From Patescibacteria group bacterium (GTDB taxonomy: Bacteria > Patescibacteriota > Saccharimonadia > Saccharimonadales > CAYUUR01), in assembly GCA_052034685.1 (NCBI GenBank), contig JBPOIH010000008.1, positions 3,502 through 67,501 on the forward strand: DNA of 64,000 nucleotides, given 5' to 3'. Positions 1 to 64,000 of this stretch are shown here, piece by piece (within the stretch, counting starts at the first letter, position 1; every line of letters begins with the position of its first letter). The translations under genes and the position numbers were made by a program. The notes below the pieces were generated by a model. The model was not told the DNA's origin and did not search any database. It worked only from the letters and a program-made list of their open reading frames with translations.

Positions 1-12
1 TCGGGTATATAG

Positions 13-2817
13 ATGGGTATAAAGCTGAGTTTTTCGCACCTCAAGGACACCAGACGAGAAGTCTTGGCTGGCTTGCTGTTGATAGGACTGTTTAGCTTTG
101 GATTTGTGCTGACTCCTAAGCTTGCACAAGCCCATGTTCAGATTGAGAATGATGCATATAACGATTCAGTAGAGCATGCGTGGGGCGAACTAGGTCCAGG
201 GCAGAATCGGCGTAGTTGGGCTGACGTATTGTATTGTCGGACGAGTGTTGAGAGGATAACGTTACCGAATGGACCTGGCGGTAGACCGCGTGCAGTCTAT
301 AAGTTCAAGACGTGGGTTAACGCTAATGCGCGTGGACATGCCTTTGAAGCGGGTGCGTTTGCTGATTCTACCCAAGGACATTGTCAGGATGATAATAACA
401 GTGCTTGGAATGGCAGTAGAGTGAACCTTAATGACGACTTGTTCAAAGTCGGTGGTAGGAAACCAGTTAATGTTACGGTTGGTGCGACGGCGTCTGACGA
501 AGCCCAGCCTGGTGTTCGTGACGGGGTAGCCGCCTATTCATTTGATGCCGGCGTGCGGTTGGCGCACGGTATAGACTTCACGAGCCAAGGCGGAGCGTAT
601 GGTGTTACTGGCGATGCTGCCGGCTATAAAATAAACGGTCGTGTTATCTGGTGTGCCGGTATCGACATCGGCCCAATCAGTAATCCGTATGCACCAGGTG
701 TTGGCACGAATGTGCGTTGGCCCGGTTGGTACTGGGGCGATTGTAGTGGCGGTAGTTTCTTGTTCAGAGCAGGGACGACTGCAACAGGAAACTTTGACAC
801 GCACTGGGGATCATACACGATCGGTGCAATGAAAGACGGCCAGACGGATAGTGGCGTGCGATGTGGTTGTAATTTAGGTGACACGATCCCCGGCATTAGC
901 CGAGCGGCTGACGGAACGGTAAATAACTTTGATCTAGAAACAGCCGGCATATTAATGCATGACGGTGTTGGTACGTATAACGGCAGTAGTGGTGTACCTG
1001 CTGGGTATGGTGGTAGCGCAGATGCTGCGGCTGCGGCTCGAGGCAACCCATATCCAATTCCTGTATCTGAAGCATGGGTAACCATGGAATGGGATCCGGT
1101 AACACGCGGCGGTGTTCAGGTTACTAAGTACCCATCTACCAGTGGACCAGACGCTAACGGCCATGCGACCGGCCCAATTGCCAATCCAGCAACGAGTCCT
1201 GGTAACCGCAATATTTGTATTAACCCGAGCATCGGTTGTGGCAACGGCAACCCGTTCACTGCGTTTAATTCAATCACTGCTTTGCCGGGTGGTTGGTATG
1301 AGATTGACATGAGTGCACCGAGTGGATTTAACATTTCGGCTGTACGCTACATCTATGGCACCAATTTCTCACTGCCGTACGGTACGTTAACTGACCCAGA
1401 TGGTGATGGTAAATACCAGGTATACATAGGCGGCGGTTTTGGGGCGAACGCAACATTGTACTTGGATGTCTACTACGAACCAGAGGCGCCGTCTACATTA
1501 AGTTGTTCAATCGAGTTAGCGCCGGAGTCTCCTGAAGCAAATCAAGGCTTTCACGTATGGTTGCGGTACGGGTACACTGGCACTCGAGCAGTGCAAGCGC
1601 GAGGGAATGTTGTACTCAACGGCACAAGCCCAACTCTTAATCGGGCCTATGGTTCCCTGGCGCTGGCTCCAGGAGCGAGTGGACGAATTAGAATGACGTC
1701 AACACCAGTCTCAGGGCCGGTAGGGGATTACACGGTGAATGCCAACATACAGAAAACTGATGGCGGATTGAACTTTAACTGTCCGCGAACGTTCCAGATT
1801 GCCGCCAAACCGTACTTTAAGGTATGGGCGAATGACGTGCAGGTTGGTGGCACATATAAAGATAGTAGTGGTCAGTGCGATGCAAGCGAAGGCAATCCTC
1901 TGGCGACGGTGATTGCTTACGGCGGTAGTCAAGGTGATGATCCTCCCGGCAGCAATGATTTCCGTGGGGCGTCGGCCGAGTACGCTGTATTTGCGCTCGG
2001 TGAGGTCCGTAACTATATCTCTGCCGGCAGGCGAAGTCCTCGTACTGGCATCGCCTCCCAGTGGCCAACACCACCGCACGGACTGACTTTTGCAAACGCA
2101 AGGATAGATCCATCAATACCTGCTGGTGATCCAGGTGACCCAAACAAGGTTATAAACTACGGTGGTGGTGGGGCTATACGGCACTGTGCTGAGAATTGGG
2201 TTGATGCCAGCAAAATTCCTGGGGACGCAACGGTACTGCCGTCGAACTACAGCTTTATTAACTTTGACTTGAATAACTTTAATGATGCCGTCGAATTGCA
2301 GAGGAATTCAGGAATTGTCAAAGTTAAAGGCAGTACTAATCGGTCTCGCTCCGTGTTTGTTTTAAATGAGAATGTCGATGTCGTAATTGATGGCAATATT
2401 GCTGCGAGTGACGGGAAGACTGTCTATATCATTGCAGCAGGAAACATAAAGATAGCAAAAGGGGTCAACAATATCAACGCGGTTTTGATCAGTAAAAAAC
2501 GAATCATAACCTGTACTGAGGACGACGGGTCGCTGATACCCAAAAACCAGCTATATGATCAATGTGGTGGGAATGACTCTGATCGCAAACTTGTCATACG
2601 TGGCGCGGTGATTGCACAAGAACTCAAGCTCTTACGCACCTACGGCACCCGCCTGCTGAGCCAAGAAAACGAAGCATACAACGCGGGAGCAGCGAATGCC
2701 GCCGCGGAGGAGATCATATTTGACCCAACGCTCTATACGACCAACCCAGCAATCAAAACACCAGAAAAGGCCAAAACACAGATTGACTTCATTACTTCAC
2801 TGCCGCCGATACTTTAG
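13..2817 (+). CDS. Large exported/surface protein (934 aa), function unknown, directly upstream of the type IV pilus operon
   Basis: Uninterrupted 934-codon ORF. N-terminal hydrophobic signal-anchor (LAGLLLIGLFSFGFVLTPKLAQA). Gly/Asn/Thr-rich composition. Internal antisense ORFs are short. Confidence 0.6.
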   Translation: MGIKLSFSHLKDTRREVLAGLLLIGLFSFGFVLTPKLAQAHVQIENDAYNDSVEHAWGELGPGQNRRSWADVLYCRTSVERITLPNGPGGRPRAVYKFKTWVNANARGHAFEAGAFADSTQGHCQDDNNSAWNGSRVNLNDDLFKVGGRKPVNVTVGATASDEAQPGVRDGVAAYSFDAGVRLAHGIDFTSQGGAYGVTGDAAGYKINGRVIWCAGIDIGPISNPYAPGVGTNVRWPGWYWGDCSGGSFLFRAGTTATGNFDTHWGSYTIGAMKDGQTDSGVRCGCNLGDTIPGISRAADGTVNNFDLETAGILMHDGVGTYNGSSGVPAGYGGSADAAAAARGNPYPIPVSEAWVTMEWDPVTRGGVQVTKYPSTSGPDANGHATGPIANPATSPGNRNICINPSIGCGNGNPFTAFNSITALPGGWYEIDMSAPSGFNISAVRYIYGTNFSLPYGTLTDPDGDGKYQVYIGGGFGANATLYLDVYYEPEAPSTLSCSIELAPESPEANQGFHVWLRYGYTGTRAVQARGNVVLNGTSPTLNRAYGSLALAPGASGRIRMTSTPVSGPVGDYTVNANIQKTDGGLNFNCPRTFQIAAKPYFKVWANDVQVGGTYKDSSGQCDASEGNPLATVIAYGGSQGDDPPGSNDFRGASAEYAVFALGEVRNYISAGRRSPRTGIASQWPTPPHGLTFANARIDPSIPAGDPGDPNKVINYGGGGAIRHCAENWVDASKIPGDATVLPSNYSFINFDLNNFNDAVELQRNSGIVKVKGSTNRSRSVFVLNENVDVVIDGNIAASDGKTVYIIAAGNIKIAKGVNNINAVLISKKRIITCTEDDGSLIPKNQLYDQCGGNDSDRKLVIRGAVIAQELKLLRTYGTRLLSQENEAYNAGAANAAAEEIIFDPTLYTTNPAIKTPEKAKTQIDFITSLPPIL

Positions 2818-2948
2818 GGGTTGTAGGCCACAACGCTTATGCTATAATTTTGGTAAGACGAACTACGTATTGCTCTCGGGTGGGCATGACGAAGTTCAGA
2901 GAATCGCATGAAGACATACAAAATACTTAGAACGAGGAAGCAAAGTCG

Positions 2949-3989
2949 ATGAGCATTATTAGTGGTGTTTCAGATTTCTTTGGTCTCGATATTGGCACAT
3001 CGGCGATTCGTATGGTGCAATTGACAGGCAGCGGAGCAGTAAAGTCGCTGGTTAAGTATGCGTATGTGCCTGTTGATCCAAAGATTTCCATGAGCGATTC
3101 CAAGGCCGACCAGCAAAAGCTGGTACAAGTTGTGAAAGAACTGATTAGCGAAGCAAAAGTGTCGACCAAAAACGTTGCGGTGGGCTTGCCTTCTGCAAAG
3201 GTATTTACCACAGTCGTAGATATTGACCGTTTGTCGACGGATGAACTCGCCAAGACAATTCGCTTCCAAGCAGATTCACTCATACCGACACCACTGGCAG
3301 ATTCCAAGATAGATTGGGCATTATTAGGCGATTCGCCAAAGGACAAGACAAAAGTTGAAATATTGCTTTCGAGCGTAACCAACGAATTTGTAGAAAACCG
3401 TCTTGATATGCTTGAGTCAATTGGGCTTAATGTCATAGCATTTGAACCAGATAATCTTGCGCTGACGCGTGCACTAACACAGCCGGACGCGCCAGGGGCG
3501 CAGATGGTGCTTGATATCGGCTCCAAGAACACCGATCTTGTTATTACGATGAATGGATCACCGCGCCTGACGCGTTCAATCCCAACAGGTTCAGAAGCAA
3601 TCATTAGAGCTGCCATGCAGAACCTCAGCATTGACGAAAAGCAAGCCCAGCAATTTGTGTTCAAGTTTGGCCTCGGCAAAGATAAGCTCGAAGGACAGAT
3701 CTACAATGCCATTATCGGTACAGTAGAGATATTGACCGGCGAGATAGAGAAGTCAATCAAATTCTTCCAGACACGTTATACGGACGCCAAACTAGACAAA
3801 ATTGTCGTAACGGGCGGTGCTTCATCATTACCAGAATTCCCGCTCCACATAGCGAATAAGTTTGCTATGAGCGTAGAAATTGGTAATGCCTGGCGCAATG
3901 TATCGTTTGATCAATCGCAACAAAATGACCTACTCGCTGTGTCCAACAGCTTCGGCGTGGCGGTAGGGTTAGCGGAGAGAAACGAATGA
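2949..3989 (+). CDS. pilM: Type IV pilus assembly protein PilM (actin-like ATPase fold)
   Basis: N-terminus FFGLDIGTSAIRMVQL is typical of PilM/FtsA-like proteins. The stop overlaps the next start (ATGA). It lies upstream of pilN/O-like genes. Confidence 0.85.
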   Translation: MSIISGVSDFFGLDIGTSAIRMVQLTGSGAVKSLVKYAYVPVDPKISMSDSKADQQKLVQVVKELISEAKVSTKNVAVGLPSAKVFTTVVDIDRLSTDELAKTIRFQADSLIPTPLADSKIDWALLGDSPKDKTKVEILLSSVTNEFVENRLDMLESIGLNVIAFEPDNLALTRALTQPDAPGAQMVLDIGSKNTDLVITMNGSPRLTRSIPTGSEAIIRAAMQNLSIDEKQAQQFVFKFGLGKDKLEGQIYNAIIGTVEILTGEIEKSIKFFQTRYTDAKLDKIVVTGGASSLPEFPLHIANKFAMSVEIGNAWRNVSFDQSQQNDLLAVSNSFGVAVGLAERNE

Positions 3990-4651
3990 TCCAGTTAAAC
4001 TTACTACCAGACATTAAGCTCGACTACATAAAAACAAAGCGCACTAAGCGTACCCTGACGCTTGTCGCTAGTTTGGTTGCCGGCGTTAGCCTCAGTCTGC
4101 TTATTCTGCTGTTCGTCGTAGTGAATGTGCTTCAGAAGCAGCACATCAACAATTTAACAGCAGACATCGCCACTGATAGCCAGACGCTTGAGAGTACGCC
4201 TGACCTGAACAAGATTTTGACCATCCAGAATCAACTACGCGCCCTACCAGAGTTACACGGTGCCAAACCAGAAACAAGTCGGCTCTTTGGCTATCTCAAG
4301 CAACTTATACCAAACGATGTAAAGATATCGCAGCTCGACGTTGATTATTCTACGAGTACGATTTTGTTTACGGGTACCGCCAAAGACATCGAAAGCATCA
4401 ATACATTTGTTGATACGCTGAAGTTTACAACGTATCGGGTTGGTACCGAGGAACCGAAGAAGGCATTCCCAGAGGTTGTATTATCAAGCTTCTCACGGAG
4501 CGAAGACACATCAAACTATCAGATCACTGTGAAGTACGATCCAGTTATCTTTGATAACACCAAAGAAGTAGATTTCATTGTGCCAAAAACCGTAACGACA
4601 CGTTCACAGACTGAAAAGCCTGCAGCGTTGTTCGAACAGGGAGGGAATTAA
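3986..4651 (+). CDS. pilN: PilN-like pilus assembly protein
   Basis: Starts MIQLNLLPD followed by a basic stretch and one TM helix, the PilN N-terminal signature. Translationally coupled to pilM. Confidence 0.7.
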   Translation: MIQLNLLPDIKLDYIKTKRTKRTLTLVASLVAGVSLSLLILLFVVVNVLQKQHINNLTADIATDSQTLESTPDLNKILTIQNQLRALPELHGAKPETSRLFGYLKQLIPNDVKISQLDVDYSTSTILFTGTAKDIESINTFVDTLKFTTYRVGTEEPKKAFPEVVLSSFSRSEDTSNYQITVKYDPVIFDNTKEVDFIVPKTVTTRSQTEKPAALFEQGGN

Positions 4652-4652
4652 C

Positions 4653-5321
4653 ATGGCAATGCAACAGACTTCAGGCAAGCGTCTCCAGATCAATAAGGCA
4701 AACACAACTATGGTGGTTGTCGTGGCGGTTGCGTCATTCGTGACAATGTTTTCGCTCGTTGCGGCGAAGGCTCTCTGGGACCAACGCAGTTTCCAAGCGC
4801 GAGTCATTACAGAAAAAGAAGCAGCTAGAACACAGCTGCAAACTAATGTGGCAGCGGTTGATAGCCTCGTTAATTCCTACAAAGCTTTTGTGGGGACATC
4901 GGAGAACGTTATCGGCGGTAGTTCAAGTGGTAAGGGGGACAGAGATGGCGACAATGCCAAAATCGTGCTTGATGCACTGCCAAGCAAGTATGACTTCCCA
5001 GCACTAGCGACAAGCCTCGAGAAGATACTGAAGAGCGGTGACTACACCATTGGCAGCATCACAGGAACAGACGATGAGGTCAACCAGCAAGCTACACAAC
5101 TTACCTCAACAACAGTTGAAATTCCTTTCCAAATCAGCGCATCTGGTTCGTACGCTAGCATGCAGAAACTCGTAGGATCACTAGAGAGTTCAATCAGGCC
5201 GTTCAGCGTATCAAAGATCAGTTTTACCGGAAGTGATAAAGATCTGCAGGCCCAGATAGATGCCAAGACATACTACTTACCCGAAAAGACACTAAGGATT
5301 ACCACAAAGGAGGTGAAATGA
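4653..5321 (+). CDS. pilO: PilO-like pilus assembly protein
   Basis: Single N-terminal TM helix plus a coiled-coil segment. Its position after pilN fits PilO. No sequence motif was recognised beyond this architecture. Confidence 0.5.
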   Translation: MAMQQTSGKRLQINKANTTMVVVVAVASFVTMFSLVAAKALWDQRSFQARVITEKEAARTQLQTNVAAVDSLVNSYKAFVGTSENVIGGSSSGKGDRDGDNAKIVLDALPSKYDFPALATSLEKILKSGDYTIGSITGTDDEVNQQATQLTSTTVEIPFQISASGSYASMQKLVGSLESSIRPFSVSKISFTGSDKDLQAQIDAKTYYLPEKTLRITTKEVK

Positions 5322-5569
5322 AACAAAAAGACATCGCCTTAATCCTCGTAATTGTGTTTGTGAGCGGTCTTCTGTCGTTCTTTGTTTCGAGCTACCTACT
5401 TGTGCCTTCTTCTGAGAGAAAAGCGCAGGTTGAAGTCGTTGAGCCAATTGTTGCCGACTTCACTGAACCAGACAAAACATACTTCAACAGTAAGTCCGTC
5501 AATCCGACGCAGACCATCCAGATTGGCGGGAACGGCAATACTGCACCATTTGAATCTAACTCTAACTAG
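5318..5569 (+). CDS. Small single-pass membrane protein of the pilus operon (possible PilP analogue)
   Basis: 83 aa with an N-terminal TM helix (IALILVIVFVSGLLSFFVSSYLLV). The start overlaps the pilO stop (ATGA). Confidence 0.45.
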   Translation: MKQKDIALILVIVFVSGLLSFFVSSYLLVPSSERKAQVEVVEPIVADFTEPDKTYFNSKSVNPTQTIQIGGNGNTAPFESNSN

Positions 5570-5580
5570 CGGAGAAAAAC

Positions 5581-7389
5581 ATGAGTGTACTCTCCGCAGC
5601 AACCCAACAACAGGTTGAAGAGAGCCTCGTCAAAGAGGGCAAAATAACCAGCACGCAGATAGCTGCAATCAAAAAGAAGGCGGAGACTGATCATACGCCG
5701 TTTTTTAGTGCGCTGGTGAGTGATGGCAAAGTTAGCAATGAAGACTTGACCAAAACCATAGCTCAGGTTACAAACGTTCCGTACGTTAACCTGAGTACCG
5801 CTCGGATTGACCCAGAGGTTCTAAACCTCTTACCACGTGATACGGCGGAGCGCTATATGGCGGTACCGCTTGGTGAGATGCAACATCGTTTGGTGGTTGC
5901 CATGCTTGATGCCGACAATGTGCAGGCCGTCGACTTTTTGTCTAACAAAATTGGCCGACCACTCAAGGTGTATACCGCAAGTGAAGAGGGTATTCGCCAA
6001 GTGCTTGGCCAGTACGACAACGCCAATATCGACAAAGAAGTAGCCGGGGCTCTCGGCACGCATCTTGAAGAAGAAGAAGCCGAAGCTGAAGCTGGCAAGA
6101 AGCCAACCGGTAAAAAGGACGAACAGAGTATCGAGACAGTCGTCCAAGATTCACCGATCAGCAAAGCTTTATCAGCAATACTTGATTACGCCGCAACCAA
6201 CCGGGCTAGCGATATCCATATCGAACCCCTGGAGAAAGAACTCAAGATTCGCTGTCGTGTCGATGGTATCTTGCGCGAAATTATGAAGCTACCTAAGAGT
6301 ACTGAGCCGCCGTTGGTGTCTCGTATCAAGATTCTGGCGAGTCTGAAAATTGATGAGCACCGGATCCCGCAAGACGGTCAGTTCACCATTATGGTCAATA
6401 AGAGACCGATTGACTTGCGTATTGCGATATCGCCAGTCGTTTGGGGTGAACAAGTCGTTATTCGTTTGCTTGATAAAACAGGTACAAGTTTGAAACTCGA
6501 GGATATGGGGTATCGTGGTCGAGCGCTCCGGATGCTACGGAAGGGCGCTGGCAGGCCAAACGGCATGATTCTCACCTCTGGGCCAACCGGTTCTGGTAAG
6601 TCGACCTCTATGTATGCTTTGATCCAGGAGATCAAAAACGACGCCGTTAACATCGTTACGCTTGAAGACCCAGTTGAATACAAGATGTCCGGCATTAACC
6701 AGATACAGGTTAATCCTGACGTTGGCCTGACTTTTGCAACCGGTTTGCGTTCAATTTTGCGTCAAGATCCTGACGTGGTGATGGTCGGTGAGATTCGCGA
6801 TAAGGAGACGGCTACTCTGGCAATTCAAGCCGCATTGACGGGTCACTTGGTGTTCTCGACGCTGCACACTAACTCTGCCGCTGGTATTTTGCCGCGTCTC
6901 CTCGACATGGGGATCGAGCCGTTCTTGATTGCTAGTACCGTTCATACGGTGATTGGTCAGCGACTGGTTCGTCGGATTGCTACCGAACGTGAAGAGTACC
7001 AGTCATCTGCAGCAGAAACAGAGGCCATACACGCAACATTGGGCAAATTTTTGCCAGAAAAAGCTGAAGACGTCGAGAAAGCCAGCAAAGAATTCGGCTA
7101 TAAGAGCTTGCCACTGAAGGGTCAAAATGCTTATACTTTGTTTAAGGGCATAGAAGGTCCCGGTAGCTTGGGTGGCTACAAAGGCCGAATGGGGCTGTTT
7201 GAAGTATTTGAAGTCACCTCCGCCATACAAGATCTTATCTTGAAGCGAGCACCAAGCACTGAGATCCAAAAAGCAGCCCAAGCAGAAGGAATGGTCACAA
7301 TGCGCGAAGACGGCTATTTGAAAGCACTCGAAGGTGATACCAGCTTGGCTGAAGTGGACAGGGTAGCGGCCTCGGATAACAATACATAA
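5581..7389 (+). CDS. pilB: Type IV pilus extension ATPase PilB (GspE family)
   Basis: N-terminal T2SSE_N-like domain. Walker A GPTGSGKST. Asp box, His box and Walker B (VMVGEIRD) of the GspE/PilB family. Confidence 0.9.
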   Translation: MSVLSAATQQQVEESLVKEGKITSTQIAAIKKKAETDHTPFFSALVSDGKVSNEDLTKTIAQVTNVPYVNLSTARIDPEVLNLLPRDTAERYMAVPLGEMQHRLVVAMLDADNVQAVDFLSNKIGRPLKVYTASEEGIRQVLGQYDNANIDKEVAGALGTHLEEEEAEAEAGKKPTGKKDEQSIETVVQDSPISKALSAILDYAATNRASDIHIEPLEKELKIRCRVDGILREIMKLPKSTEPPLVSRIKILASLKIDEHRIPQDGQFTIMVNKRPIDLRIAISPVVWGEQVVIRLLDKTGTSLKLEDMGYRGRALRMLRKGAGRPNGMILTSGPTGSGKSTSMYALIQEIKNDAVNIVTLEDPVEYKMSGINQIQVNPDVGLTFATGLRSILRQDPDVVMVGEIRDKETATLAIQAALTGHLVFSTLHTNSAAGILPRLLDMGIEPFLIASTVHTVIGQRLVRRIATEREEYQSSAAETEAIHATLGKFLPEKAEDVEKASKEFGYKSLPLKGQNAYTLFKGIEGPGSLGGYKGRMGLFEVFEVTSAIQDLILKRAPSTEIQKAAQAEGMVTMREDGYLKALEGDTSLAEVDRVAASDNNT

Positions 7390-7400
7390 AGGTGGGTAGT

Positions 7401-8468
7401 ATGCAGGGACAACCAAAAATTGAAATTTTACTCGAAGAAGTCATCAAAAAGAAGGGCTCTGACCTTCATTTGCAGGTGAGTTTGCCGCCAATGTTGCGCG
7501 TAGATGGCGCACTAACGCCGGTACCAGGAACAGAGGCGCTGACCGAAGAAGCGGTCGAGGCACTTATCTTTGCTATTTTGGACGAAGATCAAAAGCAAAT
7601 ACTGCTCAAGGACAAAGAATTTGACTTCAGCTTTGCCTTTGGCGACCTTGGTCGATTCCGTGTAAACGCCTTCCACGAGCGTGGTAACTTAGCGGCTGCT
7701 CTTCGTCTTATTCCTAACGAAATCCTCACCATTGAACAGCTTGGTCTGCCGCCGATTGTCAGCAAATTTGCTGATTATCCACGTGGGCTTGTGCTTGTAA
7801 CTGGGCCGACCGGTTCTGGTAAATCTACGACGCTAGCATCTATGGTGCATAAGATTAACGCTGAGCGAGCTCAACACATTGTGACGATTGAAGACCCGAT
7901 TGAGTTTACACACAAGAGTAACAAATCGGTTATTGTGCAGCGTGAAGTTCACTATGACACCTACTCATTCTCTGCTGCATTGCGCTCTAGCTTGCGCCAG
8001 GATCCTGACGTCGTGCTTATCGGTGAAATGCGTGACCTTGAGACTATTGCCGCTGCGATTACCATTGCAGAAACAGGTCACTTGGTCTTTGCGACGCTGC
8101 ACACCAACAGTGCTTCACAGAGTATTGATCGTATGATTGACGTTTTCCCACCGCACCAGCAACCACAAATCCGCTCACAGCTGGCCAACATTCTGCAGGC
8201 AATTGTCTCACAGCGTCTAATACCAGCGATTGGCGGCGGACGTATCGCCTCTGCGGAAATCTTGGTAGCTACGCCAGCGGTACGCAATATCATCCGTGAG
8301 GGCAAGAGTCACCAGCTTGAGGCAGTCATCCAGACTGGCGCCGAGTTTGGTATGCAGTCGATGGACAAGACACTGGTTTCACTGATTCACAACGGTACGA
8401 TAACGTACGACGAAGCACGCAATTATGCGGTTGACCTCGACGAATTAGATAGGCTGATGAGGGGTTAA
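7401..8468 (+). CDS. pilT: Twitching-motility retraction ATPase PilT
   Basis: GPTGSGKSTT Walker A, IGEMRD, ATLHTNSA and AIRNLIREGK-like (AVRNIIREGK) PilT signatures. I prefer the ATG at 7401, preceded by AAAGGTGG, over the GTG at 7392. Confidence 0.9.
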   Translation: MQGQPKIEILLEEVIKKKGSDLHLQVSLPPMLRVDGALTPVPGTEALTEEAVEALIFAILDEDQKQILLKDKEFDFSFAFGDLGRFRVNAFHERGNLAAALRLIPNEILTIEQLGLPPIVSKFADYPRGLVLVTGPTGSGKSTTLASMVHKINAERAQHIVTIEDPIEFTHKSNKSVIVQREVHYDTYSFSAALRSSLRQDPDVVLIGEMRDLETIAAAITIAETGHLVFATLHTNSASQSIDRMIDVFPPHQQPQIRSQLANILQAIVSQRLIPAIGGGRIASAEILVATPAVRNIIREGKSHQLEAVIQTGAEFGMQSMDKTLVSLIHNGTITYDEARNYAVDLDELDRLMRG

Positions 8469-8477
8469 TACAACACG

Positions 8478-9704
8478 ATGCTGACATTTTCTTACACCGC
8501 TCGAGACCCTGCAACCGGCCAAAAAGTAAAGGCTGAAGTTCAGGCCGAGAACGAGCAAGCCGCCGCGCGTTTGGTGCAGCAACAGGGCTTGTCGATGTTA
8601 GAAATGAACCTCAAAGAAGGTGTTGGTGGTAATGCTGGCCTTGGTAAGTTTATCAAACGCATCAAAGCCAAGGACAAAATCCTCTTTTCACGGCAACTAT
8701 CAACCCTGATCAATGCAGGCTTACCGTTGGTACAATCACTTAGAAGCATAGCCAAGCAAACCAAGAACAAACACATGAAGGTCGTAGTTAATCAGGTTAT
8801 TACTGATGTTGAATCAGGCCAGGCATTTGCTGCCGCTCTCGCGAGTCATCCGACGGTGTTTGATAATGTATTTGTGAACCTCGTTGCCGCCGGTGAAGCG
8901 TCTGGTACTCTTGATAAATCACTAGAACGTTTGGCAAATCAGCAAGAAAAAGACGCCGAAATCATCAGTAAAGTGCGTGGCGCGATGGTATACCCGGCAA
9001 TCGTATTGCTCGTTATGGTGCTGGTGGTTGGTTTCATGGTGCTCAAGGTGTTGCCACAGGTTGAAGAGCTCTATACCTCAATCGGTGGCGGGGCGAGCTT
9101 GCCAATCCTAACGCGCGTATTGCTTGGCGTTTCGGCCTTTGTCCGTAACTACTGGTACTTTGCCATTGCGATATTTGTTGGCATGATTTTCTTTGGTAGT
9201 CGCTGGGCACGCAGCTTTGGTGGTAAACGAGTGATTGACCGGCTAAAGATGACCATGTGGCCTGTCGGTAATCTCTTTATGAAGATGTATATGGCTCGTT
9301 TTGCTCGCACCGGTACAACTTTGGTTGCGAGCGGTGTGCCACTCGTACAGACGCTGCAGATCACCGGTCGGTCAATCAATAACATTCATATTGAGGAAGC
9401 ACTCAAACAAGCTACTGAAAAGGTAAAGGCAGGTAAGTCGCTGTCAGAATCACTTGAAGGTAACCCAAACTTCCTTGACCTCGTGCCAAACATGCTCAAG
9501 ATTGGCGAACAATCTGGCGCTATGGAGCAGATGCTCGAGAAAACCGCTGACTATTATGAAAAAGAGGTCGACAACGAAATCAAGACGATATCCACGATAA
9601 TCGAGCCGATAATGATGATTTTGCTCGGTATTGTAGCGATTACCATAGTTGCAGCAGTCTTGTTACCAATTTATGGACTTGTCAACGAGGTTACGGTAGT
9701 ATAA
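8478..9704 (+). CDS. pilC: Type IV pilus platform protein PilC (T2SS F family)
   Basis: Two T2SSF-type repeats, three or more TM segments, and motifs FSRQLSTLINAGLPLVQSL and MLKIGEQSG. Confidence 0.9.
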   Translation: MLTFSYTARDPATGQKVKAEVQAENEQAAARLVQQQGLSMLEMNLKEGVGGNAGLGKFIKRIKAKDKILFSRQLSTLINAGLPLVQSLRSIAKQTKNKHMKVVVNQVITDVESGQAFAAALASHPTVFDNVFVNLVAAGEASGTLDKSLERLANQQEKDAEIISKVRGAMVYPAIVLLVMVLVVGFMVLKVLPQVEELYTSIGGGASLPILTRVLLGVSAFVRNYWYFAIAIFVGMIFFGSRWARSFGGKRVIDRLKMTMWPVGNLFMKMYMARFARTGTTLVASGVPLVQTLQITGRSINNIHIEEALKQATEKVKAGKSLSESLEGNPNFLDLVPNMLKIGEQSGAMEQMLEKTADYYEKEVDNEIKTISTIIEPIMMILLGIVAITIVAAVLLPIYGLVNEVTVV

Positions 9705-9735
9705 AGCTAACGCTAAAATAAGGATGGGCACCACA

Positions 9736-10260
9736 ATGAAACTGAATAGCAAGAATAATAACCAAGGCTTCACCATCATCGAAGTCCTTATCGTCCTGGT
9801 AATCGCCGGACTGATTATGCTGATCGTCTTCTTAGCCGTCCCGGCTTTACAGAGAAACAGTAGAAATAATCAGCGCAAGAGCGAAGCTGGTCGCGTTTTG
9901 ACAGCAGCAAGCGAATGGCGAGCAAATAATATGCCAAACTGGCCAGCATCGTGTGTACCGGCTATATTTGGACCATGCTCAGGCGCTCCAAACAATACGC
10001 GCAATGCGATACTCGGTAATGCCGGCACTCTATCCATTTATGGTGGCAATAATATGAATGTCATCACTGATACTACCGGAAACACGGGCGCCCTCGCGTC
10101 GAGCGCACTTGGAACAACGTTGCGCACTACTGGTACTGGTCTGGTGATATTGTTCGGACAAGCTTCATGTGTTGACAATACCATTAATACTGGCTCCAGC
10201 TTCATAGTTGCTTATGCACTTGAAACCGGTAATGGTAGCTGGCAAGCGGTGTGTAACTAA
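9736..10260 (+). CDS. Type IV major pilin paralogue 1 (prepilin)
   Basis: 11-aa leader ending in Gly, then FTIIEVLIVLVIAGLIMLIVF (class III signal, Glu+5). I prefer the ATG at 9736 (AAGGA upstream, same leader length as paralogue 2) over 9724. Confidence 0.85.
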   Translation: MKLNSKNNNQGFTIIEVLIVLVIAGLIMLIVFLAVPALQRNSRNNQRKSEAGRVLTAASEWRANNMPNWPASCVPAIFGPCSGAPNNTRNAILGNAGTLSIYGGNNMNVITDTTGNTGALASSALGTTLRTTGTGLVILFGQASCVDNTINTGSSFIVAYALETGNGSWQAVCN

Positions 10261-10345
10261 AATATAGTTGCAATTTGTACATACAACAGTTAGTATCCAT
10301 ACATAAGCACTATGCTTTTAGCACAAATAAGGGGGAATTAAAGCA

Positions 10346-10825
10346 ATGCAAACAAATCTAAAGAAAAAGACCGAAGGCTTCACCATCATCGAAGTCTTGA
10401 TCGTCCTGGTTATCGCCGGACTGATCATGCTAATCGTGTTCCTGGCTGTACCAGCCTTGCAACGCAATAGCCGTAACACGCAACGTAAGAACGATGTAGC
10501 AGGACTACTAGGCGCAGTATCTGAGTACGCGAACAATCGTAACGGGGCAATGCCAACAGCAATTGCAAATGTCACGGATAATGCAAAAGTTGGATACTAC
10601 GATAAGACAACCACCGGTGTTATCACACTTGATACTGATGGCACAGCAACAAACCCTAACGACGTTGAAAAGGTAGTCATTGTTGTTAAAGGCAAGTGTG
10701 CGACATCTGGAACACCAGCAGTTAACACTGGCGATGCAGTTCCTGGCGGAGCACGACAAGTAGCTGCACTGTACACAGTTGAAAACGGTAGCGGCACCCC
10801 AGACAAAATTTGTCAAGAAGGCTAG
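10346..10825 (+). CDS. Type IV major pilin paralogue 2 (prepilin)
   Basis: Leader MQTNLKKKTEG then FTIIEVLIVLVIAGLIMLIVFLAVPALQRNSRN, identical to paralogue 1. Strong SD (AAGGGGG). Followed by an intrinsic terminator. Confidence 0.9.
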   Translation: MQTNLKKKTEGFTIIEVLIVLVIAGLIMLIVFLAVPALQRNSRNTQRKNDVAGLLGAVSEYANNRNGAMPTAIANVTDNAKVGYYDKTTTGVITLDTDGTATNPNDVEKVVIVVKGKCATSGTPAVNTGDAVPGGARQVAALYTVENGSGTPDKICQEG

Positions 10826-10844
10826 TAGTCAACGAAGTGCAAAC

Positions 10845-10875
10845 AAAAAACAGCTCGGTAACGGGCTGTTTTTTG
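10845..10875 (+). terminator. Rho-independent terminator after the pilin genes
   Basis: Stem CAGCTCG/CGGGCTG (10851-10868) with a GTAA loop, followed by T6 and preceded by an A-run. Confidence 0.75.
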
Positions 10876-10889
10876 TTATGATAGGGTAA

Positions 10890-11732
10890 ATGATTATTCT
10901 TATCCTTCTCGTTCTTGGTCTGTGCTTTGGTAGTTTTGTGAACGCCTATGTCTGGCGCGTCTATAAAGCACAGAGTCCAGCAAAGCCAAGCAGAGGTAAA
11001 AACCATGCCAAAGATACAGACAAGTATTCGCTCTTGCATGGTCGCTCAATGTGCCCGGAGTGTGAGCACGAGCTTGCTGCGAAAGACCTCATACCAGTCA
11101 TTAGTTGGGCTAGTTTGCGTGGTAAATGCCGATACTGCCACAAGGTAATATCATGGCAGTATCCTTTGGTTGAGCTGTTAACAGCAGGGTTATTTGTATT
11201 ATCGTATCTCGTCTGGCCAGAGGTGATGAACACGGAGCAATGGGTGTATCTCGGCTTCTGGCTGGCTTATGTAGTTGGGTTCATGGCACTTTCTGTCTAT
11301 GACCTCCGCTGGATGATACTCCCTAATGCAATGCTATGGCCGCTGACCATCCTGGCGCTGTTGCAGGTGCTTGTCATGTGCGTTTGGCAGGGTAGCGCTG
11401 ATCCGCTACTAACGGCCTTCTGGGGCGTTCTGATTGGTGGCGGGCTGTTTTACGTGTTGTTTCAGCTTTCGGCCGGCAAATGGATTGGCGGCGGCGACGT
11501 TAAGCTAGGGGCGCTCCTGGGGTTGATTGTGGGCGGGCCAATGCCAGCCATACTACTACTCTTTACTTCTTCGTTGATAGGTACGCTCGTTGCGCTGCCG
11601 TTAATGGTGACAGGCAAGGCCAAGCGCACCAGCAAACTACCATTCGGGCCGTTTCTCATTGCGGGTGGCTACTTGGTGTTTTTGTTTGGGGCACGCGTGC
11701 TTGATTGGTATAACGGACTTATCGGTTTTTAG
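10890..11732 (+). CDS. pilD: Prepilin peptidase PilD (A24 family)
   Basis: N-terminal Cys-rich motif (CPECEHEL...CRYCHK), multiple TM helices, and GGGDVKL, the A24 aspartyl peptidase motif. Confidence 0.9.
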   Translation: MIILILLVLGLCFGSFVNAYVWRVYKAQSPAKPSRGKNHAKDTDKYSLLHGRSMCPECEHELAAKDLIPVISWASLRGKCRYCHKVISWQYPLVELLTAGLFVLSYLVWPEVMNTEQWVYLGFWLAYVVGFMALSVYDLRWMILPNAMLWPLTILALLQVLVMCVWQGSADPLLTAFWGVLIGGGLFYVLFQLSAGKWIGGGDVKLGALLGLIVGGPMPAILLLFTSSLIGTLVALPLMVTGKAKRTSKLPFGPFLIAGGYLVFLFGARVLDWYNGLIGF

Positions 11733-11791
11733 GCCCGTATAATCCGCTACAAACAGGGTAGAATCAAAGCGCTTATGCTATACTTGAAGCT

Positions 11792-12583
11792 ATGAACCGC
11801 CTCAAAAACCGAGGATTTACGATTATTGAAGCAATGATCGTGCTGGCTGTCACCAGCGCGATGTTTATTGTTGCTATGCTGGCATTTAATGGGCAGCAAG
11901 AAAGAACACGCTTTACGCAGGGTACGCGTGATTTTGAGTCAAAGTTACGTGATGTTGCGAACGACATCACAACTGGCTATTTTTCTGACACCAAAGCGTT
12001 TACTTGTAGCGGTACAGGTACGGAAGTCTCCTTTACTGTTAGCGGTAGTAATACACAGGGAACGAACGAAAGCTGTATATTCCTTGGTAAGGCTGTCCAG
12101 CTTACCGGCTGTAGTGGTGGCTGTACGACATTGTCGTTTGTGACTGTTGCAGGTAAGCGTCAGAGTGCAGGCAAAGAGGTAACTTCTCTGACGTTAGCTC
12201 AGCCAAAGGTCGCCCCAACGGCGTATAATGACGATTATATTATGCAGTCTGGCTTAAGGGTAACAGGGGTTTTTGATGACGAAGGCACTGAGATTAGCGG
12301 CATCGCCTTGTTGACGAGTCTGGCAAGTTACGACGCCAACGATGATCCAATAGGCGGCTCACAGTCTTCACGTCTGTTTGGGGTGCCAACGGGTGGCCTG
12401 GATTTTAACCAGAAAATCGCAGCTCTTAACGAAACAGATAATCCAATAAAGTCGGCGACAATCTGCCTCACAAACGGTACTTCATCCGGTGCGCGGCAGG
12501 CAGCGCTAGCGGTTGGCGACACAGCCTCCGGCATATCCACAGAACTTACTATTGATAACGTCCCAGAGGTCTGCGATGATTAA
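11792..12583 (+). CDS. Minor pilin / pseudopilin-like protein
   Basis: Leader MNRLKNRG then FTIIEAMIVLAV (prepilin cleavage motif with Glu+5). A -10 box lies 7 nt upstream of the ATG. Confidence 0.75.
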   Translation: MNRLKNRGFTIIEAMIVLAVTSAMFIVAMLAFNGQQERTRFTQGTRDFESKLRDVANDITTGYFSDTKAFTCSGTGTEVSFTVSGSNTQGTNESCIFLGKAVQLTGCSGGCTTLSFVTVAGKRQSAGKEVTSLTLAQPKVAPTAYNDDYIMQSGLRVTGVFDDEGTEISGIALLTSLASYDANDDPIGGSQSSRLFGVPTGGLDFNQKIAALNETDNPIKSATICLTNGTSSGARQAALAVGDTASGISTELTIDNVPEVCDD

Positions 12584-13004
12584 GCGTAATCAAGAGGGCG
12601 ACACTATCGTTGAGGTGCTGATTAGTCTCGCGGTGCTGGGCATGATTGTTGCTGGCGCCTACAGTATTGTGAATGCGGCGCTGCGCAATAGTCGTCAGGC
12701 TCAGGAACGATCCGAAGCCATAAAGATTGCCGAGTCACAGGTAGAAACCATTAAAGCCATACCAAACCAAACAGGGCGTTTTTGCTTTAATGGTTCGACC
12801 AAAGTAGCTTTTTCTGAGACGCCGCCAGCCGATTTTCGACAAGATGACTTCACGACATATCCCGAGCAATGTAAGGGGTTCAATAGCTTGTACAATGTTT
12901 TTGTAGACAAGACAGCCGAGACATATACGGTTACCGTGCGTTGGGATAGAATTGGTGGCGGTAAAGAGCAAGCTCAGCTGGTGTACCGGGGGTATCAGGA
13001 ATGA
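12576..13004 (+). CDS. Minor pilin-like protein
   Basis: The internal ATG at 12576 (ATGATTAA overlap with the upstream stop) gives MIKRNQEG-DTIVEVLISLAVLGMIV, a degenerate prepilin motif with Glu+5. Confidence 0.6.
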   Translation: MIKRNQEGDTIVEVLISLAVLGMIVAGAYSIVNAALRNSRQAQERSEAIKIAESQVETIKAIPNQTGRFCFNGSTKVAFSETPPADFRQDDFTTYPEQCKGFNSLYNVFVDKTAETYTVTVRWDRIGGGKEQAQLVYRGYQE

Positions 13005-13693
13005 TTCGTCTAAACAAATCACAAAGCGGCTTTACGATACTTGAGCTCATGATCGCTACGGTAGTCTTCTCAGTATTATTGCTTGGTGCTGCAACCATGT
13101 TAGTGCAGATTGGGCGTTTGTATTACAAGGGCGTGGTAACATCGCGCACCCAAGAGACAGTACGAGGAATCAGTGATGAGGTATCGCGCGCCATTCAATT
13201 CTCAAGTAATAATTTTGAAGTTAGTGGTACCACCTTACCAGTGCAAAACACTGACGGAGACACGGTTACAATCCAAGCCTTTTGTATAGGCAATAATCGC
13301 TATAGCTATATTATTAACGGGCAGGTGAACACTTCTGGAACGTACAGTACATACAAACCAGGGAAGAACCAGCAAAACTGGGTGCCACGTGTATTATGGC
13401 GTGATGCACGTCCAGAGACTTGTGCGCCTCTCGACATAACGCAAACCAACCTTGCCAGTGACGGCAAAGAGATGCTTGGCGAAGGGATGCGTTTGTTTAG
13501 GCTTGACCCTCCAGAAGAGATTGACGCTGACGCCGGGTTGGTTAGCTTCCGTGTAGGTGTGGCATATGGGGCGGACGATGAACTACTTGATTTGGACACC
13601 CCTAACACAGCGACCTGTGTTGGTTCAGGGCTTGGATCACAATGGTGCGCTACCTCAGAGCTGAACACGACGTTATTTAGGAGAATACGATAA
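13001..13693 (+). CDS. Minor pilin-like protein
   Basis: Leader MIRLNKSQSG then FTILELMIATVVF. ATGA overlap with the upstream gene. Confidence 0.75.
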   Translation: MIRLNKSQSGFTILELMIATVVFSVLLLGAATMLVQIGRLYYKGVVTSRTQETVRGISDEVSRAIQFSSNNFEVSGTTLPVQNTDGDTVTIQAFCIGNNRYSYIINGQVNTSGTYSTYKPGKNQQNWVPRVLWRDARPETCAPLDITQTNLASDGKEMLGEGMRLFRLDPPEEIDADAGLVSFRVGVAYGADDELLDLDTPNTATCVGSGLGSQWCATSELNTTLFRRIR

Positions 13694-14844
13694 TGAAGAA
13701 CAAACGCTTACAGTCAAATGAATCTGGCATGGCGGCCATCACTGTCACGTTGATTATCCTTGGTATCGTGACGCTTATCGCCGTTGGCTTTGCCAATCTG
13801 ATGCGCCGTGAGCAGCGCCAGGCATTTGACCAGCAGTTGAGTACACAAGCATTCTATGCGGCCGAGAGTGGCGTAAATATCGCTCGCGATGCAGTTGATG
13901 CAGCTATAGCCAGCAATGATGTGCTTGAGATAAACGATTGCGCAGCAAACAATTCACCGATTGCCAGCGGTGGTGGCGCCATCGGCGTCAATACAAACGT
14001 GAGCGTTAGCTGTCTCCTGATCGATACAACCCCAGACATTTTGTCTAAAAAGCTTGATACGACCGACACATCGTGGGTTACCAAAGTGCAGTCGGCTAAC
14101 GGCCAGCAAATCGATAGGATTGTTATCAGCTGGGGATCAACAGATAACAGTGCGCCATTCGTGACCGATGCAGCATCGATTAACGGCAACTTACTAGTGC
14201 CTAATGGATCTGGCCCTAACAAATGGGGTAATACCACCGGGGTTGTCAGGGCTATGCTTATACCAGACACAACCGATCGTGACGATTTAGTTGCTCAGTC
14301 ATTCCACGCGTTTTTGTACCCGAATGATGCTTCGGTCGTTTCTGGTGTTAACAGTACAGCGTACAATACCGATCGCACTGCACAGGGTAAGTTCTTAAAA
14401 GGCAATTGCGATACAAACGGCGCACCAAACCCTTGTAGCGTCGAGATCACAAATGTGAGCCGTGCGTCGGCTTTTCTGCGCCTTAAGGCCATCTACAATG
14501 GTGTAAATGTCACCGTACAGGCGTTTGCAGCAGGCAGTACTATTCCGCTAGAACTGGCAAATGCCCAAGCCGAGATTGATGCAACAGGCAAGGCTGCAGA
14601 TGTGCTTCGCAGGATAAAAGTAAGCGTGCCGTTGACCACAGGCAGTTCTGTGTATCCTGAGTTTGCGGTTGAAGCCTTTGAATCAATCTGTAAGCGGTTT
14701 AACACCTGGCCCGATGATAGTGAGGTCAGCTTGGTGGCACCAATCAGTGGGAGCACGAGTGGACCATACCAGCTTGATCAGCGTACGATAGAAAGCTGTA
14801 AGCTTGAAGGCTTCTCTGACCTCTCTAACTCACCACCGTACTAG
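13693..14844 (+). CDS. PilX-N-domain-like pilus-associated protein
   Basis: The N-terminus (SGMAAITVTLIILGIVTLIAVGFANLMRREQRQA...AFYAAESG) resembles the PilX N-terminal domain. It is the last gene of the pilin block. Confidence 0.55.
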   Translation: MKNKRLQSNESGMAAITVTLIILGIVTLIAVGFANLMRREQRQAFDQQLSTQAFYAAESGVNIARDAVDAAIASNDVLEINDCAANNSPIASGGGAIGVNTNVSVSCLLIDTTPDILSKKLDTTDTSWVTKVQSANGQQIDRIVISWGSTDNSAPFVTDAASINGNLLVPNGSGPNKWGNTTGVVRAMLIPDTTDRDDLVAQSFHAFLYPNDASVVSGVNSTAYNTDRTAQGKFLKGNCDTNGAPNPCSVEITNVSRASAFLRLKAIYNGVNVTVQAFAAGSTIPLELANAQAEIDATGKAADVLRRIKVSVPLTTGSSVYPEFAVEAFESICKRFNTWPDDSEVSLVAPISGSTSGPYQLDQRTIESCKLEGFSDLSNSPPY

Positions 14845-14847
14845 TAA

Positions 14848-15771
14848 CTAATCCTGTTGGTGTCGGTGGTATTTCTCGTGGACTGATTTGAGATGTGGGT
14901 CTGTTACGTGTGTATAGATCTGCGTTGTTGCGATGTTACTGTGGCCGAGCAAGGCTTGTACCGATCGCAGATCAGCGCCATTCATCAGGAGGTCTGTAGC
15001 AAAGCTGTGCCGCAGGGTATGAGGTGATACATGCTTGGTGATGCCAGCTAATAGGGCATAGCGTGCCACCATACGTTGGATGCTGCGAGCGGTGAGGCGA
15101 TTGTAGTTGCCAGAAGTATTCACTGCTTTAGCGCCACCACGACCGTGCCTAATGAAGAGCGCAGGTAGGGTGTCTTCTCGCTGTGCGATATATTGCTCTA
15201 CCCATGATGCGGCCTCCGGACTAATAAAGATAGGTCGGTCTTTCTGGCCCTTACCGCGCACCATAAATTCTCTTCGTTTGAGGTTAATATGGTCGCGATT
15301 CAGCCCTACCAGCTCTGACACACGTAACCCACTTGAAAACAGCAGTTCCAAAATTGCCCGGTCGCGTAAGCCTGGCAGCGTGGTGGTGTCTGGCTGTCTG
15401 AACAGTGTCAGCACCTCATCGGCATTTAAAAAGGTGACCTGTTTTCGCTTGGTGCGTGCCAACTCGATCTTATCTGGGGCGAGCGTAGGTATGTCGCGCT
15501 TGGCGCAATATTTGAGGAAGCTGCGTAAGGCTATGAGGTGGTAGTTTTGGGTTGATTTTTGCAGCTCGTCGCTGACATTAGTACCTAAGCGGTTGAGCCA
15601 GAGGCGCCATTTGCGGACAAGCTCGGGGTCAATGTCAGAGACTTTTATATCGCCAGCATAGTCACTCAGGCGGGTGAGATAGTGGTCGTAGTTGGCAATA
15701 GTCTTCTGTGAACGGTTCTGCTCAATCTCGAGATACTCCAGAAAATCAGTTTTGGCCTTCGTAAACAACAT
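14848..15771 (-). CDS. Tyrosine recombinase, XerC/XerD family
   Basis: N-terminal SAM-like core-binding domain (FLEYLEIEQNRSQKTIANYDHYL). Catalytic residues in LFSSGLRVSEL, HTLRHSFAT and LLGHSNIATTQIYTHV. The start is set at the ATG at 15771, which has TACAAT 8 nt upstream. Confidence 0.85.
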   Translation of the reverse strand: MLFTKAKTDFLEYLEIEQNRSQKTIANYDHYLTRLSDYAGDIKVSDIDPELVRKWRLWLNRLGTNVSDELQKSTQNYHLIALRSFLKYCAKRDIPTLAPDKIELARTKRKQVTFLNADEVLTLFRQPDTTTLPGLRDRAILELLFSSGLRVSELVGLNRDHINLKRREFMVRGKGQKDRPIFISPEAASWVEQYIAQREDTLPALFIRHGRGGAKAVNTSGNYNRLTARSIQRMVARYALLAGITKHVSPHTLRHSFATDLLMNGADLRSVQALLGHSNIATTQIYTHVTDPHLKSVHEKYHRHQQD

Positions 15772-15884
15772 ATGCTTATATTGTACGACACGTTTGCGCC
15801 GCTGTCGCGCGGGAGTGGTTTGTGATGCAGCTCCACATCTGTTAGAATGTGCTTTTAGAAGCAAGAATTAAGCGAAGGGAACCA

Positions 15885-16442
15885 ATGGAACGAACATTAG
15901 TAATACTCAAACCAGATGCTGTACAACGAGGACTTGCAGGAGAAATAATTGCGCGGTTTGAACGGGCAGGGCTGAAGATTGTTGGTATGAAGATGATGAT
16001 TCCTGGTATGGAGCTTCTTAAAAAGCATTACCCTGACGATCTAGTGCCAATTGTCGGTGGTAAAACAAAAACTGATTGGGATAGCTACGGCGTTGAATAC
16101 AGTGAAACGATTGAAGAAATTGGTGAGATGATCGTTACGGCTACTCGTCAATTTATGCATAGCGCTCCTGTTATTGCTTTAGTGCTAGAAGGCGGACACG
16201 CTGTAGAAGTAGTACGTAAAATGGTTGGCAGTACGGGGCCAAAAGATTCAGCACCGGGCACGATTCGTGGAGACTATGCGCATTTGAGTCTTGGACGAGC
16301 ATCACTAAAAAAGAAAGGTGCTGCTAACTTAGTTCATGCCTCAGGGGCGGTTGACGAAGCAAAGCAAGAGATTAGCATGTGGTTTGACGAGAGTGAACTG
16401 TTTGACTACACCACAGTCCATGAAGGCCTTACGCACGCTTAG
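15885..16442 (+). CDS. ndk: Nucleoside diphosphate kinase (long form)
   Basis: MERTLVILKPDAVQRGL...IIARFERAGLKIVGMKMM, and the active-site region NLVHASG. SD GAAGGGA lies before the ATG at 15885. Confidence 0.85.
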   Translation: MERTLVILKPDAVQRGLAGEIIARFERAGLKIVGMKMMIPGMELLKKHYPDDLVPIVGGKTKTDWDSYGVEYSETIEEIGEMIVTATRQFMHSAPVIALVLEGGHAVEVVRKMVGSTGPKDSAPGTIRGDYAHLSLGRASLKKKGAANLVHASGAVDEAKQEISMWFDESELFDYTTVHEGLTHA

Positions 16443-16495
16443 TTTGTCGAAGGTAGGTCGGATCGAACCCCCAGATAGAGTAGAATGATAGGCAT

Positions 16496-16571
16496 GGCCC
16501 GGTAGTTCAATGGATAGAACACCACCGTCCTAAGGTGGGTGTTGGGGGTTCGACTCCCTCCCGGGTCACCA
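16496..16571 (+). tRNA. tRNA-Arg (anticodon CCT)
   Basis: Folded by hand into a cloverleaf. Acceptor GGCCCGG/CCGGGTC, anticodon arm CCACC-GTCCTAA-GGTGG, T-arm GGGGG-TTCGACT-CCCTC, encoded CCA. TAGAAT box at 16481-16486. Confidence 0.85.
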
Positions 16572-16609
16572 AAGTAGACTATTTGCGCAAAAACAATTAC
16601 GCTTAAGCT

Positions 16610-17188
16610 ATGGCAAAAACAGCCAAGCAACCGAACGCAGTACCAGAAAAGCAAAAATACTTCGATGATCAGTTTGATGACGAAGAAGTACTTTTGGTGT
16701 TTCGGCGCCATCCAGTAGTTATGCGTAAGGGTTTGGTGCTGGGTATGATTGGGTTGCTTCTGGGAACGCTCCCAGCGCTGATAAAGCCTGAGTATAGCTA
16801 CTTCTTCGGTGGCTTAGCTGCCGGGTTCGTACTGATGATAATACTGTTCATGCCGGCGTGGATTAGTTGGTATTTCAGCGTATTTATAGTTACTGACCAG
16901 CGTTTTATTCAGGTAAGCCAAAAAGGTTTGTTCCATAAATCAGTTGTTGATATTAGCTTGCAGCAGATAAAATCGCTGAACTACGAAATTGCCGGATTGC
17001 AGGAAACTATGCTGGGATTTGGTACAATACTTATACAAACTTATATTGGAGATTTAGTAGTAAAAGACATCCATCATCCCGCAAAGATTCAGAAACAGAT
17101 AGCAGAGATTTTGCGAGAGCATGGGATTGAGCCGTATATGCAAAATGAATACGGTACTGACGACGAGGCTTATGAAGAAGAGAATTAA
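16610..17188 (+). CDS. Membrane protein, possibly with a bacterial PH-like (YdbS/YdbT-type) domain
   Basis: Two adjacent TM helices followed by a soluble domain, with an acidic C-terminus. The call is by architecture only. Confidence 0.4.
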   Translation: MAKTAKQPNAVPEKQKYFDDQFDDEEVLLVFRRHPVVMRKGLVLGMIGLLLGTLPALIKPEYSYFFGGLAAGFVLMIILFMPAWISWYFSVFIVTDQRFIQVSQKGLFHKSVVDISLQQIKSLNYEIAGLQETMLGFGTILIQTYIGDLVVKDIHHPAKIQKQIAEILREHGIEPYMQNEYGTDDEAYEEEN

Positions 17189-18224
17189 AAAGTTACTACG
17201 GCGCAAAAAACAGGCTCCAGCAGCTGAGTCTACGGCGGCGCCAAAGATTACCAACGAGACTGTCGCGGCTCATCGAGAGGAAGTGCTTGGCAGTGCCCGT
17301 AAGTATATCTACCCGCTGCAGCACTCAAAGCACCGTATTGTTTTGATATCCACGGGCATTATCATTAGTTTGGCGGTTGTGTTCTTTGCTTACTGTCTGG
17401 CGGCGCTCTACCGATTTGATACGACTTCAGGTTTTATTTATCGCGTTACACAAGTGGTACCTTTTCCGGTTGCCAAAACAGGGTCTCGCTTTGTGGCATA
17501 CGAAAATTATCTATTCGAGCTCCGTCATTACACGTTCTTTTACGAAAACCAGCAAAAACTAGACTTTAACTCTGAGGCCGGGCAACAGCAACTTGCTGAG
17601 TATAAAAAGCGCGCGCTCGACAAGGTCGTGAATGATGCTTACGTTAAGGAACTCGCCAAACAGAATAATGTTTCTGTCAGCAACGCAGAAGTCGATGATC
17701 AGATAACAATCTTGCGTCGTCAAAACAGATTAGGTGGTAGCGAGCAGGCCTACGAAGATGCACTAAAGCAGAACTTTGGCTGGACAGTGAATGACTTTCG
17801 GCGCGTGATCAAACAGCGATTATTGGAACAAAAAGTACTCGCCGCTATCGACACCGATACTAATCAACGCGCCGAGAAGGCTTTCACGCTGATTAAGTCT
17901 GGGCAAAAGTTTGAAGATGTAGCAAAGCAGTATTCTGAGGATGATGTTAGTAAGGCTCGGGGAGGGAAGTTCGGCTTCACTATCGATAAAGCCAATAGAG
18001 ATATCAGCGCACAAACTACCGACGCACTCTTTCGCTTAAACCCCGGTGAAGTCTCTGAAATTATCAACACTGGCTATAGTCTTGAGATTGTGAAAACCCT
18101 CAGCAAAAATGACGACAAAGTAGAAGGGGCGCACATCGTTTTCAATTTTAAAGATCTTTCCACGTATATTAATGACCTTAAGGATAAGCAGGCTGCCCAA
18201 GTCTACGTCTCAGTAGATAAATAG
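17172..18224 (+). CDS. Membrane-anchored peptidyl-prolyl isomerase (PpiC/parvulin, SurA/PrsA-like)
   Basis: N-terminal TM helix and a C-terminal parvulin motif (FEDVAKQYSEDDVSKARGGKFGF...GYSLEIVK). The start is uncertain (17121, 17145 or 17172). Confidence 0.7.
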   Translation: MKKRIKKLLRRKKQAPAAESTAAPKITNETVAAHREEVLGSARKYIYPLQHSKHRIVLISTGIIISLAVVFFAYCLAALYRFDTTSGFIYRVTQVVPFPVAKTGSRFVAYENYLFELRHYTFFYENQQKLDFNSEAGQQQLAEYKKRALDKVVNDAYVKELAKQNNVSVSNAEVDDQITILRRQNRLGGSEQAYEDALKQNFGWTVNDFRRVIKQRLLEQKVLAAIDTDTNQRAEKAFTLIKSGQKFEDVAKQYSEDDVSKARGGKFGFTIDKANRDISAQTTDALFRLNPGEVSEIINTGYSLEIVKTLSKNDDKVEGAHIVFNFKDLSTYINDLKDKQAAQVYVSVDK

Positions 18225-18276
18225 TCTGTCATAAGCGCTTTGCGCTGCTCTGGCACAATCCGTATAATAGACGCAG

Positions 18277-19011
18277 ATGAAGAGGGTATTGGTATATTTG
18301 GGGATAATTGTTGCAGTCGTCAATCTGTCTGTCGGTTTGGTTGCCGCACAAAGCTCTTCAAGTAATTTTCAGATCCAAGAGTCATTTGTTGGCCCGGGTG
18401 GTAGCCTAGAGAGCAATTCCACAAACTACGGTACTGCACCAGGGCAGCAGGCGGTTAATGGGGTGGGTGGCGGCCCGAGCGGTTCAACCAACTATCGTGC
18501 CGATAGTGGTCCGGTGACCACCAATGACCCTTCACTGAGTTGCACGGTCAATACGTCGAGTATTAACTTTGGAGCTTTGTCTACCTCTGTAGCGGCGACT
18601 GCGAACGCTACCTTTAGCGTACTTAATTACACGTCATATGGATATATTGTGCAGATTATTGGCGCGCCCCCAAACACTGGTGCTTATACGTTGGCAGGCA
18701 TGAGTTCGACCGGTCCATCAGTGCCCGGTACGGAGCAATTTGGAATGAATCTGGTCGCGAATACATCACCGACGACCTTCGGTGCAAACCCCGTACAAAC
18801 ACCCGACAGTTCTTTCTCATCCGGTGCAGCAGCGAGCAACTACAACACCGCAAATAACTATCGATACGTTGCAGGCGAAACGATCGCCTCGGCCTCAGCA
18901 AGCTCCGGTCTAACAGAGTACACCATGTCCTACATAATAAACGCTGCGAACACTACGGCTGGCGGATCGTACAGTGGTGCTCAGACGCTCGTTTGTGTTG
19001 GAACGTACTGA
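18277..19011 (+). CDS. Secreted fimbrial-subunit-like protein (244 aa)
   Basis: Signal peptide (LVYLGIIVAVVNLSVGLVAAQ). Ser/Thr/Gly/Ala/Asn-rich. Shares GTEQFGMNL and the C-terminal motif GSYSGAQTLVCVGTY-stop with the next gene. Confidence 0.55.
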   Translation: MKRVLVYLGIIVAVVNLSVGLVAAQSSSSNFQIQESFVGPGGSLESNSTNYGTAPGQQAVNGVGGGPSGSTNYRADSGPVTTNDPSLSCTVNTSSINFGALSTSVAATANATFSVLNYTSYGYIVQIIGAPPNTGAYTLAGMSSTGPSVPGTEQFGMNLVANTSPTTFGANPVQTPDSSFSSGAAASNYNTANNYRYVAGETIASASASSGLTEYTMSYIINAANTTAGGSYSGAQTLVCVGTY

Positions 19012-19072
19012 TTGTTGTTTATGCTTATAATATGTAGTACAATCTAGAAAAGACTTAAGGTAATAATCAAAC

Positions 19073-20149
19073 ATGTCAACACTTACCCCCACCCAGCAAA
19101 AATTGCAACGAATACCATATTTGTTACTAGCAGTGCTGTTGGCCTTTGTTGCTCTCCAGTCAGCGTTTAATGCTCAGGTGTCCGCTGCACAGATTACAGC
19201 ACGCAAAGTTACGCTTTCCAACTCGGCTGGTGCCGGCACCGCTGTTACATATACCTTCAACTTTACCGTACCAACAGCCACAGTCATACAATCAATGCAG
19301 GCACAGATCTGTACAACCGCTTCAGGTGCTTGTTCTACTCCATCCGGTTTCCTTAACAACACCTCCACACTTGTCTCGCAACCGACAAACCTCGGTGATG
19401 CCTCTGGTTGGACGGTGAACACCTCAACGGCCGGCAGCTTGCGTATAGCTAAGAGCGGTAACGTTGCCGCACCAACCGGTGCTCAAACCGTTGTCTTTGG
19501 TAACGTGACTAACCCAACTGCTCAAAACACCACCTTCTTTGCACGTATTAGCACGTTCTCTGACGCTGCCTGGACAACGAGCATTGACACGGGTACTGTT
19601 GCTGCAAGTACTGCCCAAGTAATCAACTTAAGTGCTACTGTCGACGAAACGCTTACGTTCTGCACCGGTACGAGTGGCATTACAACTAGTAGCTGTTCTG
19701 GCGCAACTGGTTCTGCCGTTGCACTCGGCACACTTACTGCAAGTACCACCGGCACTGGCTTGTCGCAGATGGGTGTGGGTACTAATGGTGGTAGTGGGTA
19801 CGCGATTACTGTTAACGGAGCGACCCTTACCTCTGGCGCTAATACGATCACCGCGCTTGCTGCTCAAACAGCGTCAACAACAGGCACTGAACAGTTTGGA
19901 CTTAACTTGAGGGACAACGCCACTCCAAACGTTGGTGCTGACCCTGACGGTGCGGGTTCTGGTACGCCAACTGCCAGCTACAACACAATTGATCAGTTCC
20001 GATTTGTTACGGCTGATAGTGTAGCCAGCAAGGGCACATCAGAGTCATTCCGTCGCTACCAGGTTGCCTACATTGCGAACATTGATACTGCAACAGAGGC
20101 GGGTACTTATACTGCGACCATGACCTATATTGCAACCGCAACATTCTAG
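19073..20149 (+). CDS. Secreted fimbrial-subunit-like protein (358 aa), paralogue of 18277-19011
   Basis: Signal peptide ending AQVSAAQ. Carries GTEQFGLNL, FRFVTADSVAS, and a C-terminus GTYTATMTYIATATF-stop. Confidence 0.55.
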   Translation: MSTLTPTQQKLQRIPYLLLAVLLAFVALQSAFNAQVSAAQITARKVTLSNSAGAGTAVTYTFNFTVPTATVIQSMQAQICTTASGACSTPSGFLNNTSTLVSQPTNLGDASGWTVNTSTAGSLRIAKSGNVAAPTGAQTVVFGNVTNPTAQNTTFFARISTFSDAAWTTSIDTGTVAASTAQVINLSATVDETLTFCTGTSGITTSSCSGATGSAVALGTLTASTTGTGLSQMGVGTNGGSGYAITVNGATLTSGANTITALAAQTASTTGTEQFGLNLRDNATPNVGADPDGAGSGTPTASYNTIDQFRFVTADSVASKGTSESFRRYQVAYIANIDTATEAGTYTATMTYIATATF

Positions 20150-20205
20150 GTATCTGGTATACTAATTAGTAATGAGAGCTTTTTGGAAGAGGGATATCTG
20201 CTGAT

Positions 20206-21183
20206 ATGAAGAGAATGCTGAGTGTACTCGCGAGTGTTTTTGTCTTGTTGCTTACGTTTGTATCGCCTCATGTTGTCCACGCTCAAGGCGGACAAGGCTT
20301 GGAGATTTCGCCTCCTTTGATTGAACTCAAGACCGACCCTGGCAAGACGGTGACCTCGACTATCCGCGTCCGAAATGTTACGCAAGACACACTGGTTATC
20401 AAGTCTCAAGTTAACGACTTTGTTGCCAACGGTGAAGATGGTAAGCCTAAGTTATTGCTAGATACAGACGAAGAGAGTCCGTATTCGATCAAATCATGGA
20501 TTGTGTCTGTTCCAGCTATAACTCTTAAGAAAGGCGAACAGAAGCCGATAAAAGTCACTTTGCGCGTGCCTGATAACGCGAGTCCTGGTGGCCATTTTGG
20601 CGTTATTCGTTTCACTGGTACACCGCCAGAACTAGAAGACACAGGTGTTTCACTTTCGGCAAGTGTTGGAACACTCATGCTCGTTAATGTTTCTGGGAAT
20701 ACTACCGAAAATGCTGAAGTGAGTGAACTATCAACTGCACAGAATGGCAAAAAACGCAGTTTGTTCGAGTACGGGCCTATCACAATAATCGAGCGAATCA
20801 ATAACACGGGCAACGTCTTCTTTAAGCCATCTGGTTCGGTACGGGTAAGTAACATGTTTGGACGGGAAGTAAAAACATACCCACTTAACGAGAATGGCGG
20901 CAATATCCTACCAGGAAGCACGAGAAGATTCGAGCAGGAGCTCAGTAACAAACTACTTTTTGGACGATATTCGGTTCAGGCTGACATTGTCTATGGAGAG
21001 AAGAATTCAATTATTACAGAGTCGACATCATTCTGGGTGATCCCTTACAAGCTCATTCTTATCATTCTGGGAGGGCTACTTGTGGCGATCGTGGCGATCA
21101 AGCGCTATAACAAATTCATCGTGAAAAAAGCACAAGGTAAAAGTGGGCGGAAGCACGATGGCAAAAAAGGCAACCAAGCGTAA
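20206..21183 (+). CDS. Membrane-anchored Ig-like (PapD-like / DUF916-like) surface protein, candidate assembly chaperone
   Basis: Signal peptide, then LEISPPLIELKTDPGKTVTSTIRVRNVTQDTLVIKSQV (a beta-sandwich chaperone-like pattern). C-terminal TM helix plus a Lys/Arg tail. Confidence 0.45.
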   Translation: MKRMLSVLASVFVLLLTFVSPHVVHAQGGQGLEISPPLIELKTDPGKTVTSTIRVRNVTQDTLVIKSQVNDFVANGEDGKPKLLLDTDEESPYSIKSWIVSVPAITLKKGEQKPIKVTLRVPDNASPGGHFGVIRFTGTPPELEDTGVSLSASVGTLMLVNVSGNTTENAEVSELSTAQNGKKRSLFEYGPITIIERINNTGNVFFKPSGSVRVSNMFGREVKTYPLNENGGNILPGSTRRFEQELSNKLLFGRYSVQADIVYGEKNSIITESTSFWVIPYKLILIILGGLLVAIVAIKRYNKFIVKKAQGKSGRKHDGKKGNQA

Positions 21184-22225
21184 TAGTCGCGCTGCAAAGT
21201 CGACAGTCTACCAAAAGCGTCGTCCGGTTCATATCAGTCATCATCGGCACACCGGTAGGCGACTTGCTTTTCACGAAACGTCTTACGCGCTACTTTTTTT
21301 TCTGATTGTGTTCTCTGCGGTGAGTGTGTTTATTATCAGGCATGTTATTGTGAGTGGCCTAACCATAGCTGATTCAGGAGACATTACGGTGAGTGGGGTT
21401 GTACAGGGGACGCCGCCATCGATCCCTGCAACTATTGATATACCCCTAAATAATTCGACGGTAAATAATGCTTTTGTACGCGTCTCGGGTACTTGCGAAC
21501 ATGACTATATCGTAGAAGTGTATCGTAACGCCGTGCTTGCCGGTTCGGTAACTTGTGACACTAATGGCGAATACGAGATCGAGATAAGTCTAGTCCCGGG
21601 CAGTAACACGTTAGTTGTTCGAACGACAGACATATTTGATCAATACGGTCCTGACTCTGGAACGATTACGTTATTTTACGACACGACAATTAGACCAACA
21701 CCTGAACCTGATGTCCCTACTGCGAATAATCCAAATGCGACAATAAACACCTCTAAAGTTTTTGTGAAAAGTAAAAGTTACTTTCGAGTAAGCCAATCAA
21801 CTAAGACAATAGTACTGAGATTTAGGATCAAGGATGGTAAAGCACCATACAAAGTGATGGTGGATTGGGGTGACGGGCAAAGCTCCCAGCAATCTTTCTC
21901 TCGGAGTGGCGATCAGGTCATGAAGCATATATATGCGACTTCCGGTCAGTACGAAGTTAAGATCACCGTGTTGGACGCAAGTGGCAGTAGTGCCTTCTTT
22001 CAAACAGTCGCGGTTGTGGACGGTAAGACTTCTGTAAACCTCTCGGCAACAGGAAATCTAACACAACGTTGCCAGCTCGATGCTATTTGTATCGTTCAGA
22101 ATCAAATAGTTGATGGCATAAATAAAGCCTGGCCGGCGTTTCTCTTAGTTAGTATCATGACAATCAGTTTTTGGATTGGCGAGAAGATTACTATCAACTA
22201 CATACTTAAAGATTCTACTCGTTAA
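21158..22225 (+). CDS. Bitopic/dual-anchored surface protein with a PKD-like domain
   Basis: Basic N-terminus plus a TM helix. PKD-type motif VDWGDGQSS...HIYATSGQYEVKITVLDASG. C-terminal TM helix. The start is ambiguous (21143 or 21158). Confidence 0.6.
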   Translation: MAKKATKRNSRAAKSTVYQKRRPVHISHHRHTGRRLAFHETSYALLFFLIVFSAVSVFIIRHVIVSGLTIADSGDITVSGVVQGTPPSIPATIDIPLNNSTVNNAFVRVSGTCEHDYIVEVYRNAVLAGSVTCDTNGEYEIEISLVPGSNTLVVRTTDIFDQYGPDSGTITLFYDTTIRPTPEPDVPTANNPNATINTSKVFVKSKSYFRVSQSTKTIVLRFRIKDGKAPYKVMVDWGDGQSSQQSFSRSGDQVMKHIYATSGQYEVKITVLDASGSSAFFQTVAVVDGKTSVNLSATGNLTQRCQLDAICIVQNQIVDGINKAWPAFLLVSIMTISFWIGEKITINYILKDSTR

Positions 22226-22374
22226 CACCATCAGAATTACTCAAAAATCTGATATCGAATACAAATAATACTCAGCAGGAACCTGTGGATAACCGATTGA
22301 ACTAACAGGGGTGTTTCGCTTGTGCTTAAGAAGTTAGCACGTTACAATGTGGTTACGTTTAATTGTAGACAAAC

Positions 22375-25300
22375 ATGTACAACATACTGCTCAAATATCA
22401 CTGGTGGAAATACAAGAAGGTTCAGCTATGCCTCTTTGTTTTACTGCTTATCTTTGCAGTTTTTTGGTTTCGATTGCACCAAACTCAGACTCTAAACTCC
22501 GCCGGTATTAACGAACAGTTGAACTTTCAGGCTCGATTGCTCGATGATACGGGGGCCGTTGTTCCAGACGGGTTTTATAATTTACGTTTTAAGGTGTATC
22601 AAGATGGAGATGGGTGTGTTGTATCAGGTACGTCACCTTGTAGTGGGACACTCGAGTGGACAGAAACTCGGGTAAGCACGGACAAGGTGCGGGTGAAGAA
22701 CGGCTACTTCTCCGTCTACCTTGGTTCTGTTAATCCTTTTGGTACGGATGTAGATTGGAACCAAGACACCTTATGGCTTTCAATTGACGTTGGCGGAACG
22801 GCAAGCCCATCATGGGATGGGGAAATGCTGCCATTTACCCGATTTAGCGCCACTCCGTACGCGAAGAATGCAAAAAAAGTTGGTGGCCTGTCTAAGGATG
22901 AGCTGTTACAGCTAGGCCAAGGCACTCTGCAGGTTGACTCCGGAGCTAATGATTCGATTGGGGTCAATAAGACTGGCGCCACTGGAGATATTCTTCAGTT
23001 ACAGCGTGCAGGCAGTGACGTTCTAGTGATTGATAATTCAGGAGTTCTCACTTTATCAAGAGACAACCCAGGCTCCGGAAACTCTAGTCGCATAAATATT
23101 TCGGCAAGCACGGGAACAATATATGGACAGATACAGCTGCGCGTGTCAGGTTCAGGATCCGGTGGATCAGGCGGTATGTCTTTCTATGGAAGAAAGACTG
23201 GATCCAACATTGAATTACTCAGGCTTAACTATGATTCAACTACAAGTGATCCATCGGCACTCTTGTTTTCGTCTGATGCCAGCAAGATAGCGTTTGGTAT
23301 TCGTGGTGCAGCCGCCCAAACCGCCAACCTCCAAGAATGGCAGAACAGCTCGGCAACAGTTCTTGCATCAGTCGGGGCAACGGGCAACGTGCTGTTTAAC
23401 CCATCAGCTGTGTCCGCAGATGCGTTTCGTGTGCAAGGTGCTGGAGCAAATGTTCTTCAGGTTGATACCACAGCGCGGGGTGTTAGCGGTGGTAATTTGG
23501 TTAAGGTTGGTAATTCGACAGGTACTGACGCTGATACCACGATCCTACAACTGGACGGTACGACAGCGGACCCGACCAGCAACTTGAGCGCCCTCAACGG
23601 AGGACTGTTCTATAACTCAACCAGTAACAAAGTATCAATTGTAGAAAACGGCGTTGTTAAGGTATTGTGTAACACGACAGACGCCGGTTGTGGCGCGGGT
23701 GGTAGCGGAGCACGGTTGGATCAAGTGACGGCTGCCACGAGTGGGGCAAGCATCAACAATGCTGCAAACAATATTGTTTGGAACTGGCAACTATCGGCTG
23801 CCGAGAGTGGCTTCACCTTTGCGGAGAATGTGGCCTCTACTGGTGGCGGCACACAAGATCAATTTATAACTGATATGGCGACACTGACTGGCTCGACGGC
23901 TTCACCTTTGCGGGTCACGTCCGCCTCAGTTGACGCTGCGGATGTGGTTTTCAACTTAGCGAGTGCTGGCGACATCGAGTTCCAAGACAATGGCACGGCA
24001 TTTATGACACTGAGTGATGCCGGTGCGTATACTTACACCCTTGATGCAACCGATAACCCAGCCTATACGATAACGAACAATGGGTCGGGTAATGTAGTGA
24101 CTAACCTTGCTGGAACGGGTGATCTCATTGTCCAGGACAACGGTACGGCGGTATTTACGATTGCTGATAGTGGCAAGATAGATACGGCCTTTACTAGCAC
24201 CAATACAACAGCGACAGATGATTATAGCCTCAAGGTTACAGTTTCGGATACAGGTATCGTCACGACCGGAACTGACAATACCTACGGGCAACAGCTATCT
24301 GTGTCTAGGAGTGGTGCCACTGGTGGCACGATCAACACCTTCGGTATCGATATAACAGCTAGTTCTGATAATGCCGGTGTTGGTGGCACCGCGACGGTAC
24401 GAGGATTGAATGCTATTGCAGGTGGCAATGCTTTCGGCAGCGCAGACTACATGTACGGTGTTGCTGGTGCTGCTCTTGCGGTCGCAGGTAATGATATTAC
24501 AAAGGCTGTGGGGGTTAGCGGTAGTGTAGGTAGCGTATTCTTTGCGGGAACCATAGTTGACGCGTATGCACTAGAAGGATCTATCAACGTGACAGGTGGC
24601 GGTACCATAACCACAGCCGCAGGCCTGCAGATCAATAGCGCCGCCATCTCCGCCGCCACCATAGCGAACAATTATGGTATTCGGGTTGCCGCTCAGACCG
24701 TAGGCACAACTGACTACGGCGTGGCAATTGAGGCGGCAGACACGCAGACGTTGTGGCTTAGTAGTAATGCGAATAATACGACAGCAAGCGCCGGTATAGC
24801 CTTTGGCTCGTCACGTGACACCAACCTATATCGTAGCGATGTAGCTACGCTCAAGACGGATGGCACTTTCCAGGTTGGCAGCGCCACGAGCCCGGGGCAG
24901 ATTGATCTGTATGGCGATCTTGTCAAAAAGGGCATTTCTAAGCAGACTGGCCTTACGGGCATATCAGATATCTTCATCTACGATACGACTAAGGATTCTG
25001 ATGTCGGCGCCTGGACAAACTCACCAACCTCTCAAGCTTTGAGCTGGTACACAGAGAGTAAGAATGATGGGTATGGTGATGCTTGTAACATCTCCAGTGA
25101 CACGCGTTGCGGCTCGTCGGCCTTCCCAAAGAAAGCGATTATCGTATCTACCACAAGTGCGGTGTATATATTTGATGCCAATGACTATAAAATGTTCATG
25201 AAGTTCGACCAAAATGCTTCAGGCTATGCTCTGGGCGTAGATACAAACAATGATCCTTCCAGTGTATTTGCGCTCAACGGTGTTGTATACGTCGGTGCTA

Positions 25301-28300
25301 ACGGTTCAGCAGCCGGCGGTTTATATGCTATCGACTTCACGAGTGACCGTTTATTTAACTACAATACGACTGATCGAGACCAGGGTAATAAGAATATCGC
25401 TAACCGCAACACGGCTGTGACTTATAACGTTGATAGTCGAACGGCTATGGCGATTCGTCATAACGCTGTAAATGCCGTGCACGGCTCGGTGTTATATGGA
25501 TCAAGCTCAATTGAAACTAACGGTGGTCCGCTCAACGGTGCAACATTTATTGCAGCCGCTACAGATGACTCGATGTCGGTGATCAATCTTTCAGCGCAAC
25601 AAACGCTTGATTATGGCGACAACCTAACAGATCAGTTTAGTTCTGTGTATGTGACAAAGAGGGGTCGTCTCTATGGGCTTAACGTGACCTTATCCCAAGT
25701 AGAGCGATATGGTACACAAGCCAACGGTACGGTTGGTATTGATGTAGCAAAGGCTGACCAGGCAACACCTACGGATGTGTTTGATGAGCAGGCTGCAAAC
25801 CTGCCGCACGTGGCAAACGGTGCGTCTGCACCAACGTTTGCGGTGGGTGCACCAGACGCTTTGAAGGTAATGGAACGCGCATCTATGGCTGATGACGCGG
25901 CAGATCTGATATATGTTGGCCATAGCGCTGGGCTAACAGAAGTTCACGATACTAACACGGCGTCTGGTACTTCTATTGGTTGGTCGAAGAACTACAATAT
26001 TAGCCGCGAGACTGGTTATATGTCAGGGACTCAACGAGGTATGTTTAGTTTTGATAACCTATCTGGAGATCTGACGGATGCAACTATTCGCAACAGTGTA
26101 CTTGAACCAGAAGTCGCGCCTACTTATGGGGTTAATGGTGTTCATGGCACAGGGCTGAGATTCAACGGCACGAGCCAATTCCTCTGTTCAGATGCTAATA
26201 ATGACGGTACTTGCGATACAGACGCTGACTTCAACGTTGCGGCCATCTCATTCCATGTAGAGGCGTGGTTTAAGCACTCTGCGACTGTTACAGGTACTGA
26301 CGTTCTAATTGATAAGCGATACAGTGCGTTTGCTGGTACGGAAGGTATCGGCTACACGGTTGAGATGAACTCAAGTGGTCAAATCGTTTTTGGTATTCAG
26401 GATACCGCTGCAACTGCTGGGTATGATGACTCTGTTACCTCAACTCAGACATATAACGATAACCAATGGCACCATGTCGTGGCTCTCAATACGGATACGG
26501 GTATATGTCTATACCTTGATGGTAAACTAGCCGTTGGCTGTGACACGACGCTTGGAGCAACCGGTACGTTAGATGCTTCACAAATTTTAACGATTGGTGC
26601 GGACGCTAGTGGTGCCGCAGGTGGAAACTTCTGGGATGGAGATATTGATGATGTCTACTTTGCCAGTGGTGGCGCTACTACATCTGATACTCTCAGTCAG
26701 GCACAAATCAGGAAACGATATCTTGAAGGACGCAGCGCGTTGGCTAAACCTTCGACAGTCGTATCGGCTGCGACTACAAGCAGTAGTACTACAATTGGTG
26801 ACTCTGGAGAGTCGTACGTCACTAACGCATTTGTGGGAAGTATGGTTGAGATTACTGGCGGAACAGGCGCTGGTCAGTCAAGACGAGTCATTGCCAACGA
26901 TGGCACGACCCTGACCGTTAGCCCGGCTTGGACGGTAACGCCAAGCACTGATTCAAACTATGAGGTTGTCCCGGAGAAATTGTACGGGGACACCAATACG
27001 GTCACGTCGATCGCACTCAATAACTCGAACTTCTTAGGCACAAACCCTGACTTATACGTTGGAACGAGTAATGGTAGTGATGGTGGGGCAGTCAGCGTCT
27101 TTGGTGGTTATGGAAATTCCTTCATATCAAATCTTTACCACTCAGATGCTGGTGTCACAGACACTACCAGCACAAGTTGGTCGGGTACGGACGCCGATGA
27201 CATTGACGCCTTCTCGGTAGAAAGCGGTGTGGTGGCAATGGGCTCTTCGGCGAATATGTGGTTTGAAAAGTTTGATAGAAATCTCGAGCAAGACGTCGAT
27301 AAGTTCTTCAGTAATGTATCCTCGATTCGAGGCGAGCTGATTGTTGACGGTATGGCAGGTGTGTCTTCAGAAGTTGGTGGCGTTGGTGGTGCTGACCTTG
27401 CCGAGCGCTTTACTTCGTTTGAATCACTAACCGCTGGCGAAATAGTTAGCTCAGAAGACAATAATGTTGGTGCAGTACGGCGAACTAGTCAAGCATATGA
27501 CGATAAGGCGCTTGGAATTGTGGCCACGCAGCCAGGCATCGTCATTGGTCCGCAAGAAGACAATTCATACCCGATTGCTCTCAGTGGTCGCGTTCCGGTT
27601 AAAATCGCACTTAAGCTGAACGAAAAGATAAAATCCGGTGACAGGATCACATCGAGCAGCGTTCCGGGGCATGGTATGAAGGCAGTAGCTGCCGGCCGAG
27701 TTATTGGTGTAGCCCTAGAAGATGTTAACCTAGACACATTGATTGATTGTCCAGAAGGAAGTCCAGATAATCTGCGCTGTACAACTATAACGGTATTTGT
27801 GAATTTGGTTGACTATAACGGCCAAAAAGTAGAGGTCGCTATGGAAGAGTTCCAAGACTCAGGCTTCACGCTACCAGATACGGTACTTGGACCGCTGGTT
27901 AATCTTCAAGAAGGCGTGCTGGACGAGAAACTCAAGAAGTCGGATGATATAATTCGCTATCTTCTGGGTCGCAAGCAGCAGCAAGCCGTCACAGACGAAC
28001 CGCAGTCGGAGATATTGGCCGACCGAGTCAGTGCGCTGGAGGTCAATGGCTTGAGTATCATCGCCAAAGACATTACCGCAGATAGCATCAAAGCTAATAA
28101 GATAGAAGGTCTTGAGTTGCTGGTAGGGAAGATAACCGGAAAGTCCACAAGATCTAGCAGTAGTGATGCTGCAGACGTTACTGCTACTTCTATCGACATG
28201 GATAACTTCATCGTCAAGACAGCGAAGGTCAGTAAGGATCTCACAATCGACGGAGCGTTATTTGCAAATGGAGCATTGGAAGTAGCAGGACCTGTTAAGT

Positions 28301-28665
28301 TCCTTAATACCTCCATCTTCTATAGACTTGCAACGTTCGTTGACTCGGTAATATTCAAGAATGACGTCGAGATCCAGGGGCGTTTGACGCAGAACAATGA
28401 CGCCGCTGGCTTCGCCACTATCTACAAGACACAGAAGAAGGTAGAAGTGAAGTTCGATAAGCCTTATGAGGACACGCCAGTGGTAACCGTTAACATCAAG
28501 AACGGTAAGTTCGCCCAGTTCGCCTATGACGACTTAAGCAAAAAAGGCTTCACGATTGTTCTGCCAGAAGACGCCACTGAGGATATAGAGTTTGCCTGGA
28601 CGGCGGTTAGTGTCAAAGGCGCTAAGACAGTCGAGTTACAACCTTCTACAAGCAAGACAGATTAG
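22375..28665 (+). CDS. Giant surface protein (2096 aa) with a LamG/concanavalin-like lectin domain
   Basis: Uninterrupted 2096-codon ORF with an N-terminal TM anchor. Long Gly/Thr/Ser/Ala/Asn-rich beta-type region. LamG-like block (LRFNGTSQFL...FHVEAWFK...NDNQWHHVVAL...LYLDGKL...WDGDIDDVYF) at about 26090-26670. Confidence 0.75.
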   Translation: MYNILLKYHWWKYKKVQLCLFVLLLIFAVFWFRLHQTQTLNSAGINEQLNFQARLLDDTGAVVPDGFYNLRFKVYQDGDGCVVSGTSPCSGTLEWTETRVSTDKVRVKNGYFSVYLGSVNPFGTDVDWNQDTLWLSIDVGGTASPSWDGEMLPFTRFSATPYAKNAKKVGGLSKDELLQLGQGTLQVDSGANDSIGVNKTGATGDILQLQRAGSDVLVIDNSGVLTLSRDNPGSGNSSRINISASTGTIYGQIQLRVSGSGSGGSGGMSFYGRKTGSNIELLRLNYDSTTSDPSALLFSSDASKIAFGIRGAAAQTANLQEWQNSSATVLASVGATGNVLFNPSAVSADAFRVQGAGANVLQVDTTARGVSGGNLVKVGNSTGTDADTTILQLDGTTADPTSNLSALNGGLFYNSTSNKVSIVENGVVKVLCNTTDAGCGAGGSGARLDQVTAATSGASINNAANNIVWNWQLSAAESGFTFAENVASTGGGTQDQFITDMATLTGSTASPLRVTSASVDAADVVFNLASAGDIEFQDNGTAFMTLSDAGAYTYTLDATDNPAYTITNNGSGNVVTNLAGTGDLIVQDNGTAVFTIADSGKIDTAFTSTNTTATDDYSLKVTVSDTGIVTTGTDNTYGQQLSVSRSGATGGTINTFGIDITASSDNAGVGGTATVRGLNAIAGGNAFGSADYMYGVAGAALAVAGNDITKAVGVSGSVGSVFFAGTIVDAYALEGSINVTGGGTITTAAGLQINSAAISAATIANNYGIRVAAQTVGTTDYGVAIEAADTQTLWLSSNANNTTASAGIAFGSSRDTNLYRSDVATLKTDGTFQVGSATSPGQIDLYGDLVKKGISKQTGLTGISDIFIYDTTKDSDVGAWTNSPTSQALSWYTESKNDGYGDACNISSDTRCGSSAFPKKAIIVSTTSAVYIFDANDYKMFMKFDQNASGYALGVDTNNDPSSVFALNGVVYVGANGSAAGGLYAIDFTSDRLFNYNTTDRDQGNKNIANRNTAVTYNVDSRTAMAIRHNAVNAVHGSVLYGSSSIETNGGPLNGATFIAAATDDSMSVINLSAQQTLDYGDNLTDQFSSVYVTKRGRLYGLNVTLSQVERYGTQANGTVGIDVAKADQATPTDVFDEQAANLPHVANGASAPTFAVGAPDALKVMERASMADDAADLIYVGHSAGLTEVHDTNTASGTSIGWSKNYNISRETGYMSGTQRGMFSFDNLSGDLTDATIRNSVLEPEVAPTYGVNGVHGTGLRFNGTSQFLCSDANNDGTCDTDADFNVAAISFHVEAWFKHSATVTGTDVLIDKRYSAFAGTEGIGYTVEMNSSGQIVFGIQDTAATAGYDDSVTSTQTYNDNQWHHVVALNTDTGICLYLDGKLAVGCDTTLGATGTLDASQILTIGADASGAAGGNFWDGDIDDVYFASGGATTSDTLSQAQIRKRYLEGRSALAKPSTVVSAATTSSSTTIGDSGESYVTNAFVGSMVEITGGTGAGQSRRVIANDGTTLTVSPAWTVTPSTDSNYEVVPEKLYGDTNTVTSIALNNSNFLGTNPDLYVGTSNGSDGGAVSVFGGYGNSFISNLYHSDAGVTDTTSTSWSGTDADDIDAFSVESGVVAMGSSANMWFEKFDRNLEQDVDKFFSNVSSIRGELIVDGMAGVSSEVGGVGGADLAERFTSFESLTAGEIVSSEDNNVGAVRRTSQAYDDKALGIVATQPGIVIGPQEDNSYPIALSGRVPVKIALKLNEKIKSGDRITSSSVPGHGMKAVAAGRVIGVALEDVNLDTLIDCPEGSPDNLRCTTITVFVNLVDYNGQKVEVAMEEFQDSGFTLPDTVLGPLVNLQEGVLDEKLKKSDDIIRYLLGRKQQQAVTDEPQSEILADRVSALEVNGLSIIAKDITADSIKANKIEGLELLVGKITGKSTRSSSSDAADVTATSIDMDNFIVKTAKVSKDLTIDGALFANGALEVAGPVKFLNTSIFYRLATFVDSVIFKNDVEIQGRLTQNNDAAGFATIYKTQKKVEVKFDKPYEDTPVVTVNIKNGKFAQFAYDDLSKKGFTIVLPEDATEDIEFAWTAVSVKGAKTVELQPSTSKTD

Positions 28666-29618
28666 TTAACACTAGTAACGTAGTCATAGGCCATTTTGGA
28701 TATGGCTTTGAAGTGCTGGTTTGTTTGATCGTCATCACTCTGCAGCATTAAACAGATGGCGTATTGGCGGTTAGGTACATAAACTATCCCACAGTCGCTT
28801 TGGGTTTGTTTGCTGAATGAACCGATCTTACGCGCAACTTTTATATTATCAGGGACTCCTGCTCGCAATCGGTCGTTGTCTCCTGATTCAGCTAGGTTGT
28901 TTAGTATTTCTTGTGAGTTATCTCGGTTAAGATGACATGAGAAATACAGGCACGATAAAAACGACGAATAGGCGCGAGAACTAATAAGCACGTAGCTGCC
29001 TGTTCCGGTACTGGCCTCATTTAACTCAACATCGAGGCTCTTGATAGCTAATTCTTCATCTTTCATTATATCCTTGGTGCTAGAGTAGACGACGTATGCT
29101 GCAGTGTTGTCTGATTCTGTTAGTGCGATTTTGGCCGCTTGTCTAAGAGTGATTGTGTCTCCGGGCTTGAGCCGGTTGGTGTTGCCGTAGACACCGTCGC
29201 TACTAACTGCTTCAGCGGTGACTGTAACTTGCTTATCAAGGTCTACTTTGCCTAGCTCTGCCGCCTTGTATAGATCCATAACAATCGGGATTTTCATGAG
29301 TGATGCACCGACCAATTCGTTAGTTTCACCGTCACGGATGTTGGTGCCAGTCGGGAGGTATTCAAAGTAAAAGCTGTGCGGAATACCTGTTTTAGCCAGA
29401 TAATCTTTGATTTTAGTCCGTAGAGGAGAGAAGTTGACGATGGTGTCATTGGGGTTCTCCAGGAATATTCGCTTTGCAAGCAAGGGGTATTTAGCCTGGG
29501 CCTCCGTTGGCATCTCGTTCTTCTTGGAGCAGAAAAGCTGGTAGGCCAAAAATATACTTACAAATAACAGAATAATAGTGGTGATGGCGAATAAGTTACG
29601 TTTCAAATAATTCCTCAT
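28662..29618 (-). CDS. Membrane-anchored class A beta-lactamase-like serine hydrolase
   Basis: N-terminal TM helix. SxxK (SLMK), SDN (ESDNTAA) and a KTG-like motif (RKIGSF), in the correct order and spacing. Confidence 0.65.
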   Translation of the reverse strand: MRNYLKRNLFAITTIILLFVSIFLAYQLFCSKKNEMPTEAQAKYPLLAKRIFLENPNDTIVNFSPLRTKIKDYLAKTGIPHSFYFEYLPTGTNIRDGETNELVGASLMKIPIVMDLYKAAELGKVDLDKQVTVTAEAVSSDGVYGNTNRLKPGDTITLRQAAKIALTESDNTAAYVVYSSTKDIMKDEELAIKSLDVELNEASTGTGSYVLISSRAYSSFLSCLYFSCHLNRDNSQEILNNLAESGDNDRLRAGVPDNIKVARKIGSFSKQTQSDCGIVYVPNRQYAICLMLQSDDDQTNQHFKAISKMAYDYVTSVN

Positions 29619-29724
29619 AGGTCCTCAATGGGTACTTATATTGTATCGAGAGTTTGCGTGGATTAACATAGCCAAATTAAGTTGCGCAAACAGGGGAGAC
29701 CCGATAAACTTAAGCTATAAAACC

Positions 29725-30171
29725 ATGGGGAAAATATCGATCAAAGAAGAGGGTGAGTCAACTGCTTCAGTAGCGTCTAAGCTAAAAGCTCGTATGACTA
29801 TGCGGAACATCAAACGAGGTTTAGCTGTATTTGCTGTATTTGCTGTAGGAGTTTTGGTCTGGCAGTACCTTGATGCACGGGCAGAACTGAAACGCTTCAA
29901 TGATCCGGCCGCAGCAGTTGCTCAAGAATCCGAGGATACCGTGAGTGAAGTCAGTAAGGTGATGGTTTTGCCGGCAGGTGAGCAGCCAATCCCTGCACTC
30001 GTTAAGGACGAAGCCAAGTTCGCCGACAACCCGGTTTTTGAAGGCGTAAAGAACGGTGACAAACTGCTGATTTACCAGGAAAAACGTAAGGTCATCATCT
30101 ACCGGCCATCTACCAAACAGATTGTAAACGTCATTACTATTGCTGCAAACCAAGAAGTGCCAGCGCAGTAA
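29725..30171 (+). CDS. Membrane-anchored hypothetical protein
   Basis: I prefer the ATG at 29725. One TM helix (LAVFAVFAVGVLVWQYL). No recognised motif. Confidence 0.45.
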   Translation: MGKISIKEEGESTASVASKLKARMTMRNIKRGLAVFAVFAVGVLVWQYLDARAELKRFNDPAAAVAQESEDTVSEVSKVMVLPAGEQPIPALVKDEAKFADNPVFEGVKNGDKLLIYQEKRKVIIYRPSTKQIVNVITIAANQEVPAQ

Positions 30172-30246
30172 TCGTTGCTTTTTATCTAGAATCTTGCTAT
30201 GATTGCCCCTGTTATTCGTTTGTTAACCAAGCGCAACAACAGATGC

Positions 30247-30323
30247 GGGCTCGTGGTGTAGAGGCCTAACATGCCTCCCTGTCACGGAGGAGATCGCCGG
30301 TTCGAATCCGGTCGGGCCCGCCA
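30247..30323 (+). tRNA. tRNA-Asp (anticodon GTC)
   Basis: Acceptor GGGCTCG/CGGGCCC, anticodon arm CCTCC-CTGTCAC-GGAGG, T-arm GCCGG-TTCGAAT-CCGGT, discriminator G, encoded CCA. Confidence 0.9.
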
Positions 30324-30324
30324 A
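30308..30324 (+). repeat. Direct repeat copy 1 (tRNA-Asp 3' end), CCGGTCGGGCCCGCCAA
   Basis: An identical 17-mer recurs at 31372-31388. Degenerate copies lie at 30491-30502, 31941-31947 and 33159-33170. Confidence 0.85.
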
Positions 30325-30363
30325 TGAAAATGAGTCATCCATGTGATGGCTCTTTTTCATTGG
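30321..30363 (+). terminator. Long hairpin immediately after tRNA-Asp (includes the CCA end)
   Basis: CCAATGAAAA (30321-30330) pairs with TTTTCATTGG (30354-30363). Inner GAG-CATC/GATG-CTC pairs. The U-tract is weak, so terminator function is uncertain. Confidence 0.45.
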
Positions 30364-30377
30364 CCGAGCTTTTCCCA

Positions 30378-30467
30378 GATTCGAACCGGCGATGCAGATT
30401 TGCCTTCAGGCAAAGATGCGAATCGCCAGTTCGGTCGGCAAGGGCTCTCGCAGGAGCTCGCTCCGAG
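30378..30467 (+). repeat. GC-rich composite repeat (X element) containing hairpin module A
   Basis: GATTCGAACCGGCGAT (30378-30393) is the reverse complement of tRNA-Asp 30293-30308. Hairpin GGCGAT...ATCGCC spans 30388-30427. The core CGCAGGAGCTCGCTCCGAG (30449-30467) recurs inverted at 46588-46606. Confidence 0.8.
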
Positions 30468-30550
30468 AAAGCCCGCAGCCGTGCGCAGAAGGTCGGGTCG
30501 CCTAAACGCCAGCCTGTCTGTCCGACAGAACGGACAAGGATCGCCAGCCA

Positions 30551-30579
30551 TTGATTAAATCAGGGTTTTATGGTATCAT
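30551..30579 (+). promoter_or_regulatory. Sigma70-type promoter of cassette gene 1
   Basis: TTGATT (30551-30556), a 17-nt spacer, then TGG-TATCAT (-10 at 30574-30579). Confidence 0.55.
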
Positions 30580-30645
30580 TTGTATTATTATGACGATACT
30601 TCTCAGGTACAACCAGAGTTATAACGTTTATGCACGGAGTTCAAC

Positions 30646-31200
30646 GTGCTGAAACTAATACCTCCCCAGGAACTCGGACCTGTAGATCCTGCAGGTATTC
30701 AAGAGTTCGGTACGATCTACGAAAGAGCAGGTTGGCCTTTTCATTCTGCCATGGACTCCACAGCTGAGGATATTCTACAACCGATTGTAACAACGGTTTT
30801 GGCTTATGACCCCAACGTAAAAGCTATGGCATTTGTAGCTGTCACAGGCGCAGTCCCAGTACATCGGTCACAGATAAATAAAGGCTGGCACTTTGATGGC
30901 CGTACCGTTGTAGCTGCGGACGTATTACCTACAGAATTTGCACTAGGCAGGTTACCGTCCAATCCGGCATTGAGTACATTTATGCGGATGGCAGGCAATA
31001 AAGTGTATGAGTCTCAAGCAGCACAGCGACACCTTTCTGATCTTAGTGATGATGAATTAGCGGTGAAGGGTATTGGGACGCACGCAGTACGCGCGAATAC
31101 TCTGAATTTTCTGAGCGAGCGCACTCTACATCGCTCCGGAATAAACAGAGGCGATGCACCAGTAAAACGTAATTTTCTGGGTGCGAGTTTATATTACTAG
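30646..31200 (+). CDS. Hypothetical protein (184 aa), cassette gene 1
   Basis: GTG start preceded by GGAG. No confident family match. The WHFDG ... TLHRSG spacing faintly resembles the HxD...H of 2OG/Fe(II) oxygenases (speculative). Confidence 0.5.
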   Translation: MLKLIPPQELGPVDPAGIQEFGTIYERAGWPFHSAMDSTAEDILQPIVTTVLAYDPNVKAMAFVAVTGAVPVHRSQINKGWHFDGRTVVAADVLPTEFALGRLPSNPALSTFMRMAGNKVYESQAAQRHLSDLSDDELAVKGIGTHAVRANTLNFLSERTLHRSGINRGDAPVKRNFLGASLYY

Positions 31201-31251
31201 ACGTTCGACAGGGCTTTTTACTTGGTCCGGTTTCGGTTGGTTTCAAAGCAA

Positions 31252-31288
31252 GGCGATGCAGCTTGCCCACGGCAAGATGCGAATCGCC
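31252..31288 (+). repeat. Hairpin module A' (second copy)
   Basis: GGCGAT-GCAG-CTTGCC cac GGCAAG-ATGCGA-ATCGCC. It has the same architecture as 30388-30427, with one compensatory pair change. Confidence 0.75.
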
Positions 31289-31371
31289 GGTACGTTCGTG
31301 ACGAGTGCGCACACCCGGCCTCCTGCAAGGAAGCCGGGGAGCACACGAGGAAACGGTTCTAAAAGAACCAC

Positions 31372-31388
31372 CCGGTCGGGCCCGCCAA
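31372..31388 (+). repeat. Direct repeat copy 2 of the tRNA-Asp 3' end (att-like)
   Basis: Exact 17-nt match to 30308-30324, immediately followed by a promoter. Confidence 0.85.
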
Positions 31389-31389
31389 G

Positions 31390-31418
31390 TTGACTTTACA
31401 TAGTGTTTATGCTATTAT
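31390..31418 (+). promoter_or_regulatory. Sigma70-type promoter of cassette gene 2 (leaderless transcript)
   Basis: TTGACT (31390-31395), a 17-nt spacer, TGC-TATTAT (-10 at 31413-31418), then the ATG at 31426, 7 nt after the -10. Confidence 0.65.
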
Positions 31419-31425
31419 AGTGAGT

Positions 31426-31866
31426 ATGAAAAGTTCCAGTGATTTAAGCACGGCTCAACGAGAAGTTCTTCATAGCAACCTGCTCGGTAGCATGGAGTCT
31501 GGTTTAGCTTCAAGATATTTCACTACCCAAAGAGAACACGCTAAACGCTTAGGTCGGCTTGCTAGTAATCCTAACGATCCTTTAGGCGACAAACTCCAAG
31601 AGCTTTCTACGGGCAGAGCGGTGGCAGCAGGGGCAGAGGCACCATTTATGTTTACGACACGACCAAGCAACATGGCCCAAGAACTAATCGCTCTAAAAGC
31701 TAATCCTCAAACAGGCGAGGTAATCCCTGGTTCGGATGTACAAATAGGTCTAATAGGTGGCCTAGCTGGCGAAGGTCGTCCAACTGGTTCATTTACCCCT
31801 GAAGATATTGCTTTGGCAACAGAGTCTATGGCTGCACAAGATGCCGTGGGCCTTCAAGTAAACTAA
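31426..31866 (+). CDS. Hypothetical protein (146 aa), cassette gene 2
   Basis: The ORF frame is open from 31390, but the TTG at 31390 is the -35 hexamer, so I prefer the ATG at 31426. No recognised motif. Confidence 0.5.
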   Translation: MKSSSDLSTAQREVLHSNLLGSMESGLASRYFTTQREHAKRLGRLASNPNDPLGDKLQELSTGRAVAAGAEAPFMFTTRPSNMAQELIALKANPQTGEVIPGSDVQIGLIGGLAGEGRPTGSFTPEDIALATESMAAQDAVGLQVN

Positions 31867-31988
31867 AGTAGCTCCAAACTTCCACGCGCACCCGGTCTCC
31901 TGCAAGGAAGCCGGGGAGCACGAGAGCAGATGTGCGTTACCCGGTCGTACAGCCTGTCTGCCCAACGAACAGACAAGGGTTCAAAAGA

Positions 31989-32017
31989 TTGACTTAATAT
32001 CATTTTTGTGGTAATAT
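31989..32017 (+). promoter_or_regulatory. Sigma70-type promoter of cassette gene 3 (fic)
   Basis: TTGACT (31989-31994), a 17-nt spacer, then TAATAT (32012-32017). Confidence 0.55.
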
Positions 32018-32053
32018 TACTGATGTAAATAACCAAAACAAAAAAGAACAACA

Positions 32054-33094
32054 ATGTCTGAAACAATCGCGCAAACACTCGAAACAAAGACAATCCCTAC
32101 CGTCGTCGCATTAATGGAGCGCCTTGGTGCAGCAGAGACATTTGCTACTCCTGAAGCAGCAAAACAGTTTATTGAAGCACACTCCTACGAAGACTTTTCG
32201 TCACTTCTTAATCGTCTCAACGGTCTTCAACGTAACATCCCGACTTCAGGTAGGCATATGGACGGTGGTGGCTTCGTACAACAAACAGGTGCGCTATCCG
32301 GTAGTAGCATTGAACATCAACCTCCGCTCAAAGAGGATCGCGAGCCACTCATGCGACACGCCTACGAAGCCGCTCAGCAAGCCCCGTCACCTGAAGACGC
32401 TGCTCTTATTCTGGGTCTATCCATTAACGCTATCCACCCTTACGAAGATGGAAACGGTAGAACAAGCAGATTTACTTACATGCTTCTTGAACACGGCTAT
32501 AATGGAACCGACGAAGACAATGGTATATACTCTTCTTTGCTAGAAAATACAAGAGGTCGTGAACTTGTCGATCTTGATCCTTCACGTTCTAATCTAGACT
32601 ATTGGTGTGCACTTCTAGCGACAGCAAAAAGCGCCGAAGAGGTTGGCTATAATGGCCCTATCCCTACTTTCATATGGGGTGCGTTTGGCGATGCATTTGC
32701 AGGTGAGTATAGTCCAGCATTTGAAGGTGAGTATAGTCCAGAAAACATTGCTGTCAATGAGACTATTTCGAATGAAAGCAGAAAGAAACTGTATCAATCA
32801 ATTACCGACAAGGCGGAGCTCTCTGCGCTACCTGCAATGCTTCGCCTTATTAAAGATAAGGGGCTCGACCCAAGTGATTTCATTGAGCATTACCCCGCAG
32901 ATCCAGACTTACCCAGAAGTCGTGATCGCACTTTTCTCAAAGGTGATGAACTTATACCCTTGCTTAGTGAAAGGGATATTGACTTCGTCTACGACGAGTC
33001 TTTCAAGGAGCGTCGCAATTATGTCCTCGCACTCACTACCCTACCGGAGAGCATCATGACTCAACTAAAAGACTTTTATCGCCCAAAGCTATGA
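32054..33094 (+). CDS. Fic/DOC family protein (putative AMPylase), cassette gene 3
   Basis: The core motif HPYEDGNGRTSR matches HxFx(D/E)GNGRxxR, with Tyr in place of Phe. A tandem duplication encodes GEYSPAFE-GEYSPEN (32701-32740). Confidence 0.8.
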   Translation: MSETIAQTLETKTIPTVVALMERLGAAETFATPEAAKQFIEAHSYEDFSSLLNRLNGLQRNIPTSGRHMDGGGFVQQTGALSGSSIEHQPPLKEDREPLMRHAYEAAQQAPSPEDAALILGLSINAIHPYEDGNGRTSRFTYMLLEHGYNGTDEDNGIYSSLLENTRGRELVDLDPSRSNLDYWCALLATAKSAEEVGYNGPIPTFIWGAFGDAFAGEYSPAFEGEYSPENIAVNETISNESRKKLYQSITDKAELSALPAMLRLIKDKGLDPSDFIEHYPADPDLPRSRDRTFLKGDELIPLLSERDIDFVYDESFKERRNYVLALTTLPESIMTQLKDFYRPKL

Positions 33095-33285
33095 GCAGAA
33101 AACGAACACGAAGCCGTGTAATTCTAACTTTCTTGAGCATAAAAGTTCCACATTCCCTCCGGTTCGGCCCATCAAATGTGTTTCTTTCTGCTCGTGTTTA
33201 CGCAATACATGCAGTAGTTTCAATGAATCTAGTTCGGACTATTGGGCACGGCGCGAGATGGTAGGATGTTTGCTATTATGAATAT

Positions 33286-34257
33286 ATGCATGACTTAAAC
33301 AAAGATCTGGAAGTAATCAGGTCTCAACAGCTTGCCAACGGCTTATGTCTGGCCGGTGATGGTCCGAACTACCAGCATGTCTGGATACGAGACAATGTCT
33401 ATGTTGCGCTGGCCTTGCAGGAATTCGGTCAGAACAAAGAGGCCGCTCGAGCTTACGAAGCGCTTTGCGTGATCATAGCCAAGTACCATTTACTGCTTGA
33501 GAGAAATACTTACCCAGTCGAAATCGATCAAATATTGCCGCCGCGCTTTACTGCTGATGGTTCAATAGTTGATGGCAAATGGAGCAATAAACAACACGAC
33601 GCTGTGGGAGTGCTTTTGTTTGGGCTTGGTCAGCTGCACCGCACTAACCAACCGCTACTGACGAGTGAAATGAAAAAAGTTTGCCAACAGCTAGTTCATT
33701 ACCTGGAGACATGCCAGTACTTTCGTGATGCCGACAATGGTATGTGGGAAGAAGTGTCTGCACTGCACGCATCGTCGTTGGCTGCCTGTATTAAGGGTAT
33801 TGAGAGCGTGGCCGGGTTTTGCGATCATGATGAGCACATGCTTGAACTAGCAAAACAGAATCTAGAGAATTTGTTGCCGAAAGAGAGCGTTCGGCATGAG
33901 GTTGACTTGGCGCAGTTGTCTCTGTTGTGGCCGTACGGCTATAAGCGCCCTGGCATTGTAGCGGCTATCGAAAGTGCGTTACTTCGCGAACACGGAGTGA
34001 TCCGTTACATTGGAGATACGTATGAAGCCAAGGACGGCGAAGAACCGCAGTGGGTTATGGGGTTGCCATGGCTCGGGATTGCTAACTTTGAACTAGGTAA
34101 TGTTGACAAGGCCAAAGAATATTTGCGTCGAACAGAAACGTTGTACACCAAGAACGGGTTGCCTGAGTCGTATCTAGCCAATAATAAACAGTGCTCACAT
34201 ACGCCTTTGGCTTGGTCGCATGCGATGGCTCTTGTGCTGCGCAGCAAGTTAGCATAA
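33286..34257 (+). CDS. Glycoside hydrolase family 15-like (glucoamylase-related)
   Basis: WIRDNVY, NKQHDAVG, NGMWEEV (catalytic Glu region) and GLPESY, in GH15 (alpha/alpha)6-barrel order. TATTAT box 6 nt upstream of the ATG. Confidence 0.65.
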   Translation: MHDLNKDLEVIRSQQLANGLCLAGDGPNYQHVWIRDNVYVALALQEFGQNKEAARAYEALCVIIAKYHLLLERNTYPVEIDQILPPRFTADGSIVDGKWSNKQHDAVGVLLFGLGQLHRTNQPLLTSEMKKVCQQLVHYLETCQYFRDADNGMWEEVSALHASSLAACIKGIESVAGFCDHDEHMLELAKQNLENLLPKESVRHEVDLAQLSLLWPYGYKRPGIVAAIESALLREHGVIRYIGDTYEAKDGEEPQWVMGLPWLGIANFELGNVDKAKEYLRRTETLYTKNGLPESYLANNKQCSHTPLAWSHAMALVLRSKLA

Positions 34258-34305
34258 AAGCCGCACGATACAAAATAGTCACTGGAGTAGTATACTAGGC
34301 ATATA

Positions 34306-35313
34306 ATGATTAATTTCATCTGGCCACCAGGAGAGCATATGCTAGCGGGTACGGGTGGTTCAGAGACGTACACAGCCGGACAGGTACGTGAACTATTACG
34401 TAGAGGTATTGACGCGCAGGTGGTTATTACCGAAGTGAAAGGAAAAAACTCTAGCAGCGATTTTGGTGATGTGCCGTTTACTTATTTACGGAATAAGAAA
34501 GACATCTCCCGGCTAGCGGGCACGCTAGTCCACGTCAATAACTACTTCAAGATACCTAAACGCAAAAATCAGCTCGTGGCCGTGATCGTGCACAATGTCC
34601 TGCCTAGTCGAAATAGACCTGATGCTTATGACTTCAAGGGTATGCAGGACAAGATGATTATTGCGACAAGTTTTTATAACGCGCAGCAGTGGGCGTTGTT
34701 TTTGGAGATCCCAGTCAGTCATATGCGCGTGGTTGCTCCGTTTGCTGCACCTGAGTATTTTGCGGTGAAACGTCCAAAGAAGTCGGGGCATCCTCGCCTA
34801 ATATTTGCCGGTCGGCTTCATCCAGAAAAAGGCATATACACTTTGATCGAGACATTGCACAGGTTAAGTTATGAAGGAGAGAAGCTAGATTGGCGTGTGA
34901 GTATTGTGACAGCAGGGCTGAATGTAGAGTCCGGCCGGACACTCGAACATATGCTGCAGGCCTATCCTTACGCTAAGCTTATCCCTGCCCAGAACAGCGT
35001 TAAGGATATGGCACGGGTGCTGGCGCGTCATGATGTTTTGTTGATGCCTTCAGTGTTTAACGAGCCATTCGGGATGCTTTCCGTTGAAGCGCAGCACGCT
35101 GGTTGTAGAGTGGTAGCGAGCAATATTGGCGGGATACCGCAGACTAACTGTGGGTTGTTGACGTTGGTAAAACCACGTAGCCCCAAGGCACTCGTTAAGG
35201 GAATAGAAGAGGCTATTGCTCTCGGTGAAGTAACCCAAAAGGAACGAGATACTGCATCGCAATTCTTCACACTCAAAGACTCAGTTGACACCTTTTTACG
35301 AGTGATTGAGTAG
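34306..35313 (+). CDS. Glycosyltransferase, GT4/GT-B family
   Basis: C-terminal GT-B signature LLMPSVFNEPFGMLSVEAQHAGCRVVASNIGGIPQ (EX7E-type). Confidence 0.8.
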   Translation: MINFIWPPGEHMLAGTGGSETYTAGQVRELLRRGIDAQVVITEVKGKNSSSDFGDVPFTYLRNKKDISRLAGTLVHVNNYFKIPKRKNQLVAVIVHNVLPSRNRPDAYDFKGMQDKMIIATSFYNAQQWALFLEIPVSHMRVVAPFAAPEYFAVKRPKKSGHPRLIFAGRLHPEKGIYTLIETLHRLSYEGEKLDWRVSIVTAGLNVESGRTLEHMLQAYPYAKLIPAQNSVKDMARVLARHDVLLMPSVFNEPFGMLSVEAQHAGCRVVASNIGGIPQTNCGLLTLVKPRSPKALVKGIEEAIALGEVTQKERDTASQFFTLKDSVDTFLRVIE

Positions 35314-35372
35314 TAGTAGCGACTGTTCATTAACGCTTGTGTTATGATTAGGTCAGTAAGCATTGTCAAACT

Positions 35373-36896
35373 ATGACCAAAAAAGTAAAAACTACAAAAC
35401 GCAAAACCAGAAAAACCCCTGTACGAGTGGGCGGCAAACGACATTTTGCAGATTTTGCAATGTGGCAAAAAATTCTCGTAGTTGTGTTGTTTGCAGGTGT
35501 TGTTTCAGCGGCTTCTATTGCAGTCTATGCTCAGATGAAAGAACGCCAACTGATCGCCAAGGCGTCATCATACAGTAAAGTAGATATTCACAGTAATCCA
35601 AAAAGCAGCGCCGGAGTTACTTTTAGCGCCTGTAAGTTATTGAGTGGCGACAATTACAAGATTACGATCCTGGCTGTTAAATCTCCAAAAGTGTCAAACG
35701 CTGCGGTGGCAATAAAAGTATACAGAAAATCTGGCAGTACACAGAGTTATGCAAGCCAGGTTACTTCGAAGAGTTGGTGGGGTGGTGAGGTCTCGGCACT
35801 GCAACTCGTGACCTCTAAAAGCAAAGGAGATGAGCTGGTGTTTACTGCGGTAAGTAAGTCTGGCACCTCAGCACCGCGCTATAGTACTCAACCGGTGCGG
35901 AAGTCATTCAAATCAACCAGTGCATACGAGGCTGCGCTGCGTGATTTCCAGGCGTCTACAGTAAGCCCAAGTGCTCTAACTGACTGCAACAAGCCAGCGC
36001 CAAACCCAGTGGCAACTTCTACATGCCTGTCTCGTTCAAGTAGTAATAAACTGTCGGTGAGTAGATTGCAAAAAACACGCTATGTTAACGGTACGATTCC
36101 AAAGAATACTGTCATAAACGCCTCACAAGCCTATTGGGACGGTACCGATGCAAGCGGTAATCCAATATCATGGGCTATCACTGTTGATGGCACTGGCCCG
36201 GCTTGCTGGTATGGAGGCAAATTCACTGGCGCTTGGGACGACAAATCACGATCCGTGACCTGGTCTAAGGACTACCATCATGCTGGGGCTGTGACGATCC
36301 GAATGGACAGGTTTCTCGTAGAGGGTCTACGTGCTCATAATCAGGGCGACGGTATACGTATGGAATCTGGCGGTAGCAATTTCCACGTCAAAGACGTCTA
36401 CCTTTCTGATATTCACGATGATTGTGTTGAGAACGATTTTTTGCACACGGGAACGGTCGAGAACTCTTTGTTCGACGGTTGTTACTCGGGTATTAGTGCT
36501 GCAACCTTTGAAGGAATTGACCGTAATGGAGTGAATGATACGTGGACATTCAAAAACAACTTGCTGAGAATGAAACCGTTTAACACAATGTTCAAGCCAG
36601 AAAAGTATGGGGCTTATGGCCATGCAATGCTGTTTAAGGGTTGGTATGAGCCAAATCGTGGGCCGAAGCTGGTCCTAGAGAACAATATCTTCCGGGCTGA
36701 TCAGAAAGCCAACATTGGCGATCTGCAAATCCCTAAGTATGCCGAACTAAAGAGTTGCAAAAACAACACTTTTGTCTGGCTCGGCAAGGGGCCTTTCCCA
36801 TACAATTTACCGAGTTGCTTTAAGATTACCACCGACAAAAAGGTGTGGGACAATGCAGTAGACAAATGGAAAGCCGCCCACCCGGCTGTCAAATAG
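35373..36896 (+). CDS. Membrane-anchored exported protein (507 aa), function unknown, possibly carbohydrate-active
   Basis: Basic N-terminus plus a TM helix. The C-terminal half has beta-helix-like patterns (DDCVENDF...FDGCYSGISA). Lies next to GH15/GT4 genes. Confidence 0.4.
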   Translation: MTKKVKTTKRKTRKTPVRVGGKRHFADFAMWQKILVVVLFAGVVSAASIAVYAQMKERQLIAKASSYSKVDIHSNPKSSAGVTFSACKLLSGDNYKITILAVKSPKVSNAAVAIKVYRKSGSTQSYASQVTSKSWWGGEVSALQLVTSKSKGDELVFTAVSKSGTSAPRYSTQPVRKSFKSTSAYEAALRDFQASTVSPSALTDCNKPAPNPVATSTCLSRSSSNKLSVSRLQKTRYVNGTIPKNTVINASQAYWDGTDASGNPISWAITVDGTGPACWYGGKFTGAWDDKSRSVTWSKDYHHAGAVTIRMDRFLVEGLRAHNQGDGIRMESGGSNFHVKDVYLSDIHDDCVENDFLHTGTVENSLFDGCYSGISAATFEGIDRNGVNDTWTFKNNLLRMKPFNTMFKPEKYGAYGHAMLFKGWYEPNRGPKLVLENNIFRADQKANIGDLQIPKYAELKSCKNNTFVWLGKGPFPYNLPSCFKITTDKKVWDNAVDKWKAAHPAVK

Positions 36897-36914
36897 TCAT
36901 GTATTCAAACAAAA

Positions 36915-36944
36915 AAGAACCCCTCGGATTAACGAGGGGTTCTT
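36915..36944. terminator. Bidirectional intrinsic terminator
   Basis: AAGAACCCCTCG gattaa CGAGGGGTTCTT, flanked by an A-run and a T/C-run, between convergent genes. Confidence 0.75.
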
Positions 36945-36952
36945 CCTAACAT

Positions 36953-37255
36953 TTAGTAACGGTTGTTTGAATAACCGCCACCGTTGTTGTCGCGTGGTGG
37001 ACGCTTTTCTTGTGGACGAGCTTCGTTCACAAGAATACGGCGACCGCCAAGCTCTGAGTCGTGAAGTGCCTTCATTGCAGCTTTAGCTTCGTCGTCATTT
37101 TCATACTCGACAAAACCAAAACCCTTTGAGCGACCGGTATCACGATCAGTGATAACTTTTGCAGAAAGTACTGTACCGTGTGCGGCAAATACTTCTTGCA
37201 GTTCGTCATCGGTAGTTGAGTAGGGGAGGCCCCCTACGAATAACTTACTAGCCAT
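36953..37255 (-). CDS. RRM-type RNA-binding protein
   Basis: RNP-2 (KLFVGGL) and RNP-1 (KGFGFVEY) motifs, with a Gly/Arg/Asn-rich tail. Confidence 0.9.
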   Translation of the reverse strand: MASKLFVGGLPYSTTDDELQEVFAAHGTVLSAKVITDRDTGRSKGFGFVEYENDDEAKAAMKALHDSELGGRRILVNEARPQEKRPPRDNNGGGYSNNRY

Positions 37256-37433
37256 TTGGTAGAACTCTTTTCTTTGTTAACTAACACAGGACGACCTTTT
37301 TATCTTAGAAGCACTCATTTTTCAATGTAACGGCTAGTAAGAACCTGTGACTTAAGCATACACGTTTTAACAGAGAAAGCAACAGGGATAACATATTCGT
37401 GAGCATTTGCTATAATAGGCAACTGATAGATAT

Positions 37434-37509
37434 GCCGAAGTAGCTCAGTTGGTAGAGCAGCTCATTCGTAACGAGCAGGTCGCAGGTTCAAGTCCCGTCT
37501 TCGGCTCCA
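37434..37509 (+). tRNA. tRNA-Thr (anticodon CGT)
   Basis: Acceptor GCCGAAG/CTTCGGC, anticodon loop TTCGTAA, T-arm GCAGG-TTCAAGT-CCCGT, discriminator T, encoded CCA. TGCTATAAT box at 37408-37416. Confidence 0.85.
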
Positions 37510-37631
37510 GCTTAGAATTGTATTGCAGCTTTTCGTTTCAAGAATTCTCTTGAAACTGTCAGCTTCCAACAATTCTTGCGCTTCACCCCAGCCAAAAGGG
37601 TTTGGCCGGGGACCCCAAAAAACTGACCCGT

Positions 37632-37705
37632 GCGGGTGTCGTATAACGGCCATTATGTGACCTTCCCAAGGTCGAGACCCGGGTTCGACTCCCGGCACCC
37701 GCACC
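37632..37705 (+). tRNA. tRNA-Gly (anticodon CCC)
   Basis: Acceptor GCGGGTG/CACCCGC, anticodon arm TGACC-TTCCCAA-GGTCG, T-loop GGTTCGACTCC, encoded CCA. Confidence 0.85.
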
Positions 37706-37728
37706 AACCGTATTCAAAGGACACTTCA

Positions 37729-38916
37729 GTGAAGCTGACGCAAATTCAGAAACTATATGTGAGTAACTTCCTGACAGGACTGGTGTTTTGGTACGGAATT
37801 GAGAAGCTGTTTATGCAGAGTATCGGCATCGATGCGGTCGGTGTTGGCACGGTCGCGGCTGTAGGCGCAGCGGCTAGTCTGTTGCTGGAAATTCCTGGGG
37901 GCATGCTTGCCGACAAGTGGAGTCGTAAGGGTACATTGCTGCTCTCAGTCTTTTCTCTAGCTGTTTCGTCGACTATATTAGGTCTAAGCCAGGGGCTTGC
38001 ACAATATGTTGCCGGCATGCTCGTGTATTGTGTCTTTCTTGCGACGAGCAACGGTATTTATCAGGCAGTTATTTACGACAGTTTGCGTGAAGAAAAGCGT
38101 AGCCAAGAGTATAGCAAGATCATGGGTCGCGCCTATGGATTATTTCTGGTCGGCGCAGGCGTAGCCAACATTGCCAGCGGTTTTATTGGCGATGCGTTTG
38201 GGTACGAGACAGCTTATTTGCTCACGCTTTTGTCGTGTGTTGTGAATGCGCTAGTGCTGGTGTCACTTCGAGAGCCAAAGTTACATCGCCCTGAACAGAA
38301 GGAACTTCTTATTAAACAGCTAGGTAAAAGCGTCCGTAATATTACCCATATTCGTGCGTTAAGGAGTCTGGTAGTAGTGTTTACAGCGCTCTCAATAGTT
38401 GAGCTCTTCAAGCTTGACTTTGGTCAGCTCTACATTCTGCATTACGTAACATCACCACAGATAGTAGGCATCCTCTGGGCATTCTTTGCATTTATGTGGG
38501 CAATCGGCAGCGTATTGGCGCACCGTTGGCGGACGCGGCTGACAACACTAGTGTTAGCCAGTACAGTACCGCTGATTATTATTGCTTTGGTCGACCATCC
38601 AGTTAGCCTAGCTCTTTTCATGGTGCAGATTATCGCGTCAGCAGCACTCGTCAACCAGATTGAAACACGGATTCAGGAAGAGACCCCGTCCTCTGTTCGG
38701 GCGTCAATTCTTTCGGTTTTGGCAACGATCGGCCGTGTTATTGCGATCCCTGTAAGCTTTGTCATCGGCTGGATCATCCGTGATTATGGTGCGTTTCATG
38801 CAGTACAGGTAATCGCGGTTGTTGCAGCGGCGACGCTGATCTATTGGTTGCTTGTGGAGCACCGTAGCCCCAAACTTGATGTCGCCATCCTTGCCGATCC
38901 TAACATCATCGTGTAA
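37729..38916 (+). CDS. MFS-type transporter
   Basis: About 12 predicted TM helices and an MFS-like loop motif (GGMLADKWSRKG). The ORF's first 33 codons overlap tRNA-Gly, so the GTG at 37729 is proposed as the start (uncertain). Confidence 0.65.
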   Translation: MKLTQIQKLYVSNFLTGLVFWYGIEKLFMQSIGIDAVGVGTVAAVGAAASLLLEIPGGMLADKWSRKGTLLLSVFSLAVSSTILGLSQGLAQYVAGMLVYCVFLATSNGIYQAVIYDSLREEKRSQEYSKIMGRAYGLFLVGAGVANIASGFIGDAFGYETAYLLTLLSCVVNALVLVSLREPKLHRPEQKELLIKQLGKSVRNITHIRALRSLVVVFTALSIVELFKLDFGQLYILHYVTSPQIVGILWAFFAFMWAIGSVLAHRWRTRLTTLVLASTVPLIIIALVDHPVSLALFMVQIIASAALVNQIETRIQEETPSSVRASILSVLATIGRVIAIPVSFVIGWIIRDYGAFHAVQVIAVVAAATLIYWLLVEHRSPKLDVAILADPNIIV

Positions 38917-38968
38917 ATACAAGCAACAGGACTAGGAACATCGGACAAAAAGTTCTAGAATAGTAGAA

Positions 38969-39325
38969 ATGGATATTCCAAAAAAGTACCTACATGACAA
39001 GTTTGTTTTGGCGATAATTAGCGCCAACGCATTCTTTACAGTGCTCATTATGCTTACCGTGCTTTTAAGGTTGAGTGGTAACACTGCCGGTAGGTTTATT
39101 GTGCAATATCGCGAGAACCTCGGGCTCAACCCGTTTCTGCCTGGTAATGTACTGTCAATTATTAGCTTTGTCATCTTTGCGGTGCTGATCCTCGTGATTA
39201 ATACAACCATAAGTAGTCGTGTCTATGAGCAGAAGCGAGAATTGTCACTGGTGGTATTAGTCCTCACGCTGTTGCTACTGATTTTGGCATTAATTGTAAG
39301 TAATGCACTGCTAGTCGTTCAATAA
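38969..39325 (+). CDS. Small integral membrane protein (118 aa)
   Basis: Three or four TM helices. TAGAAT box 7 nt upstream of the ATG. Immediately precedes the GT2 gene. Confidence 0.55.
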   Translation: MDIPKKYLHDKFVLAIISANAFFTVLIMLTVLLRLSGNTAGRFIVQYRENLGLNPFLPGNVLSIISFVIFAVLILVINTTISSRVYEQKRELSLVVLVLTLLLLILALIVSNALLVVQ

Positions 39326-39329
39326 CGTC

Positions 39330-40922
39330 ATGAAAGATATAGAAATACCGTATCAGTCTGAAAAGACCAAAAAATATAGACTATTCGAAATCATTCCTGG
39401 TGCAATTAGCTGGACAATCTTGGCGATGCCATTCATCCTGAGCTTGATCAATGCTGGTGTTGCAGCGTTCATAATTATTGCGTATCTGCTGCTGTGGTTT
39501 GTAAAGGCCGTCGGCTTAAATATTCGGTCCCTACAGGGCTATAACATGCTACAAAAACAGCAAAAATATGATTGGGCCGCCATGCTCAACGAGCTTGAAG
39601 TAGGTGAGGTCAGTGACGCTGAGGCCAAGCGCCCCAAGTGGCATTATGATAATTTGCTTCGTTTGCAGGTGAAGGCGGCGCGCGTTAAGCCAAGTGAGCT
39701 CACGCATGTGCTGATGATTGCGGCATACAACGAAACGCGCGATGTTTTGGAACCGACTATTCAAGCAGTGCTGAAAAGTAAGTTCGACATGAAAAAAGTC
39801 ATATTGGTGTTTGCATATGAAGAGCGCGGCGGCGAAGCTACAGATACGCTCATCAAGGATCTTACCAAAACATATGGCAAACACTTTAGGCACGCCATGT
39901 GCGTAAAACACCCTGCCGGCACACCGGGCGAGGTGATAGGTAAGGGGCCAAACATCACGTATGCAGGCCGAGCATTGTTGCGTTATATCGAACAAGACAC
40001 TGACCTTGATCCGTTGAACGTGATTGTTACGACGTTAGATTCTGACAATCGCCCGCACGTGCACTACCTAAATGCGCTTAGTTATCTATATGCCATGACG
40101 CCTGAACCACAACATGTCTCGTACCAGCCTATCCCGGTGTTTACGAATAATATTTGGGACGCACCGGCGGCGAGCCGTGTGATTGCCACCGGTAACACCT
40201 TTTGGAATGTCGTGTTGGCGCTACGGCCGCATATGATTCGCAACTTTTCGTCGCATGCCCAGAGCTTGCAGACCTTGATTGATACTGATTTTTGGAGCGT
40301 GCGCACGATAGTTGAAGACGGGCACCAGTTCTGGCGGACGTATTTCCGTTATGACGGAAAGCACGAGGTCTACCCGTTATATTTGCCAATCTATCAAGAC
40401 GCCGTTATCTCCTCTACATATTGGAAGACGCTGAAGGCGCAGTTTGTGCAACTGCGGCGCTGGGCGTACGGTGCATCAGATATTACCTATGTTGCCAACA
40501 AGGGTTTCTTTACCAAGAATAACGTGCCAAAAGGTGACCTGACTATGAAGTTTGGCCGCTTGATGGAAGGGCATATTTCATGGGCGACATCGCCGCTTAT
40601 TCTGGCCTTTGCTGCGTTTATCCCGATTCTCTTTAACCCAGATAATATCGCCGCTAACCAACTGCCGTTCATCGTCAGTCGTATCCAGACCTTGGCTATG
40701 CTCGGGTTGTTTGTTACGGTGTATTTAAGCTTGCGCTTACTGCCACCGCGACCAAAACGCTACAAGCCACATCGTACTTTGTTTATGTTGCTACAGTATA
40801 TTTTGTTCCCTGTTACGACAGTGCTCTATAACGGGTTATCTGGGCTGTATTCGCAGACACGTTTGATGTTGGGGCTCTATATGGATACTTTTGATGTGAC
40901 TGACAAGGTTGTGAAGAAGTAA
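39330..40922 (+). CDS. Membrane-embedded processive family-2 glycosyltransferase (cellulose/chitin-synthase-like)
   Basis: N- and C-terminal TM helices, a DxD-type motif (TLDSDN), and QLRRWAYG matching the Q(Q/R)xRW motif of processive GT2 enzymes. Confidence 0.75.
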   Translation: MKDIEIPYQSEKTKKYRLFEIIPGAISWTILAMPFILSLINAGVAAFIIIAYLLLWFVKAVGLNIRSLQGYNMLQKQQKYDWAAMLNELEVGEVSDAEAKRPKWHYDNLLRLQVKAARVKPSELTHVLMIAAYNETRDVLEPTIQAVLKSKFDMKKVILVFAYEERGGEATDTLIKDLTKTYGKHFRHAMCVKHPAGTPGEVIGKGPNITYAGRALLRYIEQDTDLDPLNVIVTTLDSDNRPHVHYLNALSYLYAMTPEPQHVSYQPIPVFTNNIWDAPAASRVIATGNTFWNVVLALRPHMIRNFSSHAQSLQTLIDTDFWSVRTIVEDGHQFWRTYFRYDGKHEVYPLYLPIYQDAVISSTYWKTLKAQFVQLRRWAYGASDITYVANKGFFTKNNVPKGDLTMKFGRLMEGHISWATSPLILAFAAFIPILFNPDNIAANQLPFIVSRIQTLAMLGLFVTVYLSLRLLPPRPKRYKPHRTLFMLLQYILFPVTTVLYNGLSGLYSQTRLMLGLYMDTFDVTDKVVKK

Positions 40923-40934
40923 ACGTTAGATCTT

Positions 40935-41165
40935 CTCTTGTCAGCTAAAGCTGACGTCTCTGTTACTTTTGTGCCGACAAAAGTAACCAAAAGCTCCCGG
41001 CAGCACAAGTCCTTAACTGAGCTGTTGATATTGTTCACAACGGCACGGCCAACTCACCGCAGCTTTGCTGCGGCTCAAACACGACCGTGCCATTTTGTTG
41101 TGAAGCAATACAACATCTCAATCAGGGCCTTGCACTTGGGTGCCGGCTTCCACGCCCGGACATCT
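40935..41165. ncRNA. Hairpin-dense convergent intergenic region (candidate structured RNA; strand undetermined)
   Basis: GTCAGC taaa GCTGAC; GTTACTTTTGT gccg ACAAAAGTAAC; a nested helix CACAAC-GGCACGG...(CCGCAGC ttt GCTGCGG)...CCGTGCC-atttt-GTTGTG. The 100-aa ORF here is rejected. Confidence 0.35.
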
Positions 41166-41195
41166 TGCCTTATAGGTCAGGTGTTCGGTTCAGGG

Positions 41196-41570
41196 TCACA
41201 CTTTGAAGGGTTCGATGGCGGCAATTATGGCTTCGAGTGACTCAAAGTGGCCATGTTCTAGAAGAACGGGCTTAAAAGTCTCAAGAATTTTTGCTTCTTC
41301 CTCAGGGGTTAGATTAATGCAAAATTTATGCTCGCTACCTCCCGGCACATCGGGGCGAGAGACGGTAAAAAACGCAAAAATATCGCCCGTGCCGACAAAC
41401 ACATCGAGCGGATGACTATCTTCACCGGTGTATCCTTCGATATCACCGTAGTCGGTTGGATAAATAACTCCTTTGAGCGGGTATGGGTCACCCTCGGCGA
41501 CATGAAAATCTTTGTACTCGCCAGTGCGTTTCTCGAGCCTGAAGGTGTCAAATGGTTTGGGTAAATGCAT
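41196..41570 (-). CDS. Inorganic pyrophosphatase-like protein (short, divergent)
   Basis: YPTDYGDIEGYTGEDSHPLDVFV resembles the family I PPase core (YP.NYG...DGDP.DVLV). Only about 124 aa, so it is a partial or divergent fold. Confidence 0.45.
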   Translation of the reverse strand: MHLPKPFDTFRLEKRTGEYKDFHVAEGDPYPLKGVIYPTDYGDIEGYTGEDSHPLDVFVGTGDIFAFFTVSRPDVPGGSEHKFCINLTPEEEAKILETFKPVLLEHGHFESLEAIIAAIEPFKV

Positions 41571-41596
41571 GAGAATAGTGTAGCAAACGGCCAAAT

Positions 41597-42001
41597 TTAT
41601 TGCTGCGGATGGAAGGCGAGGTAATGGGTGTGGGCGGCTTTATCGAAGTTCTTTAGGGTTTTTGCAGTGGTAGCCACGATATTTTGACGTGTAAGCGTTG
41701 CAGAGGTCGCCAGGGGCAATAACTGGGCCAGAATGGTGTCAGTGAGTGCCTTTGCTTCTTTGGCTGCCTGGGGGCGGTGTCTGAGGCTCTCATAGATACT
41801 TACAAACAGTAGTTCTCGCTGAAATGGCAGTTGTTTTTTACCGTGCTGTACTATTAATGACGTTTCAGGGTCGAATGACTCGATAGTCGTAAAGACCGCT
41901 TGGCAGTCAGTACAGGTGTGGCGTCGCCACTTCTGATTGAGGCGTTTTTGGTGCCGTGAGTTAGTGATCTTTGTTTTTCCAGAGCAATATAGACAAACCA
42001 T
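41597..42001 (-). CDS. nrdR: NrdR-like transcriptional repressor
   Basis: N-terminal zinc ribbon CLYCSGKTKITNSR...CTDCQAVFTTIE, as in NrdR. The C-terminal ATP-cone region is short and divergent. Confidence 0.55.
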   Translation of the reverse strand: MVCLYCSGKTKITNSRHQKRLNQKWRRHTCTDCQAVFTTIESFDPETSLIVQHGKKQLPFQRELLFVSIYESLRHRPQAAKEAKALTDTILAQLLPLATSATLTRQNIVATTAKTLKNFDKAAHTHYLAFHPQQ

Positions 42002-42064
42002 GTCTATATGTTGACATTACGCTAGTGCTTTTGCAAGTGGAAAACTTGGGCAAATCTGTGGGAA

Positions 42065-42092
42065 ACAAAAAACCAGCTCCCACCAGCTGGTT
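42065..42092 (-). terminator. Minus-strand intrinsic terminator
   Basis: AACCAGCT cccacc AGCTGGTT. On the minus strand it is followed by a T-run (A-run 42065-42072 on plus). There is no T-run on the plus side. Confidence 0.7.
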
Positions 42093-42298
42093 GTATCGGT
42101 GGTAGCTACTTGGTAGCTACACTTGATTGTCTATTGCGACGTACACGATTTTGCGTGGTTCGAACTGTTAACTCTTCGTAAAACAGTTTGAACGACTCGA
42201 GCGAACTCGAATTGTTACTCACACACATTCCTCGATTAACGTGCTTAACCTTAACATAACAGTAGAATAATGTCAATGGTTGTGCTAGAATAAGCGGA

Positions 42299-43381
42299 AT
42301 GTCCACCTCTGTTTTTAACGTAAAAAATACAAACGGCTTTCAGCGAGTTGGTGTTTTGCATACTCGTGCTGGTGATGTGCCGACGCCGACTTTTATGCCG
42401 GACGGTACCAGGGGTGCGGTGAAGAGCCTGACGCCGGAGATGGTCGAATCTACTGGGGTTGGGGTGGTATTGGCGAATACATACCATCTACACCTGGCCC
42501 CGGGCGAGGATACTATTGCTGAACTTGGCGGACTACACGCCTTTACTAACCGCAAAGGTCCTATGCTGACTGACTCCGGTGGCTTTCAGGTGTTTTCACT
42601 AGCAAAGATCAACAAGATTACCGAAGATGGTGTGACTTTTAAAGACCCCAAGACGGGCGATACAGTGTTCTTGAGCCCAGAGATCTCCATTCAGATACAG
42701 ATGAAACTAGGTGCCGATATGATTGTTGCGTTTGATGACGTGACTGCGCTTGATGCCAAGGGGCGTGACCGCACGCTTGAGGCTTTTGAGCGCACACATC
42801 GTTGGCTGGAGCGTTCTTTGGCCGAGTTTCAGCGTCTCACCAAAGGCATGAAAGATAGTGAGCGACCACTGTTGTTTGGTGTGGTACAGGGTGGGCTCGA
42901 CAAAGAGCTGCGCCGCCGCAGCCTAGAAATCGTACAGTCCTTACCAGTAGACGGCATCGCTATAGGTGGCCTGTCAGTAGGCGAGAGCACCGAAGAAATG
43001 CACGGTATGCTTAAGTTTTTGGCCGATCATTACGATGATTCGCCGCGTCCACGCTTCTTGCTGGGTGTTGGCGACCCGCGTGACTTGCGGTTTGCAATCG
43101 AGCACGGCATCGACATGCTCGATTGCGTGCTGCCAACAAGGAATGCCAGGCATGGAACGGTATGGATCGAAGGCGACAAGCGCGTCCACCTGACGAACGA
43201 ACGTTTTGCTAAAAGCATCGAAGTTATTGACCCTGGCTGCGACTGCTACGCCTGTGCCAAAGGTTTCTCCAAAGGCTTCTTGCGTCACCAGTTCAAAGTG
43301 GGCGAACCTCTTGCCGGCACTTTGGCCAGCATTCACAACATCCGGTATCTGCAACGCATCTGCGAAGAGTATCGGGCTTAA
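42299..43381 (+). CDS. tgt: tRNA-guanine transglycosylase (queuine tRNA-ribosyltransferase)
   Basis: TPTFMPDGT, LTDSGGFQV, GLSVGE, and the zinc site CDCYAC...H. TGCTAGAAT box 7 nt upstream of the ATG. Confidence 0.9.
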   Translation: MSTSVFNVKNTNGFQRVGVLHTRAGDVPTPTFMPDGTRGAVKSLTPEMVESTGVGVVLANTYHLHLAPGEDTIAELGGLHAFTNRKGPMLTDSGGFQVFSLAKINKITEDGVTFKDPKTGDTVFLSPEISIQIQMKLGADMIVAFDDVTALDAKGRDRTLEAFERTHRWLERSLAEFQRLTKGMKDSERPLLFGVVQGGLDKELRRRSLEIVQSLPVDGIAIGGLSVGESTEEMHGMLKFLADHYDDSPRPRFLLGVGDPRDLRFAIEHGIDMLDCVLPTRNARHGTVWIEGDKRVHLTNERFAKSIEVIDPGCDCYACAKGFSKGFLRHQFKVGEPLAGTLASIHNIRYLQRICEEYRA

Positions 43382-44157
43382 GCTTTCTCCGTAACGTAAC
43401 GCATTAAGTCCACAGCGTTCTGGGTGACAAAGCGTAAGTTATCGATGACTACTCCCAGTGAGAATTCGTACCCACCTGCGGCCTCTCGTGTTTCGAGTCG
43501 GTGCTTTAGCGCTGCTGTCTCTGAGACGTCTTGTACGCCAAGCTCGGCAACTCCCTTGTTTGCTCCAACTATACTTTCGACCTTTCCCGTCACGCCTACC
43601 AGCAAGCCTCTTTCGACGCCGCCGGAGACAGCTGGCATGAAACTCCTCACCCTTGTAATGCCACCGAGCGCCGTCTCAATCTCGGTGACATGCGGATGCT
43701 CGATCAGTCGCTTAGCCAGCCTGATTTCAGATGGGCTGATTTCATGAGCGTAGGAGCTGCCACCAACTGCAAAGACACTGATTTCACGGGGGTTCTGGTC
43801 TTTGATTCCACTGACATGGAGCCCCTTAATAACAGCCGATGCAATACAACCTGGGTTGCCAAATACGCGCTCGTTGCAGTTCAGGTTTGGATCCCATGGT
43901 TCAGAGCTACTTAGCATAAGCCCGTATTGGCCTATACGACTGCGTTTTGCCGCGCCAGAAAAGTCGATGACGACGCGGTCTCTATGCGTTTTGGCGTCAA
44001 GGATGTCCTGTGCGGCGTGGGCGGGGACACAGAGTGCTACGAATTCTGCGTCTTGTGGATCATCGCATAGTTCGATGTCTGAGTTTGTGGCCAGCTCAGC
44101 TAGGTCTCGGCCGATACTGCCACGTTTGCCCTGAATATACACACCAAAGTTAGCCAT
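43378..44157 (-). CDS. ArgC-like semialdehyde dehydrogenase family reductase (short form)
   Basis: Active-site FGNPGCIASA (NPGC) and HPHVTEIETAL (compare HRHxPEIEQ of ArgC). 8-nt overlap with upstream coaB. Confidence 0.55.
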   Translation of the reverse strand: MANFGVYIQGKRGSIGRDLAELATNSDIELCDDPQDAEFVALCVPAHAAQDILDAKTHRDRVVIDFSGAAKRSRIGQYGLMLSSSEPWDPNLNCNERVFGNPGCIASAVIKGLHVSGIKDQNPREISVFAVGGSSYAHEISPSEIRLAKRLIEHPHVTEIETALGGITRVRSFMPAVSGGVERGLLVGVTGKVESIVGANKGVAELGVQDVSETAALKHRLETREAAGGYEFSLGVVIDNLRFVTQNAVDLMRYVTEKA

Positions 44158-44848
44158 GGTTCACTCCTTCACGCGCGGCGCTCATCAGTAGCACATGCGA
44201 TGTTAGGTGTCGCGCAACGTCGCGTGTGGTTCCGTTTATGCGCATAGATGGGTATTGACCTCTTGGCACAGCGTAGACGGTGCGTGTTCGAGGGTGAATG
44301 CTTTTCAGGTCGTTTGCGACGCACATGTCAGTGCGGTTAGCGGCAATTTGGGTTCGTGCTGTTTCTAGTAGTTCACCAGAACTGACCCCGCTCAGAAGTT
44401 TGAAACCGACTATATAGGTATGTTTACCAAAATGCTCACGGAGACTCGCCAGAATCTTTGGGTTGCGTCGCATCCTGATGACAAGCTCGTCCTCGTTTGA
44501 GCTTATTTTGCCTTCACTGACGACAGGCGAGTAGTCTGCGACAGCCGCTGCCTGCATGACTACGCGGGCTGATTTGATTGATTTGAGTTTCTCGTCTAAA
44601 TCCGCACAGCTTGAAAACGTGCGGTGTTCCACGCCTTCAATTTCGCCGTATCTATCAGTGACAGCCCGGGGTGCCAGTAGCAGTACGTTTCTGTCATAAG
44701 ACGCACATTCTTCTGCAAGCGCGTGGCCGAGTGCACCACCAGAAAAGTTACTAACGAATCGCACGTCATCAATCTGTTCTCGTGTACCGCCAGCGGTTAT
44801 CACGATATCGCGCTGCTCTATTTGTGTTGTGTTGCCTGGGTATTCCAT
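44150..44848 (-). CDS. coaB: Phosphopantothenate-cysteine ligase (CoaB domain only)
   Basis: ITAGGTREQIDDVRFVSNFSGGALGHALAEE matches the CoaB nucleotide-binding signature. SD AAGGAG lies 8 nt upstream. Confidence 0.75.
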   Translation of the reverse strand: MEYPGNTTQIEQRDIVITAGGTREQIDDVRFVSNFSGGALGHALAEECASYDRNVLLLAPRAVTDRYGEIEGVEHRTFSSCADLDEKLKSIKSARVVMQAAAVADYSPVVSEGKISSNEDELVIRMRRNPKILASLREHFGKHTYIVGFKLLSGVSSGELLETARTQIAANRTDMCVANDLKSIHPRTRTVYAVPRGQYPSMRINGTTRDVARHLTSHVLLMSAAREGVNHG

Positions 44849-44987
44849 GGTCCTGCTCTCCTTATTTAGTGGCTACAGCATGAAATACTTCTAAAATCTA
44901 GAATAGGTGAGAATATAATACAAAGTTATAATTTGTAAAATTTAAGGTGTTATTTGATGAGAATCTATTATAATATTGATTCATAAT

Positions 44988-45752
44988 ATGAATAGTATCG
45001 AACCATACCTACAACAAATCGGCCTAAGCCCAAGTGAGGCTACCCTCTATCTTGCCGGTTTAAAGGCAGGAGAAACAGGGGTTAATGAGCTCGTTTCTCT
45101 TACGGGTATTAAGCGTCCAACCGCGTATCACGCCCTTAATGCACTCGTAGTTAAGGGTTTAGCAAATGAGACAAAAACTGGCCGCGAACTCGTCTATGTT
45201 ATGCGGCCACCAACTGACATTACGGGCTACTTACACGCTAAGATCGGTGACTTGTCGGAACAAGAACGCCAGCTTGCAGCGTTTTTGCCGCTGTTTCCAA
45301 AGCAATCTGTTCAGACGGACGCGAAGCTTTCGGTGCATCAATATCGTGGCGAAGCAGAGGTGAGACGGCTTATCGACATGGCGTTGTATTGTCGGACTAA
45401 GCGTTGGGATATCATTGCACCAAAGGATAACTTTATTGCCAGTAGCGAGGCCGCGTATATTCAGTACTTCAAAAAGACCAGAGAGATGCAGGGAATTGTC
45501 AGTCGTAGCTTGTGGGAGCAAAAACTCGGGCGGGGTGAGCTCAATCTACATGACATCATCAGCCGAAAACCACGCTATTTGCCGCAAGAATACATTGGTA
45601 GGTTTAAGTCGATGATGATTCTGTTTGATGACTCAATTGCCATGATTAGTTCTTATGACCAACAAGAAGGTCTGCTAGTAGAATCGTCGGAGTACTATGA
45701 CTTGCTAAAGATACTCTTTGAAGGTTTATGGATTAAGGCAGACAAGCCCTAG
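44988..45752 (+). CDS. TrmB-family transcriptional regulator
   Basis: N-terminal wHTH LGLSPSEATLYLAGLKAGETGVNELVSLTGIKRPTAYHALNALVVKGL. I prefer the ATG at 44988 over the TTG at 44976. Confidence 0.7.
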   Translation: MNSIEPYLQQIGLSPSEATLYLAGLKAGETGVNELVSLTGIKRPTAYHALNALVVKGLANETKTGRELVYVMRPPTDITGYLHAKIGDLSEQERQLAAFLPLFPKQSVQTDAKLSVHQYRGEAEVRRLIDMALYCRTKRWDIIAPKDNFIASSEAAYIQYFKKTREMQGIVSRSLWEQKLGRGELNLHDIISRKPRYLPQEYIGRFKSMMILFDDSIAMISSYDQQEGLLVESSEYYDLLKILFEGLWIKADKP

Positions 45753-45820
45753 AACGTGAGATAGTGAAGTGAATGCTATACTTCAACCATGTCAAGATGT
45801 CTGGGTGAGTAAGGGGTAGT

Positions 45821-46276
45821 ATGGCGAGTCAATATGAGAAGTATGATCTAGTAACAGGAGCCTTTGCGGCGTGGCCCGAGCTGCGTGTTTTTGGTTTCGA
45901 TGAGTTGATGGCAGGCACCGTCACTATTGACGAAGCAGAGACAAATATGTGCGATGTTGGCATTTATGATATTCCGCCCACAATGCTGCGTTCACTGCGG
46001 CAGATCGGTCAGCGGTATCCGGGAAGTTACGCACGCGTGTTTCATGATAGCCCACGTGTGATTGCTGAGCTTGTTGCCGCCCAGCTTGATGTTGAACTGC
46101 TGGTAGATACATCATTGCACCCACTGTACTCTGAGCCAGAACTGCCTGATGCATTCTGTGGAGCGGTTCTGGATACTGGTGTTGCTGGGTTGATTGTAAA
46201 AGAGAAGCCAGAAGAAAACATCACGAGGGATTACCCGGGTGCGGCTATTCTCAAGCGAGTAGAACTGCCGGTCTAA
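45821..46276 (+). CDS. Hypothetical acidic protein (151 aa)
   Basis: ORF with an SD-like GGGG upstream. No recognised motif. Preceded by a 7-codon leaderless mini-ORF. Confidence 0.45.
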   Translation: MASQYEKYDLVTGAFAAWPELRVFGFDELMAGTVTIDEAETNMCDVGIYDIPPTMLRSLRQIGQRYPGSYARVFHDSPRVIAELVAAQLDVELLVDTSLHPLYSEPELPDAFCGAVLDTGVAGLIVKEKPEENITRDYPGAAILKRVELPV

Positions 46277-46476
46277 CGGCGGTTGTTTAGGAGTTGAATC
46301 AGCTGCTGATACCGCTGGGTGAGGTTTTGCATCTCGTCGCGAGATTCGTTGGCGTTACGCAAGGCGTTGCCATAATCACCCTTGCGAGTATAGTCCTCGG
46401 TCTCTCGGGTCTCGCGTTCCATATGCGCGATGAGCTGTTGTATATCGTTCAATAATTGCGCTATCTGATTGTCCAT
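46273..46476 (-). CDS. Small coiled-coil hypothetical protein (67 aa)
   Basis: Heptad-like Gln/Leu/Glu-rich sequence. SD GGAGGA lies before the ATG at 46476. Confidence 0.45.
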   Translation of the reverse strand: MDNQIAQLLNDIQQLIAHMERETRETEDYTRKGDYGNALRNANESRDEMQNLTQRYQQLIQLLNNRR

Positions 46477-46537
46477 GCGTCCTCCTTATGTACCATAACT
46501 ATAACAAAAAGCCAGCAGTAATGCCGGCTTCTTATAG

Positions 46538-46552
46538 TGGTAGGCGATAGAG
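46538..46552 (-). repeat. Fragment copy of the tRNA-Val 3' end
   Basis: TGGTAGGCGATAGAG versus TGGTGGGCGATAGAG at 46703-46717 (14 of 15 identical). Confidence 0.7.
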
Positions 46553-46587
46553 CGTAGCGGACTTTGTCCTTTTTCGCCGCAACCATG

Positions 46588-46653
46588 CTCGGAGCGAGCT
46601 CCTGCGCGTGGCCTTGCTTCACCGAACCTCGGCTACGCCGTACGGTTCGAATC
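46588..46653 (-). repeat. Inverted copy of the X element found downstream of tRNA-Asp
   Basis: Reverse complement matches 30378-30467: GATTCGAACCG, GTTCGGT, GCAAGG and the 19-nt core CGCAGGAGCTCGCTCCGAG. The variable hairpin is replaced by CGGC gta GCCG. Confidence 0.8.
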
Positions 46654-46671
46654 GATCGTATGTAAACCAAG

Positions 46672-46700
46672 TAAAAACCCGGCCATAAGCCGGGCCTTTA
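46672..46700 (-). terminator. Intrinsic terminator of tRNA-Val
   Basis: On the minus strand: CCCGGC ttatg GCCGGG followed by TTTTT. Confidence 0.8.
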
Positions 46701-46702
46701 CT

Positions 46703-46779
46703 TGGTGGGCGATAGAGGATTCGAACCTCTCACCTCGTCAACGTCAATGACGCGCTCTAGCCAAATGAGCTAATCGCCC
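46703..46779 (-). tRNA. tRNA-Val (anticodon GAC)
   Basis: Reverse complement GGGCGAT-TA-GCTC...GAGC-G-CGTCA-TTGACGT-TGACG-AGGTG-AGAGG-TTCGAAT-CCTCT-ATCGCCC-A-CCA. Confidence 0.9.
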
Positions 46780-46854
46780 GGATTATAAAAGAACTGCTAT
46801 CTTATTTGGCGGAGCACGTCAGACGCGTCATCTCTCTTTGCAACGGTGTTGCGG

Positions 46855-46875
46855 GCCAAATGAGCTAATCGCCCG
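46855..46875 (-). repeat. Fragment copy of the tRNA-Val 5' end
   Basis: GCCAAATGAGCTAATCGCCCG is identical to 46760-46780 (21 nt). The fragment lacks the rest of the D-arm. Confidence 0.8.
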
Positions 46876-47163
46876 AGCTATATATGGCGCAGAGTTGAAT
46901 TCTGACGCCCTCAGACAGCGATTAGCATACCAGAACAGGGGAGAAAAAGGAAGTATACCTTTTATGAGATAATTTCTATCCCCAGGCAAAATGTAGAAAT
47001 GACAATACTAAAGTACTAGCCATATCATGCTAGTACTGTATACTCATTGATGTGTGAGAGTTTTGATCGGTGTTTTATGCAGGCGCTTTCGAAGATAATT
47101 GCGAGAATCTTTGAACGGCGCTTGTTTCTTTTCCAGGGTATATTGCAGCTCAAAACAGGGGTG

Positions 47164-47340
47164 TGATATACTTTATATCAAGCATTGATGTGGCCTCACC
47201 AACCACTGAGCTTCGCTTAAACGGTTGCGGTGTGCGATAACACGAGCATCATAAGTAAAAGTCCGGTGGAACCGTCTAGAAGCTATTCTGGACCCGAGAC
47301 GCGCTTGGTAGTACATGTCGTACAATCAGCGCGCTTTTTA
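47164..47340 (+). promoter_or_regulatory. T-box-like riboswitch leader of thrS (promoter, antiterminator/terminator)
   Basis: Extended -10 TG-a-TATACT (47164-47172). Helix A1 GUCCGG/CCGAGAC. 7-nt bulge UGGAACC (47267-47273). Helix A2 GUCUAG/CUGGAC. Terminator 47297-47339 with a U-run. Confidence 0.6.
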
Positions 47341-47375
47341 TTTCTAAACAAATGTAAAACCACAAGGAGAGCAGC

Positions 47376-49256
47376 ATGGCTGACAAACAGTCAAAAGAGG
47401 ATCAATTACACGCAATGCGACATAGTTTGGCGCATATTATGGCAACCGCTGTGACCACCTTGTGGCCAGAGGCCAAACTGGGCGTGGGGCCAGTCGTAGA
47501 AAACGGCTTTTATTACGATATTGACCTTGGTCAGACCAAGATTTCTGAAGAGGATTTCTCTAAGATCGAGAAAGAAATGCAAAAGGTCATCAAGGCTGAT
47601 CAGAAATTCGAAAAATCGATGATGAAAATCGACGAAGCAATTAAGTGGGCCAAGAGTGCCAAGCAGCCATATAAAGAAGAGCTACTGAACGACCTTAAAC
47701 GTGCCGGTACTACTGTTGCTAAAGACTTAGATGCAGATGAGCTGGGCACAATCACTGAGGGCGATAGCAAAATGGACGAGGTTTCGTTCTATCAGAATGG
47801 TGACTTCAAAGACCTCTGTCGTGGTCCACACGTTGAATCTACCGGCAAGGTCGGCGCCTTCAAACTAATGCGCATCGCTGGTGCCTACTGGCGTGGCAAA
47901 GAAGGTAATCCGCAAATGCAGCGCCTATACGGCGTAGCCTTTGCGACAGAAAAAGAACTCCGCCAACATCTGAATATGCTCGAAGAAGCCAAGAAGCGCG
48001 ACCACCGCAAACTCGGTCAAGAACTTGACTTGTTTATCTTCTCTGATTTAGTCGGCAGTGGGCTACCTCTCTATACTCCGCGAGGTACGTACATACGTAA
48101 CGGTCTGATCAACTTCTCTGAAGAGGTCCGCGAACAGCTCGGTTTTGAGCGTGTCTGGTCTCCGCACATTACAAAGAAAGATCTGTATGAGAAGTCAGGG
48201 CATTGGGATAAGTTTGGCGATGAGCTGTTTTTGGTAAAAAGCCAAGAAACAACCGATGAGCTGGTAATGAAGCCGATGAACTGTCCGCATCATGCTCAGA
48301 TTTATGCTGCGAAACCACGTAGCTACCGTGATTTACCGGTGAAGTTAATGGAGACAACTACAAACTACCGAGATGAAAAAACCGGTGAACTGCATGGCCT
48401 TTCACGGGTTCGCTCTTTAACGCAAGACGATAGTCATACGTATTGCCGCCCAGATCAGGTGGACGAGATTTTTGACCAGCTGATAGAGAAGATTCAAGAG
48501 TTCTATGCAGCGATTGATATGGAGCTTCATTTGCGCTTGTCTCTGAGAGATGACAGCGAATCATACCTTGGCCCGCAAAAACTTTGGGATTTTGGCCAGA
48601 AGAAACTTGCTGAGATTGCCGGTCGCAACAAACTCGAATACTACGCAGAAGAAGGTGAGGCCGCATTCTATGGTCCAAAGCTCGATTTCATGGCCAAAGA
48701 CGCCATTGGTCGCGTTTGGCAGGTGGCAACGGTGCAGTTTGACTTTGTCCAGCCTGAGCGCTTTGAACTCGCCTACATTGACGAAAAGGGCGAAAAACAG
48801 CGGCCAATCATGATTCATTGCGCAATTATGGGCAGTTTTGACCGCTTCTTCTCGGTGTACATTGAGCATACGGCTGGCAAGTTCCCAGTTTGGTTGGCCC
48901 CAGAACAGGTCAGACTCATTACAGTGAACCAAGAAGAGCCAACCGTAAAATGTGCTGAAGAATTCTTTGATAAGGCCAAAGCTAAAGGACTTCGAGTAAC
49001 TATCGACAATTCCAACGAATCTGTTGGCAAGAAGATTCGTGCATCAGAGATGATGAAAGTGCCATACACATTGGTGATTGGGGAGAAAGAAGTTGCTTCT
49101 GGCGAAGTAGTGCCACGTGTCCGCAAAGACATCGAAGTCCAAACTCAGCAAACACCGGTAACTATCGATGAATTTCTCGGTACAGTAGCCAATGAAACCA
49201 AAGCTCGCACCAGTCATACCTCGCTACAAGGGGTCAAAACCAAGCATGAAGCCTGA
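47376..49256 (+). CDS. thrS: Threonyl-tRNA synthetase (lacks N-terminal TGS domain)
   Basis: MRHSLAHIMA editing-domain motif, class II core (FYQNGDFKDLCRGPH, HRKLG, RDEKTGELHGLSRVR) and an anticodon-binding domain. SD AAGGAGA. Confidence 0.9.
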   Translation: MADKQSKEDQLHAMRHSLAHIMATAVTTLWPEAKLGVGPVVENGFYYDIDLGQTKISEEDFSKIEKEMQKVIKADQKFEKSMMKIDEAIKWAKSAKQPYKEELLNDLKRAGTTVAKDLDADELGTITEGDSKMDEVSFYQNGDFKDLCRGPHVESTGKVGAFKLMRIAGAYWRGKEGNPQMQRLYGVAFATEKELRQHLNMLEEAKKRDHRKLGQELDLFIFSDLVGSGLPLYTPRGTYIRNGLINFSEEVREQLGFERVWSPHITKKDLYEKSGHWDKFGDELFLVKSQETTDELVMKPMNCPHHAQIYAAKPRSYRDLPVKLMETTTNYRDEKTGELHGLSRVRSLTQDDSHTYCRPDQVDEIFDQLIEKIQEFYAAIDMELHLRLSLRDDSESYLGPQKLWDFGQKKLAEIAGRNKLEYYAEEGEAAFYGPKLDFMAKDAIGRVWQVATVQFDFVQPERFELAYIDEKGEKQRPIMIHCAIMGSFDRFFSVYIEHTAGKFPVWLAPEQVRLITVNQEEPTVKCAEEFFDKAKAKGLRVTIDNSNESVGKKIRASEMMKVPYTLVIGEKEVASGEVVPRVRKDIEVQTQQTPVTIDEFLGTVANETKARTSHTSLQGVKTKHEA

Positions 49257-49563
49257 AAACACCTTTCGGGATAGAGTGTATGCGATTGTGTCGCAGATTC
49301 CGAAGGGCCGTGTCATGACCTATGGCCAGATCGCAGCGCTGTGCGGCAATCCACGAGCTGCCCGGATTGTTGGTGGTGTAGCGCACTGGGGCGACCAGAG
49401 CTTGCCGTGGCAGCGCGTTGTCAAGAAAGATGGCTCTCTGGCCGAAGGTTTCCCAGGTGGCACGGAAGGCCATGCGCAAGTACTGCGTCAAGAGGGGGTT
49501 GCCGTAGACACTAACTACCGAATTAACATACGGGAGCTCTTATGGCAGCCGGACCACTTGTAG
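49246..49563 (+). CDS. MGMT-family DNA-binding protein (alkyltransferase-like, YbaZ-type)
   Basis: IPKGRVMTYGQIAAL...PRAARIVGG and PWQRVV. No PCHR active-site Cys motif was seen. The ATG at 49246 overlaps the thrS end. Confidence 0.7.
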   Translation: MKPENTFRDRVYAIVSQIPKGRVMTYGQIAALCGNPRAARIVGGVAHWGDQSLPWQRVVKKDGSLAEGFPGGTEGHAQVLRQEGVAVDTNYRINIRELLWQPDHL

Positions 49564-50411
49564 CGATTGTTGGCGAAACTGCGAGCGGCAAGTCGGCCAT
49601 GGCTATGGAGCTGGCTCGGGAGTTCGATGGTGAGATTATCTGTGCTGATTCACGCACGGTATATGTTGGTATGGATATTGGCACTGCCAAACCGTCAACA
49701 GCAGATCGATCATTAATACCGCATCACATTTTGGACGTCATAACGCCCGACCAGCGATTCAGTGCAGCCGACTTCAAGGCTCAGGCTGAGGCGGCAATTG
49801 CTGATATTCTGGCGCGCGGCAAGCTACCAATTATGGTCGGTGGGACGGGCTTGTATGTCGATGCCGTACTGTATGATTTTGCCTTTCGCGCACCAGCTAA
49901 TCCAGCCGAAAGACAAAAACTCGAAAAGTTATCTGTAGAGGAATTACAACAAGCATTAGCGGCAAATGGTATACCGCTGCCAAATAACCCGCAAAATCCC
50001 CGTCACCTGATTAGGGCACTCGAGACAGGTGGTCAGCAGCCAGAACGCCGAACCCTTAGGGGTAATACTTTGGTGCTGGGGCTCAAAATCGACAGAGAAT
50101 TGCTAGAAAAACGGATTGAAAAAAGAATCGATGACATGGTTACAACAGGTTTACTGGAAGAAATTGAATTGTTGGCACAAAAGTATGGTTGGGATGCGCC
50201 CGGTTTGCAGGCGCCAGGCTATCGCGCATTTCGTCCATATTTTGCTGGTGAGATAGATATTGAAACCGCCAAGAAGCAGTTTGCCCAGAACGACAAGCAG
50301 CTCGCCAAAAGGCAACGAACTTGGTTCAAACGTAACGCTGACATTCAGTGGGTTTCTTCGGTTGAACAAGCAAGAGTACAGGTTAAAAATTTACTACAAG
50401 ACAATGCGTAA
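49542..50411 (+). CDS. miaA: tRNA dimethylallyltransferase
   Basis: P-loop GETASGKSA, IICADSRTVYVGMDIGTAKPS, GGTGLY. Confidence 0.9.
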   Translation: MAAGPLVAIVGETASGKSAMAMELAREFDGEIICADSRTVYVGMDIGTAKPSTADRSLIPHHILDVITPDQRFSAADFKAQAEAAIADILARGKLPIMVGGTGLYVDAVLYDFAFRAPANPAERQKLEKLSVEELQQALAANGIPLPNNPQNPRHLIRALETGGQQPERRTLRGNTLVLGLKIDRELLEKRIEKRIDDMVTTGLLEEIELLAQKYGWDAPGLQAPGYRAFRPYFAGEIDIETAKKQFAQNDKQLAKRQRTWFKRNADIQWVSSVEQARVQVKNLLQDNA

Positions 50412-50431
50412 CAATTTGTTACAATAGGTAC

Positions 50432-51049
50432 GTGATAGAACAACTTTTTGGGAGCAAAACGAGGGTAAAGTTACTGCAGCTCTTCTGTAGTAACCCTAAC
50501 AGGTCTTTTTATGTGCGTGAAATTACGCGCAAGATTGATGAGCAGATCAATTCTGTTCGGCGTGAGCTCGCCAATCTGTTGAGTATTGGCATTATTTCAT
50601 CTGATGACAACAAAAACCGCCTGTATTACGAGGTTAATCAAGAGTATGAGCATTATAAGGCGCTTGCAGCGATGTTCGGCGGACAGACACTGACAGTGCC
50701 AACCGCAACCGGTGAAGAGAAGGAAGACGGCCTCAAAGAACTTAAATCGATCGGCAATATCGACATTGCGTTGCTAACAGGGGTGTTTACCCGAGACACA
50801 ACGGCGAGTGTTGATTTCTTGGTTGTCGGGGATATCAACCAAACCAAGCTTGATAAGTACGTCGCTGCCTTTGAGAAAAAGGAAGGCAAGGAGATTCGCT
50901 ATGCATCAATGAGCGTCAGCGACTTTCAATACCGTAAACAGATTAACGACCGTTTTCTCGCAGGGGTCATGAGTGCCAAAAAGCAGGTTCTCATAGACAA
51001 GCATGGTGAATTTACAGAAAAAAAGACTAAAGAGGAGAAAAAGAAATAA
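50432..51049 (+). CDS. Winged-helix (ArsR-like) transcriptional regulator with a C-terminal domain
   Basis: FGSKTRVKLLQLF...FYVREITRKIDEQINSVRRELANLLSIGII. GTG start 6 nt after a TACAAT box. Confidence 0.55.
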   Translation: MIEQLFGSKTRVKLLQLFCSNPNRSFYVREITRKIDEQINSVRRELANLLSIGIISSDDNKNRLYYEVNQEYEHYKALAAMFGGQTLTVPTATGEEKEDGLKELKSIGNIDIALLTGVFTRDTTASVDFLVVGDINQTKLDKYVAAFEKKEGKEIRYASMSVSDFQYRKQINDRFLAGVMSAKKQVLIDKHGEFTEKKTKEEKKK

Positions 51050-51678
51050 TGGATATTCAGTTTTTTGGAGCTAATTGTGTGCGTATCGCTAACAAAAAGG
51101 CTACTTTGGTTTTTGACGACAATCTCAGCGAACTCGGCGCCAAATCAGTTACAAAAAATGGTGACGTGGCTTTGTTTACTGGTGTGCATGATTCACCAAA
51201 AGCGGAAGTACGCCTGTCGATAGACTTTCCTGGTGAGTATGAGGTTGCTGATATCTCGGTGCGAGGCGTACAAGCACGCGCTCACATTGATGAAGAAGGT
51301 AAGCGGACGGCTGTGATGTACCGGCTGATGATGGACGACATCCGTGTTGCTGTTGTCGGGCACGTGCACCCTGATATTACAGAGGCTCAGCTGGAACTCC
51401 TCGGCGTTATTGATGTGCTGGTTATCCCTGTTGGCGGCAACGGTTATACGCTTGACAGCATTGGCGCACTCAAACTCATCAAGAAAATCGAGCCAAAGAT
51501 TGTTATCCCGACACATTACGATGACAAAGACCTCAAATTTCAGGTGCCTCAGCAAACATTAACCGACGCACTTACTGGGTTGTCTATGGAGGCTGCAGAG
51601 ACGGTTGAACGGCTCAAGCTTAAGGCTTCTGACCTCGACGAGACAACTAAGTTGATCGTTGTTGAACGTTCTAAATAA
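51049..51678 (+). CDS. MBL-fold metallo-hydrolase-like protein
   Basis: Beta-lactamase-fold pattern (FFGANCVRI..., VVGHVHPD, VIPTHYDD). The start overlaps the upstream stop. Confidence 0.55.
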   Translation: MDIQFFGANCVRIANKKATLVFDDNLSELGAKSVTKNGDVALFTGVHDSPKAEVRLSIDFPGEYEVADISVRGVQARAHIDEEGKRTAVMYRLMMDDIRVAVVGHVHPDITEAQLELLGVIDVLVIPVGGNGYTLDSIGALKLIKKIEPKIVIPTHYDDKDLKFQVPQQTLTDALTGLSMEAAETVERLKLKASDLDETTKLIVVERSK

Positions 51679-51695
51679 GCACATAGTTCTGGTAA

Positions 51696-51726
51696 CAAAA
51701 AAGCTCTTCGTTGGAAGAGCTTTTTA
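51696..51726. terminator. Bidirectional intrinsic terminator
   Basis: AGCTCTTC gttg GAAGAGCT, flanked by an A-run and a T-run, between convergent genes. Confidence 0.8.
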
Positions 51727-51755
51727 AAGCCAGTTACGATTTACGATGAGGGCGG

Positions 51756-51950
51756 TTATTTAGCAATAACACCTTGTTTTTTGAGTGTGCGGATACCTTG
51801 AGCACTGATCTTCATCTTGACCTTTTTGCCATCGACAATAATGGTTTTGGTCTGAAGATTTGGCTTCCAAACTTTCTTGGTATGACGCTGTGAGAAGCTC
51901 ACATTGTGACCAAATTGCTTGCCTTTACCGGTGATTTCACATTTCTGCAT
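51756..51950 (-). CDS. rpmB: 50S ribosomal protein L28
   Basis: MQKCEITGKGKQFGHNVSFSQRHTKKVWKPNLQ. Start set at the ATG at 51950. Confidence 0.9.
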   Translation of the reverse strand: MQKCEITGKGKQFGHNVSFSQRHTKKVWKPNLQTKTIIVDGKKVKMKISAQGIRTLKKQGVIAK

Positions 51951-52044
51951 GATTTTATCCTTAAGATTCAAAGCCGTATTGTAGCGGTTTTACCTCTGTA
52001 GGTCAAGCCTTAAATACGCGCAATGTTTGCTATACTAGAATGAC

Positions 52045-52671
52045 ATGAATATTGACCTGACCGGCATTAACATTCTGTTTTACCTTGTTTCGCTGATTTT
52101 TGCCATTGGTATACACGAGGCGATGCACGGGTATGCGGCGTTTTGGCTTGGTGACGACACGGCGCGGCAAGAGGGTCGGTTAACGCTCAACCCGCTCAAA
52201 CATATTGACCCCGTCCTGACGGTACTTATGCCGATGATGCTTCTGTTGCTTGGTCTACCTCCGTTTTTGGCTGCCAAACCAGTGCCGTTTAACCCGATGC
52301 GGGTTAAATATGAGGAATTTGGTGCAGCGCTGATTGCCCTAGCAGGTCCGCTGACTAACTTTGCCTTAGCCGCGTTCACTGCTGTTCTACTCAGGCTATT
52401 TGTAGGTATCGATTCATTGTATCTACTGCAGGCTTTGTCGATCTTCTTAGTAGTTAACGTAGCTATCTTTGTCTTTAATATGATACCGTTTCCGCCGCTC
52501 GATGGTTCGCGCGTGCTCTATGCAGTGGCACCAGCCCCAGTGCAACGCGTTATGGAGCAGATTGAACAGATGGGTCTCATCATCATCTTGATATCTTTTG
52601 CGTTGCTCTACAGTGTGATCGGTCCATTCCTACGAGATATGAACCAAGCAGTCCTACAATTTTTGCTTTAA
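52045..52671 (+). CDS. Site-2 protease family (M50) membrane metalloprotease
   Basis: HEAMHG (HExxH) within a TM helix, LNPLKHIDP, and a downstream PPLDGS (NPDG-like) motif. TGCTATACT box 8 nt upstream of the ATG. Confidence 0.8.
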   Translation: MNIDLTGINILFYLVSLIFAIGIHEAMHGYAAFWLGDDTARQEGRLTLNPLKHIDPVLTVLMPMMLLLLGLPPFLAAKPVPFNPMRVKYEEFGAALIALAGPLTNFALAAFTAVLLRLFVGIDSLYLLQALSIFLVVNVAIFVFNMIPFPPLDGSRVLYAVAPAPVQRVMEQIEQMGLIIILISFALLYSVIGPFLRDMNQAVLQFLL

Positions 52672-52699
52672 GAATTTGTAGCGAAGGCGTAGAATAAAA

Positions 52700-52828
52700 G
52701 TGGCTGATGCCAAAAAATGATAATCTGAATATTTATCATTAGGGAGCTCAATATTCGTGTCGGCCGGGGGTCGACATATGAGAGCACCCACCTGGGTTCA
52801 TTCCAGGTTGTCATACGGTATCAGCCAC
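52700..52828 (+). ncRNA. Candidate 129-nt structured RNA with a four-way-junction (cloverleaf-like) fold
   Basis: 12-bp closing helix GUGGCUGAUGCC/GGUAUCAGCCAC. Arms AAUGAUAA/UUAUCAUU, GGGAGCUC...GAGAGCACCC enclosing UGUCGGCC/GGUCGACA, and CCUGG-GUUCAUU-CCAGG. G-U pairs form only on the plus strand. TAGAAT at 52690-52695. Confidence 0.5.
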
Positions 52829-52833
52829 AAAAA

Positions 52834-52857
52834 AGCTCGAGAAAATCCTCGAGCTTC
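52834..52857. terminator. Bidirectional terminator hairpin
   Basis: AGCTCGAG aaaatc CTCGAGCT. A6 upstream gives a U-run for the minus-strand tRNA operon, and CTTCTGTTT lies downstream. Confidence 0.7.
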
Positions 52858-52870
52858 TTCTGTTTATAAA

Positions 52871-52935
52871 GGTCGGGATGACAAGACTTGAACCTGCGAC
52901 CTCACGGCCCCCAGCCGTACAAGGGGTCCCCACAA
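52871..52935 (-). pseudogene. Truncated tRNA-Pro(GGG)-like 3' fragment (no acceptor 5' strand or D-arm)
   Basis: Reverse complement gives TACGG-CTGGGGG-CCGTG-AGGTC-GCAGG-TTCAAGT-CTTGT-CATCCCG-A-CC. No complementary 5' acceptor strand lies upstream. Confidence 0.65.
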
Positions 52936-52943
52936 AATCTTTA

Positions 52944-53019
52944 TGGTCAGGGTGAGAGGACTTGAACCTCCGGTCTCCGGACCCCCAGCCCGGCGCTTTA
53001 CCAACTAAGCTACACCCTG
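52944..53019 (-). tRNA. tRNA-Pro (anticodon GGG)
   Basis: Reverse complement CAGGGTG-TA-GCTT...AAGC-G-CCGGG-CTGGGGG-TCCGG-AGACC-GGAGG-TTCAAGT-CCTCT-CACCCTG-A-CCA. Confidence 0.85.
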
Positions 53020-53043
53020 TTAACAGAGGTATTTTAGCGTATT

Positions 53044-54072
53044 CTAACGTATCAGCATAGAGTCGCCGTAGGAGAGGAAGTGATACTTTTCTTCAACGGC
53101 CTTCTCGTAGGCTAATTTGAGGTTGTCCCAACCGGCGAAAGCAGCTGTGAGCATCAGTACCGTGCTGCGTGGCGCGTGGAAGTTGGTGAGTAATTGGTCA
53201 ACTATCTTAAACTCATAGCCTGGATAGATGAAGATGTTGGCCTCGCCAGATAGGTTTTGTGGCTTGGCGTCTAGGATGTCAGCTGCACAATACTCAAGTG
53301 TGCGTGTGACGGTGGTACCGATGGCGCAGACTTTATTACGGGACTTTTTGGCTTGCCGAATTGCGGCAACGGTTTCTTCAGGTACCTCATAATACTCACT
53401 GTGCATCTGGTGTTCTTCTACGTTGTCAGTGCGGATGGGCAGGAAGGTGCCAAGACCGACATGCAGAGTGAGGTAGGCAATGTGTACGCCTTTGTTGCGT
53501 AGTCTGGCCTCTAGCTCCTCAGTAAAGTTGAGTGAGGCAGTTGGAGCGGCCACAGAACCGGCGTCACGCGCAAAAACGGTCTGATACCGCTCAGTATCAG
53601 TTTGGTCGGCGTGACGCTTCATGTAGGGCGGTAAAGGAACTTCACCGTAACGTTCGGCGAGGTCAAGTAAGTTTTCCTCTGTTTGGACAATCGCCAGTCC
53701 ACCGTCTAGTACCTCCTTGACGATAATAGTGTGCATATGAACGGTTAGCACTTCACCTGTTCGGATACGGCCACGATACAGTACTTTGTGTTGATGGACG
53801 CCAAATACTTTACCATGCTTTTCGATAAGCAATAACTCACGTTCCTTGCCGTCGTTGTTTTTTGCGATCAAACGCGCCTTAATAACCTTCGTGTTATTGA
53901 GAACCAATAGATCTCCAGTGTCCAGGTAGTCAGCAAGATCAGCGTAGTAATGATGGCTGATGTCACCAGATTTTTTGTCCAAGACTAATAATCGCGTACT
54001 GCCGCGTTGTTCAGGTGGTCGGTCGGCAATCAGTTCGTCAGGGAGTTGGTAATCATAGTCGCTAATTTTCAT
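53044..54072 (-). CDS. queA: S-adenosylmethionine:tRNA ribosyltransferase-isomerase
   Basis: MKISDYDYQLPDELIADRPPEQRGSTRLLVL, PLPPYM, VGLGTF. I prefer the ATG at 54072 (TACAAT 7 nt upstream). The upstream 124 codons of the ORF look non-genic. Confidence 0.9.
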   Translation of the reverse strand: MKISDYDYQLPDELIADRPPEQRGSTRLLVLDKKSGDISHHYYADLADYLDTGDLLVLNNTKVIKARLIAKNNDGKERELLLIEKHGKVFGVHQHKVLYRGRIRTGEVLTVHMHTIIVKEVLDGGLAIVQTEENLLDLAERYGEVPLPPYMKRHADQTDTERYQTVFARDAGSVAAPTASLNFTEELEARLRNKGVHIAYLTLHVGLGTFLPIRTDNVEEHQMHSEYYEVPEETVAAIRQAKKSRNKVCAIGTTVTRTLEYCAADILDAKPQNLSGEANIFIYPGYEFKIVDQLLTNFHAPRSTVLMLTAAFAGWDNLKLAYEKAVEEKYHFLSYGDSMLIR

Positions 54073-54112
54073 CTGTGCTATTGTACGGGAAAATAGGGTA
54101 GAATAGAAACAG

Positions 54113-54868
54113 ATGCAATCGATCCAAGTAACACAAAAAGCGATCCAAGAAATTAGCCGCGGCGAACGCCATGCATTGTTGCTGGTTGGGGCTGCCGCGC
54201 CTTTTTTGGTCGGCGAGGCTGTAGAGCTTGTCAGCCAAGACGCTTCCGAATCTGTCGGCACGATCACTGTCCGCGAGGTTTTGAGTCGGCGATTGCGTGA
54301 TTTTCCTAACCACGAAGACTTGTTAGTTGAAGCCATTGCACCGCATGACTTTGACCCAGACCTCATAGCTACAAAGATAACCTTTTCGTTCCAGCCACAT
54401 GAAAAAAAGCATGAAGTGGAAGGAAATGTTGTAAAAAAATACACAAATATAACAGAGGTAAGTTTGTATGGTGACGGTGGTTCACGTGGTAACCCGGGTC
54501 CGTCTGCTGCCGGTTGGGTTATTTACGACATGGACGGGAATATACTTAAAAGTGACGGCCACTACATGGGCATTACAACCAATAATCAAGCTGAGTACAC
54601 GGCGCTTAAGCTCGGTCTTCTTGATGCTGAACGACTCGGCGCACAACGCGTCAATGTATTCATGGATAGTTTGTTGGTTATTAACCAGCTCAAGGGAGTC
54701 TACAAGGTTAAGAATAAGGAGCTTTGGCCGATTTATGCGGCGATTGTGCAGCAGTGTGAGCAGGCCTTTGACAGTGTGACCTTCACGCACGTGCCGCGAG
54801 AAAAGAATAAAGAGGCTGATGCTATGGTCAACAAAGTTCTGGACGAAGTAGCAGAATCAAATAATTAA
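54113..54868 (+). CDS. RNase H (type 1) with an N-terminal ASCH/PUA-like extension
   Basis: The C-terminal half (LYGDGGSRGNPGPSAAG...NNQAEYTALKLGL...MDSLLVINQ...REKNKEAD) carries the DEDD RNase HI residues. The N-terminal domain of about 110 aa is unassigned. Confidence 0.75.
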   Translation: MQSIQVTQKAIQEISRGERHALLLVGAAAPFLVGEAVELVSQDASESVGTITVREVLSRRLRDFPNHEDLLVEAIAPHDFDPDLIATKITFSFQPHEKKHEVEGNVVKKYTNITEVSLYGDGGSRGNPGPSAAGWVIYDMDGNILKSDGHYMGITTNNQAEYTALKLGLLDAERLGAQRVNVFMDSLLVINQLKGVYKVKNKELWPIYAAIVQQCEQAFDSVTFTHVPREKNKEADAMVNKVLDEVAESNN

Positions 54869-54882
54869 GGTATAATAACAGA

Positions 54883-55233
54883 GCTAGATTATTGGCTAGT
54901 CGCCGCGTATTTTATACGGGGAGGAAAGTCCGGGCAGCATAGGGAATGACAGTTGCTAACGGCAACCGAGGGAAACCTTAGGGAAAGTGCCACAGAAACG
55001 ATACCGCCCAGCCTCGGTTGGGAACGGGTGAAACGAGTGAGGTAAAAGCTCACAGCTGCCTACGGTGACGTAGGGAGGAGGTAAACCCTGTCTGCTGCAA
55101 GGAGATAGACCTACTAGGGTTCCCGCCACGGTTTATCGCTTATCCGCTCGACCTTGTTGGTGACAACAAGGCTAGATAGATGATTAGCCCTCAGTTTACT
55201 GGGGACAGAACCCGGCTTATAGATAATCTAGCT
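54883..55233 (+). ncRNA. rnpB: RNase P RNA (bacterial type A)
   Basis: P1 pairing AGCTAGATTAT/ATAATCTAGCT. Conserved GAGGAAAGTCCGGGC (P4 5' strand) and ACAGAACCCGGCTTA (P4 3' strand). Confidence 0.9.
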
Positions 55234-55259
55234 TTATAACAAGCGCTGTACCGCGCGAG

Positions 55260-55293
55260 GTAAAACCACCCCAGATATTAGGGGTGGTTTTAC
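55260..55293. terminator. Bidirectional terminator between rnpB and the HIT gene
   Basis: GTAAAACCACCCC agatatta GGGGTGGTTTTAC (13-bp stem). Confidence 0.75.
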
Positions 55294-55721
55294 TATTTCG
55301 CTAACAGCAGACGAGGTTTTTCTACATATATCAGGCTTCGTACTTTTGGCCCGAGTTTGATGAGATGGGTGTGCTGATGGATGACGGATTTCATTTTATT
55401 GGTTGGTGCGCGGGCGTAAACTGAGTAACCTGCAGCTTCATATTTAGCGAGCATACGCATGAACTCTGTTTGCTCGGACCCATTAAAGTGAGAGACGGAG
55501 TCGATGTGACGCTTTGGTACGATCATTAGATGATCCTTTACGGTGGAGATATCCCAAACATCGTAAGGGAAAAGATTGCGTACGACCCACATTGTTTTTG
55601 TTTGCTCAAGTATCTCGTCCTTGGCTGGACTAAAGTGGCAGAATTGACACGGCGCGTCGGTAGCGCGACGGGTGTGATTGGCATAATAGAAGTGGTTTTT
55701 TCTGTTTCGAGTAGTCACCAC
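55293..55721 (-). CDS. HIT (histidine triad) family protein
   Basis: C-terminal histidine triad HQHTHLI, and an N-terminal CxxC (CQFCHF). Confidence 0.8.
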   Translation of the reverse strand: MVTTRNRKNHFYYANHTRRATDAPCQFCHFSPAKDEILEQTKTMWVVRNLFPYDVWDISTVKDHLMIVPKRHIDSVSHFNGSEQTEFMRMLAKYEAAGYSVYARAPTNKMKSVIHQHTHLIKLGPKVRSLIYVEKPRLLLAK

Positions 55722-55791
55722 AGTAGTATATCGAAAAATGCCACCTTAGAGAATAAGATGGCATTTCGTAGTAAGGTTTTTTATCTAGGCG

Positions 55792-56136
55792 TTAAACTTT
55801 AGCCGCTTTTACGACAGCTTCAAACGCTTTTGGTTCGTTTACAGCAAGCTCAGCCATTACCTTGCGGTCAAGGGTGATGTTGGCTTTCTTGAGTCCAGCG
55901 ATCAGGCGTGAGTAGGTTGTGCCATTAATGCGGGCAGCCGCATTAATGCGAGTGTTCCATAGCTGTCGGAATGTACGCTTACGATTCTTGCGGTCACGTG
56001 TAGCATAGACTAATGACTTAGTCAGTGCTTGCTTGCCACGGCGAACGCTTGAGCGGTTACCACGAGTAAAGCCTTTGGTTGCTTTACGAATTTTCTGATG
56101 TCGGGCATGGGCGGTGACGCCTCTTTTTACGCGCAT
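55792..56136 (-). CDS. rplT: 50S ribosomal protein L20
   Basis: [26 protein letters not shown]... is a canonical L20 N-terminus. Confidence 0.95.
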
Positions 56137-56139
56137 TCT

Positions 56140-56334
56140 CTATACTCCTAGATTCTTTTTAATGGTTCGGGCTTCTTTGCCGACCATTGTAGTTAGACCT
56201 GCAAAGCGTCGCTTGCGGGCAGCTGATTTCTTTTGCAACAGGTGGTTGCCGGTAGATTGTCGGCGACGAATCTTGCCGTTCTTGGTGACACGTATGCGGT
56301 CTTTAGTTCCGCTATGAGTCTTTAACTTTGGCAT
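56140..56334 (-). CDS. rpmI: 50S ribosomal protein L35
   Basis: MPKLKTHSGTKDRIRVTKNGKI. Lies between infC and rplT. Confidence 0.95.
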   Translation of the reverse strand: MPKLKTHSGTKDRIRVTKNGKIRRRQSTGNHLLQKKSAARKRRFAGLTTMVGKEARTIKKNLGV

Positions 56335-56842
56335 GTGGGTTACTCCTTACTACGAAGTTTAGTTGTTTTCCTGCAAATTGAGGTTTCGAGTCGACGATAA
56401 TGGTCTCTCCGAAGCTTTCTATCACCTTGGCGGCGAGCGTAAAGCCAATTTCTTTATGAGCGAGCTCACGGCCTCGGTACACGATGGTTAATTTTACCTT
56501 ATGTCCTGCTTGAAGGAAATCAGTAACTTTCTTCATCTTGACGCCCAGGTCGTGATCGCTAATCTTTAATCCAAATCTGATCTGTTTGAGAGCGGTGGCT
56601 TTAGCGCTGCGTTTACTTTTTTGGAGCTGCTTGGTTCGTTCATAGTTGAACTTACCCCAGTTCACAATCTTGGCCACGGGCGGATCGGCGTTTGGCGATA
56701 TTTCTACCAAGTCCAGATCTTGTTCGCGAGCAAGTTGCAAAGCTTCACTTTTGGAAAGGACGCCGAGCTGTTGACCTTCCTCATCAATCACGCGTAAACG
56801 TGGTGCCCGAATCTGTTCATTCAGGCGGGTAAACTTATTGAT
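56312..56842 (-). CDS. infC: Translation initiation factor IF-3, with a proposed non-canonical ATC start
   Basis: The conserved N-terminus INKFTRLNEQIRAPRLRVIDEEGQQLGV extends 17 codons upstream of the GTG at 56791 with no ATG/GTG/TTG. The ATC at 56842 lies 9 nt after AAAGGAG. Confidence 0.8.
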   Translation of the reverse strand: MNKFTRLNEQIRAPRLRVIDEEGQQLGVLSKSEALQLAREQDLDLVEISPNADPPVAKIVNWGKFNYERTKQLQKSKRSAKATALKQIRFGLKISDHDLGVKMKKVTDFLQAGHKVKLTIVYRGRELAHKEIGFTLAAKVIESFGETIIVDSKPQFAGKQLNFVVRSNPHAKVKDS

Positions 56843-56969
56843 GCCGTTATTCTCCTTTAATGATTTGGATTTACTGCATTGTAACAGATGGCATAACAGA
56901 GGTCAACTATCTTATGTTAGATCAAGGTTATTTTTTGGCTTTATAAGGTGTTTTTTGAAATTTCTCGTC

Positions 56970-58490
56970 TTAAGTTATGCTTGAGCTTTGACGACGATAT
57001 TGCAAAGCCTCGCTGACATGTGCAGGTGTGGTGTCAGCGCTTTGCTCCAGGTCGGCGATAGTGCGCGCTACCTTAATGCAGCGCATGTAGCCTCGAGCAG
57101 AAAGCCCGAGTTTGCTCGCAGCTCTGTTTAGTAGCTGTTCCGCAGCAGGGCTGAGTTGGCTGTAACGTTTGATGTCGGTATTGTTCATGGTGCGGTTCAG
57201 TCGGGCTGGCTCATAGCGTTGCGCTTGTAGTTGCCGAGCTCTCTCAACCCGTTCGAGAATCGCGCTGCTTGGCTCTTCGTTGGTATCGGTGTTGAGAAGC
57301 CGTTCGTGAGCGACTTCCTCTACCTCAACGTATAGATCAATACGGTCAAGGATGGGCCCCGAAAGCTTCTTTTCGTAGTTAATAATTTGCTGCGGAAGGC
57401 AGGTGCAGGCACGCCGACTTCCGTAATAACCACACGGGCAGGGGTTTGCTGTGGCGACCATAATAAACCGAGCTGGATATGTGACACTCTGTTTTGCTCG
57501 AGCAACGTGGATGACTCCGTCTTCGAGCGGTTGCCGCAGTGCTTCTATGACAGAGCGATTGAACTCAGGAAACTCATCAAAAAACAAAACACCGTGGTGA
57601 CTTAGGCTAATCTCGCCCGGCAGCGGACGAGAGCCGCCACCGAGTATCGCAGTATTGCTGGAACTATGATGCGGCGAGCGGAAGGGCCGAGTGTTTACGA
57701 TCTCCTCAAAAGTATTACTGGCAAGACTATGAAGATGTGTTACCTCAAGCATCTCTTCTCTGGTGAGAGCTGGCATTATGGTCGGTAGAGCTTGCGCCAA
57801 CATACTCTTACCTGTTCCGGGCGGCCCGTTTAAAATTACGTTATGTCCGCCAGCTGCAGCTATCTCAAGCGCACGTTTGGCTCGTTTCTGACCAATGACA
57901 TGTGCAAAGTTATGGTCCGCTTGGTTGCTGTATTGAGGGGGTAGATACGAGTCTTCGTTTGTTTGGTGTTCTGTAATCTGCTTGTGCTCGGCTAAGTGCT
58001 CGTACAACTGTTTAAGACTTGTGATTGGGAACAGGGAAATACCCGGTATAAGACTTGCTTGTGCAAGGTTAGCTTGTGGAATGACAAAATGCGAATAGCC
58101 TTTCTTGCGGCCCGCCATCAGTTTGCCAATAATGCCACGAACCGGTCGGGTACTTCCGTCTAAACCCAATTCGCCTATGTAGAGTGTTTCTTTGGGAAAG
58201 ACAGGTTTCCCCATGCTTGCGTTTATCAGAATCGCCGCTGCAATTGATATGTCAAAGCCAGCGCCGTCTTTTGGAATATCTGCAGGCGCCAGGTTAATGG
58301 TAATCCGTTTGCGAGGCAAGGGGATGAGTGAATTGGCAAAGGCAGCGCGCAATCGTTCCTTTGCTTCATCAACGGCTTTGCTAGCGGCGCCAACGATTAC
58401 CATACCAGGCAAGCTGTTACTTATGTGGCATTCAACCTCGATGATTGTGCCATCGGTCCCACTCTCAATTATACATTTGGTTGCACCCAT
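56970..58490 (-). CDS. comM: YifB/ComM family Mg-chelatase-like AAA+ ATPase
   Basis: N-terminal Lon-like domain (MVIVGAASKAVDEAKERL), Walker A GPPGTGKS, Walker B VLFFDEF, C-terminal Mg_chelatase_C. Start set at the ATG at 58490. Confidence 0.9.
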   Translation of the reverse strand: MGATKCIIESGTDGTIIEVECHISNSLPGMVIVGAASKAVDEAKERLRAAFANSLIPLPRKRITINLAPADIPKDGAGFDISIAAAILINASMGKPVFPKETLYIGELGLDGSTRPVRGIIGKLMAGRKKGYSHFVIPQANLAQASLIPGISLFPITSLKQLYEHLAEHKQITEHQTNEDSYLPPQYSNQADHNFAHVIGQKRAKRALEIAAAGGHNVILNGPPGTGKSMLAQALPTIMPALTREEMLEVTHLHSLASNTFEEIVNTRPFRSPHHSSSNTAILGGGSRPLPGEISLSHHGVLFFDEFPEFNRSVIEALRQPLEDGVIHVARAKQSVTYPARFIMVATANPCPCGYYGSRRACTCLPQQIINYEKKLSGPILDRIDLYVEVEEVAHERLLNTDTNEEPSSAILERVERARQLQAQRYEPARLNRTMNNTDIKRYSQLSPAAEQLLNRAASKLGLSARGYMRCIKVARTIADLEQSADTTPAHVSEALQYRRQSSSIT

Positions 58491-58529
58491 ATTGCTTACG
58501 CTATTATAACGTATGGTTTGTGCGATATC

Positions 58530-58561
58530 AAAAAAACCTGCCGTTATGAGGCAGGTTTTTT
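58530..58561. terminator. Bidirectional terminator hairpin
   Basis: A7-CCTGCC gttatga GGCAGG-T6. Confidence 0.7.
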
Positions 58562-58879
58562 GGAGGTTTTTGTGTGTGGTGTGAACTTTGGTTTTAAAGT
58601 TTTGGCTTTTCTTTTTTATGGAACAACGGCTTGCGAGAAGCCGTTGTTTTTGAGTCTTTTTGTTTTTGAGCACTTTTTTTATTCAAGTGCTGTCCCTATC
58701 TTATAAACAAGCCATTTCTATGTCAACACGTTTATGTTTGTTTTCTTCACAAACCTGTGTATAACTTTTCTTATCTGCAGTACGTCTTGTGGCAAAAAAC
58801 GGCCAATCAGCATCAAAATTCGGCTCACAGACGGTAAAATCCAAAGCTCTTGTATATATAAATACAAAAGCTAGCATAT

Positions 58880-59425
58880 ATGGGCATGAGAGAACTTAAC
58901 TATCGACAGCGGAGTGGGCAAGGATGCCTGAGTGTGTGTTTGGCCTATCTTTGCGGCCTAGAGCCCGATGAGACTTATGAACGATTCATGATGCAGCAAG
59001 GTTTTTTTGGTTTCCGGGATAATTTCGCACTGAGTATGCTTATGGCGTTTGTTCGCTACGGCGCCCGGAATCGTGCCTTAGTTATAAGTTTTGGCAATAA
59101 AGGGTATGCAAACCAGCTGCAGCGTCAGCTTTCTAACCAGTACGTTTCAATTGATTACACCTCGATCCCCGAGCTACTTGAACATCCCGTTAGCCGTCCG
59201 TACATACTATATGTCGATAATCACGCGTTGGGATCTCATTATCATTATCCACATTTCGTATTAGTACTGGCTTCGAGTGCCAAAACGATGACAATATTTG
59301 ACCCATGGGATGGCGCACAAAAGCGCGTATCGCGCACTAAGATTATACGTGCTGTTGATATGTTGCAAAACCATTTACGTATCAGCCCAGCTGCAATATT
59401 TGCCGCAGAAACAATACATAACTAA
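58880..59425 (+). CDS. Putative papain-like (C39-like) cysteine peptidase domain protein
   Basis: N-terminal Q..GCLSVCLAYL (candidate nucleophile Cys) and a downstream HFVLV...DPWDG (candidate His/Asp). Low-confidence pattern match. Confidence 0.35.
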   Translation: MGMRELNYRQRSGQGCLSVCLAYLCGLEPDETYERFMMQQGFFGFRDNFALSMLMAFVRYGARNRALVISFGNKGYANQLQRQLSNQYVSIDYTSIPELLEHPVSRPYILYVDNHALGSHYHYPHFVLVLASSAKTMTIFDPWDGAQKRVSRTKIIRAVDMLQNHLRISPAAIFAAETIHN

Positions 59426-59538
59426 TAGATCAGTGTAAAAATCACAATAAATAATTGTTCAATTTTACATCTGTAACGTTGTGCTATACGGTACAGAACA
59501 CTATTGACAAAGTGCTTATGCTGTAGTAGATTAATAAG

Positions 59539-59742
59539 CGTAAGTTACGAACACAAAAACTTACAAATCTCTTCAAAAGGTTCTAAGGTCTTCGTCGCTC
59601 TGCTACGCCTAAAGCGCAGTATGAGCGGTCAGTCAAGCCATCGGACGGCAAGCGCTCATTAGTCTATTTAAAGCAGCGGTTTTGTCGTCCTGGCTACCAT
59701 TTTGAACCGCATAAAACATCACAGAGTACGTGATGTTTTTTT
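59539..59742 (+). ncRNA. Candidate small RNA (about 200 nt) with its own promoter and terminator
   Basis: TTGACA (59504-59509), a 17-nt spacer, TAGATT (59527-59532). Terminator AACATCAC agagtac GTGATGTT plus a T-run (59715-59742). Internal hairpins. Longest internal ATG ORF is 13 codons. Confidence 0.45.
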
Positions 59743-59764
59743 AATGAACTGCTACAGTGTAGGC

Positions 59765-60115
59765 ATGGTAAAAAAACATAAGCAAATTCTACTGATTGTA
59801 GCTTTTTGGCTGGCGTTGGCGGCCATGATCTTTTTATTGAACCCCCAAGACGCTCCATTACCTTTGCTTATAGTGCCGTTTGTGCTTTTTTTTGCTGCTT
59901 TGTACCATTCTGCTAAGTATTTTTTACATCAGGTTACTCCAAATATGTCTGTTACACGGGTGAGTTTGCTTGCCGTTTCAGCGTCGGCGGTACCGACATT
60001 TCTGTTAGTGCTGAGCTCTGTTGAACAGTTAACTATTCGCGATATTTTGCTACTAGCCACTCTGTTAATAATGACAGTTTTTTATGTTCGGAAAAGTCAT
60101 ATTTTTAACCAATAA
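59765..60115 (+). CDS. Small integral membrane protein
   Basis: Three TM helices. The ATGs at 59765 or 59744 lie downstream of the terminator and are preferred over 59702. Confidence 0.5.
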   Translation: MVKKHKQILLIVAFWLALAAMIFLLNPQDAPLPLLIVPFVLFFAALYHSAKYFLHQVTPNMSVTRVSLLAVSASAVPTFLLVLSSVEQLTIRDILLLATLLIMTVFYVRKSHIFNQ

Positions 60116-60162
60116 ACGCCTCTGTTAAGCTAAAGGTTTATTTGCTATAATTCATACCAACG

Positions 60163-60567
60163 ATGAACCCAAATAGTAACGACCACTCACAAAACTATAA
60201 TTTGCCCAAGCCGCAGCCTGAGGTGAGTGCAGTTGATCCTCTCGCAGAACGTCTGGCAAGCGAAGGTTCTGCCATAGGTCCAGAGGCAGCACCGCAAGCG
60301 CCGTCTATTTCTGTGCCGAGCGTTGCTATACCTGCGGTGCCCAATCCTGCTACCACCGCCACAACAGGCACGACAACGCCACTCAGTGACGATCAACTGA
60401 TGGCCGATGACGCGGATTTAATTGAAAAAGAGTGGGTTAACAAAGCTAAAGCTATCGTTGACAACACTCGAAACGACCCACATCTTCAGAACAAACAGAT
60501 TAATCTGGTAAAAGCCGACTACATAAAGAAGCGATACAACAAAGATATTAAGGTAAGCAAGGACTAA
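60163..60567 (+). CDS. Hypothetical protein (134 aa) with a disordered Pro/Ala-rich N-terminus
   Basis: TGCTATAAT box 11 nt upstream. Its stop lies directly before the start of the VirD4-like gene. Confidence 0.5.
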   Translation: MNPNSNDHSQNYNLPKPQPEVSAVDPLAERLASEGSAIGPEAAPQAPSISVPSVAIPAVPNPATTATTGTTTPLSDDQLMADDADLIEKEWVNKAKAIVDNTRNDPHLQNKQINLVKADYIKKRYNKDIKVSKD

Positions 60568-60568
60568 C

Positions 60569-63500
60569 GTGGGCGTATTCTTAATCATTCTTTGCGTACT
60601 GTTACTACTGGCTGCTGGGGTAGGTTTTGCTATTTATCTTCACTCGAGGAAGGTATTGCGTGAGCAGAAGAACTACGAACGTGGCCTCAAGATGGTGCCG
60701 CTCCTAATCCATTTACCGCCAATAAGTGAAGACACCCAAGTGGGTGGACGTGATGCTCGCGAAGTAAACGATGAAAACGTTTCCAAAGCACAAGTTGTTT
60801 ACAATATTATATCGAGCACCGTACAAAAAGGCTTCAAAACGAAGTTTTATGGCCAGAGGCATTTTGCTTTTGAAATTATCGGCTCGAGAGGTTTTGTACA
60901 GTTCTATGCTGCTGTGCCAATTGTACTTGTAGATGTAGTGAAGCAGGCGGTTGTGAGTGCCTACCCGACCGCACGCCTTGAGGAGGTTGCTGAACATAAC
61001 ATATTCAGTCCGGTGGGCAAGATCAGCGGTACGGTTGGCGGTGAGCTGACTTTGAAGGAGCCATATGCCTACCCGATCGCGACATTCCGAGATCTCAAGC
61101 GTGATGCTCTACAGTCGATTCTGAATGCGCTATCAACGCTTGATAAAGAAGATGGAGCTGGTATCCAGATCTTAATGCGACCCGCAAACAATGATTGGCG
61201 CAAAACTGCACAGGCAGTAGCAAGTAAGAAACGAAAAGGTGATAAGAGCAAGAAAGGCACTGCGCAAGTCGGCGAGTGGGGTAAACAGCTTGCAACTGCG
61301 CTGGTTAAACCGCCAGAAGACAAGAGTGGTGGAGGTAGCGACAAGCCTGATCTTTCATCTCATGAGCAGTCGGTCGTTGACGCGATAGATGACAAGACTA
61401 ACCACCCAGGCTATGAAGTTTTGATACGCGTTGTAGCTTCGTCAAACGTTGTGCAGCGCTCACAGACGATATTGAGTAATATCGTTGCTTCATTCTCGTT
61501 GTTTGATGCGCCAGGGCGCAACGGGTTCAAGTTTACGCCATCGAAGGACATCGATAGCTTCGTAACAGCATATATTTTGCGCTTTTTCCCGCAGGAGTGT
61601 AACCAGAATATTCTCAACTCTGTTGAGCTTGCAACAATCTTCCACTTCCCAGACCAGAAGAACATTCCAACGTCCCAGCTTGAGCGTCAAAGTTCTAAAC
61701 AAGCTGATGGGCCACGCAGTATGAGCGAGACAGGGACGTTCCTTGGCTACAACGTCTTCCGCGGTGTCAAAAAGCCAATACGACTGGCTGACGAAGATCG
61801 CCGTCGTCACATGTATCTTGTTGGACAAACAGGTACTGGTAAGTCGACCATGATGGAAAATCTGGCACTCCAGGACATGTTAAACGGTAAAGGCTTTGCG
61901 TATATCGACCCGCATGGCGACGGTGCCGAACGATTACTGTCTATGGTGCCAAAAGAGCGTACCGAAGACGTCATATACTTCTGTCCGTCAGATATGGACT
62001 ATCCGCTCGGGCTTAACTTGTTTGAGTTCGATAACCCGGACCAGAAAGACTTCTTGATTCAGGAAGCTATCAACATTCTATATAAGCTGTATGATCCAAA
62101 CAGACAGGGCATGATGGGGCCACGGTTTGAACATATCTTCCGCAACTGTGCACTCCTACTGATGGCTGACCCTGCAGGTGGAACGTTCGTTGATATACCG
62201 AAGTTACTGGTTGACCCAGCATTTATGAAAGCAAAACTTAAGCACGTTACTGATCAGAACGTCCTGGATTTCTGGACAAAGGAATGGCCAAACTCACAGC
62301 GCTCCAATGAATCAGGAGAAGTCACGAGCTGGGTGGCCAGTAAGTTTGGCGCCTTTCTCTCTAATGAGATGATGCGCAATATTATTGGACAGACAGAGAG
62401 CGCCTTTCAGATCAGACAAATTATGGATGAAGGCAAGATACTGCTTGTTAATCTCAGCAAGGGAAAAACAGGGGAGTTAAACTCCAAGCTTCTCGGTATG
62501 ATCTTTGTAATGAAATTCCAGGCTGCAGCTATGAGTCGGTCGGATATCCCAGAAGATGACCGCAAAGATTTCTCTTTGTACGTTGATGAGTTCCAGAACT
62601 TCTCGACTGATTCTTTTGCTACGATTTTGTCAGAGGCTCGGAAGTATCGATTGAACTTAACAGTGGCAAACCAGTTTACTACGCAGCTAACAGAAGAGAT
62701 TCGCGATGCGGTATTTGGTAACATTGGTTCAATAATTGCGTTTCGTGTTGGCACTAATGACGCAGAATTCTTGGCCAAACAATTTGCGCCTGTTTTTGAC
62801 GTCGATGACCTGCAGCGCGTGCCAAATCATAACGCGATCGTTCGAATGCTTATCGGCGGTGTTCCAACGCAGTCCTTTAGTATGTCTACGGTGCCACTTT
62901 TGGGTGAACCTAATACACAACTCGGTCAGGCATTGAAACAGCTCTCAGCGGCTAAGCATGGCCGTCCAAGAGCAAAAGTGAGCGGTGAGATAATGGAAAG
63001 ATTGCGGTCACAACCTGCACCATTGGCGCCAGCTGGCGCAAGACCAGGCGCTCGACCTGGTATGCCGGCCGCTGGTCAGTATCCTCCAGCAGGGTATCCT
63101 GCCGGGCGCGCCGTGCCACCGCGACCTGCAGCCGGATCTTCATTCTTAGATGACTGGCTTGCCAAGCGTGGAACGAAGCCAATTGCTCCGCCGCCGACTA
63201 CAGGCTTTCCTCCGGCTAGACAAGTACCACCGCAACCAGCACCGGCATTTGGCCAGCGACCTGTCGCGTCACCAGTGCCAGCAGGTGTCCCGTCGGCTGT
63301 CCAGCATGCACCTGCACCGATGCCTCCTGCGTATCCACAGCCGTTGCACCACAGTCAGATGCCGCCAGCACCAGCTGCTACAGCTCACCATACATACTTG
63401 AATACACCTCCAGTCGCCGCGCCTACACCTGCGACTCAGCCACAGCAACCACTTCAACCGCCAAGTCACGTTGATACGCCGCCTGCCCAAGCTGAGCCAG

Positions 63501-63751
63501 CCGAAATAAAGCCATCGCTGCAGCCATTGCATGTAACGCCGCCACCTCCTAAGCCGCATATTCCAGTTAAAACAGGTCATGAAGGTGAGATAAAGTTGCG
63601 TCGGAGCCCTACGCCAGTTGTACACGAAGAAAGCAACGACACTATATATATTGATCAAGAAGGCATGCTTCATCCCAAACAAGAAGCCGATACATCGGCA
63701 ACGCCAAAAACGGATACTCCACCGACTTCATCAGACTCGAGCGTGAAGTAA
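60569..63751 (+). CDS. VirD4/TraG/TraD-like coupling-protein-family ATPase with a long Pro-rich tail
   Basis: N-terminal TM helix, Walker A GQTGTGKST (about 61823-61849), Walker B-like LYVDEFQNF, RKYRLNLTVANQ. The last 250 aa or so are Pro/Ala/Gln-rich and low-complexity. Confidence 0.7.
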   Translation: MGVFLIILCVLLLLAAGVGFAIYLHSRKVLREQKNYERGLKMVPLLIHLPPISEDTQVGGRDAREVNDENVSKAQVVYNIISSTVQKGFKTKFYGQRHFAFEIIGSRGFVQFYAAVPIVLVDVVKQAVVSAYPTARLEEVAEHNIFSPVGKISGTVGGELTLKEPYAYPIATFRDLKRDALQSILNALSTLDKEDGAGIQILMRPANNDWRKTAQAVASKKRKGDKSKKGTAQVGEWGKQLATALVKPPEDKSGGGSDKPDLSSHEQSVVDAIDDKTNHPGYEVLIRVVASSNVVQRSQTILSNIVASFSLFDAPGRNGFKFTPSKDIDSFVTAYILRFFPQECNQNILNSVELATIFHFPDQKNIPTSQLERQSSKQADGPRSMSETGTFLGYNVFRGVKKPIRLADEDRRRHMYLVGQTGTGKSTMMENLALQDMLNGKGFAYIDPHGDGAERLLSMVPKERTEDVIYFCPSDMDYPLGLNLFEFDNPDQKDFLIQEAINILYKLYDPNRQGMMGPRFEHIFRNCALLLMADPAGGTFVDIPKLLVDPAFMKAKLKHVTDQNVLDFWTKEWPNSQRSNESGEVTSWVASKFGAFLSNEMMRNIIGQTESAFQIRQIMDEGKILLVNLSKGKTGELNSKLLGMIFVMKFQAAAMSRSDIPEDDRKDFSLYVDEFQNFSTDSFATILSEARKYRLNLTVANQFTTQLTEEIRDAVFGNIGSIIAFRVGTNDAEFLAKQFAPVFDVDDLQRVPNHNAIVRMLIGGVPTQSFSMSTVPLLGEPNTQLGQALKQLSAAKHGRPRAKVSGEIMERLRSQPAPLAPAGARPGARPGMPAAGQYPPAGYPAGRAVPPRPAAGSSFLDDWLAKRGTKPIAPPPTTGFPPARQVPPQPAPAFGQRPVASPVPAGVPSAVQHAPAPMPPAYPQPLHHSQMPPAPAATAHHTYLNTPPVAAPTPATQPQQPLQPPSHVDTPPAQAEPAEIKPSLQPLHVTPPPPKPHIPVKTGHEGEIKLRRSPTPVVHEESNDTIYIDQEGMLHPKQEADTSATPKTDTPPTSSDSSVK

Positions 63752-63753
63752 GG

Positions 63754-63999
63754 TTACTTCTTGCGAAGGCTTTTTACGAGTAGCTCAATCGTCATCCCAA
63801 GGAAAAAGCCACCAACGAATAGTGCAATGAACAAGAAATAATTGTACGAATAGCCGTAATGACGGGCGATCCATAAATATGCAGTGCTACCGACGAATGC
63901 AACTAGGCCGCCACCGAAAAGTCCTGATGGACGGGCAATGGTTTTCTCGGCAGCACGACTGACAGCGTCTACAACGGGTTGATGGGTGACTTTGCTCAA
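63754..63999 (-). CDS. Small membrane protein (possibly truncated by the window edge)
   Basis: Two TM helices. The ORF is open to the window edge, so the true start may lie beyond 64000. Confidence 0.4.
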   Translation of the reverse strand: MSKVTHQPVVDAVSRAAEKTIARPSGLFGGGLVAFVGSTAYLWIARHYGYSYNYFLFIALFVGGFFLGMTIELLVKSLRKK

Positions 64000-64000
64000 C

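Follow-up and report, generated by a model that had tools for sequence, protein, structure and literature searches.

A tRNA-derived repeat unit with a conserved hairpin behind tRNA genes of Saccharibacteria

Integron attC sites and the attP hairpin of CTX phage recombine as folded single-stranded DNA. In Archaea, tRNA introns are found at non-canonical positions, including the T-loop. Behind a single tRNA gene, integrating islands such as tycheposons pile up as successive units with partial tRNA copies between them, and cargo accumulates there (bioRxiv 10.1101/2020.12.28.424599; PMC9897764). GOLLD and ROOL are conserved structured RNAs that often lie beside tRNA genes (PMC5737381).

Here we describe a repeat unit, X, of which two copies lie in the 64-kb stretch of DNA analysed as a whole (the window). 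X units form a previously undescribed family across Saccharibacteria (TM7). Every unit repeats part of the adjoining tRNA gene, from about nt 44 to nt 76, and a module of 55-95 nt interrupts the T-loop of this partial copy at about nt 58/59. X is a repeat derived from tRNA and no transposon. At somewhat below even odds (a probability of about 0.45), we read X as a tRNA-fragment repeat that is reshuffled via its tail repeats, with selection acting on the folded sense strand of its hairpin, probably in the form of RNA.

Two copies behind tRNA-Asp and tRNA-Val

The initial annotation had described a composite repeat next to two tRNA genes, and every shared block was recovered where it had been placed. 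The window has exactly two occurrences of the 19-mer CGCAGGAGCTCGCTCCGAG (30449-30467, +; 46588-46606, -), where none is expected by chance even with three mismatches. Both copies are part of the longest inverted repeat of the window (I1, 30 nt, 90% complementary). The other blocks are GATTCGAACCG (30378, +; 46653-46643, -), GTTCGGT (30429, +; 46627-46621, -) and GCAAGG (30438, +; 46617-46612, -). GATTCGAACCG and GTTCGGT are tRNA T-arm sequence, being an inverted and a direct partial copy, respectively, of the adjoining tRNA. Only the 19-mer and these short blocks, about 40 nt, are common to the two copies. The high GC content noted earlier was reproduced, with 60% (30378-30467) and 65% (46588-46653) against 47.9% for the window.

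The placement of both copies 3' of a tRNA gene was upheld by ARAGORN and Rfam. Each lies 97-126 nt downstream of its own tRNA gene and on the strand of that gene. The opposite orientation that had been claimed is therefore a matter of window coordinates; relative to the tRNA genes, orientation and distance are alike. Short open reading frames span both copies. A protein-coding reading was rejected because the shared blocks lie in different reading frames, which are restored by spacers of 2 nt versus 3 nt.

The features of both loci are collected in Table 1. Terminator term1 at the Asp locus consists of an A-tract, a stem and a T-tract, with pairing that starts at the CCA, and a terminator-type hairpin of this kind is present in most family members. 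In the minimum-energy fold, 30378-30393 pairs with 30420-30434, the latter matching tRNA-Asp at 10 of 14 positions, to form hairpin P1. Its apex differs between the copies: between the first two blocks the Asp copy carries a long hairpin (hairpin A), whereas the Val copy carries CGGC-GTA-GCCG. The same 29 nt of the Val P1 were found beside a tRNA-Arg(TCT) at another locus (L034). The differences between hairpin A and its counterpart in the relative L017 are compensatory. The proposal of conserved flanks around a swappable hairpin thus holds for the apical part of P1, which changes in a compensatory manner in close relatives, and the two blocks around it turned out to be pieces of the tRNA T-arm.

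Hairpin P2 has a lower helix of GGGCTCT/AAAGCCC in the Asp copy and of GGCCACG/CATGGTT in the Val copy, each with the same C.A mismatch. In the Asp copy the 19-mer lies above this helix and provides a closing C-G pair, the internal loop GCA/GA, a 4-bp stem (GGAG/CTCC) and the loop CTCG.

The Asp unit is the first of an array. In the second unit, a second version of hairpin A (31258-31280) is followed by GAATCGCCGGT, the Y hairpin (CCCGGYCTCCTGCAAGGAAGCCGGGG) and 17 nt that repeat the tRNA-Asp tail without a mismatch (31372-31388). The cargo segment holds two small ORFs (30646-31200 and 31390-31866), each with its own promoter in a promoter scan and neither with a Pfam match. In L017 the X unit runs directly into the promoter of a Fic-domain gene. 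Exact-protein look-ups for further alleles of this locus returned only contigs that end inside the array, and two contigs from run SRR34217542 end at it, which illustrates that the units break assemblies. The window further contains partial tRNA copies free of any module, next to tRNA-Pro and on the upstream side of tRNA-Val.

Table 1. Features of the tRNA-Asp and tRNA-Val loci in window coordinates.
Feature	Position	Strand	Basis
tRNA-Asp (GTC), intact	30247..30323	+	ARAGORN; Rfam tRNA, 59.7 bits
term1, terminator-type hairpin between tRNA-Asp and unit	30324..30363	+	terminator scan 30332-30352 plus T-run
Inverted tRNA-Asp T-arm copy (P1 5' strand)	30378..30393	+	exact reverse complement of 30293-30308 (16 nt)
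Apical hairpin A of P1, variable part	30394..30419	+	fold
Direct partial tRNA-Asp copy, ~nt 46-57 (T-stem 5' strand + TTCG; P1 3' strand)	30420..30434	+	
Hairpin P2, Asp copy	30442..30474	+	covariation; compensatory apical-stem variants; model R1, 56.2 bits
Small hairpin in P3 position (CGCA GCCG TGCG)	30474..30485	+	fold; P3 covariation in type A alignment
Degenerate direct copy of tRNA-Asp 3' tail, GGTCGGGTCGCCTA	30491..30504	+	also present in L017
Cargo segment, absent from close relative L017	30508..31985	+	L017 comparison
Second tRNA-Asp array unit, different module (Y) in same slot	31252..31388	+	repeats, sequence
Third, degenerate unit: second Y hairpin (31885-31926) and decayed tRNA-Asp tail	31885..31950	+	repeat family D7, 90% identity
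tRNA-Val (GAC), intact	46703..46779	-	ARAGORN, Rfam
Complete tRNA-Val unit, 165 nt, exactly the segment missing from empty allele L078	46538..46702	-	
term1, Val unit's own terminator hairpin	46667..46702	-	
Hairpin P1, Val: GATTCGAACC, then GTA-CGGC-GTA-GCCG-A, then GGTTCGGTG	46620..46653	-	fold
Hairpin P2 with 19-mer (46588-46606), Val	46581..46613	-	model R1, 56.4 bits
Hairpin P3, Val (GCGG-CGAAAAAG-GAC-AAA-GTC-CGC)	46557..46580	-	fold; alignment
Direct tRNA-Val tail copy, CTCTATCGCCTACCA (14/15 identical to tRNA-Val)	46538..46552	-	
term2, original tRNA-Val terminator, displaced by unit	46499..46537	-	directly 3' of tRNA in L078

A family built from the neighbouring tRNA

Through the exact 19-mer, about 59 loci were recovered from genomes and metagenomes of Saccharibacteria, nearly all of them downstream of a tRNA gene. 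True loci by this criterion number 25 in species-representative genomes and 34, with the same flanks, in metagenomes, and at least 24 species-level genomes carry the core together with covarying stems. The invariance of the 19-mer is partly by construction, as all members were collected through the exact 19-mer and only about 12 variants reveal which positions are free to vary. The view of the initial annotation that the element is dispersed and tRNA-associated, and not a local duplication, is borne out by these loci; the opposite case, of two copies only and none in related genomes, is contradicted by them.

A same-strand upstream tRNA was called by ARAGORN for 36 of 52 distinct units. Among the remaining 16, some are cut by contig ends, and in two others, L048 and L014, a group I intron lies in the tRNA. 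The neighbouring tRNAs represent at least 13 amino acids, namely Trp, Met, Arg, Ser, Thr, Asp, Phe, Ala, Leu, Glu, Pro, Gln and Val. Tabulation of distance and orientation, which had been suggested as a check, placed the first units 66-126 nt downstream of the tRNA gene and on its strand. The smallest units are 130-190 nt long and contain no gene. Outside the core, the copies of a given genome have diverged strongly. One pair (L015/L018, contig DHXX01000012.1) does have identical P2 hairpins.

The origin of the flanks was established by comparison with the local tRNA. The right flank matches the tail of the local tRNA at a mean of 13.5 of 16 positions and the tails of other loci at 8.6 (p = 4e-9), with at least 14 matches in 22 of 33 loci. 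For the left flank the values are 9.3 of 14 against 7.4 (p = 5e-5), and the match is complete (14/14) in L042. Identity of the right flank starts at nt 58-60 in 19 of 26 loci and that of the left flank stops at nt 56-59 in eight of ten; in L001 the junction lies in the anticodon loop. The tail copy keeps the CCA. The flanking repeat measures 15 nt in the Val unit of the window and 17-21 nt at most loci, and it reaches about 45 nt in L035 and about 65 nt in L051. P2 lies between about 23 and 45 nt from the junction. Depending on the subtype, the module begins with GTGGAGC, TAATCGAGG or TTCATGAAC and ends with GCYA, TATA or CTGT. Neither ARAGORN nor the Rfam tRNA model calls a tRNA on the units.

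Most units also carry an inverted copy of the T-arm, which pairs with the direct copy to form P1, and most add a terminator of their own behind the real tRNA. The inverted strand is antisense to the tRNA T-arm and the 3' strand of the acceptor stem, and in L010 and L059 it is perfectly complementary to the tail of the real tRNA. No terminator separates tRNA and unit in L001 and L013, which implies that these units are co-transcribed with the tRNA.

A MITE-like or REP-like element moved by a transposase had been proposed at the outset, and X is indeed short, GC-rich, hairpin-forming, intergenic and dispersed. However, it has neither terminal inverted repeats nor conserved ends, every copy lies within a tRNA fragment, and the flanking repeat is of variable length and copied from the local tRNA. 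The copy number is low as well, since a search with model R1 returned two copies in 64 kb, and these have some 40 nt in common. We consider this proposal contradicted and its remaining likelihood slight.

The P2 hairpin is a genuine helix. Covariation of its partners reaches 0.396 against 0.124 in shuffled alignments (0 of 500 attain the observed value) and does not exceed 0.11 once the partners are slid; the type A alignment gives a consistent result. The constant features of P2 are the covarying stem, an invariant C.A mismatch, an internal loop (C-GCA-G / C-GA-G), a 4-bp apical stem and an apical loop that is usually CUYG. The 19-mer is the top of P2, with the invariant internal loop read as CGCAG...CGAG. 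Variants of the apical stem found with model R1 stay paired (GGTG/CACC, GGAA/TTCC, GAAG/CTTC, GATG/CATC and, with a G.U pair, GGAG/TTCC). These variants also led to the rejection of a sequestered Shine-Dalgarno sequence in AGGAG, as GGTG, GGAA, GAAG and GATG lack it. A by-eye comparison with the hammerhead core, the kink-turn and loop E gave no fit. In Rfam 15 no family reached its gathering score, and at E-values up to 10 nothing overlapped the module.

The analysis of strand gave a divided result. The whole unit folds better on the tRNA-sense strand in 41 of 51 units. For P1 alone the sense strand is better in 25 units against four, with 49 G.U pairs against 16, and in orthologous tRNA-Trp units one P1 pair runs through the series A-U, G.U and G-C. 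The opposite strand, in contrast, is the better one for P2 alone, again in 41 of 51 units; the invariant C.A, together with further A.C pairs in some subfamilies, becomes G.U there. The C.A mismatch prompted us to consider the antisense strand as the functional one, which was rejected for the entire unit on the whole-unit and P1 folds. In about a quarter of the units a closing helix, P0, forms as well between the inverted strand and the tail copy and yields a four-way junction; P0 is specific in only eight of 33 loci. Reading of the sequences of L049 and L059 indicates that P0 pairs into the CCA and leaves no free NCCA overhang, which argues against mimicry of the acceptor end. A mimic of the tRNA acceptor/T minihelix was rejected on these grounds, P0 being neither general nor compatible with a free end.

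Conservation is also seen between close relatives. The right-hand 95 nt or so of the Asp unit are identical in the window and L017, whereas sequence near the unit differs by about 7-10% (an estimate by eye); the left part of the unit is heavily different, with compensatory changes.

It is conceivable, though rather doubtful, that X is a stand-alone non-coding RNA gene tied to the 3' end of the tRNA, where it might be a decoy or splint or serve in processing or quality control. Such a gene would be a duplicated 3' third of the tRNA, kept similar by gene conversion and subject to ordinary gain and loss without mobility. This reading would account for the strong conservation of the motif, the covarying stems, the sense-specific G.U pairs, the purine-rich loops (CUYG, GAA) and joining regions, the right half left unchanged amid nearby neutral divergence, the retained CCA and the inverted strand antisense to the tRNA. 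It fits poorly with the terminator and the missing promoter upstream, with closely related strains that lose the unit without visible consequence, with unlike and truncated units in arrays, with a P0 that leaves no NCCA overhang and with the lack of an Rfam match.

The same conservation bears on the idea of inert scars, in which the units would be what decayed, larger islands left at their right-hand attachment sites in tRNA genes. Module-free partial tRNA copies such as those in the window are a known footprint of integration (bioRxiv 10.1101/2020.12.28.424599; PMC9897764), and the serine-recombinase island at tRNA-Glu in L011 also agrees with it. An identical core with covarying stems across so many species-level genomes would not be expected of scars, however, nor would 95 nt of identity amid diverging surroundings. 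This origin is very improbable.

Alleles, arrays and the route of exchange

The tRNA-Val unit is present or precisely absent among strains that share an identical flanking protein. Polymorphism between sister genomes, which had been suggested as a check, was thereby found and may reflect insertion or deletion: L077 is filled and identical to the window, while in the empty allele L078 ...CGCCCACCA is joined directly to CTATAAGAAGCCGGC, and L076 lacks the 165-nt unit and has a hybrid terminator.

Tandem arrays or cargo were found in L015, L025, L048 and L011, and in the window compared with L017. The arrays contain unlike and truncated units with small genes trapped within. Each cargo cassette ends in an X or Y module, and the promoter-like sites of the cassettes score 9-10 of 12. 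Near-identical module flanks recur beside different tRNAs: Ser-CGA, Ser-TGA and Leu; Phe, Gln, Ser and Met; Met, Arg and Trp.

A candidate enzyme was sought in several ways. Pfam searches of the neighbours detected no recombinase adjoining either window unit. In a recurrent-neighbour test, 183 ORFs from 46 loci were clustered and searched against Pfam, and no recurrent recombinase, reverse transcriptase or transposase was found. The only recombinase nearby is a large serine recombinase, seen twice (L011, L022) and in L022 unrelated to the unit. In L011, which has a serine-recombinase island at tRNA-Glu, the recombinase separates the tRNA from the units. Neither the 19-mer nor the Y hairpin was found in IMG/VR, and BLAST against phage and plasmid records gave no match. 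Full-text literature searches for the motif sequence had no match either, and those on Saccharibacteria or TM7 with tRNA-linked RNA motifs returned nothing relevant.

In our preferred reading of a reshuffled tRNA-fragment repeat, a unit that lies between two copies of the tRNA tail could be looped out and re-inserted by recombination through these repeats, and exchange could likewise run through the conserved core of another unit. Such recombination would produce presence/absence alleles, arrays of unlike units, truncations, flanking repeats of variable length and the trapping of gene cassettes. Selection would keep the module at each locus as a folded single strand in tRNA sense. Judging from sequence, that strand is most likely RNA within the 3' trailer of the tRNA (at one locus, the 5' leader), and the folded module is a putative binding site of a factor.

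Several observations count against this reading. Most units follow a strong terminator-type hairpin and have no promoter-like site before them, so RNA of the unit could arise only by read-through. P2 alone folds better on the opposite strand, and P0 is specific at a minority of loci. A repeat of 15-19 nt is short for ordinary homologous recombination. The reading gives no account of how the module first entered T-loops and no reason for the accompanying inverted T-arm copy.

The initial annotation had also considered a recombination site. This stands in so far as direct repeats of the tRNA 3' end bound the units and arrays hold cargo genes, but no recombinase is linked to them. In its developed form, a dedicated system of site-specific recombination would use X as its attachment site, and the units would be miniature non-autonomous integrative cassettes, some with one or two genes, inserted at tRNA 3' ends by a recombinase encoded elsewhere. 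P1, P2 (and P0) would then fold in single-stranded DNA, and the internal loop and C.A mismatch might be, by analogy, the counterpart of the extrahelical bases of attC that serve recognition and strand choice. Much of the architecture suits this scheme: every unit is bounded by direct tRNA-tail repeats, tandem arrays hold cassettes that each end in a module, a terminator per unit leaves the tRNA functional, structure is conserved with free stem sequence and a strand-asymmetric fold, and the inverted strand of L010 and L059 perfectly complements the real tail. The junctions also lie in the T-loop and, in L001, the anticodon loop, which Williams, in 2002, reportedly described as the places where tyrosine integrases classically cross over in tRNA genes. 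A fixed cleavage site is nevertheless argued against by the repeat length of 15 to about 65 nt, the variable distance from P2 to the junction and the unconserved module side of the junction. Since the cassettes moreover have their own promoters, no recombinase adjoins the window units or recurs across the 46 loci, and viral, phage and plasmid collections hold no copy, we judge such a system unlikely.

A bolder reading, which we regard as a long shot, makes the unit a tiny mobile element that carries its own guide, because the inverted strand complements the tRNA on both sides of the module (nt 44-58 and nt 59-72). A circle of about 165 nt, of RNA or single-stranded DNA and shaped as a rod or four-way junction, would be directed by base pairing to the T-loop of its matching tRNA gene and be inserted by a trans-acting enzyme that recognises P2. 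The exon-binding sites of group II introns and the target loop of the IS110 bridge RNA have a guide arrangement like that of the inverted strand.

Significance and comparison with described systems

Saccharibacteria are episymbionts with reduced genomes in which gene flux is poorly known. The X family identifies their tRNA genes as structured landing pads prone to recombination, at which small gene cassettes are gained and lost even among near-identical strains. Its conserved hairpin is a sharply defined motif absent from Rfam and offers a handle for finding the partner. A recombinase as partner would make this an integron-like cassette system on tRNA genes in the Candidate Phyla Radiation, whereas an RNA-binding factor would make X a new class of RNA assembled from tRNA parts.

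X matches neither GOLLD nor ROOL, which are 400-800 nt long, often lie in prophages and are not built from pieces of the neighbouring tRNA. With archaeal tRNA introns it shares a precise insertion into the T-loop (about nt 58/59) or anticodon loop of a tRNA-like sequence, but the interrupted copy is a fragment unable to make a tRNA, and the host is bacterial. REP/BIME and MITE elements are likewise short, GC-rich, palindromic, intergenic and dispersed. X copies are, in contrast, ancient, diverged, low in number and strictly tied to tRNA fragments. They lack the terminal inverted repeats and fixed-length target duplication of MITEs, and with 130-190 nt and two copies in 64 kb they differ from REP/BIME elements, imperfect palindromes of 20-40 nt with a conserved head that are present in tens to hundreds per genome.

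The likeness to attC and the CTX attP is closer. It extends to conserved structure with free stem sequence, invariant unpaired or mismatched bases, a variable apical part, a strand-asymmetric fold and one site at the end of each arrayed cassette; in addition, the inverted copy of the target could pair with the direct one when the DNA is single-stranded. Unlike attC, X has no IntI or Xer-type gene nearby, its target is a tRNA gene and not attI or dif, its cassettes have their own promoters, and it keeps an 11-nt sequence motif where attC has none. The attC core boxes RYYYAAC/GTTRRRY are matched in part by hand count (TTCGAAC at 5/7, GTTCGGT at 6/7), a resemblance that comes from the T-loop sequence.

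As in tRNA-integrating elements, a repeat of the 3' part of the tRNA borders the insert and the tRNA stays intact, several units can stack behind one tRNA together with cargo genes, the junctions fall in the T-loop or anticodon loop, and filled and empty alleles occur in related genomes (L077 versus L078 and L076 for the Val unit; the window versus L017 for the cargo segment). X differs in having no linked integrase, in its small gene-free units, in a repeat of variable length and in a partial tRNA copy that is split by a covarying hairpin module and usually accompanied by an inverted copy of the T-arm.

Distribution of the X module beside tRNA genes

The 19-mer CGCAGGAGCTCGCTCCGAG, which marks the X unit, occurs at exactly two sites in the window. 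A pattern search placed both, and the three shorter blocks that they share, where the initial annotation had put them. No further site was found in the window even with three mismatches, and none in shuffled sequence. Both copies lie 3′ of a tRNA gene and have a GC content of 60–65% (47.9% for the window), in agreement with the earlier estimate of about 60% or more. Their reported opposite orientation holds in window coordinates; relative to the tRNA gene, both have the same orientation. Short ORFs crossing the copies were not kept as reading frames, so a protein-coding role was rejected and the element is regarded as non-coding.

Species-representative genomes were scanned once with the exact 19-mer. 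This returned 33 loci, 25 of them with flanks like those of the window copies; the other eight, lone matches in high-GC coding sequence at about the chance number, were set aside. Nearly all of the 25 carry a Saccharibacteria label, and the few labelled differently have neighbour genes in common with Saccharibacteria loci; the genomes concerned are probably mis-binned. A metagenome scan gave 34 true loci out of 42. With these numbers, the proposal of a dispersed tRNA-associated family rather than a two-copy duplication was upheld, for members recovered via the exact 19-mer or a model derived from such members, other genomes being compared as 8-kb pieces. The 19-mer had no match in IMG/VR or in phage and plasmid collections, the module had none in Rfam, and literature searches for the motif found nothing.

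The association with tRNA genes was confirmed by tabulation: 36 of 52 distinct units follow a tRNA gene of the same strand, the first units starting 66–126 nt downstream of the gene, and 13 amino acids are represented. Some of the 16 units without a called tRNA are truncated by contig ends. At two loci among the 16 (L048 and L014), ARAGORN missed a tRNA gene interrupted by a group I intron in the anticodon loop; X units follow, and the tRNA is apparently tRNA-Tyr (anticodon GTA).

Positions of features in the window and at compared loci
Feature	Source	Position	Strand	Remark
tRNA-Asp	window	30247-30323	+
19-mer, Asp unit	window	30449-30467	+
Hairpin repeat CAGCCTGTCTGYCCRAC..GACAAGG	window	30510-30540; 31950-31980
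Y hairpin CGCRCACCCGGYCTCCTGCAAGGAAGCCGGGGAGCAC	window	31308-31349; 31885-31926		X-module slot of partial tRNA-Asp copies
tRNA-Thr (T-arm match)	window	37477-37502
TGT	window	42299-43381		queuosine tRNA modification, near RNase P RNA
19-mer, Val unit	window	46588-46606	-
tRNA-Val	window	46703-46779	-
tRNA-Val 5′ duplicate	window	46855-46882		compare 46760-46787
Partial tRNA	window	52871-52916	-
tRNA-Pro	window	52944-53019
QueA	window	53044-54444		queuosine tRNA modification, near RNase P RNA
RNase P RNA, bacterial type A	window	54884-55235	+	262.7 bits
5′ partial tRNA-Met copy with module	L001	3451-3590
Large serine recombinase	L011	498-2126	-	Resolvase + Recombinase domains
Large serine recombinase	L022	3730-5295	-	Resolvase + Recombinase domains
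Group I intron	L014	4660-4976
Group I intron	L048	1020-1271
DUF3800-IX RNA motif	L048	6166-6229		48 bits (gathering score 36.8)

Copied tRNA flanks and the folded strand

The module is followed by a copy of the neighbouring tRNA's tail (mean 13.5/16 nt, against 8.6 for the tails of other loci; p = 4e-9) and preceded by a copy of about nt 44–57 (9.3/14 against 7.4; p = 5e-5), which is matched 14/14 in L042. Right-flank identity starts at nt 58–60 in 19 of 26 loci and left-flank identity ends at nt 56–59 in 8 of 10, which places the module in the T-loop of a partial tRNA copy. A REP- or MITE-like element, as the initial annotation had considered, is very improbable, since the flanks consist of parts of the adjacent tRNA and repeat length and module ends vary. 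Most units have a terminator-type hairpin immediately 3′ of the real tRNA and an inverted T-arm copy (exact over 16 nt in the window Asp unit), which pairs with the direct copy to form hairpin P1, capped by a variable hairpin. At 8 of 33 loci the inverted strand extends further and forms a specific closing helix, P0, with the tail copy; minimum-energy folds of these loci predict a four-way junction. Terminator and inverted strand are both optional: one unit in L001, 13 nt after tRNA-Met, has neither.

L001 also carries a type B module in the anticodon loop of a 5′ partial tRNA-Met copy (nt 1–38), upstream of the real gene. A TATACT box stands upstream of this module, which, judged by its position between box and gene, should belong to the tRNA-Met primary transcript. 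A 46-nt partial tRNA, from anticodon loop to 3′ end, was seen just 3′ of tRNA-Pro in the window. It is 78% identical to tRNA-Pro, its T-arm matches tRNA-Thr, and it is followed by a terminator and holds no X module.

The core hairpin, P2, contains the 19-mer, which is not a loop: its first C pairs with its last G. Inside it, a GGAG/CTCC stem bears a CTCG loop, and GCA (5′) and GA (3′) are left unpaired. Twelve extra copies, which lack the exact 19-mer, were recovered with model R1, derived from the 45-nt core. In these twelve the apical stem is altered on both strands (GGTG/CACC, GGAA/TTCC, GAAG/CTTC, GATG/CATC; one G.U pair) and the loop is CTCG, CTTG, CTAG, TTTA or TACA; CGCAG...CGAG is constant except in L011b and the truncated L015 unit. 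The helix below has 6–11 pairs and covaries freely, scoring 0.396 against 0.124 in shuffles (0/500 reach 0.396) and no more than 0.11 for slid partners. At its second position, C stands opposite A in 45 of 48 sequences. Type A units have a further small hairpin, P3, with some covariation, preceded by a purine-rich joiner (GGAGAAG and similar); type B units have only P2.

The sense strand of the tRNA may be the folded strand, to judge from predicted stabilities. It gives the more stable fold for the whole unit in 41 of 51 cases, and for P1 minus the terminator in 25 against 4. P1 has 49 G.U pairs on the sense strand versus 16, orthologous tRNA-Trp units show the P1 series A-U, G.U, G-C, and sense-strand loops and joiners are rich in purine. 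P2 alone scores better on the opposite strand, only because of the C.A position and of A.C pairs in one subfamily; the C.A may be part of a recognition motif.

Filled and empty alleles and arrays

Strains were found by exact-protein look-up of the 67-aa gene adjoining tRNA-Val, and three (L076, L077, L078) have the identical protein. The unit is present in L077, identical to that of the window. In L078, the tRNA CCA is joined directly to the old terminator and exactly 165 nt, one 15-nt repeat among them, are absent. The unit is likewise missing from L076, whose terminator starts like the Val unit's own and finishes like the original one. Sister strains thus differ in the presence of the unit, a comparison that the initial annotation had proposed as a check. 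Since the joints of the two empty alleles differ, at least one is a deletion, and perhaps both are. A second copy of the 21 nt that open tRNA-Val (GGGCGATTAGCTCATTTGGC) lies 95 nt upstream of the gene, with a TATAAT-like box at the end of the spacer. L077 and L078 share this arrangement and L076 is unrelated there, so the 5′ side is also polymorphic.

At tRNA-Asp, the relative L017 has the X unit as in the window and then immediately the promoter of a Fic-domain gene. An additional 1.5 kb is present in the window: two small ORFs, each with its own promoter; a second unit, in which another module (Y) is combined with an exact 17-nt tRNA-Asp tail; and a decayed third unit of Y type. The Y hairpin was not found in the 75 loci examined, nor in viral contigs. 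Another hairpin repeat closely precedes two cassette promoters in the window, and L017 is without it. L015, L025, L048 and L011 have comparable arrays, some of which include truncated units or cargo ORFs. In Logan run SRR34217542, contigs L079 and L080 of a single sample stop on opposite sides of the tRNA-Asp array; repeats of this kind seem to interrupt assembly from short reads.

Comparison of the window's Asp unit with that of L017 shows no difference in the right-hand ~95 nt, against ~7–10% divergence (estimated by eye) in nearby sequence; the left part differs by >30%, with compensatory changes. Near-identical P2 flanks recur next to different tRNAs, within one genome and between genomes, and P1 of the window Val unit is found again beside tRNA-Arg in L034; units are therefore mosaics.

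Interpretation and comparison with known systems

The reading preferred here, with a probability of roughly 0.45, is that units are moved and lost by recombination through their flanking repeats, and that selection would maintain the folded sense strand of the module, probably as RNA within the tRNA trailer, bound by a putative factor. Conservation at individual loci argues for a function; that the units are inert scars is accordingly hard to credit. The RNA component is favoured by the units of L001 and L013, which lack terminators, and by the G.U pair pattern. However, a terminator precedes most units and no promoter was found ahead of them. A purely cellular RNA is unlikely. A dedicated recombination system acting on folded single-stranded DNA is comparably doubtful; no recombinase linked to the units was found among neighbour genes in the window and at other loci. 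A large serine recombinase abuts a tRNA gene in L011 and in L022, and L011 has a ~4-kb island between tRNA-Glu and a displaced tRNA-Glu tail with X units.

The attachment-site repeats of tRNA-integrating elements (bioRxiv 10.1101/2020.12.28.424599; PMC9897764) resemble the X units in their tRNA-tail repeats, arrays and filled and empty alleles. Unlike those elements, the smallest X units are gene-free and X units are without a linked recombinase. They also vary in repeat length and module ends, and a covarying, strongly conserved hairpin interrupts their partial tRNA copy.

Follow-up and report, generated by a model that had tools for sequence, protein, structure and literature searches.

A compact T-box-like leader with an ultrashort Stem I upstream of thrS in a Saccharibacterium and related genomes

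The sequence analysed is a 64,000-nt stretch (the window) of a Patescibacteria group bacterium (GCA_052034685.1, contig JBPOIH010000008.1, positions 3,502-67,501 of the forward strand), placed by GTDB in Patescibacteriota; Saccharimonadia; Saccharimonadales; CAYUUR01. The only synthetase gene within these 64 kb is thrS, which encodes a threonyl-tRNA synthetase (ThrRS) with the class II core, HGTP anticodon-binding and tRNA_SAD domains; a TGS domain was not found in it by Pfam, and its sequence is 96% identical to the ThrRS of the related locus L003. The gene is preceded by a promoter and a structured leader, and a tRNA-Thr gene lies elsewhere in the window:

37434-37509 (+): tRNA-Thr(CGU) with discriminator U73 and encoded CCA (ARAGORN, Rfam)
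47143-47172 (+): promoter, with -35-like TTGCAG (47143-47148), an 18-nt spacer and extended -10 TGaTATACT (47164-47172) (sequence)
47180-47339 (+): compact T-box-like leader element of thrS (sequence and comparative analysis)
47364-49256 (+): Shine-Dalgarno AAGGAG (47364-47369) and thrS (47376-49256, 626 aa) (ORF list)

The extended -10 reported at 47164-47172 by the initial annotation is present (TGATATACT), and its placement recurs in related leaders, where a TAnnnT hexamer ends 4-12 nt 5' of the Stem I base in every one of 57 and at 6-7 nt in 49 of them; a control window gave 11 of 57, and the TGn extension is found in 42 of 57. A simple promoter scan missed this promoter because its -35 is too weak. 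The same scan reported an upstream promoter-like pair together with a palindrome at 47012-47037, both parts of a different conserved element. The 36 nt from the terminal U-tract of the leader to the thrS start hold no promoter-like sequence, and the Shine-Dalgarno lies outside the terminator hairpin, 25 nt further 3', unpaired in the minimum free energy (MFE) fold. The leader as a whole folds more stably than its shuffled counterparts (z = -3.0).

We built a covariance model on 28 related leaders and searched 635 kb with it. It matched 58 times, always on the thrS strand just upstream of the gene and at no other place, and 57 of 80 Saccharibacteria loci carry the element there; the window match (90.9 bits, E=1e-18) is the sole one in the 64 kb. 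A structure-blind MAFFT alignment has 86.9% of its cells paired, compared with 30-39% when the partners are slid, with compensatory changes at 24 of 28 pairs and none of 500 shuffles reaching the observed covariation values. The 59 model-aligned sequences give 87.3% paired against 26-38% slid, with compensatory changes at 30 of 31 pairs. Chance resemblance is excluded by the 58 specific matches together with the shuffle and slide controls. The same covariation bears on a leader-peptide attenuator, in which ribosomes would stall at threonine codons. A terminator does precede this amino-acid-related gene and the leader is overlapped by a GTG-initiated ORF of 74 aa (47230-47454), but there is no run of threonine codons, the ORF enters thrS in a different reading frame, and what is conserved, with its compensatory changes, has the pattern of RNA helices and not of a peptide; an attenuator of this kind, or a chance likeness with no regulatory role, is scarcely credible. 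A leader of the type described is absent before thrS in about 15-20 related species, so that the element is dispensable in the lineage.

The leader resolves into the following parts:

47180-47213 (+): ultrashort Stem I, a K-turn and a 5-bp helix (pattern in related loci, covariation)
47180-47213 (+): C-stem of the K-turn, AAGC (47180-47183) with GCUU (47210-47213)
47184-47186 (+): 3-nt bulge of the K-turn, AUU
47187-47209 (+): tandem G.A/A.G of the K-turn, GA (47187-47188) with GA (47208-47209)
47189-47207 (+): NC helix, UGUGG (47189-47193) with CCACU (47203-47207)
47194-47202 (+): terminal specifier loop, CCUCACCAA
47198-47201 (+): specifier ACC (47198-47200) and conserved 3' purine A (47201) (invariant alignment columns)
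47214-47250 (+): middle domain, a hairpin-type pseudoknot (covariation)
47214-47239 (+): helix Pa, CGC (47214-47216) with GCG (47234-47236), the latter inside the apical loop GCGAUA (47234-47239)
47224-47250 (+): helix Pb, G47224 and UUGC (47225-47228) with GCAUC (47246-47250), one U.U mismatch
47230-47243 (+): helix Pc, GUGU (47230-47233) with ACAC (47240-47243)
47251-47260 (+): purine-rich linker AUAAGUAAAA with conserved AAG (47253-47255) (alignment)
47261-47300 (+): antiterminator (discriminator), comprising A1, T-box bulge and A2 (delimited in related loci)
47261-47300 (+): helix A1, GUCCGG (47261-47266) with CCG(A)GAC (47294-47300), A47297 bulged
47267-47273 (+): T-box bulge UGGAACC, 7 nt
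47274-47293 (+): A2 hairpin, 8 bp and a 4-nt loop
47296-47339 (+): intrinsic terminator, an interrupted hairpin (47296-47334) followed by UUUUU (47335-47339) (RNAfold)

Stem I, which the initial annotation had left unassigned while suspecting that it was reduced, is now resolved as a K-turn and a short hairpin that carries the codon in its terminal loop. In the model-aligned leaders the C-stem is 97% paired with compensatory changes at all four pairs and the NC helix 85% paired with such changes at all five, and both emerge de novo when RNAalifold is run on the unfitted alignment. The GA dinucleotides of the K-turn are invariant across the alignment, a sequence pattern from which we predict the kink. 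The tRNA-elbow platform (AG bulge and distal loop) is absent, a terminal loop of 7-10 nt sitting directly on the 5-bp helix. The hairpin earlier proposed to present the specifier, GUGG-ccucACCAa-CCAC, is real, but it occupies 47190-47206, two bases to the left of the 47192-47208 originally given. Its ACC-A has the properties expected of a specifier, as the A, C and trailing A columns are invariant and the third position is mostly C, with G in L002, L023, L028 and L033 and U in L004, L052 and L078; across 58 leaders the loop codon is only ACC, ACG or ACU, all of them threonine codons, and the gene downstream encodes ThrRS. The other specifier candidate, ACA/ACG at 47240-47245, proved wrong and was rejected, these bases being the 3' strand of helix Pc.

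A conserved hairpin upstream of thrS invites comparison with E. coli, where ThrRS binds an mRNA hairpin that mimics the anticodon arm of tRNA-Thr and represses its own synthesis. An operator of that type would agree with the position of the element and with its 7-9-nt loop, but this loop holds the codon ACC, ACG or ACU in place of an anticodon NGU, the hairpin is ~170 nt from the Shine-Dalgarno with a terminator between them, and such an operator has no role for the K-turn or for an invariant UGGA bulge between covarying A1 and A2 helices. ThrRS autoregulation is accordingly a very improbable explanation of this leader.

Between Stem I and the antiterminator, the three helices of the middle domain are supported to differing degrees. 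Pa is 94% paired, one of its pairs changing from U-A (41 sequences) to C-G (9), and in subgroups it is longer (ACGUG/CACGU, UCGGG/CCCGA, CCGC/GCGG); Pb is 87% paired with compensatory changes at all five pairs; Pc shows them at all three pairs, but is only 64% paired, partly from alignment slips. The apical loop, (A/G)CG(A/U)NA, bears a loose likeness to the F-box CCGUCA, and the purine-rich internal loop between Pb and Pc has no clear S-turn. The AAG of the linker that follows is invariant or almost so, and a AAGAGUAAA linker directly 5' of A1 is also seen in canonical T-boxes from metagenomes. The Stem III hairpin is absent from the leader subgroup to which the window belongs; in another Saccharibacteria subgroup a Stem III-like hairpin is inserted between AAG and A1.

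In the antiterminator, A1 and the 7-nt bulge lie exactly at the coordinates first assigned to them, and A1 is 84% paired with compensatory changes at all seven pairs. A2 is likewise present and covarying (96% paired, compensatory changes at four of four pairs, recovered de novo by RNAalifold), with the minor correction that its 8 bp close a loop of 4 nt where 6 bp and an 8-nt loop had been drawn. The UGGA of the bulge is kept throughout, being invariant in 58 leaders, and the whole bulge reads UGGAACC in all except four, which have UGGAACA. In ~52 of the 80 related loci TGGAACC occurs no more than 450 nt ahead of thrS, and a generic scan of the window for A1/UGGNACC/A2 gave, besides the site at 47267, weak chance-like matches only. 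Compared with the consensus AGGGUGGNACCGCG given in PMC11297988, the window T-box sequence agrees at 10 of 14 positions.

The initial annotation had further paired UGGA with the UCCA end of a tRNA carrying discriminator U and pointed to the tRNA-Thr gene in the window. That gene does have the U, and tRNA-Thr(CGU) with U73-CCA, to which UGGA is complementary, is encoded in the window and in the related loci L028 and L061; the window specifier ACC, however, calls for tRNA-Thr(GGU), and the match is observed on the CGU isoacceptor only, no tRNA-Thr(GGU) having been found in the window or any related locus searched, which hold CGU isoacceptors alone. The L028 locus combines the ACG specifier with a gene for tRNA-Thr(CGU) bearing U73, a complete cognate match. 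By contrast, the canonical thrS T-box L140 carries UGGU, and the compact trpS leader L113 combines a UGG codon with a UGGC bulge.

Directly after A1 comes the terminator, a stem of 13 bp, or 16 bp including pairs into the U-tract, with a folding energy of -18.3 kcal/mol (RNAfold); a simple terminator scan missed it, the stem being interrupted. A rule-based search places a hairpin and U-tract directly 3' of A1 in 42 of 52 related leaders, and visual inspection adds several others. The bottom of the stem draws on the 3' strand of A1 (C47300-G47333, G47298-C47334, A47297-U47335 and G47296-U47336), and the competing terminator previously described is thus there, with its UUUUU and its overlap with A1, but this overlap falls well short of that in canonical T-boxes: four bases of the A1 3' strand are shared, and only the outer 3 bp of A1 are excluded. 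The overlap amounts to 1-5 nt, and in 17 of 42 relatives the one given by MFE is a single base. Since the overlap is small and the two states are near-isoenergetic (-29.6 kcal/mol for A1 and A2 with a truncated terminator, -28.1 for A2 with the full terminator), the terminator core can coexist with A1, and switching may be leaky or may follow a mechanism other than the canonical one. In the MFE fold of the full leader the 3' strand of Stem I pairs with the 5' strand of A1 and the UGG of the bulge, an alternative that we took to be specific to the window sequence and left out of the model.

These energetics could also be accommodated if the RNA bound tRNA-Thr in the manner of a T-box and regulated otherwise, by stabilising or processing the mRNA or by weakly modulating a largely constitutive terminator, the element then serving for tuning or as a small RNA in its own right. 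Such a role would suit the 1-5-nt overlap, the near-equality of the two states with the terminator core alongside A1 in the MFE fold, and an A2 that takes no part in the terminator, unlike that of the canonical L117 and L160. The few overlapped bases are, on the other hand, the bottom of the stem beside the U-tract, which is the most critical part of an intrinsic terminator; thrS is essential, and the 36 nt between U-tract and start codon leave no room for another promoter; and the position of the terminator right after A1 is kept in most leaders. We consider regulation by means other than antitermination unlikely.

The reading we prefer is tRNA-dependent antitermination, and the comparative analysis bears out the T-box-like antiterminator/terminator leader that was first proposed ahead of thrS. 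From its anatomy, its conservation, the covariation of its helices, the identity of its codon, the match of UGGA to U73 of tRNA-Thr(CGU) and the positions of promoter and terminator, 47180-47339 is very probably a miniature T-box riboswitch, and thrS transcription is predicted to depend on uncharged tRNA-Thr. Binding of the tRNA, sensing of its charge and readthrough we infer from the established T-box mechanism. Transcription would start ~7 nt past the extended -10, at the base of Stem I, whose terminal loop would present ACC and the following purine to the anticodon of tRNA-Thr(GGU), while the hairpin loop of the pseudoknotted domain would pair with the 3-4 nt directly 3' of Stem I. Pairing of the bulge UGGA with the free UCCA end of an uncharged tRNA-Thr would then lock A1, and a locked A1 would withhold the bottom of the terminator stem beside the U-tract, letting polymerase read into thrS. 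A charged tRNA would be unable to lock A1, in which case the terminator would be completed and transcription would stop at 47335-47339.

The general T-box model, RF00230, does not detect the element. The window gave no match at the gathering threshold, nor at E<=10 on 46950-47450, and among relatives neither the 19 scanned at gathering nor L054 and L022 at E<=1 gave one. With a gathering score of 93 bits, gathering-mode negatives alone say little. We used the E-value mode to calibrate the model against canonical T-boxes, which in the run with L054 and L022 scored 50-88 bits; canonical examples overall score 50-103 bits. Of the two findings that the initial annotation had said would together count against a T-box, one, the lack of a covariance-model hit, is what Rfam returned, but the related leaders do not lack the bulge and helix pattern, which they keep.

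T-box riboswitches serve as the model for how one RNA recognises the identity and charge of another, the tRNA, and most have been annotated in Gram-positive lineages (PMC7583486, PMC11297988); none is reported from Saccharibacteria or CPR bacteria in the literature searched. The elbow-binding platform of Stem I is regarded as generally necessary for transcriptional T-boxes, a requirement ascribed to the need to capture the tRNA quickly enough, and platform-less T-boxes are held to be confined to slower, translational control in Actinobacteria (PMC7583486). A platform-less T-box with a terminator, in 57 of the 80 Saccharibacteria species sampled, would challenge this rule in a testable way and, if working, would indicate that the Stem I platform is dispensable for co-transcriptional tRNA sensing. 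We lean, by a modest degree, towards regarding the element as one of an undescribed and widespread minimal T-box class in Saccharibacteria, with relatives for other amino acids in uncultured bacteria, characterised by terminator control, ~120 nt of sensing RNA, no elbow platform, no canonical Stem II S-turn, no Stem III in the subgroup of the window, a pseudoknot of reversed polarity and minimal overlap between A1 and terminator. If this is true, it would rank as the smallest sensor of tRNA charge in nature, one that RF00230-based annotation does not see. The 'class II' search of TBDB covered only Actinobacteria and RF00230-positive sequences (PMC7778990), and neither RF00230 nor the TBDB pipeline would pick up any of the class, a blind spot of standard annotation. 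The element would also mean that an RNA-based amino-acid-sensing circuit persists in reduced CPR genomes, and, at 121 nt, would give structural and synthetic-biology studies a natural scaffold.

With canonical transcriptional T-boxes, represented by RF00230 and, for example, the tyrS, thrS and glyQS leaders of Bacillus subtilis, the window element has in common the K-turn (GA motif) at the base of Stem I, a synthetase-matched specifier codon followed by a conserved purine, the purine-rich AAG(AG)UAAA linker 5' of A1, the A1 helix, 7-nt UGGN-ACC bulge and A2 helix with UGGN matched, here on tRNA-Thr(CGU), to the discriminator base of the tRNA, an intrinsic terminator as the predicted alternative structure, and a site before an aminoacyl-tRNA synthetase gene. 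It differs in that Stem I stops at the specifier in a terminal loop, without the platform of AG bulge and distal loop; in having no recognisable long Stem II with S-turn, the Stem II/IIA-B region being replaced by a hairpin whose loop pairs with a strand 5' of that hairpin; and, in its subgroup, in the lack of Stem III. The terminator of the window overlaps only the outer 3' strand of A1, whereas in the canonical L117 and L160 the A2 and A1 3' strands form the 5' strand of the terminator. The host, a Saccharibacterium (CPR), stands outside the Gram-positive lineages with most annotated T-boxes.

The ultrashort-Stem-I ileS T-boxes of Actinobacteria (Sherwood, Grundy and Henkin 2015), as recounted in PMC7583486, and the ileS T-box structures of Mycobacterium tuberculosis and Nocardia farcinica, as outlined in PMC7583486 and PMC11297988, share with the window element a truncated Stem I without elbow platform, a pseudoknot-containing domain between Stem I and the discriminator, and the architecture of the discriminator itself. 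These actinobacterial elements regulate ileS through an isoleucine codon and are described as translational, their alternative structure sequestering the Shine-Dalgarno, whereas the window has thrS, a threonine codon and a terminator of hairpin and U-tract. They have in addition a Stem II of ~70 nt with an S-turn, a 21-nt IIA/B pseudoknot in which the loop pairs with the 3' linker, and a Stem III; the middle domain in the window spans ~37 nt and has the opposite polarity, with its loop paired to the 5' strand, and Stem III is absent. The window element, measured to the end of A1, is 121 nt long; the M. tuberculosis construct has 166 nt (PMC11297988).

Further counterparts are the compact metagenomic trpS/argS leaders L113, L160 and L141, none of which matched RF00230 at E<=1. 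Another candidate for a compact leader, L098, with an apparent proline codon loop, was dropped, as it scores 52.5 bits with RF00230 and may have an ordinary Stem I. The compact leaders differ from the window element in codon and discriminator base, with UGG and UGGC for a W/Y-class synthetase, and L113 and L160 also in having no middle domain at all and in terminators that use the A2 and A1 3' strands, as canonical T-boxes do and the window element does not. The codon of L141, upstream of an ArgRS gene, reads ambiguously as CGC or GCG, and we used this leader only as architectural support. Like the window element, all three possess a K-turn, a short helix with the codon in its terminal loop, the AAGAGUAAA linker, a discriminator of A1, bulge and A2, and a terminator, and L141 shares the Pa/Pb pseudoknot as well.

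A covariance model (R1) built from 28 leaders was searched against the window and all 80 related thrS loci (635 kb, both strands), and at E<1e-4 it gave 58 matches, all directly upstream of thrS and on the thrS strand, with exactly one in the window (47180-47300, 90.9 bits, E=1e-18). The element is present in 57 of the 80 loci, several of the others having no upstream sequence. It is widespread in Saccharibacteria, not universal: in about 15-20 related species thrS sits just behind an extended -10 promoter, leaving only a very short 5' UTR (T-box absent before thrS in L007, L008, L011, L014, L015, L021, L030, L038, L039, L044, L056, L062, L066 and L079), which implies that the riboswitch was gained or lost within the lineage.

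Features of the window (positions, strand where assigned, identity)
37434-37509: tRNA-Thr(CGU) gene
46703-46779, minus strand: tRNA-Val(GAC), upstream of thrS on the opposite strand
46975-47130, plus strand: second conserved non-coding element
47164-47172: extended -10, TGATATACT
47180-47339, plus strand: T-box-like leader of thrS
47376-49256: thrS open reading frame, 626 aa
54884-55235, plus strand: RNase P RNA, bacterial class A (262.7 bits), an ordinary gene

Rfam reports no T-box at gathering thresholds across the whole window or at E<=10 in 46950-47450. The initial annotation had looked both to its T-box model, RF00230, and to related thrS leaders, so with RF00230 matching nothing in the window the comparison with those leaders decides. 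At E<=1 RF00230 also has no match in two further Saccharibacteria leaders (L054, L022) or in the compact metagenomic leaders of L113, L160 and L141, where in the same E-value-mode run canonical T-boxes score 50-88 bits; the negative is therefore a property of a model expecting a long Stem I and is not evidence against T-box function. The TBDB search for truncated Stem I was limited to Actinobacteria and to sequences that RF00230 already detects (PMC7778990), and this leader class would thus escape it.

On a structure-blind MAFFT alignment of 28 leaders the proposed structure pairs 86.9% of cells; sliding the 3' partners by 1-3 columns lowers this to 30-39%. Both sides change in 24 of 28 pairs, and by any measure none of 500 shuffles matches the observed values. 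For 59 model-aligned sequences 87.3% of cells are paired (26-38% in slid controls), with compensatory changes in 30 of 31 pairs, but as this alignment is fitted to the model the MAFFT result is the cleaner test. Unguided, RNAalifold recovers from the same 28 leaders both Stem I helices and A2, one of the two discriminator helices; it misses the other, A1, and the middle-domain helix Pb, both containing mismatches or alignment slips, and pairs invariant bulge bases instead. A leader-peptide attenuator is excluded: the leader has no run of threonine codons and is conserved in the manner of RNA helices.

Every leader shares a Stem I module in which a 4-bp helix is followed by a 3-nt bulge, GA, a second helix of 4-6 bp and a loop of 7-10 nt; on the way back come the 3' strand of the second helix, another GA and the 3' strand of the first. 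Such an arrangement is the sequence hallmark of a K-turn, the 'GA motif' found at the foot of Stem I in T-boxes, and both helices covary (e.g. GAGC/GCUC, AAGC/GCUU, GAAC/GUUC, GAGU/ACUC, AGAU/GUCU). In most genomes the loop is N(1-4)-ACC-A-N; its codon is ACG in L002, L023, L028 and L033 and ACU in L004, L052 and L078, and the alignment shows no variation at the first two bases of the codon or at the A that follows. Since this position varies among synonymous threonine codons only (ACC, ACG and ACU), before a threonyl-tRNA synthetase gene, the ACC-A first favoured as specifier is the right choice. Its hairpin, GUGG-CCUCACCAA-CCAC, is real and lies at 47190-47206, two bases to the left of its original placement, and the suspected reduction of Stem I is borne out by an 'ultrashort' stem with the codon in the terminal loop and the distal platform absent. 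An operator of the E. coli ThrRS type is excluded: the loop displays codons rather than anticodons, and a long distance separates the element from the ribosome-binding site.

The discriminator domain is present as originally described, with helix A1 (GUCCGG, 47261-47266, with CCGAGAC, 47294-47300, A47297 bulged), the 7-nt bulge UGGAACC (47267-47273) and hairpin A2 (47274-47293). About 52 of the 80 loci have TGGAACC in the 450 nt before thrS, with A at the variable position every time, and UGGA is invariant in 58 leaders, UGGAACA replacing UGGAACC in four. Alignment of the related leaders shows the bulge and A1/A2 pattern kept and both helices changing by compensatory substitutions (A1: GUCCGG/CCGAGAC, UUUCGG/CCGAAA, GUUUCGA/UCGAAGC, GUUUUGG/CCAAGAC; A2: GUC..GAC, UCC..GGA, GCC..GGC). 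The window's tRNA-Thr(CGU) gene ends ...GGC-U-CCA and so has the discriminator U ascribed to it. All three available tRNA-Thr(CGU) genes (window, L028, L061) have U73 followed by an encoded CCA; the cleanest discriminator match is in L028, where an ACG specifier and this tRNA share one locus. A gene for tRNA-Thr(GGU), the reader of the window's ACC codon, was not found in the window or any fetched locus. The canonical thrS T-box of L140, a metagenomic contig, has UGGU in place of the Saccharibacteria UGGA. Bacterial tRNA-Trp has G73 as its discriminator, and the compact leader of L113, before a W/Y-class synthetase gene, fits this with a UGGC bulge alongside a UGG codon.

Between Stem I and the discriminator, the middle domain is one hairpin built of helices Pb and Pc, whose apical loop, (A/G)CG(A/U)NA, pairs with the 3-4 nt directly 3' of Stem I (helix Pa) and so creates an H-type pseudoknot. 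Pairing reaches 94% in Pa, where one pair changes from U-A (n=41) to C-G (n=9) and some subgroups have longer versions (ACGUG/CACGU, UCGGG/CCCGA, CCGC/GCGG); Pb is 87% paired with 5/5 pairs compensatory, and Pc covaries (GGU/ACC, CGU/ACG, UGU/ACA, AGU/ACU), yet is not universal. In the canonical Stem IIA/B pseudoknot the hairpin loop pairs with the linker 3' of the hairpin (PMC11297988), and known Stem II and IIA/B domains measure ~70 nt plus 21 nt (PMC7583486), whereas here the partner strand precedes the hairpin on its 5' side and the domain spans ~37 nt. Like canonical Stem II/IIA-B, it would support the codon-anticodon helix and position the discriminator. Conserved purines, AAG(AG)UAAA, precede A1 and probably correspond to the conserved 'RAG' purines of the discriminator (PMC11297988). 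A metagenome scan that combined this linker with a bulge whose variable base is not A returned many canonical T-boxes (RF00230 50-88 bits in E-value mode, one 103 bits at gathering), so the linker is common to T-boxes. One Saccharibacteria subgroup has a hairpin resembling Stem III inserted between AAG and A1, replaced in the window's subgroup by a single U.

The extended -10 is present and the promoter call sound. All 57 examinable leaders have a TAnnnT hexamer 4-12 nt before the base of Stem I, ending 6-7 nt before it in 49 and with a TGn extension in 42 (11/57 in a control window 60 nt further upstream); this conserved spacing indicates that the transcript starts at Stem I, as in other T-box leaders. 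The annotated terminator, a GC-rich interrupted hairpin followed by UUUUU (47335-47339), is likewise present, and by rule 42 of 52 leaders have a hairpin and U-tract after A1, the remainder including several in which the rule overlooked a U-rich tail (L035, L049) or A2 insertions upset the delimitation. Of the competition proposed between terminator and A1, overlap with the A1 3' strand stands, restricted to the four bottom pairs (C47300-G47333, G47298-C47334, A47297-U47335, G47296-U47336); the terminator core (47301-47332) is free of A1. In relatives the stem starts 2-7 nt into the 7-nt A1 3' strand, whereas in canonical T-boxes, as in metagenomic L117 and L160, the terminator 5' strand comprises the A2 and A1 3' strands. 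Computed energies in the window are -29.6 kcal/mol for A1, A2 and a truncated terminator and -28.1 kcal/mol for A2 and the full terminator. This limited overlap is the weak spot of the proposed mechanism: the switch would act on the stem bottom beside the U-tract alone. The design is plausible given that release at intrinsic terminators depends most on this part, and its predicted dynamic range may be modest. Between the U-tract and the start codon of thrS, an essential gene, there are only 36 nt and nothing promoter-like, so some control of readthrough is required. A T-box-like tRNA binder with a non-canonical output appears improbable beside the preferred T-box with predicted transcriptional control.

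The second conserved non-coding element, between tRNA-Val and the T-box promoter, starts promoter-like (..CCCCAG..GUACUAGCCnUAUAAUACUAACCUUGCUAUGAUAGU), has a near-palindrome at 47012-47037 in the window and continues with a conserved GGUGAAGUUUUGCCGAGA..GUUUU-like stretch, a hairpin (47088-47115) whose loop reads UUGCGAGA, and a U-rich tail. Kept in nearly all related loci, T-box-less ones included, and with no Rfam match over 46975-47130, it is possibly a gene for a small RNA. In Saccharibacteria, long hairpins that resemble terminators repeatedly carry UGCGAGA(G/U) in their loops, many thrS T-box terminators among them (window 47088-47115 and 58620-58650; terminators of L001, L009, L022, L026, L031, L036, L049, L051, L053 and L080); the 7-mer is not enriched in the window (7 found, ~7.8 expected), where two of the seven copies sit in hairpin loops, on stems of 9 bp and 12 bp.

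The window ThrRS has the class II synthetase core, HGTP anticodon-binding and Thr/Ala tRNA_SAD domains, and a domain search of the 626-aa product found no TGS domain, which most bacterial ThrRS carry at the N-terminus; it begins at the editing/second additional domain region, as does the ThrRS of L140. The 80 loci encode its best relatives from a collection of genomes at species level; almost all bear the label Candidatus Saccharibacteria or Saccharimonadales, two records are labelled Parcubacteria and Nomurabacteria, and several merely 'bacterium'; the L003 enzyme is 96% identical. The only aminoacyl-tRNA synthetase gene in the window, thrS lies among unrelated housekeeping genes (DFP-domain protein and TrmB-family regulator upstream, MGMT-like protein and MiaA downstream), and its synteny with tRNA-Val(GAC) is conserved in almost all relatives. 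Just upstream of the L071 leader, beside two tRNA-Val genes, ARAGORN calls an unusually long (91 nt) tRNA-Gly(ACC) at 2601-2691 (plus strand), which could be spurious, or else an odd tRNA or one with an intron.

T-box-like leaders that are smaller still, with a K-turn and a terminal-loop codon, are seen in metagenomes:
L113, ~875-961, minus strand
L160, 670-757, plus strand
L141, 3414-3525, minus strand

L113 and L160 combine a UGG codon with a UGGC bulge, lack a middle domain and show the canonical terminator overlap, and the L141 leader, with an ArgRS gene downstream, has the Saccharibacteria pseudoknot. With other codons before trpS-like and argS genes in these compact relatives, the design extends beyond threonine.

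The observation thus holds and its initial interpretation is essentially correct, the predicted function resting on strong comparative evidence and the established T-box mechanism. Full-text literature searches for T-boxes in Saccharibacteria, Patescibacteria or the candidate phyla radiation turned up no relevant report. On comparative grounds, the thrS leader of this CPR lineage (Saccharibacteria, TM7) is a T-box riboswitch variant that is new in structure and regulation, predicted to control transcription and combining an ultrashort Stem I, a reversed-polarity pseudoknot replacing Stem II and IIA/B, minimal terminator/antiterminator overlap and, in the window's subgroup, the absence of Stem III.

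Follow-up and report, generated by a model that had tools for sequence, protein, structure and literature searches.

The 129-nt element at positions 52700–52828 of the window (the whole stretch of DNA that was analysed, 64,000 nt) is, judged by comparative sequence analysis, a genuine plus-strand structured non-coding RNA gene of Saccharibacteria, which is strongly conserved and has its own transcription signals. The RNA it would encode is probably a compact, miniature 6S RNA (ssrS), lineage-specific, 127–138 nt long across the family (129 nt in the window) and scoring below curated thresholds. The sequence supports two conserved and mutually exclusive folds, a 6S-type rod with a central bubble and a four-way junction, which share a closing stem (P1) and an apical arm and differ in the use of the strands between them. 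The features of the locus and of both folds are as follows.

52668–52673, plus strand: weak −35-like hexamer TTAAGA from a consensus scan, overlapping the stop codon of the M50 gene
52690–52695, plus strand: −10 box TAGAAT of the predicted promoter belonging to the RNA gene itself, 69 of 73 homologues having a TATAAT-like hexamer in the equivalent position
52700–52828, plus strand: candidate 6S RNA gene, 129 nt (fold z = −7.4; family model R1, 113 bits; Rfam 6S, 31.2 bits)
52700–52711, plus strand: 5′ strand of the P1 closing stem, GUGGCUGAUGCC, 12 bp with 52817–52828
52716–52740, plus strand: alternative 5′ hairpin AAUGAUAA-UCUGAAUAU-UUAUCAUU, part of the MFE fold and competing with P2
52717–52727, plus strand: 5′ strand of the P2 (‘downstream’) helix, AUGAUAAUCUG, more conserved than any other stretch and proposed as the template of a product RNA
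52728–52741, plus strand: 5′ strand of the central bubble, AAUAUUUAUCAUUA, 14 nt, aligning to the A/U-rich 5′ bubble of Rfam 6S
52742–52789, plus strand: apical (‘upstream’) arm GGGAGCUC...GAGCACCC, 48 nt, from RNAalifold on a MAFFT alignment
52790–52803, plus strand: 3′ strand of the central bubble, ACCUGGGUUCAUUC, 14 nt, in which CCCACCUGG fits the upper-case consensus of Rfam 6S
52790–52808, plus strand: alternative 3′ hairpin ACCUGGG-UUCAU-UCCAGGU, part of the MFE fold, competing with P2 and proposed as a release hairpin
52804–52814, plus strand: 3′ strand of the P2 helix, CAGGUUGUCAU, 11 bp with 52717–52727
52817–52828, plus strand: 3′ strand of the P1 closing stem, GGUAUCAGCCAC, 12 bp with 52700–52711
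52833–52856, plus strand: terminator hairpin AAGCUCGAG-AAAAUC-CUCGAGCUU followed by CUUCUGUUU, from a pattern scan

Genomic setting, transcription signals and conservation

As the initial annotation had described, the element lies between an M50 protease gene (ORF 52045–52671, identified as Peptidase_M50 with Pfam) on its 5′ side and a tRNA-Pro gene (tRNA-Pro(GGG), 52944–53019, minus strand) on its 3′ side. The RNA starts ∼29 nt past the M50 stop codon in the window. Reference genomes were scanned with the M50 protein, which yielded 80 loci, all from Saccharibacteria, and when the 129-nt sequence was used as an nhmmer query on these loci, 74 of them proved to contain a homologue directly 3′ of the M50 gene and in the same orientation. 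A covariance model built for the family (R1) was then searched in 81 sequences (the window and the 80 Saccharibacteria loci) and identified a copy in 77, again directly 3′ of M50 and on the same strand, with one copy per locus; the single copy in the 64-kb window spans 52699–52827 (113 bits). One locus (L018) contains a copy in which the 5′ half is intact and the 3′ half is unrelated, and another (L072) a very divergent copy, neither of which gives a clear R1 match. No R1 match was obtained in a locus whose contig stops ∼40 nt past the M50 gene (L042) or downstream of M50 in one further locus (L065). The observation is beyond chance because both place and strand are conserved in 77 of the 81 sequences. 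The helices covary among these copies, as detailed below. The lengths of the family members are spread evenly across the three residues modulo 3, therefore no coding constraint is apparent, and substitutions track base pairs; a protein-coding reading was rejected on these two grounds, in agreement with the original view that the element cannot encode a protein.

The −10 box and the downstream hairpin that had been proposed from the window sequence are borne out, because promoter and terminator signals were found by comparison across genomes. In a 48-nt window located 5′ of the conserved core, 51 of the 73 homologues contain a perfect TATAAT and a further 18 match it at 5/6 positions, compared with a perfect TATAAT in only ∼3% of random 48-nt windows taken from the same loci. 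In the sequence studied here, TAGAAT is separated from TTAAGA by a 16-nt spacer, and the two hexamers together have 9 of 12 consensus matches. The hairpin that follows the RNA (9 bp, five of them G-C pairs) leads into the U-rich CTTCTGTTTA. The A-run at 52829–52834 makes this terminator read as a hairpin with a U-run on the minus strand as well. A strict terminator pattern scan detected a site in 42 of 73 homologues, ∼30 of these sites being a separate hairpin with a U-run and ∼10 the closing stem itself followed by a U-run, and in most homologues either a U-run follows the closing stem directly or there is a separate G+C-rich terminator hairpin with its U-run. At the level of sequence, the conserved −10 box and the terminators mark the RNA as its own transcription unit.

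Two conserved folds with common outer helices

The MFE fold of 52700–52828 on the plus strand is a four-way junction with an energy of −59.6 kcal/mol. Shuffled sequences (n = 200) gave −32.5 ± 3.7 kcal/mol, which corresponds to z = −7.4, and none of the 200 was as good as the real RNA. This fold contains the 12-bp closing helix and the three arms that were originally reported, namely AAUGAUAA/UUAUCAUU, the long GGGAGCUC...GAGCACCC arm and the CCUGG...CCAGG hairpin, the last of which is predicted at 7 bp (ACCUGGG/UCCAGGU). The choice of the plus strand as the sense strand is likewise supported: the minus strand of the element folds worse (−47.3 kcal/mol, z = −4.6), and conserved U-G pairs on the plus strand would become C-A mismatches on the minus strand. 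A minus-strand gene was rejected for these reasons and for the constant orientation relative to M50 in every homologue. The CCUGG...CCAGG hairpin had been likened to a T-arm; the hairpin itself is present, but the likeness does not hold, because its loop is conserved neither in sequence nor in length and no tRNA, tmRNA or Y-RNA model matches, and such readings of the element were rejected. ARAGORN found no tRNA or tmRNA at the RNA, and no model of the tRNA clan or of tmRNA in Rfam gave a match overlapping it at E up to 10, in accordance with the earlier view, in which the element could not be matched to tmRNA.

The closing helix and the apical arm are common to both folds. The closing helix is present in all 73 homologues analysed, with differing sequence; its inner six pairs covary, and cognate flanks pair with a mean energy of −20.6 kcal/mol (−12.7 kcal/mol for non-cognate flanks). 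When RNAalifold was run on a plain MAFFT alignment, the apical arm was the sole element predicted, because in that alignment the closing stem is misaligned and the other helices are mutually exclusive; therefore each helix was tested separately and a covariance model was built. The apical arm shows compensatory changes in 14 of 16 pairs in the RNAalifold prediction on the MAFFT alignment and in 15 of 19 pairs in the model-based alignment, and it is 47–48 nt long in 71 of 77 homologues.

In the rod fold, AUGAUAAUCUG pairs with CAGGUUGUCAT/CAGGUUGUCAU to form P2, which leaves a central bubble of 14/14 nt within the rod. In the structure-blind MAFFT alignment, 92.7% of the P2 cells are paired (29–50% when the partners are slid by 1–3 columns), and in the model-based alignment 95% are. 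Its pair 23-110 is A-U in 46, U-A in 21 and U-G in 9 sequences. The UUGUCAU segment of the P2 3′ strand, which is unpaired in the four-way-junction fold, is nearly invariant and covaries with 52722–52723. For the rod as a whole, the model-based alignment of the 77 sequences has 94.5% paired cells, with compensatory changes in 30 of 36 pairs, counts that are inflated by the fitting of this alignment to the rod; the pairing was reached by none of 500 shuffles, and slid controls gave 39–44%. Of the 77 homologues, 59 have a 5′ bubble strand of 14 nt (family range 13–17 nt), and the 3′ strand ranges from 12 to 18 nt. Such fixed lengths of bubble and arm would be expected if the RNA must fit a protein.

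Both strands of the bubble can also enter alternative hairpins that exclude P2. The 5′ hairpin is paired in 86% of cells; its pair 17-41 is A-U in 28 and U-A in 30 sequences, which requires many independent changes on a rough neighbour-joining tree, and its pair 23-35 is A-U in 46 and U-A in 22 sequences. The 3′ hairpin (52790–52808) is paired in 86–89% of cells with a few compensatory changes, and its strand 52804–52808 doubles as P2 3′ strand, which provides the potential for refolding. Position 23 takes part in both P2 and the 5′ hairpin, and the combinations observed at positions 23/35/110 are A/U/U in 46, U/A/A in 14, U/A/G in 8 and U/U/A in 6 sequences; therefore, of the 30 sequences with a change at position 23, all carry a compensating change in P2 and 22 carry one in the 5′ hairpin. 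Position 23 covaries with each of its two possible partners, which is sequence-based evidence of selection on both pairings. P2 and the 3′ hairpin are retained in the most distant homologues, in which the 5′ hairpin is weak or absent. When each fold was enforced, rod and junction were on average ∼2 kcal/mol apart, with the rod more stable in 39 of 73 homologues and the junction more stable by 2.7 kcal/mol in the window RNA. The four-way junction that was first proposed thus stands as the MFE structure, with covariation in both of its small hairpins, but it is one of two conserved and exclusive folds, the other being the 6S-type rod.

Probable assignment to 6S RNA

The rod contains structural elements expected of 6S RNA, with a closing stem, downstream helix and apical arm that are supported by covariation and with bubble strands of ∼12–18 nt that are largely unpaired in this fold. 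In Rfam, 6S RNA is represented by family RF00013, which has a gathering score of 46.4 bits. A permissive Rfam scan of 52600–53050 (451 nt) matched RF00013 on the plus strand with 31.2 bits (E = 1.1e-4), as the sole significant family besides tRNA; matches to MicC and mir-4850, which cover the terminator hairpin only (E ≥ 0.3), were taken as chance. Positions 1–187 of the RF00013 model align co-linearly to 52698–52831, so the initial annotation, in which no known class was matched, has to be revised on this point. The alignment can be followed element by element through the closing stem, the P2/downstream helix, the A/U-rich 5′ bubble (matched by AAUAUUUAUCAUUA) and the 3′ bubble, and GGGAGC...GCACCCACCUGG (GGG...CCCACCUGG) falls on the most conserved residues of the 6S consensus, at the edge of the bubble. 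Divergent homologues were searched as well (64.6 kb against all 4227 Rfam families) and gave RF00013 matches of 36.0 bits (L048; E = 0.0012), 33.9 bits (L005), 33.6 bits (L023) and 24.2 bits (L011), with E-values from 0.0012 to 0.73. Four of the five matches (window and four homologues) have E-values between 1e-4 and 4e-3, and the full-length, co-linear 6S alignment is thus significant in the window (E = 1.1e-4) and in homologues (E = 0.0012–0.0042). The gathering score is reached by none of 53 sequences (the window and 52 loci), the window being 15 bits short. The Rfam comparison that had been suggested for this element therefore returned RF00013, but with all scores below 46.4 bits it is not a clean match.

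These scores, together with the four-way junction as MFE fold and the covariation of both small hairpins (including the many independent changes at pair 17-41), could be read as signs of a new class of structured non-coding RNA, in which the junction would be the functional form, the partner would be something other than RNA polymerase (e.g. the RNA could be a protein-binding scaffold) and the likeness to 6S RNA would be convergent or due to chance. We consider this unlikely, as it leaves unexplained the near-invariant UUGUCAU of the junction, which covaries with AUGAUAA, the retention of P2 and loss of the 5′ hairpin in distant homologues, and a co-linear alignment to the 6S model with E ∼1e-3 after correction for 4227 families.

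In size, the RNA is ∼50 nt shorter than typical 6S RNAs (about 180–200 nt). This size is plausible, because a truncated Bacillus subtilis 6S-1 RNA that consists of the bubble and two short arms still completes the 6S cycle in vitro (PMC8876501). The R1 model gave no match to Escherichia coli ssrS, being too lineage-specific for this search to be informative. In E. coli and its relatives, synthesis of the product RNA unzips the downstream helix, whose 3′ strand, once freed, forms a hairpin with the 3′ bubble strand and thereby drives release (PMC8876501). In the E. coli 6S sequence, this release hairpin is CCUUGAACC-AAG-GGUUCAAGG and starts at the CCU of the 3′ bubble. The RNA described here resembles E. 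coli 6S RNA in the overall rod, which runs from a closing stem through the downstream helix and a large central bubble to an upstream arm, in the A/U-rich 5′ bubble (GAUAUUUCAUACCA in E. coli and AAUAUUUAUCAUUA here), in a 3′ bubble that opens with ACCU in both RNAs, and in a putative release hairpin in which the 3′ bubble strand pairs with the 3′ side of the downstream helix. Since the 3′ hairpin uses CAGGU of the P2 3′ strand, the hairpin once described as T-arm-like would be the counterpart of the 6S release hairpin. The differences from E. coli 6S RNA lie in total length (183 nt in E. coli and 129 nt here), in the length of the release hairpin (9 bp and 7 bp, respectively), in an extra covarying hairpin that could sequester the template strand, and in the genomic location, which is 3′ of an M50 protease gene with no link to 5-formyltetrahydrofolate cyclo-ligase.

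B. subtilis 6S-1 RNA is similar in that a short hairpin in the 3′ bubble forms already in the free RNA and in that RNAfold predicts weak pairing within its 5′ bubble strand. In 6S-1, however, the 5′-bubble pairing is unconfirmed by probing, whereas here it covaries. A further difference from 6S-1 is that UUGUCAU of the P2 3′ strand and UUAUCAU of the 5′ hairpin are here near-identical and non-complementary, and are rivals for one and the same 5′ strand. A hairpin with strong covariation within the 5′ bubble strand is non-canonical for 6S RNA.

Proposed polymerase-decoy cycle and remaining alternatives

By analogy with characterised 6S RNAs, we infer, in the model that follows, that the RNA binds polymerase, serves as template for a product RNA and refolds in a given order. 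The working form would be the rod as a mimic of an open promoter, with P1 of 12 bp, P2 of 11 bp (AUGAUAAUCUG/CAGGUUGUCAU), the 14/14-nt bubble and the 48-nt apical arm, and it would sit in the active-site cleft of the holoenzyme of RNA polymerase with the housekeeping sigma factor. When nucleotides are plentiful, the polymerase would copy the 5′ bubble strand and then the P2 5′ strand into a short product RNA. In E. coli, the 6S product RNA starts at U44 of GAU44AUUU, and by analogy the start is predicted at U31 (52730), giving a product 5′-AUUCAGAUUAUCAU that would be complementary to 52717–52730 and have the 5′ end AUUCAGAUUAUC. Product synthesis would unzip P2, with ∼7 nt already sufficient to open its UCUG/CAGG part; ACCUG in the 3′ bubble strand would then become the partner of the freed CAGGU, and the resulting hairpin ACCUGGG/UCCAGGU would collapse the bubble and set the polymerase free, in the manner of E. 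coli 6S RNA. The rod of the free RNA would be in near-isoenergetic balance with the closed four-way junction, in which the 5′ hairpin AAUGAUAA/UUAUCAUU would hide the template strand.

A more specific and rather doubtful extension of this model adds an intrinsic two-state switch to the 6S-type polymerase decoy, with the open-promoter mimic (rod) as one state and, as the other, a self-closed junction in which template and downstream helix are both hidden. AUGAUAA on the 5′ side and CCAGG on the 3′ side each have two conserved, covarying partners, therefore the RNA would toggle between the two states. If this were true and the balance were set by a cellular signal or by the product RNA, the RNA would be a self-gated 6S RNA, the smallest in nature, and would operate in bacteria whose regulatory repertoires are minimal. 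The junction form may alternatively have a second function that is unrelated to RNA polymerase. The conserved balance of two folds offers a way to test how 6S RNA is released and recycled.

A polymerase-binding RNA could also act in a mode other than that of 6S RNA, either by binding the core enzyme or by not serving as a template. An example is Ms1 of Actinobacteria, which is reported to be structurally related to 6S RNA, with a 6S-like rod and bubble, and to bind RNA polymerase, differing from 6S RNA in that it binds the core enzyme and not the holoenzyme (PMC9130861). The combination of a rod and bubble with atypical size and an extra 5′ hairpin would be compatible with such a mode, which computation cannot separate from that of 6S RNA. 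We nevertheless regard it as improbable, because the sequence signature at the bubble edge fits 6S RNA itself, the geometry of the 3′ hairpin implies template-driven release, and no further Rfam family was matched at E up to 10 beyond the terminator hairpin. Ms1 is much longer than the RNA described here, and no sequence similarity between the two was detected.

It is very improbable that the element is a cis-acting part of the M50 transcript (a 3′ UTR stabiliser, processing site or attenuator), since its position so close behind M50 on the same strand, which would favour such a role, is offset by a conserved −10 box between the stop codon and the RNA, by four covarying helices and two folds that are too elaborate for a terminator or stabiliser, and by a terminator of its own, after which the next genes are tRNAs in either orientation, so that no downstream gene could be regulated; a riboswitch or cis-regulatory leader was rejected for the latter arrangement as well.

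Few regulators are recognised in Saccharibacteria and other ultrasmall bacteria of the candidate phyla radiation (CPR). A literature search of incomplete coverage returned no paper that links 6S RNA with Saccharibacteria, the candidate phyla radiation or Patescibacteria and no RNA polymerase-binding or product-RNA data on Saccharibacteria, and a 2022 paper on the TM7x transcriptome describes an organism without validated small RNAs. A conserved 6S RNA, if the assignment holds, would mean that these reduced genomes retain an RNA decoy as a means of controlling RNA polymerase globally. At ∼130 nt, it would also be a natural counterpart of the engineered minimal 6S-1 RNA and would help define what the polymerase needs from the RNA.

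A whole-window Rfam scan at a permissive E-value revealed no other 6S-like candidate within the 64 kb. In the whole-window scan, the match at 52700–52828 is lost at the speed filters, which explains why the RNA goes unannotated. Standard Rfam annotation thus misses the family, and the 77-sequence alignment and its covariance model could seed a new family or extend RF00013.

A conserved RNA-gene cluster downstream of the M50 protease gene

The 129-nt RNA belongs to a conserved RNA-gene cluster that consists of the M50-linked RNA, a tRNA and RNase P RNA. The order M50 protease gene, RNA, tRNA and RNase P RNA is repeated in most of the Saccharibacteria loci examined, and in most loci RNase P RNA lies ∼1–2 kb downstream of the RNA. 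In the window, this last member is of class A:

Window 54884–55235, plus strand: class A RNase P RNA (262.7 bits)

Weak, sub-threshold matches in the whole-window Rfam scan are probably due to chance: P9 sRNA at 58485–58559 on the plus strand (27.5 bits, E = 0.09), and BSnc120 and an rnk leader near 36.9 kb (36896–36985).

The terminator hairpin between the RNA and the tRNA-Pro gene is preceded by an A-run (52829–52834), so that, when read on the minus strand, the hairpin is followed by UUUUUUGUGG. The element at 52829–52856 could be bidirectional and also serve the convergent tRNA-Pro gene; the terminator pattern scan reported a site at this position on the plus strand only.

tRNA-Pro-like sequences and tRNA orientation

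A second tRNA-like element, which was not called by ARAGORN or Rfam, separates the terminator from the intact tRNA-Pro:

Window 52868–52940, minus strand: tRNA-Pro(GGG)-like remnant

The anticodon arm (with a CUGGGGG loop), variable region, T arm and 3′ acceptor strand are all retained, and the 5′ acceptor strand and D arm are missing. Across the alignable part, the identity between the remnant and the neighboring intact tRNA-Pro is approximately three-quarters. The remnant may be a decayed older copy of the gene or an integration scar.

Shorter copies of the tRNA-Pro 3′ end (18–20 nt, 100% identity) were found in several of the homologous loci, in each case listed here near the intact gene:

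L009, 3351–3370: short tRNA-Pro 3′-end copy
L023, 3757–3774: short tRNA-Pro 3′-end copy
L025, 3738–3755 and 3862–3879: short tRNA-Pro 3′-end copies

The tRNA located 3′ of the RNA also differs in orientation between loci: some carry it on the plus strand and others on the minus strand. Together, the short copies and the variable strand suggest that this position is a site of repeated integration or inversion events.

Conserved and variable elements of the RNA

The apical arm contains a near-invariant internal motif:

Window 52750–52755 and 52779–52783: UAU opposite GUG

The motif forms U-G, A-U and U-G pairs, of which the A-U pair is unchanged in all 76 distinct sequences and is flanked by conserved A residues. 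Speculatively, it sits about where a −35-like contact would fall in a 6S rod.

The closing stem is subject to a lineage-specific insertion. In one subgroup of homologous loci (L076, L036, L069, L030, L015, L055, L034, L056 and L074), the 5′ side of the outer stem (UCGGGU.../...ACCCGA) is interrupted, ∼30 nt before the conserved AUGAU, by ∼15–18 additional nucleotides that can themselves fold into a small hairpin (e.g. GGGCC-UUUA-GGCCC in L069).

Two further loci carry aberrant copies. The copy in L072 (3157–3262) is highly divergent, scoring 21 bits, and retains GGGAGC...GAGCACCCAUCUG. In L018 (3381–3508), the 5′ half is intact and is fused to unrelated sequence; chimeric assembly, insertion or decay of the copy could each account for this hybrid.
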